64,000 bases of DNA from Octopus vulgaris (Eukaryota), in NCBI GenBank assembly GCA_951406725.2, contig OX597829.1, positions 12,648,001 to 12,712,000 on the forward strand, read 5' to 3'. Below are positions 1-64,000 of the stretch, piece by piece. A program made the translations under genes and the position numbers. The notes beneath the pieces are model-generated. The model was not told where the DNA came from. It did not search any database and was given only the letters and a program-made list of their open reading frames with translations. Numbering within the stretch: the first letter of the stretch is position 1; each line of letters opens with the position of its first letter.

Positions 1-54
1 TGTTTGGCTATTGTTTTACGCTTTTTTACTTCCCTAATGGGTGGTGCATCCTCC

Positions 55-56
<2 letters not shown>

Positions 57-102
<46 letters not shown>

Positions 103-107
103 GTTAC

Positions 108-198
<91 letters not shown>
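57..198. repeat. (ATT)n microsatellite with a short internal (AAT)n inversion
   Basis: Directly visible; polarity flips at ~107-142. Confidence 0.95.
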
Positions 199-529
199 GC
201 CTTATTTCTTAGAACGCTCGTTCTTGTTTGCTCTGGTTAGTTGTGTAAGAACAGACAACAACCTCTTGTCATAGGTCTCACAGGGTCTATTTCCATTCAT
301 TATATACTTTGATACTTAGTTGTTCATTATGGTGGAAGACATTCAACATCCAAGTACCAGTTTAAAAACCCTAGCTGTCCCAAGCAGAGCCTTTTGTTTT
401 GGCTTGCTCTGCTCACATGTTAATTGAGATTTCTCTGACATAATTCTCGAACTTGGTTGTTAGTGCTCCGAGTGCCCAGACGACTACTGGGATGACAGAC
501 ACTCTCATCATAGTCCACAACTTTGCATA
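199..529 (-). mobile_element. 3' fragment of an R4/Dong-type non-LTR retrotransposon (REL C-terminus + 3' UTR)
   Basis: Minus strand reads AKLWTMMRVSVIPVVVWALGALTTKFENY...ALLGTARVFKLVLGC*, matching the C-termini of the other REL ORFs here; ends in (AAT)n. Confidence 0.75.
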
Positions 530-549
530 TTATTATTATTATTATTATT

Positions 550-1100
550 GAATGAGAGAGAAGTGCATGCCATCAAAGTGACACTGGGGTAAAATATACA
601 AAGCCCAGTATACCCATCATGACTACCCGTCTGATAAGCATACACCAGGCACATGCATCGCGATATGTGCATCACATGGTCTCTAATCAAAATAGACAGC
701 GCATGACCATGCAGGTGGGGCCCAATTAGTATTTTCTTCAGATCGAGTAGCCCATCCCACTCAAAAGTTCCCTGAATAAGGGTTGTTTAAGGATGTTGAA
801 CGAAACACCCATGTTTCCAGAGGTGAATTATTCAAACCCCAATGAATCCCTCTCAACACATGACTATGATGCTCCCCCACTACTTCTGCTCGTGATCAGA
901 GATGCACATATCGTCAGCCACTAAGGGAGATGCTCAACTGGTTAAGGTCAAACAACTGACAAGCAAATCTGTGGTATTGAGCAGAATATTTGCTGTAGCC
1001 CATCTTTTATACCAAGACAAAACAATGTACATGATAACACTTCCAATCAGTTAAGATCAGCAGCCATGAGAGCCACTTCCTGATACTGCATCACGGCATT
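550..1100 (-). mobile_element. ~550-bp non-coding TAA-associated SINE-like element, copy 1
   Basis: Homologous to 32080-32625 and 34983-35757; same 5' start and (AAT)n 3' tail. Confidence 0.8.
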
Positions 1101-1547
<447 letters not shown>

Positions 1548-2406
1548 ATGTTTGACTTTTGCTTTATATTTGTACAAGTTGGCTCCAAATCTCACCCAGA
1601 GACCTCAAGAGACAACAGGTTGGATGTTCACGTTGTTGCCTAGTGTGCCATATATTTGGTTGTTTTTTGTGTTGTATTAGTGGATGTCTAAAAAAATATG
1701 TTTGTTTTAAACCTTGAGATTACATAGAAAGTATTTTGCGTAGGATATGAGCAGTTCCCATGAGCACTATCTTTTGAATTTCTGTCATTTTGGGGTTTCC
1801 TGGTATCTGAGTTAGGTAGCGATCAGCCCCTTTTGCTATCATTCCCAGGGCACACTTGACAACAGGTATTGTTTTAGTCTTCAGGTTCCGCATTTTGCTG
1901 AATTCTATTTCCAGATCTTTATATTTGCTCAGGTTTTGGTAGGTCTTGACAGATACGTTTATATCGATTGGGACAGTCATATCAATGAGGAGGCATGTTC
2001 TTTGTCTGATGTCTTTCAATATGATGTCTGGCCTATTTGCATCTATCTTTCTGTCAGTTTGAATGGTGAAGTTCCAGAGGAGTGAGATGTGGTCATTTTC
2101 AAGCACTGGGGGTGGTTTGTGTTCCCACCAGTTTTTTTCATGGGGCAAATCCAGGTTTTTGCAGATTACCCAGTGAATATATTGTGCAGCTCTATCGTGC
2201 CTGTTGAGATACTCTGTAGGCACTAGAAGACTGCACTTGGAGACCACATGATCAATGGTTTCATTTTGTTGCTGACACACACGACATGTTGGGCTACTGC
2301 CGATTTTTAATATGTTGGCCTGGTAGTTTCTTGTTGGTAGGTATTGATCTTGAGCTGCTATGATAAACCCCTCTGTTTCAGATTTTAAGCCAGAGGCCAT
2401 TAGCCA
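1548..2406 (-). mobile_element. 5'-truncated R4/Dong retrotransposon, family A (CCHC finger + REL endonuclease, ORF 1720-2400)
   Basis: CRVC..H..C, RHD, NRPDIIL, KYKDLEIE motifs; 3' UTR ends in (AAT)n. Confidence 0.92.
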
Positions 2407-2538
2407 TTATTATTATTATTATTATTATTATTGTTGTTGTTGTTGTTGTTGTTATTGTTGTTGTTGTCGTCGTCGTCGTCGTCGTTGTTTTTGTTGATGT
2501 TTTTGTTGTTGTTGTTGTTGTTGTTGTTATTATTATTA

Positions 2539-2596
<58 letters not shown>

Positions 2597-2625
2597 CATC
2601 ATCATTATTGCATTTGCACAGCTTC

Positions 2626-8560
<5,935 letters not shown>

Positions 8561-8616
8561 TAATATTATTATTATCATCACTGATATCACTATCATTGTT
8601 ATTATTATTATTATTA

Positions 8617-11600
8617 CTTTTTTTTTTCTTCTTTCAAATTTCTTCCATTTCTTGCCGAGTGTCTTCCCGACTCCTAGGGCAAAGAAACTCATAGTGTATA
8701 TTGGTAGGCCATTAAACCAAACTCAGTAGTTCGTTAATTTTTTTAAATTTTGTTTTTATTTTTTTAAAGTTAAATTAAAATACATGAGCAGCAAGAGTTC
8801 TCACATCGACAATGCTCTTCTCAATACGTGTGATGTACCAGTTAAGACAATCTTTTGCACTTCTTGCAGGGATGGTAAGCCAGGGATCATTCTCATATAA
8901 TTTTCGGTTCCCTTCTTGATCATTCCTAGTGCTCCTACGATCACTGGTATTGTAACCGCCTTGAGATGCCACATTTTCTCAATTTCAATGAGTAGGTCTT
9001 TATATTTTCTGAGCTTGTCAAACTCTTTCGCTGAGATATTATGATCACGGGGGATGCTCATGTCGATCAATGAGCAAACTTTATTGTTTTGGTCTTTCAC
9101 AACAATATCTGGTTTATTGGCCTTGATGGTTCGGTCTGTATGTACTGGAAAGTCCCACAGAATGGTTACATTTTCTCCTTCAGTTACAGCCTCAGGGTGG
9201 TGATTATACCACTTGTCGGCAGTTTTGATATTGTAATGCCGACTTATTAGCCAGTGGAGATATTGGCCATCTCTGTCATGTCTTAATTTATACTCCACTG
9301 GTGCTAAGACTTTACATCCAGAGATTAGGTGGTCCACTGTTTCAATCATGTCGTTGCAGAATCGGCATTTTGGGTCTGCTCCATTTTTCATCACATTGGC
9401 CTGGTAGTTCCGGGTTAATAGGCTTTGGTCTTGAGCAGCCAGGATGAAACCTTCGCTCTCTGCTTTTAGCCCTGAGCTCCGCAGCCACTGATGGGTTTGC
9501 TTCTGGTCAACATCAGCTTGTTTGCTGCGGGTCACATATTTGCCGTGCAGAGGTTTCTCCTCCCACCTATCAGCCAATTGCTCGTGCGCTTTTTTCATTG
9601 CCATCATTTTCACCTTCTTTGCAACAATAGTTGCCGTACTTCCCTCGGGTTGTTCAGTTTGGGTATCCTGCACGAGATCAATAGCAACTTTTTTGCTTTC
9701 CTTTATGATAGAATGAAGCTTCTTTCGTCTCTCGTGATTTTCCACGAGCTTTAGCATCCAGTCATTCGATATTTCGAGATATTTGGCCAGTCCAATTGTG
9801 GTTGTTTTGTAAGCTAGTTCAAATTGGATCAGGCCTCGACCTCCTTGGGCTCTGGGAAGGTAAAGGCGATCTACGTCTGCCTTTGGGTGGTGCATCCTAT
9901 TACAACTCAGCAGCTTGCGTATTTTTCTATCTATATTCTTTACTTCACTCATATTCCAGTTCAACACATTGTAGCTATAAGTAACAACTGGAACTGCTAG
10001 GGAATTTATAGCTAACACCTTGTTACGTGCATTTAGTTCAAATTTCAGGACTGCACGAACTCTCCTATAACATTCCTTCCTGATTTTCTCTTTCATGCTT
10101 GCATGCTGAATAGCAGAGCCTTCATTTATCCCTAAATATTTGTATGTTTGTTCTTGCTCAAGCTCTCTTATGACTGTGTCAACATCTAACACGACTGAAT
10201 TTGTGGTCTTCACTTTCCCTTTCTGGAAAGTGGCCTTGGCACACTTCTCAAGTCCAAACTCCATCCCGATGTCATCGCTGAATGATTTCACAGTGCGCAA
10301 TAGGCCTTCAAGTTCATTATTGTCTTTACCATAAAGTTTTAAGTCATTCATATAAAATAGATGGCTTATTTTTTTATTGGCAATTTTATACCCATACCCT
10401 GTTCTGTTTAATTCACTTGTAAGGGGTATTAGGGCTATGCAGAATATTAATGGTGAAAGTGAGTCACCTTGAAAAATTCCATAGTTGATGTTTATATTTT
10501 CTTAGGCAAGTACTCCATTAGAGTGGTATAATTGGAGATTCGTATTCCACAACGACATATTGTGCTTCAGGAAGTTTGAAATCACAGGGGAAATTTTGAA
10601 GATGTCCAGCGATCTCAAGATCCATGGATGCGGTATACTGTCGAAGGCCTTTTTATAGTCAATCCATGCGGTGCTGAGATTTCTGCGCTTGTTGTGACAG
10701 TTCTCAAGGATCATACGATTGATTAGCAGTTGATCTTTGCATCCGTAAGAGCCTCGGCGGCACCCTTTTTGTTTGATGGGGAAAATATCGTTCTTCTCCA
10801 TGAATGCATATGTTTTCTCCGCCAGGATAGATGTTAGGATTTTATACGTGGTGGATAGACAGGTTATAGGCCGATAGTTTTTTGGAAGGTTGGTTTCGTT
10901 ATTCTTTGGGAGTAGGTAAGTAATGCCACTTGCTAACCATTCAGGTGTTTTCTTTGGGTCTCTCATAATTCCATTGAGCAGCTGAACTAGCTTACCGTGT
11001 GCGCACGGGAGCGATGCGAGCCAAAAATTCGGCACCCTATCTTTACCGGGAGATTTCCAATTATGGGCCTTCGTGAGTGCCTTTCTTAGGTCTGCTATTT
11101 TGATGTCTTCCCATGCTTGTTGTTGTAAATTTTGGTAGGATCCTTCAGTTTGTATAATCCAGTCTGCATTTATGTTGTACGTCTTCTTGTCACTCCAAAT
11201 CCTTTTCCAAAAGTTTTGAACTTCTTCCATGGGAGGGGGGTCTTTAACGGTTACTTTCTCCTTCCCTATTTCTCTGTAGAATTTTTTGGCATTGGATGTG
11301 AACAGCTTATTTTGCTTGTAAAACATGTTTCTCTTCTCAAATCTTCGTATTCTTTGGGCTTTTGCTTGGACTTTTTGTTTCAGCGTTTCTTTTATTGATA
11401 TCAGTTCTTCTCTTGATGAGGATCCAAATTTTCTCTTCATCTTTCTTCCTGTTCTGGATCTTACATCATTTCCACATATTAGTTCATTTAATATTGATAT
11501 TTCCCCTCTCATAAATTCAATCTCTTTTTCAATTTTACTTCTCCAGGTTTGATTTCTTCCCTGGTTTTGTTTTCTTTGTTTTTTCGGGGGCATACAGCTG

Positions 11601-12599
11601 GTTCCAATTGCCCTAGCAGAAGCGTAAATAATTTCATTTAACTCAGTAAAATCAGGTTTTAATTCTCGTATTATTTCATTTGTTACATAGTTGCCAATTT
11701 GGATTTGTTTTTTATTTTGGTTTGTATTTGAGAGTTTATGAAGCGGTTCTCTATCATTCATACTTGTATGTCTTACAACTTCAAGCGTATTCAGGATTTT
11801 CTGCCTCATTTCTGCTATAGACTCTCTGTGTTCTCAGCAAATGCGAGATCTTCAGTTACTGTTGTTTTTTCGTTTTCCTGGCTATCTTTAACAGGTACAA
11901 TAGAATTTCTTGTATCTTCAGGCCTTTGCGTACTTTGGTCAGATGGCTGTCTTTCAATTAAGCCTCGTGGCGGGCTATACTGTTCATCTGATTCTTCATT
12001 TCCTTTGTGTCTTATATTTATGTCATTTTCCGTTGCGTGCTTGATCGCGCTTATTTCACTGTCTGTGAGTCTGTTATGTCTAAAGATATCCCTCCTCACA
12101 TTTGCTAATTTGTTCTCGTCCAAATAGGGCCTACTGTCTTGATTCCGTGTTCTCCATATACTGTAAGAGTTTGCGGTGTGTCTCTCTTGAGATGGCCTAC
12201 CTAATGCATAGTAATAAGCGTATATTACTTCTTTATACTCTTCTCGGGTCCATTTGTTCCGCTTACATTTTTCTTTATGTGGTGGTTGTGGTGGTGAACT
12301 TGGAGGGCTCGAGTTGGGGGATTTCCCGTTCAAGTGATCATCCATGTCCGTACTCGGAGAAGAGTTTGTGCCAGTTGATAACTTTTCGATCCCAGGCTGG
12401 CTCTTCCCTGGGGGACGCGCTTCCAGATTAACCATAGGACAAGCGATTTGGTATACTGATTTAGTTTTCCTTTTAGTTTCCAAAAAAATTTTGGTGCTAC
12501 GATAATGTTATCATTTTTTAGCTTTGATTGGCTCGTGGGGAGACGGCCATCATTGCCGTTAAAATCATAATCGTACCATTATAGCAGCCGTAGTCGGCT
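8617..12599 (-). mobile_element. Full-length R4/Dong retrotransposon, family B, between (TAA)n-type tracts
   Basis: 5' UTR, N-terminal KWTREEYK..Y region, RT, CCHC, REL and 3' UTR all present. Confidence 0.93.
8801..12483 (-). pseudogene. RT-REL polyprotein of Dong family B; frameshift ~11810, in-frame stop at 10502, catalytic YMDD changed to YMND
   Basis: ORFs 11815-12483, 10502-11809 and 8801-10351; NYRPITCL, WIDYKKAFD, FYMNDLKLY, CRFC..H..C, RHD, KPDIV. Confidence 0.9.
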
Positions 12600-12930
12600 T
12601 ATTATTGTTATTATCATCACCATTACCATCACTATCATCATTATCACCACCATTACCATCATCATTATCATCATCACCATCACCATCACCATCATCATCA
12701 TCAATGATATTGTTTTATGTGTAGTCACAGCAGTATCTTATTATTGATATTTTTGTTTTTTTTATCATTATCACCATCACAGTAGTGTCTGTCTGTCTCG
12801 TTGGCTGGCTTGGTGGTTGGCTGGCTGACTGTCTTTTTTTTTTTTCTTTAGGTGCTATCGGTCCTATTTAGGTCCTAGCGGTCAAAAAAAGTTCAGATGT
12901 TTACTACTATTAGGCTTAAGAAAAATTAAG

Positions 12931-13400
12931 GAAGGGCTGTTCTGTATTGTTTGTGAATAGAGAAGTTGCGTTCGACCAGAGAGAATCGTAGCATTATCAT
13001 TTTTTTTTTCCCACGTGCGTTTGTGTTATTGCAATTAAAAGTGTTTGTATATTTCCTGTAAGGTAATATTGTGGAGGTTGAAGTTGACTTTTCTAGAGAT
13101 GTTTGTATGTCCAGTTAGAAGAACAGGTGTGTTTTTACAATAAAAAGTATATGTTTACATTTATATTTGAATATTCAGGGAGGAAGCAAAGAAAGTCAGA
13201 TTTTCATAGAAAGTTTTAGGGTTTTGTAAGTCCACAAAAAGAAAAAAAAGAAAAGCGTGATGTTTTTAGAGAGAAGAAAAAAAAAAAAAAAAAAAAAAGG
13301 ATGTTTACAGAGGCAATTGTGGGTATCAAAGTTTTTAAAGCTGGTCGAATGTATGATTGAAAACTGTAGATATGTAAATTTGTAAATTTTTTTTTTTTCT
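12931..13400. repeat. ~470-bp parental unit, duplicated at ~18520-18960, whose first ~130 bp is the satellite monomer
   Basis: 13060-13390 is similar to 18643-18950. Confidence 0.85.
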
Positions 13401-13403
13401 TAA

Positions 13404-16400
13404 CTTATTTTGAAGGGCTGTTCTGTATTATTTGTGAATAGAGAAGCTGTGTTCGACCAGAGAGAATCTTAGCATCATTATTTTTTCCATGTGCGTTTGT
13501 GTTATTGCAATAAAAAATGTTTGTATATTTCGTGCTTATTTTGAAGGGCTATTCTGTATTATTTGTGAATAGAGAAGCTGTGTTCGACCAGAGAGAATCT
13601 TAGCATCATTATTTTTTCCATGTGCGTTTGTGTTATTGCAATAAAAAGTGTTTGTATATTTCGTGCTTATTTTGAAGGGCTATTCTGTATTATTTGTGAA
13701 TAGAGAAGCTGTGTTCGACCAGAGAGAATCTTAGCATCATTATTTTTTCCATGTGCGTTTGTGTTATTGCAATAAAAAGTGTTTGTATATTTCGTGCTTA
13801 TTTTGAAGGGCTATTCTGTATTATTTGTGAATAGAGAAGCTGTGTTCGACCAGAGAGAATCTTAGCATCATTATTTTTTCCATGTGCGTTTGTGTTATTG
13901 CAATAAAAAGTGTTTGTATATTTCGTGCTTATTTTGAAGGGCTATTCTGTATTATTTGTGAATAGAGAAGCTGTGTTCGACCAGAGAGAATCTTAGCATC
14001 ATTATTTTTTCCATGTGCGTTTGTGTTATTGCAATAAAAAGTGTTTGTATATTTCGTGCTTATTTTGAAGGGCTATTCTGTATTATTTGTGAATAGAGAA
14101 GCTGTGTTCGACCAGAGAGAATCTTAGCATCATTATTTTTTCCATGTGCGTTTGTGTTATTGCAATAAAAAATGTTTGTATATTTCGTGCTTATTTTGAA
14201 GGGCTATTCTGTATTATTTGTGAATAGAGAAGCTGTGTTCGACCAGAGAGAATCTTAGCATCATTATTTTTTCCATGTGCGCTTGGGTTATTGCAATAAA
14301 AAATGTTTGTATATTTCGTGCTTATTTTGAAGGGCTATTCTGTATTATTTGTGAATAGAGAAGCTGTGTTCGACCAGAGAGAATCTTAGCATCATTATTT
14401 TTTCCATGTGCGTTTGTGTTATTGCAATAAAAAATGTTTGTATATTTCGTGCTTATTTTGAAGGGCTATTCTGTATTATTTGTGAATAGAGAAGCTGTGT
14501 TCGACCAGAGAGAATCTTAGCATCATTATTTTTTCCATGTGCGTTTGTGTTATTGCAATAAAAAATGTTTGTATATTTCGTGCTTATTTTGAAGGGCTAT
14601 TCTGTATTATTTGTGAATAGAGAAGCTGTGTTCGACCAGAGAGAATCTTAGCATCATTATTTTTTCCATGTGCGTTTGTGTTATTGCAATAAAAAGTGTT
14701 TGTATATTTCGTGCTTATTTTGAAGGGCTATTCTGTATTATTTGTGAATAGAGAAGCTGTGTTCGACCAGAGAGAATCTTAGCATCATTATTTTTTCCAT
14801 GTGCGTTTGTGTTATTGCAATAAAAAATGTTTGTATATTTCGTGCTTATTTTGAAGGGCTATTCTGTATTATTTGTGAATAGAGAAGCTGTGTTCGACCA
14901 GAGAGAATCTTAGCATCATTATTTTTTCCATGTGCGTTTGTGTTATTGCAATAAAAAGTGTTTGTATATTTCGTGCTTATTTTGAAGGGCTATTCTGTAT
15001 TATTTGTGAATAGAGAAGCTGTGTTCGACCAGAGAGAATCTTAGCATCATTATTTTTTCCATGTGCGTTTGTGTTATTGCAATAAAAAGTGTTTGTATAT
15101 TTCGTGCTTATTTTGAAGGGCTATTCTGTATTATTTGTGAATAGAGAAGCTGTGTTCGACCAGAGAGAATCTTAGCATCATTATTTTTTCCATGTGCGTT
15201 TGTGTTATTGCAATAAAAAGTGTTTGTATATTTCGTGCTTATTTTGAAGGGCTATTCTGTATTATTTGTGAATAGAGAAGCTGTGTTCGACCAGAGAGAA
15301 TCTTAGCATCATTATTTTTTCCATGTGCGTTTGTGTTATTGCAATAAAAAATGTTTGTATATTTCGTGCTTATTTTGAAGGGCTATTCTGTATTATTTGT
15401 GAATAGAGAAGCTGTGTTCGACCAGAGAGAATCTTAGCATCATTATTTTTTCCATGTGCGTTTGTGTTATTGCAATAAAAAGTGTTTGTATATTTCGTGC
15501 TTATTTTGAAGGGCTATTCTGTATTATTTGTGAATAGAGAAGCTGTGTTCGACCAGAGAGAATCTTAGCATCATTATTTTTTCCATGTGCGTTTGTGTTA
15601 TTGCAATAAAAAGTGTTTGTATATTTCGTGCTTATTTTGAAGGGCTATTCTGTATTATTTGTGAATAGAGAAGCTGTGTTCGACCAGAGAGAATCTTAGC
15701 ATCATTATTTTTTCCATGTGCGTTTGTGTTATTGCAATAAAAAGTGTTTGTATATTTCGTGCTTATTTTGAAGGGCTATTCTGTATTATTTGTGAATAGA
15801 GAAGCTGTGTTCGACCAGAGAGAATCTTAGCATCATTATTTTTTCCATGTGCGTTTGTGTTATTGCAATAAAAAGTGTTTGTATATTTCGTGCTTATTTT
15901 GAAGGGCTATTCTGTATTATTTGTGAATAGAGAAGCTGTGTTCGACCAGAGAGAATCTTAGCATCATTATTTTTTCCATGTGCGTTTGTGTTATTGCAAT
16001 AAAAAGTGTTTGTATATTTCGTGCTTATTTTGAAGGGCTATTCTGTATTATTTGTGAATAGAGAAGCTGTGTTCGACCAGAGAGAATCTTAGCATCATTA
16101 TTTTTTCCATGTGCGTTTGTGTTATTGCAATAAAAAGGTTTGTATATTTCGTGCTTATTTTGAAGGGCTATTCTGTATTATTTGTGAATAGAGAAGCTGT
16201 GTTCGACCAGAGAGAATCTTAGCATCATTATTTTTTCCATGTGCGTTTGTGTTATTGCAATAAAAAGTGTTTGTATATTTCGTGCTTATTTTGAAGGGCT
16301 ATTCTGTATTATTTGTGAATAGAGAAGCTGTGTTCGACCAGAGAGAATCTTAGCATCATTATTTTTTCCATGTGCGTTTGTGTTATTGCAATAAAAAGTG

Positions 16401-18642
16401 TTTGTATATTTCGTGCTTATTTTGAAGGGCTATTCTGTATTATTTGTGAATAGAGAAGCTGTGTTCGACCAGAGAGAATCTTAGCATCATTATTTTTTCC
16501 ATGTGCGTTTGTGTTATTGCAATAAAAAATGTTTGTATATTTCGTGCTTATTTTGAAGGGCTATTCTGTATTATTTGTGAATAGAGAAGCTGTGTTCGAC
16601 CAGAGAGAATCTTAGCATCATTATTTTTTCCATGTGCGTTTGTGTTATTGCAATAAAAAGTGTTTGTATATTTCGTGCTTATTTTGAAGGGCTATTCTGT
16701 ATTATTTGTGAATAGAGAAGCTGTGTTCGACCAGAGAGAATCTTAGCATCATTATTTTTTCCATGTGCGTTTGTGTTATTGCAATAAAAAGTGTTTGTAT
16801 ATTTCGTGCTTATTTTGAAGGGCTATTCTGTATTATTTGTGAATAGAGAAGCTGTGTTCGACCAGAGAGAATCTTAGCATCATTATTTTTTCCATGTGCG
16901 TTTGTGTTATTGCAATAAAAAGTGTTTGTATATTTCGTGCTTATTTTGAAGGGCTATTCTGTATTATTTGTGAATAGAGAAGCTGTGTTCGACCAGAGAG
17001 AATCTTAGCATCATTATTTTTTCCATGTGCGTTTGTGTTATTGCAATAAAAAATGTTTGTATATTTCGTGCTTATTTTGAAGGGCTATTCTGTATTATTT
17101 GTGAATAGAGAAGCTGTGTTCGACCAGAGAGAATCTTAGCATCATTATTTTTTCCATGTGCGTTTGTGTTATTGCAATAAAAAGTGTTTGTATATTTCGT
17201 GCTTATTTTGAAGGGCTATTCTGTATTATTTGTGAATAGAGAAGCTGTGTTCGACCAGAGAGAATCTTAGCATCATTATTTTTTCCATGTGCGTTTGTGT
17301 TATTGCAATAAAAAATGTTTGTATATTTCGTGCTTATTTTGAAGGGCTATTCTGTATTATTTGTGAATAGAGAAGCTGTGTTCGACCAGAGAGAATCTTA
17401 GCATCATTATTTTTTCCATGTGCGTTTGTGTTATTGCAATAAAAAGTGTTTGTATATTTCGTGCTTATTTTGAAGGGCTATTCTGTATTATTTGTGAATA
17501 GAGAAGCTGTGTTCGACCAGAGAGAATCTTAGCATCATTATTTTTTCCATGTGCGTTTGTGTTATTGCAATAAAAAGTGTTTGTATATTTCGTGCTTATT
17601 TTGAAGGGCTATTCTGTATTATTTGTGAATAGAGAAGCTGTGTTCGACCAGAGAGAATCTTAGCATCATTATTTTTTCCATGTGCGTTTGTGTTATTGCA
17701 ATAAAAAGTGTTTGTATATTTCGTGCTTATTTTGAAGGGCTATTCTGTATTATTTGTGAATAGAGAAGCTGTGTTCGACCAGAGAGAATCTTAGCATCAT
17801 TATTTTTTCCATGTGCGTTTGTGTTATTGCAATAAAAAGTGTTTGTATATTTCGTGCTTATTTTGAAGGGCTATTCTGTATTATTTGTGAATAGAGAAGC
17901 TGTGTTCGACCAGAGAGAATCTTAGCATCATTATTTTTTCCATGTGCGTTTGTGTTATTGCAATAAAAAATGTTTGTATATTTCGTGCTTATTTTGAAGG
18001 GCTATTCTGTATTATTTGTGAATAGAGAAGCTGTGTTCGACCAGAGAGAATCTTAGCATCATTATTTTTTCCATGTGCGTTTGTGTTATTGCAATAAAAA
18101 GTGTTTGTATATTTCGTGCTTATTTTGAAGGGCTATTCTGTATTATTTGTGAATAGAGAAGCTGTGTTCGACCAGAGAGAATCTTAGCATCATTATTTTT
18201 TCCATGTGCGTTTGTGTTATTGCAATAAAAAATGTTTGTATATTTCGTGCTTATTTTGAAGGGCTATTCTGTATTATTTGTGAATAGAGAAGCTGTGTTC
18301 GACCAGAGAGAATCTTAGCATCATTATTTTTTCCATGTGCGTTTGTGTTATTGCAATAAAAATTGTTTGTATATTTCGTGCTTATTTTGAAGGGCTATTC
18401 TGTATTATTTGTGAATAGAGAAGCTGTGTTCGACCAGAGAGAATCTTAGCATCATTATTTTTTCCATGTGCGTTTGTGTTATTGCAATAAAAAATGTTTG
18501 TATATTTCGTGCTTATTTTGAAGGGCTATTCTGTATTATTTGTGAATAGAGAAGCTGTGTTCGACCAGAGAGAATCTTAGCATCATTATTTTTTCCATGT
18601 GCGTTTGTGTTATTGCAATAAAAAGTGCTTGAATATTTCGTG
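13404..18642. repeat. 131-bp tandem satellite, ~40 near-identical copies
   Basis: ttgaaggg recurs at 13410, 13541, 13672, 13803 ... 18518. Confidence 0.97.
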
Positions 18643-19134
18643 CAAGGTAATATTGTGGAGGTTGAAGTTGACCCCTCTAGAGATGTTTGTATGTCCAGTT
18701 AGAGGAACAGGTGTGTTTTGCAATAAAGAGTATACATTTACATTTATATTTGAATATTCTGGGAGGAAGCAAAGAAAAGTCAGATTTTCATAGAAAGTTT
18801 TAGGGTTTTGCAAGTCCACAAAAAGAAAAGCGTGATGTTTTTAGAGAGAAGAAAAAAAGGGTGCTTACAGAGGCAGTTGTGGGTATTAAAGTTTTTAAAG
18901 CCGATCGGATGTATGTTTGAAAGCTGCAGATATGTAAATTTGTAAATTTCTTAACCCACTTTGAAGAGAATTTCAAATACTCACGAGGTATTGTAGATGT
19001 TCCAGTCTTTGAGAGTTATTTTTCCCCGTTGCTAAACTGGCCCATATTAGTGTTTCTATGGCTTTCAGCCACCGAACTGTCAGAGCAGTGAGGAACACGT
19101 CCAGCCGCTGTCAAGGCTGGCGCTTATTATTATA

Positions 19135-19188
<54 letters not shown>

Positions 19189-19299
19189 GTTGTTGTTGTT
19201 GTTGTTGTTGTTCTTCTTCTTCTTCTTCTTCTTCTTCTTATTATTATTATTATTGTTGTTGTTATTATTATTATTATTATTATTATCATTATTATTATT

Positions 19300-21450
19300 G
19301 TTTGCATGTTTGTTACAATCACTTACCGAAACACAACCGGCGTCCTAGGACGAGTGAAGGATAAGAGATGTTACAGTATGACTGTAAGCTTGAGGAGTGG
19401 AAGTGGGAAGGAGAGTAGTGAAAATGTCCATGCAATACAATGCAGTCATTTAAATGGATAGGGTTTTCTAAGGATGTTAGCACAATTAGTACTTGTTTGC
19501 ACAATCTCTTTTCTTTTGAATGTGTAGCAGCCCACTTTTTTCCAAGTATCTGCACAGTTCACTGGCCAAAGCACTTCACATTAGTTTCCACATTAACAGA
19601 AAGCATGTTAATGGTCTAAAGTTGGATGCAGCCCTTTCATGGAGCTCTTTCAGCTTCTTCATCCAACACCCTTAGATCCAACCCGGTCCTGGGCTTTTCC
19701 AATTTGGGAATTTTCGTAACTTCCTTTTTATCATTTCTGTAATTATCTTTATGTCTTCTTGACTTTTATATTTCTTAACCTATGTCGGATTTCATACAGC
19801 CACTCTGCTTCATCATTATGTTCTATATGTTGCTCCCAGCTCCCTCTCCACAATGCCTTGCTTTCCTCTGCATCTGGTATCATTGTTACGTGTTTTTGTC
19901 CATCTAGTTCCTGAAACAGTTTCTTCTGATTTGCTTCAAACAATCTGCTTTGCCTGAACTGTCTTTTTCTATTGTCATATCTTTGGTTGCTACTTCTCTT
20001 TGTTTCAATTCTTCTAGTATCGCATCATAACCTATATCTCTTATTCTATATATTCTTTCCATCAATATTCTTCTGCTTTCGTTCTGCAATTCCCTTCTTC
20101 TCTCTCTATCAACTTGTCCTAAATGTCTTTTTAACTTTGTTTATTACAAATTCGGCTACGCCAGTATGGTTCTTTACTTTCTGTTTGCTCTCTTCTTCTG
20201 TATCCAAATCTATCTGCAGCAACCATAGCTGCAGCCCAAATAACCTTGTTGGTTTCAGTTATATTTCTCAGCTGGAATATCCAAGAAGCGAATCTATATT
20301 TTCGGTTTCAAACTTGAGCATTGCTTTGATCCGTGTACCTCAGGCTGGAGATGCTTGATCTTGGTCTTCTCTGATATATCGGCACAGCGTCTTCACTATG
20401 CCTTGTTGGTCATCTTCGTATTCTTGTGACATAACTCTTCCTAATACTTCTCCTTCATTTGCTAAGAATGCGTTTACATGTACACTTTACTCTACTTCTT
20501 CATTGCCGCCTTTCATTTTTCTGTTTTCAGTGGGAATGTTATTTGTTAGTTAAGTATTTCTGTCTTCTTACGTTTTAGTTCTTCTATTTCGATATCTGTT
20601 AACCACCCTTTTGCCCTTTTTTGCTCTTGCTTGGTCGGCTAATCGTTAGTTTTTTTTTTGAAGAGTCATATCTCATTCCATTTTGCCTTCATTCGTTATC
20701 GGAATCCCTTTTTGATGGGTTCACACATTATTCAGCATTCAATTACCGTTCGGTTTGTCTCCTTAACCCACCTTCTCTCTTGGTTTGTGTACAAGCAGTT
20801 TCTGGATGACGACCGGGTCTGCGCTGCTCAAGCACAGAGCACATGCTGGGCGAAAATCTTTCAGTTTTGGTTCCAGCTTCATCAACACCATTATTTGATA
20901 CAAAGACATTTTCACTCAACAGTGAGGTATGTGTTCTAAGGTTAGCCACCAGCTAGTATTTTTATCGACACACCATCTCTTGGAATATTGTCAACCAAGA
21001 CTGCAAAGTTCTTACTACTAATATGTTGGGCCTATTCCCTTCGCATTTCTATGTGTTAGGAACCATGATCCTGATTCTCACTAGGAGACAGGCGAGAGTC
21101 AGTTGGTCCCGTATCTTCATCCAAACATTGCTCCGGAGTCTCGATTCGCAGTTCATTCACCTTCATCCCAAGCATGGAGCCGTAGGACACTGACAAGTTG
21201 TCACTACTGTAACTAAGGAGTTCTATGCACCTTAGTTATTAAATCAGTGCTCCTTCTAGACAGACCGCCAACCAAGGCTCACGACTTCTGTCTACCCGTT
21301 TTCGGAACGACCATTGACTCTTTTAAGTTCCTCTTCCCTTTGTCGGTTTTGTTTTAAATCCTGCAAGCTGTTGAAAACCCACCCTCGTCACTACGCAAGC
21401 TTAGTTGGGTTGCCAGTTTAGTCGCCGACGAGTCGACGGTTTCATAAGGC
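19300..21450 (-). mobile_element. Internally deleted R4/Dong element, family E (5' region joined to the C-terminus and 3' UTR)
   Basis: MFEANQKKLFQEL..W pre-RT region and MWKL..YLEKSGLL jump directly to ANILRKTLSI* near 19500. Confidence 0.75.
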
Positions 21451-21637
21451 TACTTGTTAATCATTCTGGGTAAATATCAATCTGGGTAATTATTTACTTG
21501 TTCACTATTTTAATTTCATTATTACAATAATTGCTATCTTATTATTTACTTGTTCACTATTATAGTTTCACAACTGGAGATTATTATTATTGTTGTTGTT
21601 GTTGATGATGTTGTTGATGTTGTTGTTGTTGTTGTTG

Positions 21638-21669
<32 letters not shown>

Positions 21670-22580
21670 GCAGGCGTCGCACAGTATCTAATGAGATGTT
21701 GTTGACTGCAGATTTTTGTTTACAGGGGTATTGTACTGTTTGTCAAGTCCTAAGAAGGACATGAAACAGTACTTTACGCTATATATGTGGAGTTCCAAGT
21801 AAAGCTGATTTTTGAAAAACGCCTAGATTGTAGGGTATGTCTAAAGTTTCCATATATTTGTTCAGGTTGTTTCTGATATTGAACCAAATGCTCTGATGAC
21901 AACAGGGACAAGCTTTATGTTTGACTCACGTAGCTGCCACACCTTGGCGATCTTAATTCTCAGGTCTCCTTAGTTATCAATCTTTTCTCTTTCATGCTTG
22001 ATCTCCTGGCATTGCCATGTCGATTATTAGGCAATCTTGGTTGTCCTTCCTACAGTTTGCATCCGGCCTTCGGTGCTCTAACACCTTGTTTGTCTGGAAC
22101 TCAAAGTCTCAGAGGACTTTTGTCTTCCCCTTTTCTTTCATTATCTTTTTCTGGTGTATGTTAGTACCCGTTACGTCATACCCACAATTCCGGCATAGTA
22201 TCCACTGATGTTTTTGTGCTACCTTGTCCTGTCGTCGCTTGTACTCCTTCTGCGGAAGATATTCACAAGCACTAACAATGTGAGTTTGGCTTTCGACCCT
22301 CTCCTCACACATTCTGCAGAGGTTTGTTGCATTGTATAATATATATCCCTTTTCACTGAGTTGGTATTCAATGCCTGATCCTAAGTGGCCACCTCTATGA
22401 TGCCTACTTGTCTTTTACTTTATTAATTTAACGGTGGAACTGACCTATGTAACGCCATGCGGAATAAGATTTTTCACTCACATTGGCTGTTCCTGATCGG
22501 AATTCATTAGAACTCTCAAGTCTCTAGCTGGTAAAACCTTTGCATTAGCAGCATACAGCAGCATGTCTCCTCCTATTCTA
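21670..22580 (-). mobile_element. Decayed 3' fragment of R4/Dong element, family F
   Basis: CRMCEERVESQTHIVSAC, KRRQDKVA, RRPD, ALLGTPH motifs; (AAT)n tail. Confidence 0.8.
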
Positions 22581-22584
22581 CTTC

Positions 22585-22850
22585 CTCTTCTTCTTCTTCT
22601 TCTTCTTCTTCTTCTTCTTCTTCTTCTTCTTCTTCTTCTTCTTCTTCTTCTTTTTCTTCCTCTTCATCTTTTTCTTCCTCTTCTTCTTTTTCTTCCTCTT
22701 CTTCTTTTTCTTCCTCTTCTTCTTTTTCTTCCTCTTCTTCTTTTTCTTCCTCTTCTTCTTTTTCTTCCTCTTCTTCTTCTTCTTCTTCTTCTTCTTCTTC
22801 TTCTTCTTCTTCTTCTTCTTCTTCTTCTTCTTCTTCGTCTTCTTCTTCAT
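22585..22850. repeat. (CTT)n microsatellite with an internal 18-bp higher-order unit
   Basis: cttcctcttcttcttttt repeated about 6 times. Confidence 0.9.
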
Positions 22851-22910
22851 AAGATCACGAGCAGGAAGAATCTTTAGTATGCTGCGAAAGATTCTTAGCG
22901 GCATGTATTC
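22851..22910 (+). mobile_element. Degenerate tRNA-SINE head preceding the 71-bp array
   Basis: aagatcacgagcaggaagaatctttag resembles the head aagatggtgagctggcagaatccttag at 27331. Confidence 0.55.
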
Positions 22911-25900
22911 TGTCCTTGTTTGTCGCCTCTGTGTTTAGCCCCTTGTGGGTAGTAAAGAAATAGGTAGTTCGACTGATTCTCTGTCCTTCTTTGTCCCCGC
23001 TGTGATTAGCGCCATTTTGGGTAGTAAAGAAATAGGTATTTCGTCTGTTTCTTTGTCCTTGTTTGTCCCATCTGTGTTTAGGCCCTTGTGGGTAGTAAAG
23101 AAATAGGTATTTCGTCTGTTTGCCCGTCCTTGTTTGTCCCCTCTGTGTTTAGGTCCTTGTGGGTAGTAAAGAAATAGGTATTTCGTCTGTTTGCCCGTCA
23201 TTGTTTGTCCCCTCTGTGTTTAGGCCTATAGTGGGTAGGAAAGAAATAGATATTTCGTCTGTTTGCCTGTCCTTGTTTGACCCCTCTGGTTTTAGCCCCA
23301 TTGTGGGTAGTAAAGAAATAGGTAATTCGTCTGTTTGCCTGTACTTGTTTGTCCACTCTTTGTTCAGCCCGTTGTGGATAGTAAAGAAATAGGTATTTCG
23401 TTTTTGCCTGTACTTGTTTGTCCACTCTGTGTTATCACCGTGTGGGTTGTAAAGCGATAGGTATTTCGTCTGCTTTCCTGTCCTTGTTTGTTCCCTCAGT
23501 GTTTAGCCACTTATGGGTAGTAAAGAAATAGGAATTTCGTCTGTTTGTCTGTCCTTGTTTGTCCTCTCTGTGTTTAGCCCCTTTTGGGTTGTAAGGAAAT
23601 AGGTATTTCGTCTGTTTTCGCTCATTGTTTGTCCCCTCTATGTTTAGGCCGTTGTGTGTAGTAAAGAAATAGGTATTTCGTCTGTTTGCCTGTCCTTGTT
23701 TGTCCTCTCTGTGTTTAGCCCCTTAGTGGGTAGTAAAGAAATAGGTATTTCGTATGTCTACCTGTCCTTGTTTGACCCCTCTCTGTTTAGGCCCTTGTTG
23801 GTACTAAAGAAATATGTATTTCGTTTATTTGTCTATCCTTGTTTGTCCCCTCTGTGTTTAGGCCCTTGTGGGTAGTAAAGAAATAGGTATTCCGTCTGTT
23901 TGCCTGTCCTCGTGTATCCCCTCTGTGTTTAGCCCCTTGTGGGTAGTAAAGAAATAGGTATTTCGTCTGTTTGTCTGTCCTAGTTTGTCCTCTCTGCGTT
24001 TAGCCCCTCATTGGTGTTAAAGAAAAAGGTATTTCGTCTATTTTCTCTCATTGTTTTTCCCGCCTGTGTTTAGGCCGTTGTGGGTAGTAAAGAAATAGGT
24101 ATTTCGTCTTTTTGCCTGTAATTGTTTGTCCCCTCTGTGTTTAGAGCCACAGTGGGTAGTAAAAAATAGGTACTTCGTCTGTTTGCCTGTTTTTGTTTGT
24201 CCCCTCTGTGTTTATCCCCATTGTGGGTTGTAAAGAAATCGATATTTCGTCTGTTTGTCTGTCCTTGTTTGTCCCCTCTGTGTTTAGCCTCTTGTGGGTA
24301 GTAAAGAAATAGGTATTTCGTTTGTTTCTTTGTCATTGTTTGTCCCCTCTGTGTTTAGCCCCTTGTGGATAGTAAAGAAATAGGTATTTCGTTTGTTTGC
24401 CTGTCCTTGTTTGTCCCCTCTGTGTTTAGCCTCTTGTGGGTAGTAAAGAAAAAGGTATTTCGTCTGTTTGTCTGTCCTAGTTTGTCCTCTCTGCGTTTAG
24501 CCCCTCATTGGTGTTAAAGAAATTGGTATTTCGTCTGTTTTCTCTCATTGTTTTTTCCGCCTGTGTTTAGGCCGTTGTGGGTAGTAAAGAAATAGGTATT
24601 TCGTCTTTTTGCCTGTAATTGTTTCGTATGTTTACCTGTCCTTGTTTGACCCCTCTCTGTTTAGGCCCTTGTTGGTAGTAAAGAAATAGGTATTTCGTCT
24701 ATTTGTCTATCCTTGTTTGTCCCCTCTGTGTTTAGGCCCTTGTGGGTAGTAAAGAAATAGGTATTCCGTCTGTTTGCCTGTCCTCGTGTATCCCCTCTGT
24801 GTTTAGCCCCATAGTGGGTAGTAAAGAAATAGATATTTTGTCTGTTTGTCTGTCCTTGTTTGTCTCCCTTGTATTTAGCCCCTTGTGGATAGTAAAGAAA
24901 TAGGTATTTCGACTGTTTGCCTGTATTGTTTGTCTTCTCTCTGTTTAGGCCCGTGTGGGTAGTAAAGCAATATGTATTTCGTCTGTTTTCCTGTCCTTGT
25001 TTGTTCCCTTTGTGTTTAGCCCCTTATGGGTAGTAAAGAAATAGGAATTTCGTCTGTTTGTCTGTCCTTGTTTGTCCTTTCTGTGTTAAGCCCCGTATGG
25101 GTTGTAAAGAAATAGGTATTTCGTCTGTTTTTTCTGTCATTGTTTGTCCCCTCTGTGTTTATCCCCATTGTGGGTAGTAAAGAAATAGGTATTTCGTCTG
25201 TTTGCCTGTTTTTGTTTGTCTCCTCTGAGTTTCGCTCCTTGTGGGTAGTATAGAAATAGGTATTTCTTCTGATTGCCTCTCCTTGTTTGTTCCCTGTGTG
25301 TTTAGCTCCATTGTGGGTAGTAAGGAATAGGTATTTCGTCTGTTTGCCTGTCCTTGTTTGTCCCCTCAGTGTTTATCCCCATTGTGGGTAGTAAAGAAAT
25401 AGGTATTTCGTCTGTTTGCCTGTTTTTGTTTGTCCCCTCTGTGTTTATCCCCATTGTGGGTTGTAAAGAAATCGATATTTCGTCTGTTTGTCTGTCCTTG
25501 TTTGTCCCCTCTGTGTTTAGCCCCTTGTGGATAGTAAAGAAATAGGTATTTCGTTTGTTTGCCTGTCCTTGTTTGTCCCCTCTGTGTTTAGCCTCTTGTG
25601 GGTAGTAAAGAAAAGGTATTTCGTTTGTTTGCCTGTCCTTGTTTGTCCCCTCTGTGTTTAGGCCCTCATTGGTGTTAAAGAAATTGGTATTTCGTCTGTT
25701 TTCTCTCATTGTTTTTCCCGCCTGTGTTTAGGCCGTTGTGGGTAGTAAAGAAATAGGTATTTCGTCTTTTTGCCTGTAATTGTTTGTCCCCTCTGTGTTT
25801 AGAGCCACAGTGGGTAGTAAAAAAATAGGTACTTCGTCTGTTTGCCTGTTTTTGTTTGTCCCCTTTGTGTTTATCCCCATTGTGGGTTGTAAAGAAATCG

Positions 25901-27160
25901 ATATTTCGTCTGTTTGTCTGTCCTTGTTTGTCCCCTCTGTGTTTAGCCTCTTGTGGGTAGTAAAGAAATAGGTATTTCGTTTGTTTCTTTGTCCTTGTTT
26001 GTCCCCTCTGTGTTTAGCCCCTTGTGGATAGTAAAGAAATAGGTATTTCGTTTGTTTGCCTGTCCTTGTTTGTCCCCTCTGTGTTTAGCCTCTTGTGGGT
26101 AGTAAAGAAAAAGGTATTTCGTCTGTTTGTCTGTCCTAGTTTGTCCTCTCTGCGTTTAGCCCCTCATTGGTGTTAAAGAAATTGGTATTTCGTCTGTTTT
26201 CTCTCATTGTTTTTCCCGCCTGTGTTTAGGCCGTTGTGGGTAGTAAAGAAATAGGTATTTCGTCTTTTTGCCTGTAATTGTTTGTCCCCTCTGTGTTTAG
26301 AGCCACAGTGGGTAGTAAAAAATAGGTATTTCGTCTGTTTCTCTGTCGTTGTTTGTCCCCTCTGTCTTTTGGTCCTTGTGGGTAGTAAAGAAATAGGTAA
26401 TTATTCTGATTGCCTCTCCTTGTTCGTCCCCTCTGTGTTTATCTCCATTGTGGTTAGTAAAGAAATAGTTATTTCGTCTGTTTGCCTGTTTTTGTTTGTC
26501 CCCTCTGTGTTTAGGCCATTGTGGGTAGTAAAGAAATAGGTATTTCGTCTGTTTTTTCTGTCATTGTTTGTCCCCTCTGTGTTTAGCCCCATAGTGGGTA
26601 GTAAAGAAATAGGTATTTCGTCTATTTGTCTGTCCTTGTTAGTCCCCTCTGTGTTTAGGCCCTTGTGGGTAGTAAAGAAATAGGTATTTCGTCTGTTTGT
26701 CCCCTCTGTGTCTAGCCCCATTATGGGTAGTAAAGAAATAGATATTTCGTTTGTTTGTCTGTCCCGTTTTATCCCCTCTGTCTTTATGCCCTTGTGGGTA
26801 GTAAAGAAATAGGTATTTCGTCTGTTTCTTTGTCTTTATTTGTCCCCTCTGTGCTTAGCATCTTATGGATAGTAAAGAAATAAGTATTTCGTCTGTTTGC
26901 CTGTCCTTGTTTGTCCCCTCTGTATTTAGCCTCTTTTTGGGTAGTAAAGAAATAGGTATTTCGTCTGTTTGCCTGTCCTTGTTTGTCCCCTCTGTGTTTA
27001 GCCTCTTGTGGGTAGTAAAGAAATAGGTATTTCGTCTGTTTGCCTTTCCTTCTATGTCCCCTCTGTGTTTAGCCTCTTGTGGGTAGTAAAGAAAGAGGTA
27101 TTTCGTCTGTTTGTCTCCTCTGCATTTTGCCCCATTGTGGGTAGTAAAGAAATAGGTATG
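22905..27160. repeat. 71-72-bp diverged tandem satellite, ~60 copies, with a 7-monomer higher-order block
   Basis: gtgggtagtaaagaaataggtatttcgtctg recurs every 71-72 bp; a variant monomer occurs at 24013, 24509, 25671 and 26169. Confidence 0.95.
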
Positions 27161-27325
27161 CATTCTGTCGTTAAGTTTTGAGTTCAAATTCCGCCGTTGT
27201 CGACTTTACCTTTCATTCTTTCGGTGTCGATTAGATAAGTACCAGGAAACACTGGTATCGATGTTATCGACTATTCTGTTCCCCACAAATTTCAGGCCTT
27301 GTTTCCATAGTAGAAAGGATTATTT
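27160..27325 (+). mobile_element. tRNA-derived SINE body (B-box gagttcaaattcc) directly following the array
   Basis: B-box-like motif, then gtcgac...gtcga core and an (ATT) tail. Confidence 0.7.
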
Positions 27326-27529
27326 TTATTAAGATGGTGAGCTGGCAGAATCCTTAGCTGGACGCAGAAAATATATAGCAACATTTCACATAACACAAGT
27401 GAACTACTGCTATGTCTATCGGACGAATATCCATCATCGCGGATACCAATAAAAGGTCGAAACCGTAAGGTCTGCTGGTCTGGAAGCAGTTCTCTTCCCG
27501 CTTGCAATAAATATTTGGTACGGTTATCA

Positions 27530-27667
27530 TGTACCAGATTAATCCACAAAGTTTCGGTCGGCTCCAGGTTATATTCTTTAGTACAAGACACTTCTCCAAC
27601 TGTCCGTGCAGTGGGGCTAAATCCAGAACCAGCTGGTTGGGAAGCAAGCTTCTTACCACACAGCCAC
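27530..27667 (-). mobile_element. tRNA-derived SINE (tggctgtgtggtaag family)
   Basis: Reverse complement similar to 37908-38073. Confidence 0.7.
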
Positions 27668-28143
27668 AATCACACATACATACATGTACGCACTCATGCA
27701 CGCACGCACTCATGCACGCACGCACTCACACACACATGCACACATAGTCACTCTCACACATACTTACATACGTACGTAGATGACTAAATCAATATTCAAA
27801 TTGCGTTCAGTTTACTATTGTACCTAACAAGAGACAAAAAATCACAAAAGACGGTAAAGGAAAGGAAAAACAAATCTTTAAAAACTGTAAATTAATAAGA
27901 CTAGCATAATTCTTCTCGATCGAACTCTATAGGACTGTTTAAACTGAGAATCTCTTTGCTCTACCAGAAAAAGGGTCAACGAGTGCGCCTGCTATATGAA
28001 TACGAGTTACAGGGTCAACAAGTACAGAATTTGAAGGAAGTTAAATGAATGGTACTATGAAACATCGTTACAATAAAGAACCAAATAACGGAATATTAAT
28101 TGCTATTATTCAAGGGATTATTATATTATTATTTCTTCTTCTT

Positions 28144-28270
<127 letters not shown>

Positions 28271-28351
28271 TATCCCTCTCATCCTTTGCCCTGGTGGCTA
28301 ATAAAAGAAATCCATTATTATTATAATTGTTTTTATTGTTGATGTTGTTGC

Positions 28352-28445
<94 letters not shown>

Positions 28446-28446
<1 letters not shown>

Positions 28447-30757
28447 GTAGTTTTATTTTTATAGCGTGCTTTCACTTCACTACCGAGCGCAGCTTTGTGT
28501 GCCTTGGGTATGTGCTGTGATTTGTTGTGATGCTCTGATGGTTATTGTATGGAAAGTGTTCTGTGTAGGATGTGTGCAGTGCCTAGTAGTGCAATTTTCT
28601 GTATGTTATATGTGTTTGTAAGTCCTGGTGTTTTTGTTATGTATTTGTCTGAATATTTTTTTATCATGCCTAATGCACCTACTATGATAGGAATTGTTTC
28701 TGTTTTCAGATTCCACATTCTAGTTACCTCTATTTCCAGGTCTTTGTATTTTGAGAGTTTCTCCATTTCTTTTAGAGACACGTTGTCATCAGCCGGTATT
28801 GATACATCAATTAGAAAGCATTTTTTTCTTCATGATCTCTGACAACTATATCTGGTCTGTTGGCCTTAATTTCTCTATCTGTGTGTATCGGCATATCCCA
28901 GAGTATGGTTGCTTTCTCGTTTTCTGTGACCTTTTCTGGTGTGTGCCTATACCATCTTTTTTCTGTTGTTATTCCATAATGTTGGCATAGCTTCCAATGT
29001 ATGTAGGTTCCAACTCTGTCATGTCTGTGAATATATTCCTTCTTAGCCAAGACTGGGCAGCTAGAGATAATATGATTTATTGTTTCTTGTCCATCTCCAC
29101 ATATTCTGCAGTTACTTGTAATATTCCTTTTAATTACATGTTTTTGGTAATTTCTGGTGGGGAGGCTTTGGTCTTGTGCTGCAATTAAAACTCCCTCTGT
29201 TTTTGCTTTGAGTCCTGAGCTTCTCAACCATTGCTGGGATTTTTCTTTGTCTATTTCTTTTGCGTTTAGTTTAGTCCAGTATTTACCATGAAGGGGCTTT
29301 TCTTGCCATCGTTTTATCATGGTTCGTTGCTGTTCTATTTTTAGTTTGGATTTCATTTGTTTTATAGCTTTTGTTGTTTCTTCATCTTCTTCTTCTTCTT
29401 CTTCTTCATGTTTATTAGGTGGTATGATTTCTTGTTTGCATTTGTCAGCTTCCTTAAATACTGGGAACAGTTTTTTGTTTTGCTCGTGTTTTGCCGCTAT
29501 TTGTATCAGTTTTCCTTGCTTCTGAAGTAGATATTTTTGCAGTCCTATGGTGGTTATTTTATAGTAGTTTTCCAGCTGTATAAGGCCTCTACCACCTTCT
29601 ATACGTTGTATATATAGTCTTTCTATGTCAGATTTTGGGTGATGCATCCTAGATCCTGTCAGTATTTTTCTTGTTTTCCTATCTATTTTGGACAGTTCAT
29701 TTCGTGTCCAGTTAAGGATATTGTAGCTGTAACTTATAACTGGGACAGCTAAAGTGTTGATACCTATTATCTTGTTTTTAGCATTGAGCTCTGTGTTTAG
29801 TATTGATCTACCTCGTCTATAATATTCTTTTTTTATTTTCTCTTTCATTTGTGTGTGTTGTGTCTTATCTAGTTCATGGATTCCTAAGTATTTGTAAGTT
29901 TGGCTTTGGTCTAATTCTTTTATTTCATTGGTTTTATCTAGTGTGATGTTGTTACTCTTAACTAGTTTTCCTCTTTTCATGGTTACTTTGGCGCATTTTT
30001 CTAATCCAAATTTCATATCTATTTCTTTGGTAAATCCATGAACTGTCTTTAATAGTGTTTCCAGCTGTTTGTCATTTGCAGCGTATAGTTTTAGGTCATC
30101 CATATATAAAAGGTGGCTGATCGTTTTGCCGTAACATTTATATCCGCATCCAGTTCTATTTAGCATATCAGATAGAGGTGACAGTGCCAAGCAGAAAAGG
30201 AGTGGAGAGAGCGTGTCTCCCTGGAATATTCCTCTTGTAATGGGGATGTCTTTGGTTTTCATGAGGCCCTCTTTTGTTTGGAGGTGTAGGACTGTTTGCC
30301 ATTTATTCATAGAGTGCTCTATGAATTTTATGATTGTTGGTGCTACTTTGTTAATGGCTAGTGTTTCGAGGATCCATGTGTGGGGGATGCTATCAAACGC
30401 CTTTCTGTAGTCGATCCAGGCCATACTGAGGCCTTTCTTCTTTCTGTGGCTGTCTTCAGTTATGGCTTTATTAATCATTAGTTGATCTTTACAGCCATAT
30501 GAGCCTTTGCGGCATCCTTTCTGCTCTTCTGGGAACAGTTTGTTTTCGTCCAGGTGCTTGTTCAGCCTTTCTGATATCACTGCAGTAAATGCCTTGAACA
30601 TAGTAGGGAGCCAGGTTATTGGTCTGTAGTTTTCTGGTTTTTCTGTTTCATTTGATTTGGGAATTAAGATGGTTTTCCCCTTCGTGAGCCATTCAGGCGT
30701 TGTCTCTGGCTCTGCTAGTACTTTGTTAAAGTTTTCAGCCAGCTTTTGTGCATTCCT
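28446..30757 (-). mobile_element. 5'-truncated R4/Dong element, family D; RT open with intact YMDD, frameshift near 28811 in REL
   Basis: NYRPITWL, WIDYRKAFD, GIFQGDTLSP, LLYMDDLKLY, CRIC..H..C, RHD, NRPDIV. Confidence 0.93.
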
Positions 30758-30764
30758 TATTATT

Positions 30765-30799
<35 letters not shown>

Positions 30800-30815
30800 C
30801 ATTATAATAATGATG

Positions 30816-30934
<119 letters not shown>

Positions 30935-31734
30935 GAGATGTAGAATATGATTACGGCAGAAATCATTTTTGTAGCAGAAAATGCGGGTGTTGATGTAAAA
31001 AAAAAGAAATATAATGGGAGTGACAGAAAAAAGATCCATGGTGGAAAAGAAGATGCAGGCAGGGTTAGATATGCTCTCGAAGGACATTTCTGTATTAGAC
31101 CGAAAAGAGAAAGAGGAGACTTAAAAGCGAACAAAAATAAAGGGCACTGAAAAGGAAGTATAATATTGAAAGAAAGGAACTGAAAGTGGTAATGGAGGAA
31201 CTGAAACAGCGCCTCGTTGCAAAGAAAGCAAAGATGGTAAGATACAACCAAAGAATGAAGGGTTACTACCAGAATAGGTTGTTCAGAGTAGAACAGAAGA
31301 GATTGTATAAAGAAATAAATGGAGGTTATACAGATAAAAAGTTGATAACATTGAAAGTCAAAGGTTTTGGAGTGACATCTGGAGCAAAGACAAGGAGCAC
31401 AAGAAGGATGCTGAATGGTTGCTGAAACAAACAGTAGTCTGTCCAAAACAGGCAGAACTACTCATTTCAGTTAAGGAAGTGAAGAAAATGAGCAACTGGA
31501 AGGCCCCGGGAGCAGATGGAGTTAAAGATCAAAAGATTTGTTGAATGTCATGCACGAATAGCTGCGCAACTCAACACCATTTAAATCCCGACCAAGTAAC
31601 ACCAGAGTGGTTGACATTGGGTAGGACAGTGCTGTGCCTGGAAAACATCGAAAATAGCAATACGGTAGACAATTACAGGCCGATATCCTGTTTGCCACTT
31701 ATGTGGAAATTATTAGCTGGAATACTCGCAGAAT
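30935..31734 (+). mobile_element. Internal fragment of Dong family C, near-identical inverted copy of ~6935-7735
   Basis: Same broken ORFs (MVMEELKQRLVAKK..., [12 protein letters not shown]...). Confidence 0.9.
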
Positions 31735-31819
31735 CAATAATAATAATAATAATAATAACAACAACAATAATAATGATAACAACAACAACAACAACAACAA
31801 CAATATTAATAATAATAAT

Positions 31820-31855
<36 letters not shown>

Positions 31856-31872
31856 TAATAATTATTATAATG

Positions 31873-31925
<53 letters not shown>

Positions 31926-31946
31926 TATAATGATAATGATAATAAC

Positions 31947-32028
<82 letters not shown>

Positions 32029-32032
<4 letters not shown>

Positions 32033-32625
32033 TAACACTTCCAATCAGTTAAGATCAGAAGCCATGAGAGCCACTGCCTGCAGTACCAGGCAGTGGCTCT
32101 CATGGCTTGTGATCTTAACTGATTGGAAGTGTTATCATGTACATTGTTTTGTCTTGGTATAAAAGATAGGCTACAGCAAATATTTTGCTCAATACCACAG
32201 ATTTGCTTGTCAGTTGTTTGACCTTAACCAGTTGAGCATGTCCCTTAGTGGCTGACGATATGTGCATCTCTGATCACGAGCAGAAGTAGTGGGGGAGCAT
32301 CATAGCCATGTGTTGAGAGGGATTCTTTGGGGTTTGAATAATTCACCTCTGGAAATATGGGTGGTTCTTTCAACATCCTTAAACAACCCTTATTCATGGA
32401 CCTTTTGAGCGGGATGGGCTACTCAACCTGAAGAAAATTCTAACTGGGCCCCACCTGCAAGGTCATGTGCTGTTTATCTTGATATGAGATCACCATGTCG
32501 CGCACATATGGTTGTGATGCATGTGCCTGGTGTACCTTTATCAGACGGGTAGTCATGATGGGTATATTGGGCTTCGTATATTTTACCCCAGTGTCACTTT
32601 GATGGCATGCACTGCTCTCTCACTC
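32029..32625 (+). mobile_element. ~550-bp SINE-like element, copy 2, with a 52-bp inverted duplication of its 5' end
   Basis: Arms 32029-32080 and 32087-32138; (AAT)n on both sides. Confidence 0.85.
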
Positions 32626-32649
32626 AATAATAATAATAATAATAATAAT

Positions 32650-33515
32650 TACCAACAAGAAACTACCAGGCCAACATATTAAAGAACGGCAGTAGCCCAA
32701 CATGTCGTGTATGCCGACAACAAAATGAAACCATTGATCATGTTGTCTCCAAATGCAGTCTTCTAGCGCCTACAGAGTACCTCAAAAGGCATGATAGAGC
32801 TGCACAATATATTCACTGGGTAATTTGCAAAAACCTGGATTTGCCCCATGAAAAAAAACTGGTGGGAACACAATCCACCTCCAGTGCTTGAAAATGACCA
32901 CATCTCACTCCTCTGGAACTTCACCATTCAAACTGACAGGAAGATAGATGCAAATAGGCCAGATATCATATTGAAAGACTTCAGACAAAGAACATGCCTC
33001 CTCATTGATATGACTGTCCCAATCGATATAAACGTATCTGTCAAGACCTACCAAAAAGTGAGCAAATATAAAGATCTTGAAATAGAAATCAGCAAAATGT
33101 GGAAGCTGAAGACTAAAACAATACCTGTTGTCATAGGTGCCCTGGGAATGATAGGGAAAGGGACTAATTCCTACCTAACTCAGATACCAGGAAACCCCAA
33201 AATGGCAGAAATTCAAAAGATAGTGCTCATGGGAACTGCTCATATCCTACGCAAAATACTCTCTATGTAATCCCAAGGATTAAAACAAACTCTTTTTTAT
33301 TTATTTATTTTATTTTATTTTATTTTATTTTATTTTATTTTATTTTTTTATTTTTTTATTTTTTTAAAATTTTATTTTTATGTATTAGACATTCACTAGT
33401 ACAACACAACCTCCCCCCAAATATATGGCACAGAACTTCCAACCTGTTGTCTCTTGAGGTCTCTGGGTGAGACTTGGAGCCAACTTGTACAGACATAAAG
33501 CAAAAGTCAAACATA

Positions 33516-33517
<2 letters not shown>
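32650..33517 (+). mobile_element. 5'-truncated Dong family A
   Basis: Homologous to 1548-2340; REL ORF 32848-33270. Confidence 0.92.
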
Positions 33518-33592
<75 letters not shown>

Positions 33593-33593
<1 letters not shown>

Positions 33594-34758
33594 GCTTACA
33601 AAACAACCACAATTGGACTGGCCAAATATCTTGAAATAACGAATGACTGGATGCTAAAGCTCGTGGAAAATCACGAGAGACGAAAGAAGCTTCATTCTAT
33701 CATAAAGGAAAGTAAAAAATTTGCTATTGATCTCGTGCAGGATACCCAAACTGAACAACCCGAGGGAAGTACGGCAACTATTGTTGCAAAAAGGTGAAAA
33801 TAATGGCAACGAAAAAAGCACACGAGCAATCGGCTGATAGGTGGGAGGAGAAACCTCTGCACGGCAAATAAGCTGATGTTGACCAGAAGCAAACCCATCA
33901 GTGGCTACGGAGCTCAGGGCTAAAAGCAGAGAGCGAAGGTTTCATCCTGGCTGCTCACGATCAAAGCCTTATTAACCCGGAACTACCAGGCCAATGTGAT
34001 GAAAAATGGAGCAGACCCAAATTGCCGATTCTGCAACGACATGATTGAAACGGTGGACCACCTAATCTCTGATTGTAAAGTCTTAGCACCAGTGGAGTAT
34101 GAATTAAGACATGATAGAGTTGGCCAATATCTACACTGGCTAATAAGTCGGCATTACAATATCAAAACTGCCGACAAATGGTATAATCACCACCCTGAAG
34201 CTGTAACTGAAGTTGAAAATTTAACGATTCTGTGGAACTTTCCAGTACATACAGACAGAACCATCAATGCCAATAAACCGGATATTGTTGTGAAAGACCA
34301 AAACAATAAAGTTTGCTTATTGATCGACATGAGCATCCCCTGTGATCATAATATCTCGGCGAAAGAGTTTGACAAGCTCAGAAAATATAAAGACCTACTC
34401 ATTGAAATTGAGAAAATGTGGCATCTCAAGGCGGTTACAATACCAGTGATCGTAGGAGCACTAGGAATGATCAAGAAGGGAACCGAAAATTATATGAGAA
34501 TGATCCCTGGCTTACGATCCCTGCAAAAAGTGCAAAAGATTGTCTTAACTGGTACATCACACGTATTTAGAAGAGCATTGTCGATGTGAGAACTATTACT
34601 ACCCATGTATTTTAATTTAACTCTCAAAAAAAAAAAATGAACGAACTAGTGAGTTTAGTCTAATGGCCTACCAATGTATACTATGAGTTTCTTTGCCCTA
34701 GGAGTCGGGAAGACACCCGGCAAGAAATGGAAGCAAATTCGAAAGAGGAAAAAAAAAG

Positions 34759-34759
<1 letters not shown>
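33593..34759 (+). mobile_element. 5'-truncated Dong family B
   Basis: Homologous to 8617-9815; CCHC/REL ORF 33996-34589. Confidence 0.92.
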
Positions 34760-34797
<38 letters not shown>

Positions 34798-34806
34798 GTG
34801 ATAATG

Positions 34807-34963
<157 letters not shown>

Positions 34964-34982
34964 TAATAATAATAACAACAAT

Positions 34983-35757
34983 AATGTCCTCATGTAGTAT
35001 CAATCAGTAGCTCTCATGGCTTCTGATCTTAACTGATTGGAAGTGTTATCATGTACATTGTTTCGCCTTTTATATAAAAGATGGGTTACAGCAAATATTC
35101 TGCTCAATACCCCAGATTTACTTGTCAGTTGCTTGACCTTAACTAGTGGAGCATGTCCCTTAGTGGCTGACGACATGTTCATCATTGATCCCGTGCAGAA
35201 TAATTTGGATAATTCACCTTTGGAAAAGTGGGCGTTTTGTTCAACATTCTTAAACAACTCTTATTCTAGGACCTTTTGAGGAGGATGGGCTACCCAATCT
35301 AAAGAAAATTTCAACTGGGCCATACCTGCAAGGCCAAGCACTGATTATCTTGATATGTAGCTGGTGTTACAAACATCTGATTACGCGAGTTATGGACGAA
35401 TCTGATTGCTACTCGTGTTATAGAGTTTCAGTACAACATGGTTGCAAAAACTGAGTTGAAATGTGCCGAACTTTTTAAAGAGGATGTGTAAAGTGCACAC
35501 AGCAGTCAGTCGTACAAGTGTGGCCGCAGGGCCAGTTTTAAGCCAATTGCACAGATTTGTTCAAATTGGGTCCCGCGCTAAGAGAGGGTGCTGCGCATAC
35601 ACTCGAGATTAACATGCCATGCGTTGTTTATCGTGATATAAGGTCGTGATGCATGTGCCAGGTGTACCCTTATCAGACAGGTAGCCATGCTGTGTGTACA
35701 GAGGTTCGTATATTTGTACCCACTGTCACTTTGATGTCATGCACTGCTCTTTCCCTC
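34983..35757 (+). mobile_element. ~550-bp SINE-like element, copy 3 (older), with a ~250-bp insertion at ~35357-35605
   Basis: Colinear with copy 2 on both sides of the insertion. Confidence 0.8.
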
Positions 35758-35830
<73 letters not shown>

Positions 35831-36932
35831 TTAATAACAATAATAATAATAATAATAATAATAATTTGTAATATTACTAACTTTTATTGACTATAAGGAA
35901 CTCGCGTATACATACAAAGCCCTTTTTATAGAAACAATTTGTAAACAAATATATTGAGATGTACAGACCTCAATAAAACAGGTCAAACGATTACAATTTT
36001 AGACTACGGCACTGAACAAATTGATCATAGCTAAACTCACAACCATATGGTTGTGAAGCACACTTCTTACCACACATTCACGTTTGGTACTATATTTGTA
36101 GCTTGCTAGATGTCAGGAAGAGAAATAAGAAAGAATAAAAAAATGTGATAAAAGCAGCACAGGCGGAGAAATGTTTTGTTCATCCGCGCCCCACAGAAAT
36201 GACCGCGAATGGTCAGCGATACTCGCTGTAGCAGTGACTCCACCGGCCGAGATTCATTTCTCTAATGACTACTCAGTAATGATGCGATGACGTTGTCATG
36301 GTGAATGAACAGCGGCACTCATTGCAGCAACCACACCACATCGCAGGGCTCTTTTCTCAGCCTGCCCTACAGTAATGACCGCGATGGCGTTGCGAGGAGA
36401 GTAACCAGTGACAATCGCTGCAGCAGCCACTCCACCTTCCGGGGCTCCTTTCTCCGACGGACCGACGTATCCCTATTTTGCAGAGGAAATCTTTAGAACG
36501 GGGTGTCCTAGAAACATCTCGAAGTTGAGCAGCTTAACTTGATAGCCACCGGCCAAGCACCTGTATTCATTGACCAGTTTTATACTTGGCCAAGATATGT
36601 TGGTATCAGCTACAGGATTTACTGGAGATCAAGATAAAATGTAAACATTATACCAATGGTAGTGGCAACTTTAAGATCACAGATAGAATCCGTATTTTTG
36701 CCATGTTGCGGCACAAACTTCTCATATGTCTTAACTTTTTAAATTTTCTGTATTCATTTGTTCTTCTTTCTTTTTTAATTGTGTGAATGTTTACGTTTGT
36801 GAGTATATGTATATGTGTGTGCGAGTGTATATATGTGCATGCGTATATGTGTGTATATGGAAGATGTATATATATATATATATATATATAGACAGTCAAA
36901 AATTGTGAAGCATGACTGTCAACACTACTACA

Positions 36933-36977
36933 TGAACCCGAAGATTGCTGAATTCAATGCATGAAAGTACTAGTTCA
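36933..36977 (+). ncRNA. Type I hammerhead ribozyme motif (CCGAAGA core variant)
   Basis: tgaac CCGAAGA ttgc-tgaattcaat-gcat GAAA gtac TA gttca; 5-bp stem I, palindromic stem III. Confidence 0.7.
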
Positions 36978-37139
36978 ATCAGAATGAATATTTAACATTC
37001 TACTATTTCATTTTATTTTATTCAATTATAATATATTATCTTATAATATATCATTATAAGATTGTAAATAAAACGTGAAAATCAGACAAGGTTGGAATTC
37101 TTTTTATTAATATATTCTTCTATACACAATCACACACAC

Positions 37140-37198
<59 letters not shown>

Positions 37199-37504
37199 TA
37201 TATATATGCATGTATGTATATACGTTTATGCGAGGAGTGTGAATGTATACCTGTATGTATATGTATATATGTACATCAAAATATAGGATAAAATTTTTCG
37301 AAAAAAATTCTATCAATTGCCAGCATATTAAAAAAATATCTTTAAAGATTAAATTTTTATAAACAGCTTATAAACAAGGGCAAAAGAAAAAAATCTAATG
37401 CCAAATATGCCGAAAAGAGACAAATCATCAATAACCATATAATTTATCACTATAAGCACGCGTCTCGAAGTAAGCAGACTGAAATTACTGAAAAATTCCG
37501 TTAT

Positions 37505-37563
37505 TATCGTATCGGTCCCAATTTCAGAGTTAATTCATAAGAATTTTCTCCTTGTCAGCGATA
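37505..37563 (-). ncRNA. Degenerate type I hammerhead motif
   Basis: tatcg CTGACAA ggag...ctct GAAA ttgggaccga TA cgata; G8 is mutated. Confidence 0.6.
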
Positions 37564-37851
37564 AATACGGTAAGAAATAAATGAAAGTAAGTATTGCATT
37601 TGTTTCTTACCGTGTCATAGTTTTTCAAGAATAATAATATACCGTTTTAAGAATAATGAGTTTTCATCAGACAGATACATTTTCTTAAATTTCTTACAAA
37701 AATCTCAAATGAAAAATTTTATAATTGCTAAAGCTTTTTAAGAGTGAGCATAAATATATAATCTAACTGAAATTCCGTAAATTCCTCTATGTAAATCTAT
37801 TAGTATCTAGTTCTATAACCCATTTTGTTGCATAATACACAATTCATATCG

Positions 37852-37904
<53 letters not shown>

Positions 37905-37907
37905 TAT

Positions 37908-38073
37908 GGCACAGGAGTGGATGTGTGGTAAGAAGTTTACATTCCAGCCACATGGTTCCGGGTTCAGCCGTACTGCGAGGCACATTGGGAAAGTGTCTTC
38001 TATTATAGCCTCGGGACAACCAAAGCCTTGTGAGTGGAAACTTTGGTAGACGGGAACTGAAAGAACCCCGTCG
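37908..38073 (+). mobile_element. tRNA-derived SINE, 5' part
   Basis: A-box-like tggatgtgtggt, B-box-like ggttcagcc; several homologues in this window. Confidence 0.8.
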
Positions 38074-38320
38074 TGTGTATACAGAGAAATGGCTAAAGTT
38101 TGCCCTGTTTATGGTTATACAATATGTTACATATATATTATATCATACCTTGATACTATGTGGACTAAGATGCCCGTTGACATCCCGCTGGTATTTACAG
38201 AGTGTTAAACAATTTCAGTAAGCAAATAAAGGAATCCTTTATAGATTAACTTATGCATTTCTTGACTATATAAATAGTTTGGCTGTTTGTTTCTCTGGAG
38301 ACTGTCAATATGATGTAGAC

Positions 38321-38363
38321 GCCTCCGATGAGAAGCCAATAACGTTCGAAAATACATTAAGGT
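38321..38363 (+). ncRNA. Type I hammerhead motif (CCGATGA variant)
   Basis: gcct CCGATGA gaa...ttc GAAA atacat TA aggt. Confidence 0.55.
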
Positions 38364-38479
38364 TGGTAAATGTTTCTTCAGTTTGCAGAGAAATGGCTAA
38401 AATTGTCCCTGTTTATAATTATACGATATGTTACATATATATGTGTGTATGTATGTGTGTGTGTCTTTATGTGTTTGCC

Positions 38480-38658
38480 CTATCACCATCGCTTGACAAC
38501 CGATGTTGGTGTGTTTACGTCGCCGTTATCTAGCGTTTCGGCTAAGATATCGATAAAATAAGTACTAGGCTTACAAAGAATAAGCCTTGCATTCGATTTG
38601 TTCGACTTAAAGGCGGTGCTCCAGCATAGCTGCAGTCAAATGACTGACGCGAATAAAA

Positions 38659-38660
<2 letters not shown>
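38480..38660 (+). mobile_element. SINE 3' part with LINE-like tail
   Basis: Homologous to 58990-59165 (+) and 57540-57720 (-). Confidence 0.75.
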
Positions 38661-38702
<42 letters not shown>

Positions 38703-38705
<3 letters not shown>

Positions 38706-39067
38706 TAAATTAGAGACAAAAGCCACTATTAGGCAAATCATACAATGAGTTCATTGTTTAAACCTCGCCAAGAGAAATATTTAAACCACCTGATGAATGA
38801 CTGTGACTTGAAAATTTAAAGAAATTAACAGCCATGAAACGATCGTAGTGATATATTAATTATATTTTTTAATAATTTTGTTATATATTTAAATAATATA
38901 AATTAAATAATCTTATGTATTGGCTTACGTTTTTCATTGTATGATTTGCCTAATATTGGTTTTGTCTCTAATTTAATATAATATAATAGTTTACTATAAA
39001 ATTGGATTCAATCCTAAATCTGATTTTTCCCTGTAAGTTTGGATTTATTCCCTAATATATATTATTA
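38703..39067 (+). mobile_element. Miniature Penelope-like derivative: inverted 5' arm, hammerhead and 3' tail, set in (TA)n
   Basis: 38703-38748 is the reverse complement of 38934-38978; tail ttttccctgtaagtttg is shared with 54465-54481. Confidence 0.65.
38787..38850 (+). ncRNA. Type I hammerhead ribozyme motif
   Basis: cac CTGATGA atgactgt...acagccat GAAA cgatcg TA gtg. Confidence 0.75.
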
Positions 39068-39259
39068 CATATATATATATATATATATACAGATCCATTG
39101 TAGAAGATGTTTATAAGCCATTTAAGAACACACAAAACACCGTTAGATTAAACTCAACATTATAATTAATTTGTGTCAAACTATTTTCGTCGCTTTGAAA
39201 TTGCGTTATTCACTGAAAAAACTTCGTGGTGCATCTGAGAAAGTAACAGTTACTTCATG

Positions 39260-39307
<48 letters not shown>

Positions 39308-39599
39308 ATTCTTATGTGTGTAAGTATGTATGGATGTATGTATCTATGTATTATGTGTGCATGTACGCATTACGTATGCGTATGTGTACATGAGTATGCA
39401 TGCGACTACACCTATATGCATGTATGTATGTATGTATGTATGTGAGAATTTAGGTGTGTGAGTAAACGTGCCTGCGTATGTGTATATGTGTATGTACATA
39501 TAAACCTACGTTTATGTACTGATATGTGTGTTTGTTCCGGTTGTATATATGACTGTTACTCTGTCGGAGGTTGTATGTATACGTTTCTCTCACCAACAA

Positions 39600-39739
<140 letters not shown>

Positions 39740-39765
39740 TTTATTTAAAGCAGCAGAAAATTCAA

Positions 39766-39815
39766 CAAAATCTGTTACTCTGAGTTTCTCGTTGTCGTTC
39801 ATCAGACAGTTTTTG
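39766..39815 (-). ncRNA. Hammerhead motif in the inverted pLTR arm
   Basis: Reverse complement of 44541-44590. Confidence 0.7.
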
Positions 39816-40964
39816 CTAGAATGGAACCGATATATCAATTCAATCCAGAATCTTACAAACGCTACACCTTTAAAAAAATGGACTTGTTTGATTGGCCCTT
39901 TAGAAATAACGGTCAATCTTCGAGCGATAAACAAAAAAATGAGCTCAAAAATATATGTATATATAAAAAAATTATAAAAATTGTAAAATTCGAGGAAAAA
40001 ACCTTACATTGAATAAAATACATATTGACGTTAATGAAGGAAATATAATTAATGCTTGGAAATTAAAAGCATTATAAATATTACACTGCAATACATATTC
40101 ATATTAAAGTGTACATATATATATCAACATACACAGAAGGATGCGTGCAAACGCCATACATATACAGACGTATAAATATAAATCTAAAAAATACACACAA
40201 ATGTATGCATACATATATGTACGCAATATATCTCGCACGCAAGTTAAAATTATCGATGCTAATGTAACGTTTCTTATTTACGGAGTAAAGCTTAAGTAAG
40301 GGGGACGTAAAGTTGTATGTACCAACTTTACTCGTTAGAGAAAACGAAAGAAAGGAAGAGAGAGAAAAAGGAACGAAGAAGGGGGAAGGAGAAAAGAAAA
40401 AGGAGGGGTTAGGAAAAAAACGAAATAAGAAAAATTATGTATACAAGCTGTGTAACCGCGTTATTGACATATATGGTGACAAGTATACAAATACACAAGT
40501 TCGAACGGATACATACACATACAGTCGTGTATGTGTGTGCTTAAGCACAAACATACGCTCACTTACACATACACAGAGACGCATGCTTACAAATACATAT
40601 CCATGGCTATACACATATTTATATCAAAATTCTAATTTTTGACAACATTGCTTTTTAAAAAAAAGGTGAGTGCAATAATGAAAAATATACGAAAGACATA
40701 TAAAATATAACACCCTATTTTGGATCATCTATAAATTAAAAATCAAGGTAATCCTATACAATACAATAACATGAAATAAACAAAGCCGAAGGTTTTTCCT
40801 AATGTATATGTAGAAATATAAACAAAATAAACAAAATATATGCATGAGACTTTGCTATACGGAATGAAATCTGCATAGCGCGAAACAAATCCATCGTCGC
40901 GTTTACATACTAGTCCAAGAGTCAAAATCAAAATTTCAAAAATCAAAAATACAAAATATATACT

Positions 40965-41532
40965 CTATCCATATGGTATATTTATATTTGACATTTTAAA
41001 TTTGGTTGCGTGTCTACATAAGTTCATTAGCTCATTTCTTTGGTTCAAAGAATTATTGTCTTTGAATAAAATATACAGTTTCTCTAATAGGCAAAGCTTG
41101 CATTTAAAATTATTTCTTTGTGCTCCATGCCTGTATGGTGCCGCTCTGTCCAGAATGTTCCATGTCACGTTGAAAGGTGGGGTTTCCTTCTCTTTTAGTT
41201 CCCAGACATATTTTGCTAGGCTGGTCCTCTTCCTATTCTCTGGGTATCTAAATGAATTTTTATGTGAATAAAATCGTATTTTAAATGAATTTTCTGAAGC
41301 CCCTGTATATGTCTTGTATTCCGATGAGCCTTCTATTTGCACCTTGGCTCTATAAACTACTCCTTTCACTAGACATTTCCCTTCTAACGGACAGGAGTTT
41401 TCGTTTTTGAAATTGCATTTCTTAATGGGCTCGGCACCATGTCTAATCTCAATCAGATTCCTATTATGCTGGCTAATGTAAGAGGCGAAATTTCTGCAAC
41501 AAGAATAGCTAACCTTCAGGGTTCTTCTATTA
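40965..41532 (-). pseudogene. Inverted duplicate of the GIY-YIG endonuclease coding end
   Basis: KGVVYRAKV..YKTYTGASENSFKIRFYSH, nearly identical to the end of ORF 42102-43385. Confidence 0.88.
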
Positions 41533-43385
41533 TGAGAGAAAACATTAAGGAGATTAACAACTCGAATAAGATCTTCGTTAATTCTGATAAGACAAGGAAC
41601 TTATATGCACTTGATAAGGATGTTTATAAGCGCCTGATTTCGAATAGTGTCACAGATACTTACGAAAAAGATAACACATATATATACAAAGAGGTGAACT
41701 TAGAAGCAAGAGGAATAGCTAACGATCTTAAGATTAGCGATAGGATTGAATATCTTTTACCACGACCAGCTTTTATTACTCTAAAAGACCATAAAGCCAA
41801 TTTTAATAGAAACCCCAAATGTAGATTGATAAATCCGGCTAAAACTGAGATAGGAATTATTAGCAAAAATATTTTGGACTGTATTTTAGCTAAGTTAGAT
41901 AGTGAAGTAGACTTGAGAATTTGGAAGAATAGTAAGTCAGTCATAGAGTGGTTTAAAGGTATTAGCTATAAGAATAATTGTAGTTTCACACAATTCGATA
42001 TTATTGACTTGTACCCGTCAATATCTAGGACGTTGCTCCTAAGGGCATTGGACTTCGCCTAGCAGTATGTCAGCATCGATAGCTCGGAAATTGATATTAT
42101 TATGCATGCGAGGAAGTCGCTTCTTTTTTTCGAGGATTCCACCTGGATTAAGAAGACTGAGGATTCTCTTTTCGATGTACCGATTGGGGCGTACGACGGG
42201 GCTGAGTTATGTATGCTCATAGGAGCCTTTATTCTCCACAATCTAAAAATAGAATTCCCATTTATAGATGCAGGTTTATATAGGGATGACGGCCTTATAG
42301 CCACGCATAATTTAAACGGCCATGAATCAGATAGACTTAGGAAGGACCTTATTGCTTTCTTTCAAAGGATGGGCTTACGGGTTACAATAGATGCTAACCT
42401 GAATAGTGTAGATTTTTTAGACGTAAATTTTAATGTAAGGTCGAATAGATTTAAACCTTTCCGAAAGCCCAATGAAAAGCTATCGTATATTAGCAAAGAT
42501 TCGAACCATCCACCAGTTATCCTTAGCAACTTAGTCAGCAATGTAGGTAGAAGAATATCTTCAATTTCTTCGGACGAGGCAGCACTCCATAATGCTGCAC
42601 CTTATTACGATAGCGCATTAAATAATATTGGATTCTCTGAGAAGATCCAATACAGCCAGCTTAATGCTGATAATAATGCTGCACGAAGAACTAGGACGAG
42701 GAAAGTTTTGTGGTTCAACCCGGCTTTCAATTTGGCCGTAAAGACTAATATAGGTAAGGAATTTTTGAGATTAGTCTCTAAGCATTTTAAGCAGGGCCAT
42801 AAATTCTATAGGGTATTTAATAGAAGAATCCTGAAGGTTAGCTATTCTTGTTGCAGAAATATCGCCTCTTACATTAGCCAGCATAATAGGAATCTGATTG
42901 AGATTAGACATGGTGCCGAGCCCATTAAGAAATGTAATTTCAAAAACGAAAACTCTTGTCCGTTAGAAGGGAAATGTCTAGTGAAAGGAGTAGTTTATAG
43001 AGCCAAGGTGCAAATAGAAGGCTCATCGGAATACAAGACATATACAGGGGCTTCAGAAAATTCATTTAAAATACGATTTTATTCACATAAAAATTCATTT
43101 AGATACCCAGAGAACAGGAAGAGGACCAGCCTAGGAAAATATGTCTGGGAACTAAAAGAAAAGGAAACCCCACCTTTCAACGTGACATGGAGCATTCTGG
43201 ACAGAGCGGCACCATACAGGCATGGAGCACACAGAAATAATTTTAAATGCAAGCTTTGCCTATTAGAGAAACTGTATATTTTATTCAAAGACAATAATTC
43301 TTTGAATCAAAGAAGTGAGCTAATGAACTTATGTAGACACGCAACCAAATTTAAAATGTCAAATATAAATATACCATATGGATAG
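41533..43385 (+). pseudogene. Penelope-like RT + GIY-YIG protein, N-terminally truncated, in-frame stop at 42060-42062
   Basis: FITLKDHK..CRLINP, FDIIDLYPSI, GAYDGAELC, LYRDDGL, DFLDV, VVY..YTG..R..H, CLLEK, LNQRSEL. Confidence 0.92.
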
Positions 43386-44540
43386 AGTATATATTTTGTA
43401 TTTTTGATTTTTGAAATTTTGATTTTGACTCTTGGACTAGTATGTAAACGCGACGATGGATTTGTTTCGCGCTATGCAGATTTCATTCCGTATAGCAAAG
43501 TCTCATGCATATATTTTGTTTATTTTGTTTATATTTCTACATATACATTAGGAAAAACCTTCGGCTTTGTTTATTTCATGTTATTGTATTGTATAGGATT
43601 ACCTTGATTTTTAATTTATAGATGATCCAAAATAGGGTGTTATATTTTATATGTCTTTCGTATATTTTTCATTATTGCACTCATCTTTTTTTTAAAAAAA
43701 AGCAATGTTGTCAAAAATTAGAATTTTGATGTAAATATGTGTATAGCCATGGATATGTATTTGTAAGCATGCGTCTCTGTGTATGTGTAAGTGAGCGTAT
43801 GTTTGTGCTTAAGCACACACATACACGACTGTATGTGTATGTATCCATTCGAACTTGTGTATTTGTATACTTGTCGCCATATATGTCAATAACGCGGTTA
43901 CACAGCTTGTATACATAATTTTTCTTATTTCGTTTTTTTCCTAACCCCTCCTTTTTCTTTTCTCCTTCCCCCTTCTTCGTTCCTTTTTCTCTCTCTTCCT
44001 TTCTTTCGTTTTCTCTAACTGATACTGGTACATACAACTTTACGTCCCCCTTACTTAAGTTTTACTCCGTAAATAAGAAACGCTACATTAGCATCGATAA
44101 TTTTAACTTGCGTGCGAGATAGATTGCGTACATATATGTATGCATGCATTTGTGTGTATATTTTAGATTTATATTTATACGTCTGTATATGTATGGCGTT
44201 TGCACGCATCCTTCTGTGTATGTTGATATATATATGTACACTTTAATATGAATATGTATTGCAGTGTAATATATATAATGCTTTTAATTTCCATGCATTA
44301 ATTATATTTCCTTCATTAACGTCAGTATGTATTTTATTCAATGTAAGGTTTTTTCCTCGAATTTTATAATTTTTATAATTGTTTTATATATATATACATA
44401 TATTTTTGAGCTCATTTTTTTGTTTATCGCTCGAAGATTGACCGTTATTTCTAAAGGGCCAATCAAACAAGTCCATTTTTTTAAAAAGATGTAGTGTTTG
44501 TAAGAGTCTGGATTGAATTGATATATCGGTTCCATTCTAG

Positions 44541-44590
44541 CAAAAACTGTCTGATGAACGACAACGAGAAACTCAGAGTAACAGATTTTG
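44541..44590 (+). ncRNA. Type I minimal hammerhead in the Penelope pLTR
   Basis: caaaaactgt CTGATGA acgacaacga GAAA ctcagag TA acagattttg; stem I pairs 9/10. Confidence 0.75.
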
Positions 44591-44712
44591 TTGAATTTTC
44601 TGCTGCTTTAAATAAAGCATATTACTCTACCACTGGTATTTGAGTACTCTTTTTTCCATCTTGTCTCACATTTATGTGTTTACTCTGGTATATATATATA
44701 TATATATATATC

Positions 44713-45746
44713 AGATATGCCCTCAGTTGCTAAGATGGCCACCCTTGCTACCTATGCAGATGACACAAAAGTCTCCCACACAATACAAAACGCTGGAAAT
44801 ATTGCACATCTGCCACAGGAGTTGGACACAATATACAGGTGGGCTGTGGACGACAACATCCAGTTTAATGCAGGTAAGTTACAGGCCCTGCGCTACCGGC
44901 ACACAAAGGTAAACGCCATGCAGACTGGATACCCTGGCCCAGGAAGAATTGCAATCCCTGAGTCAAAATCAGTGCGTGACCTGGGCATTGACATGAGCAA
45001 TGATGCATCTTTCCAAGTGCATATTACTAATTTGGTGATAAAATGCAGATGGCTAGCTGGATGGATTCTCCGAAATTTCAGAACAAGACAGAAGGTGACA
45101 CTGATGGTCCTGTGGAAAACTTTCGTCCTCAGCCGCTTGGACTACTGTTCCCAACTATGGTCACCACACAATATAAAGCTAACAGTAGAACTCGAAGCCA
45201 TTCAAAGAAGCTACACAAAGAAGATCGTCTCAATGCAAAATATCAGCTACTGGGAAAGACTGAAAGTATTAAAACTCTTCTCCCTAGAGTGAAGGCGGGA
45301 GAGATATGTGGTGATGTACATCTGGAAAATCCTGGAGGGTCTTGTCCCAAACTTTGGCATTCAAAGTTACCCCAACCGCAGAACGGGGCGCCACTGCATG
45401 GTGCCAAAGATTCCAAAATCACCATCAAAATATAGGACCAGATACTTCAACAGCTTGGGTTTCAGAGGACCACAGCTCTTCAACATCCTCCCTAAATGCC
45501 TGAGTGACTTGCATTGTGTGTATGTTTCTTTAAATCTAAATTGGATCTCTTCTTGTCGGGGGTCCCAGATGAACCTACCTCACGGCAGGAAACACAGATG
45601 CAGGCAGCGGCATCGAACTCCCTTGTTGACCCAGTGCCACGTATCAGAGGTGGATTCACATATTAGTGTAGCTTATTCAACGGTGTTGCCCCAGCATGGC
45701 CACAGATTTCGGGCTGAAACATTTTAAAGGATTTTTAAGGATTTAA
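44713..45746 (+). mobile_element. 5'-truncated CR1-group LINE (RT C-terminus + 3' UTR)
   Basis: YADDTK, RDLGI, LDYCSQLWSP, YWERLKVLKLFSLE*RRERY; short tandem tail (ttt)taaggat. Confidence 0.85.
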
Positions 45747-45762
45747 TGATATATATATATAT

Positions 45763-47600
45763 ATATTAAATTAGAAATAAAACTACTATTAGGCAAATCA
45801 AACAGTAAAAATAATAAGGCAATACATAGAAATAAAATCAATTACAAAAATATAAAAAATATAAAATATAAAATATAAAAATCCAATTAAAATATTTAAA
45901 TTAAAGTTAAAATTTAAAAACATTATTTAAATTAATAACTTAGACTTATAAATTTTAAATACATATATATATATATATTTATTATTATTTTATTTATTTA
46001 TTTATTAATATTTTTTTTAAACTATCAAAATGTATTAAAAGTTTAATATAAGATAAAGAGTATAAACACTACGATCGTTTCGTGCCCGTAACCAATTCGA
46101 ATAATAATAATAATAATTTAAATTCAATTAATAATTCGAATTATGGTTACAGTCAATCTTCAGATTAATTGTAATATTTTAATAAATAATCAGAAATATT
46201 TAAACAATATTTTTTAAGAAATAAATAATATAATATATTTTCTTATAAAAACTCTATTATCAAACTAGAAACTTAACGATCATGATTATGTCAAAACAAC
46301 GATTATAATGTTAAATATTAATTTTAATTTTTAAGTATTAATTTTTAAGGTAAGAAACCCACCAATAATCTAATATCAATAATAGTCAATATCTAATTAC
46401 ATAAATATTTTACAAAAAATGACTATTCATATTATTAAAATATAAAATTTAAATAATATATAAATTATCAATGGAAATATATAAATGTATATAAATATTA
46501 TAATTAAGATCTAAAATAATCTCTATAAATAAATATATATGCACATATAATAAAGACCTAATAAATTAATTTTTCATATTTAAAGATGAAATAGCTAATT
46601 TCAAAAATACAAATAAACAATCTTAAACGAACGCTATAGCAAATTAACTATCTTTATATCTCGTTGGCTAAATAATAACTTTCAAAAATCTTATATTTAA
46701 AAAACTTAAAGAAATAATCAATTCGTAGTTATATTATATCAAATAAATACTATAAATATATTTATCAATGGGAATATAATAAAGCTAGCAAATAACAATT
46801 TAAAAGGACAATATATAAGTTAAAATAATAATTATATAAAATTTAAAACTACAATTAATGCTATTAATACATGTATATACATGAATCTAACTTAAAACAA
46901 CTCGTATACTTACTATCAAACAACATATATATCGCTAAGTAAGTTCTTACGAATAGACTTAAAGTTAATATCTAATAATTATATAGAAAATTACGATAAT
47001 TAGCTAAACAATGATATTTACATAAACAAACAATAATATAATACCATACGACTTATAAAATATGAAAATTTAAAATTTAAAGATCTTAAATATAAATAAA
47101 TACTTAGCTTAGCGAGGTTTTGCGATGTACTAAAATTTTGAATCGGAAAACGTCTTTACAGCGTTTATAAGAATACTCGTGGAATTACGTTATTAGCAAA
47201 AAAAGAATAAATTGTTGAAGAATTCATTAAGCGTGAGGAACAAATACGCTTTATCAATGAAGATTGTGAATGGGAACAGTTGTGGTTTATCAATAAATGT
47301 AAATAGAATGAAATCACAATGAAGAATAGAATCACTCTATACTATAAGATTTATTAATAAATAACTATCATAAATAATACTTACAGAATAGATTAAATAA
47401 TTAAAAACCACTAATTATTATATATACTCTAAAAATCTTATAAGATTAATAAATATATAAAAAGTTATTATAGTAACCCCTCAACGTACTATTAAATTCT
47501 TTCCCAAATACTCTTATAATTAAAGCTAAAACTAGTGATCATAACCAAAATCTCTAAAATACTTATCAAGATTTGACGTATAACTATACAGGCGTATACA
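45763..47600 (-). mobile_element. Extremely AT-rich Penelope-pLTR-related remnant
   Basis: Starts tattaaattagaaataaaactactattaggcaaatc like 38703; contains a hammerhead motif; right boundary uncertain. Confidence 0.5.
46067..46167 (-). ncRNA. Degenerate hammerhead motif with long stem II
   Basis: CTGAAGA ttgactgtaacca...tggttacgggcac GAAA cgatcg TA gtg; stem I poorly paired. Confidence 0.55.
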
Positions 47601-47837
47601 TATATATATAAATATACATACATATATATTTGAGTAGTTGAATGAATTATCTTATTAAGGATAATTCGAAAGATAACCGATACCTGGGTAGCAAATTCAC
47701 ATCAGAAAGAACACGGTTGAAGTTACGTCCCTAGGGCATAGACTACGTGCTTTCGTGCGGAAATTTGTATGTTTATTTTTAAAATATCAGTTTATGAAAG
47801 AATAGAGTTGAACGACTTGTTAACAAATTTCCTTTAT

Positions 47838-47918
47838 TTTCGACATATGTTTCGAAGGCTGCATATTCCTAATCCCGAAGGAATAAAGAGTACATTATGC
47901 AGATTTCTCATCAGGAAA
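47838..47918 (-). ncRNA. Type I hammerhead ribozyme, canonical core with GUC site
   Basis: tttc CTGATGA gaaatctgcata...tatgcagccttc GAAA catatg TC gaaa. Confidence 0.8.
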
Positions 47919-48077
47919 GGCAAGGAACTTATGTCGACATCAAAATGCACAAAAAACTTTTAGCTGACTGCTCTCAAGGAGCCCATGGCGATAATGAGTG
48001 TCTGTTTATAAGGAGTGACGTCAGAGTGGCTGAATGTAGAAGAATCTAGAAGGATCTAAAGGTTCAAGGGTTCAACA

Positions 48078-51000
48078 CTTATATAAAACTTAGATAAAAC
48101 TTAGATATGTTTCGACCAAAGATTGGTCCAGGCCATGTCTAACTTAATAACACCACCTGATAGGATTATTCGAATCCTGTTTAAGTCAGGTTTTGTTTAC
48201 GGTCCATTTAAGTAGTAAGTTGCATCCAATTATGGGTGGCTTATCTGGTATTCTTTGAAGGAATCTATCCAGACTCCGTTTAAAGTTGATGGGATCCTTT
48301 TCCTCTTTGATCTCCCTCGGGACAATGTTAAATAGGGCGGGGCCTGTTGAGGAAAAGAAATTATGTTGCAGTGTACATGTATGCTGTGATCTTGAATTGG
48401 GCAGGGGACGTATGGCCCGTGGTCCCAGTCTTGGATGAACCTTGAAGCTAATGTTAAGGTCATTTGGGCAAAGTTGGCGGTATATTCTCCACATCGTACA
48501 AATGATGTACCGCTCACGGCGACGCTGGAGAGAGTAAAGTTTCAAGGCTTTAAGGCGATCCCAATAATCGAGAGCAGCCATGCCTTCAATTCGTTTAGTG
48601 AGTGCCCTCGAGATGTTTTGTCTTGTATGGGGAGACCACAGTGGGCAGCAATATTCAAGGTGTGGCCGTACAAAGGAGGAGAAAAGTGGTATGATGACAC
48701 CTTGTTCTCTGGACCGGATAGTTCTTAAGATCCAGGAACTCATCCTACGAGCTATATCGACCTTATTGTTGATGTGTGCACTCCAACTGAGATCGTCATC
48801 AACAATTACACCCAGGTCTCTGATATTGATAGAGGCTGTGAGCGGTTCCCTTGAAGGAAGAGAGTATGGCTGTTTTAGTGAGGAATTTCTTCCAAAATGC
48901 ATCAGCTCAAATTTTCCTTCATTCAGTTGCATTTTGTTTCTGTCTGCCCATTGACTCACAGTATACAGATCAGACTGGATTTGAGTTCGGTCTGCTTCTT
49001 CATTGACGATTTGCAGGAGCTTAGTGTCATCAGCAAATATTTTCACTTTACAGTAATGTACGACACTGGAAAGGTCGTTTATGTAAATTATGAAGAGTAG
49101 CGGATCCAAGACAGTCCCCTGGGGAACACCGCTGGGCTTAAGTGAACTCCATCAACTACAACATGTTGTGTTCTATTCGCCAGGAAATACTTAATCCAGT
49201 GTAGAACTTTTCCACGGATTCCAACATTTGCCAATTTTGAGCGTAGGATATTATGTCGAACGCTTTACTGAAGTCAAGATATATGACGTCAGAGTTCGAA
49301 CCTGTTCCCAAGGCTTTGAGTACATCTTCAATGTGGTGTAAGAGCTGTGTTAGACAGTTCCTGCCACAGCGAAAGCCATGCTGATTTGCATTTAGGAGTT
49401 TGTGGGTCTCCAGGAAGTCAGCTATCCTTGATCTTAACACTCTTTCAAACACTTTAATGATGTGGGAGGTGAGTGAGATTGGGCGATAGTTGACTGCGAG
49501 GGATCTGTTTCCATGTTTGAAAACCGGGATGACCGACTGGAATAGAAACTGTTTCGGTATATAACCTGCGTCTAACGAATTTCTCCAGAGGTTGGTCAGA
49601 GGGACTGCAAGTTGGTGTCTACATTCCTTCAGGAGACTAGCGGGGAATCTATCAGGGCCTATAGCAGAGTAGTATTTGATCTCATTTATTGCTGCTACGA
49701 TGTCAGTGGCAGTGAAGGTTATGTCTGAGATTTTATGTTGGGAGTCAACTTCGTTCGCTTCTCTTACGTCAATATCGGTGGGAACACTAAAGACAGAGCA
49801 GTATTGTTTCTGCAGTATTTCTGCCATTTCTTTAGCATCGTGTTGGGGAATGCCGTTATCATCAATCAATGGCCCCATGGGTGAGACAGTGGTTCTATGC
49901 TTATTTGCATAAGAATAGAACACTTTTGGGTTCTGTTTGATGTTTTTGATTACCCACTGTTCCTCCACAGCTCTTGATTTTCAATGGAGGTTTTCATGTC
50001 GGTCTGCAGATGAAGTTTTTCCAGCTCTAGCCTTTTCATTGTTGTTGAATGTGGATGTTGTGTGTGGGAATATTTTAATTGGTTGATTTTTTTGTTGAGT
50101 CTTTTGATGCGCCTGATGAGTGTTTTTTTTCTTTTTAGGAGCCGGTTTCTGTTTGTGTTAGTAGATTTCGTGGGAGCGTGTTTAGAGCATGTATAGGTGA
50201 AAATGTTTTCAAAGTGCTGCCACGCGGTCTCAATATGAGAGGAATTGAGAGTAAAAGACAAGTCGATGGAAGACAGATCCTTTCTGATTGTTCCCCAGTC
50301 CGCTTTGTGGAAGTTTATGTTGTCAAATGGGTGCCATGGAGTGGGATTGGCTGGTTTGGTTTTTATATGTCGGGAATTAAAATTGCAGAGTACCATGTCG
50401 TGGTCTGAGAGGAGAGTTTTTTCAACTGAAATACTGTGAACGAAGCTAGAGTGATTGGTCAATACCAGATCCAAGGTCGCTTTATTCTGCCTCGTTGGTT
50501 CGAGTACTAGCTGAGTCAGGAAGTATTCATCCATCAGATTAAAGAGCAGTTCTACTGCTGCTCTATCTGATGTAGAGCACTTGCCTAACTTCAGAGCATT
50601 TGTGGGCCAGTTCACATGAGGGAGGTTAAAATCACCCATCACTAGTATGTTTCCGGAGTGGTACTTCCGAAGGAAGGATTTGACTTTGCTAAGGCACTCT
50701 TCAAAGCACTTTAGAGGTGCCTGGGGAGGCCTGTAAAGACCAACAATGATTATGTCCTTGGCTTTGCTGAATAGTGATACATATTCACAATAGCCATTGG
50801 AAAATATGTCCTTGACATCAAATGAAAAGGAGTCATGGATAAAGATGGCTGCCCCTCCCTTATTTCGGTCTGTGCGATCCGCACGAACAATGGTGAAATC
50901 TTTTATTTTCATCTCGGCGTCCATATGGGTGTTGTTCAGATGAGTCTCTGTAAGGATAAAGAAAGGGAAGCAATGTGCCGTTTCGGGAAGCCAACTCTCT

Positions 51001-51715
51001 ATATATGGGATCTTCCATTTTTGGGCAGTAATTGATGGGTTGATGCCACGTGCATTTAACAGGAATGTCGAGGTAAGGGAAGTTTGATGTTTGCATTGTT
51101 CTAAGTTATGTTTTATGTTGTTCAGTGGTAACAACGTAGGTAGTTCTTGTATGGAGCTGTGTGTGTATGATTTTCTTGTTGGTAATGGGTGAGTGGTCCT
51201 TGTGATTTGCATAGGTGGTTGCTGATAGCTCGCTGGATCTCCCGGCTTAGGTCGGCCTTCATATTTTCTAGGTATGTCAGTAAAAAAGAGTTACTTGTTT
51301 GGTTTTCCACTTGGTCAGATAATACATATTTCATGTTGGCGTTATTTGGTGTTTTTTCATGGTTCTGTCTACGTTGTTTGATTGTAGGAGGGGAAACGTG
51401 GTTGTATTTTGTCCTTGTTGTTGTCTTAGATTTCCGCTGTTCCTGTTTATATTTATTCTGTGATCGTTTTGTGCCCTTCAGATGATGGTGGTGCATTCTG
51501 GGTTCAGGCACATCCTTTGTGACACAGACGTTTGGCACAGTTTAGGATGGAATAAGGTGCATCCATTGCCTTTTGTGCATCCGTATTTAGGATCAGGTCC
51601 ATGAACTCTGTATTTAGGACAGTATTTGGGGTGGAGGTGGGGGCAGTTTTTTCCGTTATACCATATGGACAGGTGCCCTTAACAAGTCTACGACATAAGG
51701 TAGGATGGGAAAAAG
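48078..51715 (-). mobile_element. CR1-group LINE: ORF1 remnant + frameshifted APE-RT ORF2
   Basis: LLNARGI, LTETHL, GDFNLP, TLDLV, SDH; NYRPISL, QHGF, YLDFSKAFD, PQGTVL, FADDTK; tail (aaacttagat)n. Confidence 0.9.
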
Positions 51716-52485
51716 CATATATATATATACATACATACATACACATACATACATACATGCACATACATACACATACACATATATACACACACCCATAAAC
51801 ACACACATAAATAAATGTATAAACATATACATATATATACACGTACATAAACATATACACCTATATACATACATACACACACAAACACATATATCATATA
51901 AATAAATACGTATATAAATGTCTAAATTCATACTTCAATACAAACATAGAGGTAAAAATTAAGTTTAATCTATATATTCTATCTAACTAATCTATAATTC
52001 TATATTAAATAAAATAGATTAAATAAACATCCAACTTAATCTATTTCAAATATAAAGAGATTATATACATATAGATTAATTTAACAAAATTATAACAGAA
52101 ATATAACAAAATATATAAACTTAACTTTATTATAAGATAAATATATATATATATATATCATATATCATATTATTAATACTCAACACTATTATGAAGTAAT
52201 AAATTTATAAAATTAATAGCATATTACATTATTTTTTTTAATATAATATATAAAAAATTTAAAAAACCATGTAATAAGTACCATAAATCACCTACTATAT
52301 TTTAGATTAATACTATTACATAAATCAACAAATAAGGAGCTAACTATTGTTATTATTTATATTTATATATATATATATATATTGACCGACCAGGCTATCA
52401 GATGTTGCTTACACATCGCTGGTCACAATGCGCTTCGCATTGTTTTAGCCTTCAAATGACGCCACGCCGCTGGCTAAGTGAACAG

Positions 52486-52521
<36 letters not shown>

Positions 52522-52704
52522 ACCTTCGACGAAATAACAGTCATATATATAACTTGGGCACACATATCAGTACCTAAACATACGTTGACATATACATACA
52601 CATATATACATGTCTAACACTTATGTAATTACTCAAATGCATACGCATGTACACATAAGTATATGTACATACATACATGCACACATATACATACATTAAT
52701 TATA

Positions 52705-52740
<36 letters not shown>

Positions 52741-53619
52741 AACAACAAAAAATGGGACAAGAGCTTAGCAAGCGACAACATAACATTTGTTTGGCGATAC
52801 AAAAAGGGCAGGAAAAAAACAAGGACGGGACATTCGGAGTTTTGAATCTTCAGTCGAGTACCAGATCGTCTTTTCAGTTTTGGCCGGTTACTTTCGAGAT
52901 TGCTCTAATCTGGGTGGCCCCAAGAAAATCTAAGCCAAGAGTACTAGATTCTTTGGAAGAAAGCAAGCGAATGTATACGAAAACAAGGTCGAAAATAAAC
53001 GGAGAAATGGAACACGATTACAAATACAAATAACAGGACATTAATAACAGTTGCTTTTCGACTAAAGACGAATTAAATTTAGCTGGTGTGTGCAGAAGTG
53101 AAGCCTTTCGGCAGGAACATAGGAGATGAAAGTCATGGGAAGAAATACGAGGGATGCTGCACGGATGGTAGTCAAACCAAGAAAGATCGGAATGTTCTGT
53201 TGTCGTCTGTTACATTCGTGTTCCATTTTTTTCATACATACATACACATTCATTCATATATAGATACATACATACATACATACATACATACATACATACA
53301 TACATACATACATACATACATACATACATACATACATACATACATACATACTTACATACATACATAAAGAAAGAAACAAATAAACATATCATGAATTTAC
53401 TTTCTCAGATGCAGCACGAAATTTTGCCAGTAAACAGGTTGCGGTTAAAAAGTGACGAAAATATTTTGACACAAATTAAATTCAAATTTTAAAGCGAATT
53501 TAACGGTTTTGTGTGTCCTTAAATGGCTAATAAACACCTTCCGCGCTGCAATAGTTTTGTTTCAGTACATGATTTCAGATCAAGTCACTTGCTATGCAAA
53601 TACATCTCCATAATATATA

Positions 53620-54491
53620 TATATATATAATTCTAAAATTACTACGAAAAAACATAATACACAAATATACTCAAATTCACAACATACTTAAACTAGTTTT
53701 GCAATTCTTTATTGTTTATTTCATAAATATTTTCGGAATGATAAGTATAATATTTATTTAAGAAATAATGGAATAATTTATTTATTTATTTATATGTTTG
53801 AAAAAATATGGATTTCTATTTGTTAATTATAATTTAGATAGTACTTTTATTTAATTTATAATTTTATTATTTTATAATTATTGTATGTGAACTAAAATCT
53901 AAAAGTATTAAGTGTGATTGTTTTGTAAAATAGTTTGTAATGTAAAATATTAGAGTATAGCTAGTGAAAAGATATTCTATAGTTTGTTAATGTTATTCTT
54001 AAAGCTAAGTTGTCTTCCCAGATAAATACATTTTCTATCTATTTACTCTATTTTTTACCTTTGGTTTTTATCATCAAATTTAGTTAACTGAGTTTCTTCT
54101 ATAAGAAGAATCATGATTTTATTTCTTTAAGAAATATTGTCTAATTCTACTTGATTATTCATTTAACTATTATTGTTATTATTGTTGACCTGAGGAGTGA
54201 CTATACTCATAAATTAAATTGTTTTTCGATTAAATTTAAATTTAATTGTAATTCGAATTGAAATTATAGCCATGAAATGTACGCAGTCTTCTTACTTATT
54301 GTTTACTCATATTTGTTCGTTTTGTGATCTAGTTATATATTTTATTTTCTCTTTATGATTTCGTTTATGTCTATCATTGGTTGAATTACATAATAGTCGT
54401 TTTTCCCTAATTTATATATTTTATATATTTATAATGTGAAATTTGATTAATACTAATTTGAATTTTTCCCTGTAAGTTTGAGTTATACTCC

Positions 54492-54495
<4 letters not shown>
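53620..54495 (+). mobile_element. AT-rich Penelope-pLTR-related element
   Basis: Shares its 3' tail with 39025-39050 and carries a hammerhead motif. Confidence 0.5.
54187..54288 (+). ncRNA. Degenerate hammerhead motif
   Basis: gac CTGAGGA gtgactata...tatagccat GAAA tgtacg CA gtc. Confidence 0.55.
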
Positions 54496-54527
<32 letters not shown>

Positions 54528-54800
54528 GGGGACGTAAACACAACAACATCGGTTGTCAGGCAATGTTGGGGACAGAGACGCACAAACACATACACACATA
54601 CATACACACACAAACAACACACACACATGCACAAACACACACGCACACACACACACACATATATATATATTTATATGGCAGGCTTCTTTCAGTTTCCGTC
54701 TACTAAATCCACTCACAAGTTTTGGTCGGCCTGAGGCTACAGTAGAATACACTTGCCCAAGGTACCATGCAGTGAAACTGAACTCGGAACCAGGTAGGAA
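54528..54800 (-). mobile_element. tRNA-SINE fragments separated by (AC)n
   Basis: Reverse complement similar to 37950-38073 and 38490-38525. Confidence 0.65.
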
Positions 54801-54929
54801 GCTACTTCATTTAATCAAATTTGCCATAGAGGCAGTACAAAGATGGGTAGCTTTGCGGGCTGGACAAGACATTGATGAGGCGAATGATAAAAATGGGAGA
54901 AGACAGAAAGAGTCCGCCGATCCCTGCTT

Positions 54930-56500
54930 CTCTATAACATTGTTCATTTAAAAAGACACATTTTAAGGTAATAATCCTCTTATAGAGATAACAACAATAT
55001 TAATGCACATTTACACATTTCGGCGCTATGTCTATTCTTTTTCGCCCCCGACCAGGCTGTTGGCTGCCCATAGGTACTGCCTCGAAACCCGGTCGGGGTC
55101 CCAAATTACAATTCTATACCAGTCCTTCATAAAGGAGCCCGCCACCAGTCAAGGCTAAGGGCTCATCCCTCAAAACTCGCTTCCTTAGGAAGCTTTCTAT
55201 TGCCCCTTCCTTCAGAAAGAAAACGATAAACTCGTCTTCCTTCCTTCTGGGATGGGCCACTGCTCCCTCTGTCGAAGGCACACTTCCCACCGACAGAGAT
55301 TCGGGGCACGCTGGCAGTTGATCGTCAACTCCCAGCGATGTCCCATTCTTTTTCTTTTTTTCTCTTCTTGACGGGAGGGTGTAGTTTCTCGAACTTGTCC
55401 GGGAGTCGATCCTTCCCTCCCACCGCCTCTGAATCCATCTTTCTTTTTTTTCCTTTCGAGGGGGTTACCTCCTCCTCAACCTCTCCCTCCGTTATATGAT
55501 CAGGAGTCTCCGTTGGAGGAAAAACATCCTCCTCTATTAATTTCTCTAGTGCCCTTGCTTGGTTCTTGGGGCAATTCTTCTTGATGTGGCCCGATTTCAG
55601 GCATAAGTGACACTTTGTGGTGGGCGTCCCTCAAGAGTCACCGGGTACCTAGAACCGGCCATCTTTAGAAATCTGGGAAAACCAGATCTTTGGCTGATTG
55701 GGTCCATAGGGTCAAAATTGCTTTCGACCCCACCCAATCAGCCACAGGAAGCATTCTAACATTCAAGAGCCTGGCTCTGCTGCCACCCAGACCCCGGCAG
55801 ACAGTGTCCTCTATCCACTCAGGCTCTATTCCGAGGGCTGACTAGCGAACATGCTAGCCTCTTTAGGGGTATCAAACAGCAACCACCCTGTTGAAAATTT
55901 GGCACTCCTTGCAATATACTTGATTGTTGGCAGGTATGTTGCCAACTCTTTTTCAATTTCAACCTGAGAGAACACAGTAATGGTGTCAAGGAACGTGGAG
56001 CATGTCCTCAACACCACCATTCTCTCATTACGGTCCTCTAACCACTGCTTGGGGGGCACAATCACCCACACCAGCACAGTGGTTTTCTTTGTTGCCATAA
56101 TTTAAAACCACAAAGAAAGAAAAGGAGTTCAACAAAAAGTTCAAATGTTCTAAATAAAAGTTCAGTAATAAACACAAAAAAAGAACGGAAAGACAGAGCA
56201 GAGAAAAAGAACGAAGGAAGACAGTTCAATACACGGCAACACAATTCCGCAACTCCGGTAATCCGCAATAATACAGGGTACTCCAGTTGCAGCACAAATT
56301 AGTCCTTCTTTCCTTGGCACTCCTTGCCCGTGGTAAATCCAGTGGAACAAAACAGTAACACAAAGACAATTTTCAGAAATAAATTAATTTTTGCGGAGGG
56401 GCTACGCCTCCTCAAAAACACAATTCTCACTGCAAAGTGAGTCTTTACGCACGACCACAGGCAGACTGTTGCTCACCAAAAAGTATTAAACACATGGCAA
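54930..56500 (-). mobile_element. Decayed L1/Tx1-like ORF1-only element
   Basis: Zinc knuckle TKCHLCLKSGHIKKNCPK at ~55565-55620; no ORF2 seen; boundaries approximate. Confidence 0.55.
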
Positions 56501-56808
56501 CAAACTCCGCTAAGCCCCCCACCCCCAAATATGACAAACGCCTACCTGTAGTCGAGCTTCAACGTTCAATTTTCACGACGAAAGACGTGAAGAGAGGTTA
56601 TGAGAGGTGATGATGTCAATAAGACCCAACGGTATAAGGTAATGCAGAGTAAATGGTATGGACAGACTATAGTTAAGTTCCGGGTTCGGTGATTATGCGA
56701 ATGAGGAATCCAACGTTGGTCATATATCAGCATGTGTATATATATAAAAATTAACAGAATAAGATAAAAATCCAAGGCGGTGAAAGATTTCAGAACATTT
56801 ATAAAGAG

Positions 56809-56856
56809 GTCTTACAGCTGTTTCAGAGATATTTAATATATCCCTTCATCGGAGAC
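56809..56856 (-). ncRNA. Hammerhead motif (CCGATGA variant), left arm
   Basis: gtct CCGATGA agggatatattaaatatctct GAAA cagctg TA agac. Confidence 0.72.
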
Positions 56857-56992
56857 GCTGTGAGATATTGGTTAAGCAATAGTTATTCTAGATAAGATAT
56901 GAAATAGAGTGAAGTCTATTTTAATTCCTCCACTCCATTCTCTATTTCATATCTTATCTAGAATGACTATTGCTTAACCATCTTCTCACACC

Positions 56993-57043
56993 GTCACCGA
57001 TGAAGGGATATATAAAAATATGTCCCAGAAACAGCTGTATGAC
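56993..57043 (+). ncRNA. Hammerhead motif (CCGATGA variant), right arm
   Basis: gtca CCGATGA agggata...tgtccca GAAA cagctg TA tgac. Confidence 0.72.
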
Positions 57044-57761
57044 CTTCTATTTATAAATGTTCTGAAATCTTAAACAGCTTTGGATTTTTATCTCATTCGG
57101 TTAATTTTATATATATATAAATATGTATACATTTAAACATCCTTATCGGTATTTGTCATAGTGGCATATTTTAGTCACACACACATACATGCATACATAC
57201 AAGCATAGTTATTCATACGTATATAAAGGCTGAATATATGCAAAAGATAAACCCCAAAAATATCATAACGTGATGTACAACGAAATATTTATTAATTTAA
57301 CCTCACCTACAAGGCGATGAATGTTTAGTTACTGTTTCTATCAGACTGAAGGAGAAGACACATGTTTCTCGTAATTGCTGGTTCCTTTTTTTCAATATTA
57401 TTTTTTCGTATTTTCGCATTATTTGTATAGAATGAATGTATAAATACATATTCGCTCACACACAAATACATGCGCGCGCGCGCAAACACACACGCACCAC
57501 ACATAGACATATTTTATATCTTTTTCAGTTTTTTTTTATTAGACTGTGGCCATGCAGGGACACCATCTTTTAAGAATATTTTAGTCGAATGGCTCGACCC
57601 CAGTTCTTTCTTTTTAAGCCTTGCACTTATTCTATCGTACATTTTTGCTGAACCGTTAAGTTATGGGGGTGTAAACACGTCATCACCAGTCGTCAAGCAG
57701 TAAAAGAAGGACAAACATAGACACACAGGCGCCGGCGCACACACACACAGACGCTTATATA

Positions 57762-57820
<59 letters not shown>

Positions 57821-57823
<3 letters not shown>

Positions 57824-58346
57824 TTCAGGTGCCTTGTCCCGGCTTGGAGGGGTGATTGCCTCCCCTTTGCAAATATAAGGACACAGAAAATGTATCAAAG
57901 CCGATAGGAGACGTCGATGTTTCCTAGGGCTAAATGGCGGTGATGTAATTCCCTCACGGGACTGTCACATTGAGTTGACAGTATAAGACCATTATATCGC
58001 TTCACCACCGCTTATGTCTCTCTGAGACATTTAGAAATTCAATATTTCTAATTTCGGTGATCAGTAAATAAAAGTTACTGATAATATGATATATTTGCAG
58101 AGAGGTTGCAGTCATCTCAGCGAGCGAGGCAGGCTGCCCTGAACTGACGACGAGCAATAGACTCAGAAACATAAGTCTTCAGGTGCTTAGTCCTAGTTGG
58201 CGGGAGTAATTGCCTCCCCTTTGCAAATATAAGGACACAGAAAATGTATCAAAGCCGACAGGAGACGTCGATGTTTCCTAGGGCTAAATGGCGGTGGTGT
58301 AATTCCCTTACGGGACTGTCACATTGAGATGACAGTATACGACCAC
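57821..58346 (+). mobile_element. Retrozyme-like element: 1.5 tandem copies of a 354-bp hammerhead-bearing unit in (TA)n
   Basis: 57821-57992 repeats at 58175-58346; no ORF. Confidence 0.75.
58138..58183 (+). ncRNA. Type I hammerhead ribozyme, GUC site
   Basis: cctgaa CTGACGA cgag-caataga-ctca GAAA cataag TC ttcagg; 6-bp stem I. Confidence 0.78.
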
Positions 58347-58370
58347 TATATATATATATATATACACATC

Positions 58371-58530
58371 CGACGGGCCTCTTTCAGTTTCCAGTTGCCA
58401 AATTCAATCAAACGGCTTCGGTCATCCTGAGGCTAAAGTAGAAGATACCTGTCCAAGTTGCTACGCGGTGTGACTGAACGCGGACCCTTGTGGTTGGGAA
58501 GCAAGTGTCTTTATCACAACACCCATGCCT
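58371..58530 (-). mobile_element. tRNA-derived SINE, 5' part
   Basis: Reverse complement similar to 37908-38073. Confidence 0.7.
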
Positions 58531-58989
58531 ATACATGTGCGTGTGCATGCATGCATGTATGTATGCATGTATGTATATATCAGCGAAGGGAACAGAGGGT
58601 GAAGCGAGAGAAAACGAAAAACAACATACAAAATGATCGTGAAAGAGGGTTGGGCGTGTGACAGAGATACATAGGGAATCAACTAGACACTGATGAAGTG
58701 ATTTAGAGATATAGAGAAGGAGGAAGGGAGAAAGGCGAGGAAAGAAATGTCAACTGGGAGACAAAGTGAGAGAGAAGTATTACTAAGAGTCGATGGGGGG
58801 TTACACAATATCAATTGGCACATGTTTATCTTAAATGAATCATGATGCCCATATCCAACCACTCAAACTTAGACACACAAGACAAAACCATATACGTATA
58901 TGTGTGTATATGTGTAAATACATACATTTACGTATATATATAAAGACATATATTTGTGTGTGTGTATGCCTTTGTGTCTGAGTCTGTGT

Positions 58990-59165
58990 CTGTCCACCAT
59001 CCACCGTTTGACAACCGGTATAAGTGTGTTTACGTCCCAGTGCCTTATCGGTAGAATAAGTATCGGGCTTACAAAAAAATAAGTCATAAATTCAACTTGT
59101 TCAGCTAAAACCCTTCAAGGCGGTGCTCCAGCATGGCTGCAGTGAAATAGCTGAATCATGTGAAA
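58990..59165 (+). mobile_element. SINE 3' part
   Basis: Homologous to 38480-38660. Confidence 0.7.
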
Positions 59166-59186
59166 AATGATATATATATCTTTTAT

Positions 59187-59254
<68 letters not shown>

Positions 59255-59301
59255 ATAGATATATCTGTGTGTATATGTATGTATATATATCTGTATGTAT
59301 G

Positions 59302-59339
<38 letters not shown>

Positions 59340-59831
59340 TACATACATATATATATACACACGGATCAGATCATTAACAGATGAACCATACACTTTGATT
59401 CTCATATATAAATTTACACGTTCACCCTTATGTATAGATGTAAACATTTACCCAATACACACAAGTGCAACAGCACCAGCACACATAACCTCAAACGTAG
59501 TCATTCGTGTTGGTAATTCATACAAGTGGTTACGATTCACTAAGCCAATGAAAGAGATATTTATTTATGTCAATGTTACTATGGGAACTTCTTAGAAGCC
59601 AGCTTTCCCTTAGATATTTGTATAAATTCATATTGACTTCATTAAGTGCAGCGCAGTGATAAATACATGTGATTTGTCTGTATCACACTACAACACGCAA
59701 CACATGGCCACATACAATCAAGCAACAGACTAGATTCACCTAACAACAAACAATACATAACAATGGAAAGCACAACCGACCACACATAGCACCACTACAC
59801 ACACACACGTACATAAGTTTTTTACATATGA

Positions 59832-59993
59832 AGGTGCAGCCGTGGTTGTGTGGTAAGAATCATACTCCCCAGCCGTATTGTTCCGGGTTCAGTTCCAATG
59901 CGAGACACCGTGGGCAAATATTTTCACCTAAAACCCAGGACCAACTTAAGCCTCATTAGTGGATTTGGTACACGGAAATTGAAAGAAGCCCAT
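59832..59993 (+). mobile_element. tRNA-derived SINE, 5' part
   Basis: tggttgtgtggtaag...gggttcagttcc. Confidence 0.7.
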
Positions 59994-59995
59994 CT

Positions 59996-60036
<41 letters not shown>

Positions 60037-60067
60037 TTGTGTGCATGTGTGTATGTGTGTGTATGTA

Positions 60068-60297
60068 GTGATGGCTTGTTGCCAACTTAATGTGGCAGTA
60101 CCAGGAAAGGGAAGGATGCTACTGCTATTTAGCTCCAAGAAACACCGTTTCCCCTTGGCTACACAACACAAGCATTCTGTGTCCTTAAATTTTCAAACAG
60201 GGGAGATAAGCACATCCACCTAATAAAGCCAGCACCCGGAGACTAGTTTCAGAGTAATTGATCTTCTTCAGTCTGGAGTAGCTTGTTTTTGCTAGCT
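60068..60297 (-). mobile_element. Diverged relative of the 354-bp retrozyme-like unit
   Basis: Minus strand ctcccctgtttgaaaatttaaggacacagaa matches ctcccctttgcaaatataaggacacagaa; same end point. Confidence 0.7.
60236..60276 (-). ncRNA. Type I hammerhead motif, GUC site
   Basis: ccaga CTGAAGA aga-tcaattac-tct GAAA ctag TC tccgg. Confidence 0.72.
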
Positions 60298-62038
60298 TTT
60301 TTTTTCTTTATTATAAGCATATAGCTCTTACAGAGAAGGGACGAACAACGACAGACAACACAATACAGTGGGGTACATAATACGAAAATCGAATGAATAT
60401 GAATATAGTGATATAATGAAAAAAATGAAATGTCTTATTTGTGCCCCACACGCAAACAGTTTCCTTTAACTGCTTATGCAATTCATGTCCGTGTACAGTA
60501 TATGTTCCTTTTTTTAAAAAAATCACATTACAATTTAGCAATTTTACTTACTTTTATATTCATCGACAACGTATTGCACAATGTCCTCGAATGTCACCAC
60601 TGGTGGCAGCTCGTTACATCGAAATCACAGATTCGTCAATTTAATCCGCTCACCGAACAATTCTTCCAATTTATCCGCTCTATTACTTTCCAGCAAAACC
60701 GCTGTCATCCTATGTATATTCTCTTCCCGTTATCTTAACTCTTATGACATTTTTCATCTTCGTAATCCTCTTCTCTATCTCTATACTTTTCTTGTATTTC
60801 ACCATCTTCCTCATATTTCTTCTTTGCGGTACCTCTTCCCACTTTCCATCTCCACTCCCTCCCGTTTTTTCCTGGTATTTGTGTGTCCATCTTACTGCCA
60901 CTCCTCGTTGTTGCTTCCTTTCCTTTCTGCACACTTTCTTTTTCATTTGTTCTCGCTTCTACAATTTTCTTTTTACTCCTTCTACACCCTGTATCAACAT
61001 CTCCAAATTGTCTTTTCTCTTTGTTTGCGAGGCTTTTTGGAGGCGATAATGCATTTTCCTCCCTCTTTTTCATTCTCTTTCCGACTGGGTGTTTCGCTTC
61101 TACTGCTTCCATCACTTCCTTTATCTGGCCTTGCACCACAACACCTTACTTCCACTCCTCCTGCTGCTGCTCCTGTTCTTCCTCCTGTTCCACTTCTTGT
61201 TTCTGGAACACCTCGCTTGCATGTGTTCCAGTGGTGGCAGATGGGAGGTCTTTTCTACCAATCATAGTTTGACGTCGTCCGGTAACACATTCTCATAAAA
61301 AAATTTATGTAGATCTGGGACGTTGATTTGGACCGTCACCTCAAGGCCGTATCCAAACCAGTTCACCTCCGTTGTTCTCGTGACCTTCAGGACATTGGTT
61401 TCCTCCTCGGTGTAGAAGAGGATAGCCGTCACCAGTCACGTTTCATCAATTTCTGGGGCACTCTGCCAATCCTAATTCTAGCCGCACGTTTGCCACAATA
61501 GGTTGGCAGTAGTGCCCACTCATCCGACCTTAATCACACAGTGGAGCACTTTACTGCATCTTGTTCGGTTGCAAACAGTGCCTCCACTTTGCTGTACTTC
61601 TTGCCTTTTTTTTGCTGTTTCTTCCAATATTTCTTTTGGAGGGGTCAGTCTCAGGCTGTTTCCTTCTTTAGCAATTAGCTCGTTAGCTTTTTTAATTCTT
61701 CTTTCGTCGAACTTGACTTCCTTGACCTGCACCAGGTCGCCATTTATACCCCTTCTTACTGCTGTAGCATAGCTAACGGCTGGTTGAGTATCCATAACTT
61801 CGTTGCTCATAAAAGTTTTCAGAAATTGTCTTCAGAAATTCACAATTCAATAAATAATTTGCAGAAATTTTCTACCCCGTAGGGCGAAAATTACAGTTTT
61901 CCACAGGACAACAGTTCAAATTTCAATAAAATTTTCAATACAAATATAACAAAATTCACAATAACAGAACAGGAAACGAGCTCACATACCGCAGGTAACA
62001 ACTGAAAACAACACCGTGTCGTAGAGAAAAAAGGTGTG
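60298..62038 (-). mobile_element. L1/Tx1-like ORF1-only non-autonomous element with AATAAA + poly(A) end
   Basis: MSNEVMDTQPAVSYATAV start, decayed RPPICH knuckle region, K/E-rich tail; gctagcaa duplicated at both ends. Confidence 0.6.
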
Positions 62039-62052
62039 GCCTTGCTAGCTGA

Positions 62053-64000
62053 ATTTTTTATTACGTTTCTAAAAATCTTGCACAGATGGGGATATTACAA
62101 GACATTACTAATACATAAAGATGTTATGATGAGATCATATCTACATTTTAAAAATTTGAATTTCAGCTTTATACAATTTAATTTTGACTTGTTTTTAAAA
62201 CTTTTCCTTTTTAAAACCAAGGGAACGCACCTGGCAGCCTGTAAGGCTCAGCAACAATCTATTTCTTCCTTCGTTGATGATTAAGCTGGTTTACTAACAC
62301 CCACCTTTCTCATCCCATCCTTCCATCGTTTTTCATACACGCTTCGCGACAGGGTTTTCCTCACCAACCCCATCTTGCTCTTCAGATGGTACCTGACATA
62401 AGTTAGCAACCGGGGGCCAGAGAAGAAGGACCCTCTCTACGATACCTTCCAATCTAGATCTCCATACGTACTCTTTCAATATTGTAACCGTAGAGAGAAA
62501 ACACGGAGTTCTGTTGGCGGTACCATATTTATTATAGATCCATCCGATAGCCATACTTTTCCCAGATGCGACAAGACGTGTTCTACGTAATTTATCAAGC
62601 TTGACAGCTCCGGACATTGTACAAAAGCGTGCTGAACTGTTTCGTCGTCCAGCCCACATCTTGGACATGTCGGTGGCACTGACATTCCGTGCCTGTATAA
62701 CTTATCGCGAGCAGGTAGAGCATTCCTGTATACAGCCAGGCCAGGGACTTTTGGTAATTATACAAATATCCTGGCCTGACAGTCCCACGAAACATGTTGG
62801 CGAGTTGGTTCTCGTCGAAGGACTGCTTACTTACATGTGGACTGCTAATTTACATGTGTCACATCTAGGACGACCAGCCTACTTTCTGGGTCTAGAAAGA
62901 CAGTACTTACTTGTAAGTCCAAGCTCTTCCTGATAAAGATTGCCACGCCCCCTCCTCTTCCTCGGCTAGGAGAAATAAAAGAGGCGAGAACGCTTGAGGT
63001 CTGCTCATCTTGGACTCGGTTGCAATAGCCACATCTACTCCTTGTGTCCTAAGGCAATCCAGGAAACAATCCTGATTCCATTTCGACCCCATTCCACGCA
63101 CATTCGCACAGTTTAATTTAATCATCGATGGAAGAAAAATGTTTTACTTGCGGTTGAGAAAGGGAGCATGACAGTTTATGTTTGCTTGCTTCCTCCACAC
63201 TCCCCGTAGCTGCTGGGTTTTTCACCGGCGTTGCCACCAGGCCCTAGGTTGGTGTGGCTGCCGGACTAATAAGTAGTTTACCCGCTATCACCTCTTCGGT
63301 AACGTCTTTTGTGGTATTGTTCTTTAAATGTTCTTGAAGCTTCTCCATCCATTCTTCGTCTCCAATCTTCGCATAGCGAACGTCAGACTTATTGTCTGCC
63401 GTTTTGTGGAAAAGTTTTATTTTATTTATTTTTATGTACCGAAAACCTTACCCGTTTTTCTTATGAAAAACAATGATTTTATCATTTTTTAAAAAACATT
63501 TTTGCTTGCAGGTGGGGTCAAACTATGTTCCAATTAATGTAATGCCAACGGGGTGGGATTGGGGAATTGTTTTGTGCTGTTCGTCTGTAGATATTTTTTG
63601 TATGGGGTAGTGTACTTTATTCCAGATAGGTGCCATACATTTTTCTACTGCTTCATTTTTTACGTCCATTATACGCTTTTCTTTGATGTTGTCGACTTTG
63701 TACACAACTGTTTTCGCATTAATGACTTGTACTGTCTCAAGGGGCGGCAGCAACTTGGTCTACGCTCCACTTTTTTTTAAATTAGATTTCTAAACTTGAA
63801 TAGCTGATCCAATGTTACTTCAAGTTCTGTAACGTTGCCGCCATCCGTGGTTGAAAAACTCTGTTTCTTCTTGGTATCCTGCTGGTTCACAGTTTCATTT
63901 CCTTTTCCCATCTCGGGAAAATCCTTTTTTGACGAAAGATCGAATTCCATATCCAGACTTGTCACGAATGACAAGAAAAAGTTTCAGAAAAAATAACCAG
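62053..64000 (-). mobile_element. Internally deleted L1/Tx1 element (ORF1 remnant, APE N-terminus, C-terminal Cys-rich domain)
   Basis: MIKLNCANVRGM..DVAIATES at 63125; CPRCGLDDETVQHAFVQCP at ~62670; RT absent; runs off the window. Confidence 0.75.

Follow-up and report, generated by a model that had tools for sequence, protein, structure and literature searches.

The endonuclease is usually held responsible for target choice in APE-type retrotransposons. Several described systems tie retrotransposition to transcription of the target or to a small-RNA promoter. Tandem insertions that sandwich the target duplication and U1- or U2-derived 5′ heads are described for crocodilian and Xenopus Tx1 elements, with flank-driven transcription proposed, in the available text of PMC4494074, and Ty3 inserts within 1–4 nt of the start site via TFIIIB (PMC5911963, available part). 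R2, in 28S rDNA, depends on target transcription, and its cotranscript is processed by a ribozyme (as cited in the same part of PMC4494074). Non-LTR retrozymes are tandem units of ~360 nt with a type I hammerhead (available text of PMC7229834 and 10.64898/2026.07.22.740005), and an snRNA-type promoter is reported for newt satellite 2 (second-hand, from part of PMC2220036). The accessible portions of PMC7229834 and 10.64898/2026.07.22.740005 do not describe retrotransposons targeting retrozymes, and PMC13282606, in which 13 L1-Tx1 families with recent activity are listed for an octopus, mentions no hammerhead, snRNA or target site in the accessible portion of its main text. Within the literature searched, which included accessible parts of PMC4640811, there was no description of Tx1 insertion at snRNA +1 or in hammerhead repeats. 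What appears to be novel is the landing rule reported below, which seems to be insertion where an snRNA-type promoter starts transcription, most commonly in a hammerhead retrozyme.

The window is a stretch of 64,000 nucleotides from the 2.8 Gb genome of Octopus vulgaris, and contains two elements, A and B, which are defective members of what is likely a Tx1-clade retrotransposon lineage. The features are as follows.

60298..62036, minus strand: element A, a non-autonomous non-LTR element of 1.74 kb in which the only ORF is a decayed ORF1, with a 3′ polyadenylation signal and a short A run
61271..61587, minus strand: ORF1 remnant of A, resembling the ORF1 of intact relatives, in which there is a CCHC knuckle
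62037..62050, minus strand: target-site duplication of 14 bp, 5′ copy, lying between the tail of B and the 5′ end of A
60284..60297, minus strand: 3′ copy of the 14-bp duplication, corresponding to hammerhead-repeat positions +1 to +14
60227..60297, minus strand: type I hammerhead with its core from 60271 and a cut predicted between 60241 and 60240
60067..60297, minus strand: downstream part of a retrozyme-like hammerhead repeat of family H1, with a dinucleotide microsatellite at its end
62051..64000, minus strand: element B, two-ORF and internally deleted, continuing ~80 nt beyond the window, where it is cut by a Penelope element
63151..63980, minus strand: ORF1 remnant of B, 53–60% identity to an intact ORF1
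62839..63125, minus strand: APE endonuclease of B, first ~100 codons, 72–77% identity
62275..62819, minus strand: C-terminal end of B ORF2, ~190 codons, which keeps the zf-RVT domain but has lost the RT domain by deletion
58060..58369, plus strand: related hammerhead repeat, empty copy, core at 58144, with a weak promoter-like motif at 58060

On the minus strand the 3′ end of A (polyadenylation signal at 60312-60307, then nine A's) is followed by a 9-nt target motif from 60297 and by the hammerhead, as the original prediction had read it. The motif recurs from 62050, between the tail of B and the 5′ end of A; the third of its three occurrences in the window, at 46783, is unrelated. A target duplication had been proposed and is present, but at 14 bp rather than ~9–13 bp, its size being set by comparison with other copies (62050-62037 versus 60297-60284, 11 of 14 positions identical). 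Compared with relatives, A gave ORF1 matches of 43% and 33% and no ORF2 match. The first ~150 nt of B have been replaced by the Penelope element, and the upstream half of the H1 repeat was absent from the 9 kb past the point where B leaves the window. In the hammerhead, +1 to +8 pair as distal stem I, with one mismatch in stem I and one in stem II, and cleavage is predicted after +57, that is 57 nt behind A, where ~60 nt had been anticipated. As Rfam at the gathering score had no match in the window, the hammerhead was called from its core nucleotides and stems; folding z-scores of the two window hammerheads were not significant (-1.09 and +0.32). The hammerhead at 58117, originally taken as the uninterrupted relative of the target, is no more than a proxy for the empty site, since it belongs to a related but different repeat family (67% identity); true empty sites were found elsewhere.

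A search with the 3′ end of A yielded 43 matches from 40 of 132 candidates scored, and the top 30 loci were used; the query included 15 nt of flank, possibly with a slight bias to on-target copies. All junction and copy counts given here are from best-scoring subsets and not a census, with A junctions and tail lengths counted by hand. Among 31 distinct 3′ junctions in the top 30 loci, 13, including that of the window, led into H1 and 9 were followed by another element's 5′ end, 2 retained four target bases and then diverged, and 7 were those of E, a diverged sister family whose flanks are different. Collecting such junctions had been proposed as a check, and it placed family A on target at 22 of 24 among the best-scoring loci. 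At the 5′ side 30 junctions were collected and 1 was dropped at a locus edge, and by hand count all 29 usable ones were on site (11 with the upstream half of H1, 18 with another element's tail). The closest four B-type 3′ ends were all on target. When the H1 repeat was searched for (2,005 candidates), an element tail occupied the site in 4 of the 29 other loci taken, and the remainder mostly ran uninterrupted across it, i.e. as empty sites. Relatives truncated at the 5′ end sit at their own sites, one with a full 17-nt duplication (L277) and one at U1 +1 (L337); given these copies, and because the empty sites have the motif, it belongs to the target and is not part of the element consensus, which settles a point raised with the original prediction. 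The feature is non-random and real. Also upheld was independent stacking of different families at one site, to which both A and B have been added, with varying orders at other loci.

Intact relatives were found by a search with the coding end of B, with an ORF2 of 1,129–1,132 aa containing APE, RT and zf-RVT domains; two of them (L157 and L160) have PF03372, PF00078 and PF13966 in ORF2 and PF00098 in ORF1. An autonomous partner had been asked for; an unbroken RT was present in 0 of 6 H1-targeting copies tried, and 16 of 23 own loci tried were without a long RT frame. Two ORFs, the second with APE, RT and a C-terminal zinc finger and the first with a CCHC knuckle, are the organization of Tx1, from which A and B derive by deletion, and the RT is of the L1 group (best solved-structure match LINE-1 ORF2p, E 4e-66, versus 4e-23 for R2), with a closest named homolog in Argonauta hians at 63%. 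In a FastTree phylogeny of 105 sequences and 370 columns, with no named Tx1 or L1 reference among them, the lineage joined a clade containing three metagenome elements whose 3′ ends lie at an internal U2 site near +37, the Keno site (support 0.954). From these sequence comparisons membership in Tx1 is likely. The Tx1 standard of target preference, more than 20% of flanks of one type with duplication, is surpassed by family A (22/24) and by a young family, Y1 (14/14), with duplications of 14–22 bp, and is not reached by family Z.

The 3′ ends of relatives lie directly ahead of hammerhead repeats H1b and H2–H7, which differ in their first 25–32 nt, and at U2 +1, and a pattern search located a further relative at the +1 position of a U1 gene. 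Insertions are sense to the target, with duplications of 14–22 bp, and eight hammerhead-repeat families of different sequence serve as targets in all. The idea of a Tx1 lineage specific for a ribozyme-bearing retroelement was right in placing the target in a ribozyme repeat but too narrow, given eight such families plus U1 and U2 +1. Some sister families behave differently. Family Z is dispersed at 11 of 11 junctions, five of which have a recognizable duplication of 14–20 bp and no promoter motif; the 7 unrelated flanks of family E are unexplained, and Rfam gave no match in the 12 sister-family loci scanned (E and Z flanks). Family Y2 was off target at 2 of 8 junctions, and Y2 copies lie between two hammerheads in young tandem units of 362 nt that are 95–100% alike. 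Among 42 metagenome relatives scanned there was no convincing hammerhead behind the 3′ end, so the hammerhead association is known from this genome alone.

In six families the hammerhead core begins at +26 or +27, and in the other two at +33. A type I hammerhead is predicted from the conserved core, from stems I and II and from the NUH triplet, with a paired change in one family, which in what we take to be the standard position numbering is C3-G8 to U3-A8. The H2 and H4 hammerheads seem decayed, and one of eight hammerhead loci matched Rfam HH9 (E 0.0066). Stem III is minimal, and forms of this kind cleave as dimers. H7 occurs as arrays of 362-nt units, short, tandem and non-coding with one hammerhead each, as in retrozymes, and H1, H5 and H6 were found as partial tandem or inverted copies; no protein-coding Penelope linked to the target repeats was found. 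All targets start with a predicted hairpin arm. A ribozyme is unnecessary for targeting, since U1 and U2 are without one, and ribozyme trimming of element RNA is possible.

What the targets have in common lies upstream. A hexamer core is present at -56 to -61 in 27 of 30 U1, 28 of 28 U2 (leaving out two loci with element tails) and 18 of 20 U5 loci, and in two U4 genes viewed outside the training set it was at -58 in one and degenerate in the other. A weight matrix built from 14 non-redundant snRNA instances was applied to flanks upstream of insertions, with 20,000 random positions for comparison; the top 0.01% included 6 of 6 H5 and 2 of 3 H6 flanks, the H7 flanks (5/5) were at 0.3%, and H1b, H3 and H4, at one locus each, scored >8 at -58 or -59. 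Unfilled H1 repeats scored in about the top 1% in 18 of 25 rows, the motif being ~59 from the start of the duplication by hand count. Across seven hammerhead families and U2, with H2 left out, the motif is -57 to -60 from the insertion point; the U1 insertion has a variant motif upstream, and in one H6 copy (L167) the motif is displaced by a 10-nt deletion. A fixed distance across unrelated targets is the mark of promoter-tethered elements of the Ty3 and TRE5-A type. By position and by analogy the motif is a putative proximal sequence element, and the insertion point is +1 in U1 and U2 genes and, in the hammerhead repeats, the start site predicted for an snRNA-type promoter.

Y1 allows the choice among targets to be followed. 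An element-only pattern found 14 copies, not counting L152, which is without its 3′ end. All 14 are at such sites, 5 at U2 +1 (one stacked), 6 in H5 and 3 in H6, with a duplication of at least 14 bp in every copy with a surviving 5′ end. The 13 alignable copies differ by 0–3%, as judged from distance and column tables with the 5′-truncated L266 row left out, nodes of the tree being mostly weak. In H5 and H6 the last 1.5 kb of the elements differ by 0–1.6% while the flanks differ by 1–17%, which indicates separate insertions into older repeats. What the three targets have in common is 4 nt at +1 plus a pair of G's at +11/+12. This consensus, defined after the fact and compatible with a stricter endonuclease preference, occurs 6,176 times in the genome (control 3,030), and among the first 100 matches listed about half were one SINE-like sequence and at most 25 resembled H5 or H6 by eye. 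Y1 was absent from H1 and U1 though both have the motif, so the promoter alone is not decisive.

All four U2 copies with a 5′ end have a 14-nt leader between duplication and element that matches H6 +1 to +14 at 13 of 14 positions, and none of the nine Y1 copies resident in hammerhead repeats has an extra leader; by hand arithmetic the odds of this distribution are 1 in 715, or 1 in 55 when the three copies of one U2 cluster are taken as one. The U2 subfamily has three diagnostic bases, none in the endonuclease region, where no listed column separates target classes. The simplest reading of the leader is that the ancestral RNA began at H6 +1 and that its descendants have returned to U2, and the leader thus points to transcription from a host +1. 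The exact source copy of the leader was not found in genome matches, one of which was rejected as not being a hammerhead repeat. A comparable case is L171, off target within a U2 cluster, with U1 +1 to +17 as leader and a 3′ flank starting with the first six U1 bases; L279, also off target, resembles it, with the first 6–7 nt of U1. H6 and U2 are identical in their first 6 nt. The spacer was 5 nt in 22 of 58 pattern matches and 4–6 nt in 32 of 58 by hand count, against 10 control matches in total, and a mostly fixed tail length is more in keeping with pairing of read-through RNA to the primer than with poly(A) priming. There were five pattern matches with a 10-nt spacer, and the one viewed was a SINE tail outside the lineage.

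These patterns are probably best accounted for by a Tx1-like lineage aimed at +1 in the U1 and U2 genes and, in the hammerhead repeats, at the start site predicted for their snRNA-type promoters, with read-through RNA acting as a memory of the target. Positions, duplications, the common upstream motif and independent insertion are direct observations. In the proposed sequence of events, a bound snRNA promoter complex, or DNA opened by it, would guide a loosely specific endonuclease to the start site, and the element would then be transcribed from the host +1; elements at start sites likely borrow the host promoter. Element RNA would read through into the target, where a hammerhead would cut 56–67 nt behind the element, and the RNA flank would pair with the nicked primer, which would fix the 3′ register and make daughter copies tend towards targets like that of the parent. 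The RNA 3′ end might be made by the hammerhead, by polyadenylation in the flank or by processing of the snRNA type. Different families stack because each insertion leaves a duplicated site. A more specific version of this account, that a SNAPc-type Pol II initiation complex recruits the lineage to +1, that snRNA-gene and retrozyme promoters are both parasitised, that the host ribozyme trims read-through RNA to a guide tail and that target choice is heritable without protein change, is offered tentatively.

An alternative would dispense with promoter recognition. A read-through flank might pair with homologous nicked DNA so that copies return to the parental target, and if only copies at start sites are transcribed the link to promoters would arise by selection. 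Inheritance of the target, with a leader and three diagnostic bases marking the U2 subfamily, is consistent with this, as are the first 6–7 U1 bases at the off-target L171 and L279, the first 6 nt common to H6 and U2 and the dispersal of family Z. Nevertheless Y1 switched target at least twice among three types and yet has 0 of 14 copies at the thousands of non-promoter short matches, and dead off-target copies would be expected, so that we regard this explanation as rather unlikely. Somewhat less probable again is ordinary Tx1-style recognition, in which the APE of each family would respond to a sequence or hairpin at the site and the association with promoters would be coincidental. For Tx1 the target is accepted to be set by endonuclease specificity (available text of PMC4494074), every family is restricted to one or a few targets, those of Y1 have the 4 nt and two G's in common, and each target opens with a predicted hairpin arm; such recognition would, however, have to contend with a common consensus too frequent in the genome, with ten different targets equidistant from one upstream motif and with a target class inherited without any fixed endonuclease difference.

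It is very improbable that the elements are passengers amplified within retrozyme units, or that motif and hammerhead are part of the element. The Y2 copies between two hammerheads in near-identical young units are what passengers would look like, and some of these are excepted here. For Y1 and for the stacks at H1 the explanation is largely refuted by the majority of sites being empty, by 5′-truncated copies at their sites, by diverged flanks around near-identical elements and by one site holding different families in different orders, and U1 and U2 are targets too.

Landing at promoter start sites, as favored here, would have several implications. One near-invariant protein is associated with three different sequences that have a promoter in common, with subfamilies that appear to remember their target, and young intact copies make both promoter tethering and RNA-flank guidance testable. 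The insertions map likely start sites of animal retrozymes, for which an snRNA-type promoter was otherwise found reported only in newt, within the sources available. Residence at +1 would also be a simple route to U1- or U2-headed elements such as SINEU, the transcription of which is left open in the available part of PMC4494074, and a retrotransposon landing at a chosen start site could be of interest for gene-insertion work.

Among known systems the nearest is Keno, a U2 snRNA-specific member of the Tx1 clade, with Utopia at the same site; as here, an APE-RT element lies sense in U2 genes. Keno uses an internal U2 site, whereas U2 junctions of the present lineage are at +1 and the internal site is found only in distant relatives. 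Unlike Keno, moreover, the present lineage leaves a complete U2 or U1 downstream, severed from its promoter, and uses hammerhead repeats as well. Xenopus Tx1 in Tx1D, crocodilian Tx1-Mar and SINEU also have their target in another mobile element (PMC4494074, available text), but those targets are DNA or LTR transposons or microsatellites, and no promoter-defined position or ribozyme is described for them in that text, which ascribes the U1 and U2 heads to template switching where we propose residence at +1. Positioning by a small-RNA promoter is a likeness to Ty3 and TRE5-A, as far as the sources available describe them; however, Ty3 is an LTR element, TRE5-A inserts 40–54 bp upstream in the opposite direction, and both act via Pol III factors, whereas the present lineage would use a promoter of the U1/U2 type and inserts in sense direction. 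The target repeats resemble retrozymes as tandem units of ~360 nt with a predicted type I hammerhead. R2, finally, has its own 5′ ribozyme and a restriction-like endonuclease, whereas here the ribozyme comes from the host repeat and is located 3′ to the element.

The final 13 nt ahead of +1 in one U1 gene (L190, 1400-1500) match the upstream region of H1, the hammerhead repeat in which the stacked Tx1-like elements A and B lie, and this match suggests that the H1 promoter may descend from a U1-type promoter. In the dispersed sister family Z (L329, L335, L089), the 5′ leader resembles one of the family's own target sites, hinting that its parent resided at some small-RNA gene. In family E (L316-L324, L327), a sister family that has diverged from A, the tail is short and of fixed length, and the varied 3′ flanks recur in pairs; these flanks may be the 5′ ends of other elements, or start sites. 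There were also 36 weaker U4-like matches (L444-L452 and further matches of the same search), dispersed and many of them partial, which are possibly retrocopies or a U4-derived repeat.

Directly past the right end of the window, a Penelope-like element with a reverse transcriptase (L091, 1127-2900, plus strand) is inserted in the 5′ UTR of element B, with a small inversion at its 5′ side and its own hammerhead-like motif close to its 3′ end. A second copy, 95% identical, is present in L322. Five near-identical, full-length elements of the related family Y2 are arrayed at about 73.04-73.07 Mb of G000:C2 (L156-L159), forming two stacks with one 362-nt hammerhead unit between them. Young tandem retrozyme arrays (L276, L278) carry a hammerhead with the paired core change U3-A8. 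Other features within the window were as follows.

28792, minus strand: hammerhead-core-like motif, additional to the main hammerheads
38790, plus strand: hammerhead-core-like motif, likewise additional
39805, minus strand: hammerhead-core-like motif, inverted pair with 44551
44551, plus strand: hammerhead-core-like motif, inverted pair with 39805
55100-56300, minus strand: further ORF1-like element, decayed, zinc knuckle present
56731-57125: imperfect MITE-like palindrome, about 400 bp, arms 82% identical

Distant relatives of the lineage were found in other animals (L357, L358, L359, L360, L363, L371). Five of these have U1- or U2-derived heads, and three have their 3′ end at an internal U2 site, near +37 and distinct from the +1 used by the octopus lineage.
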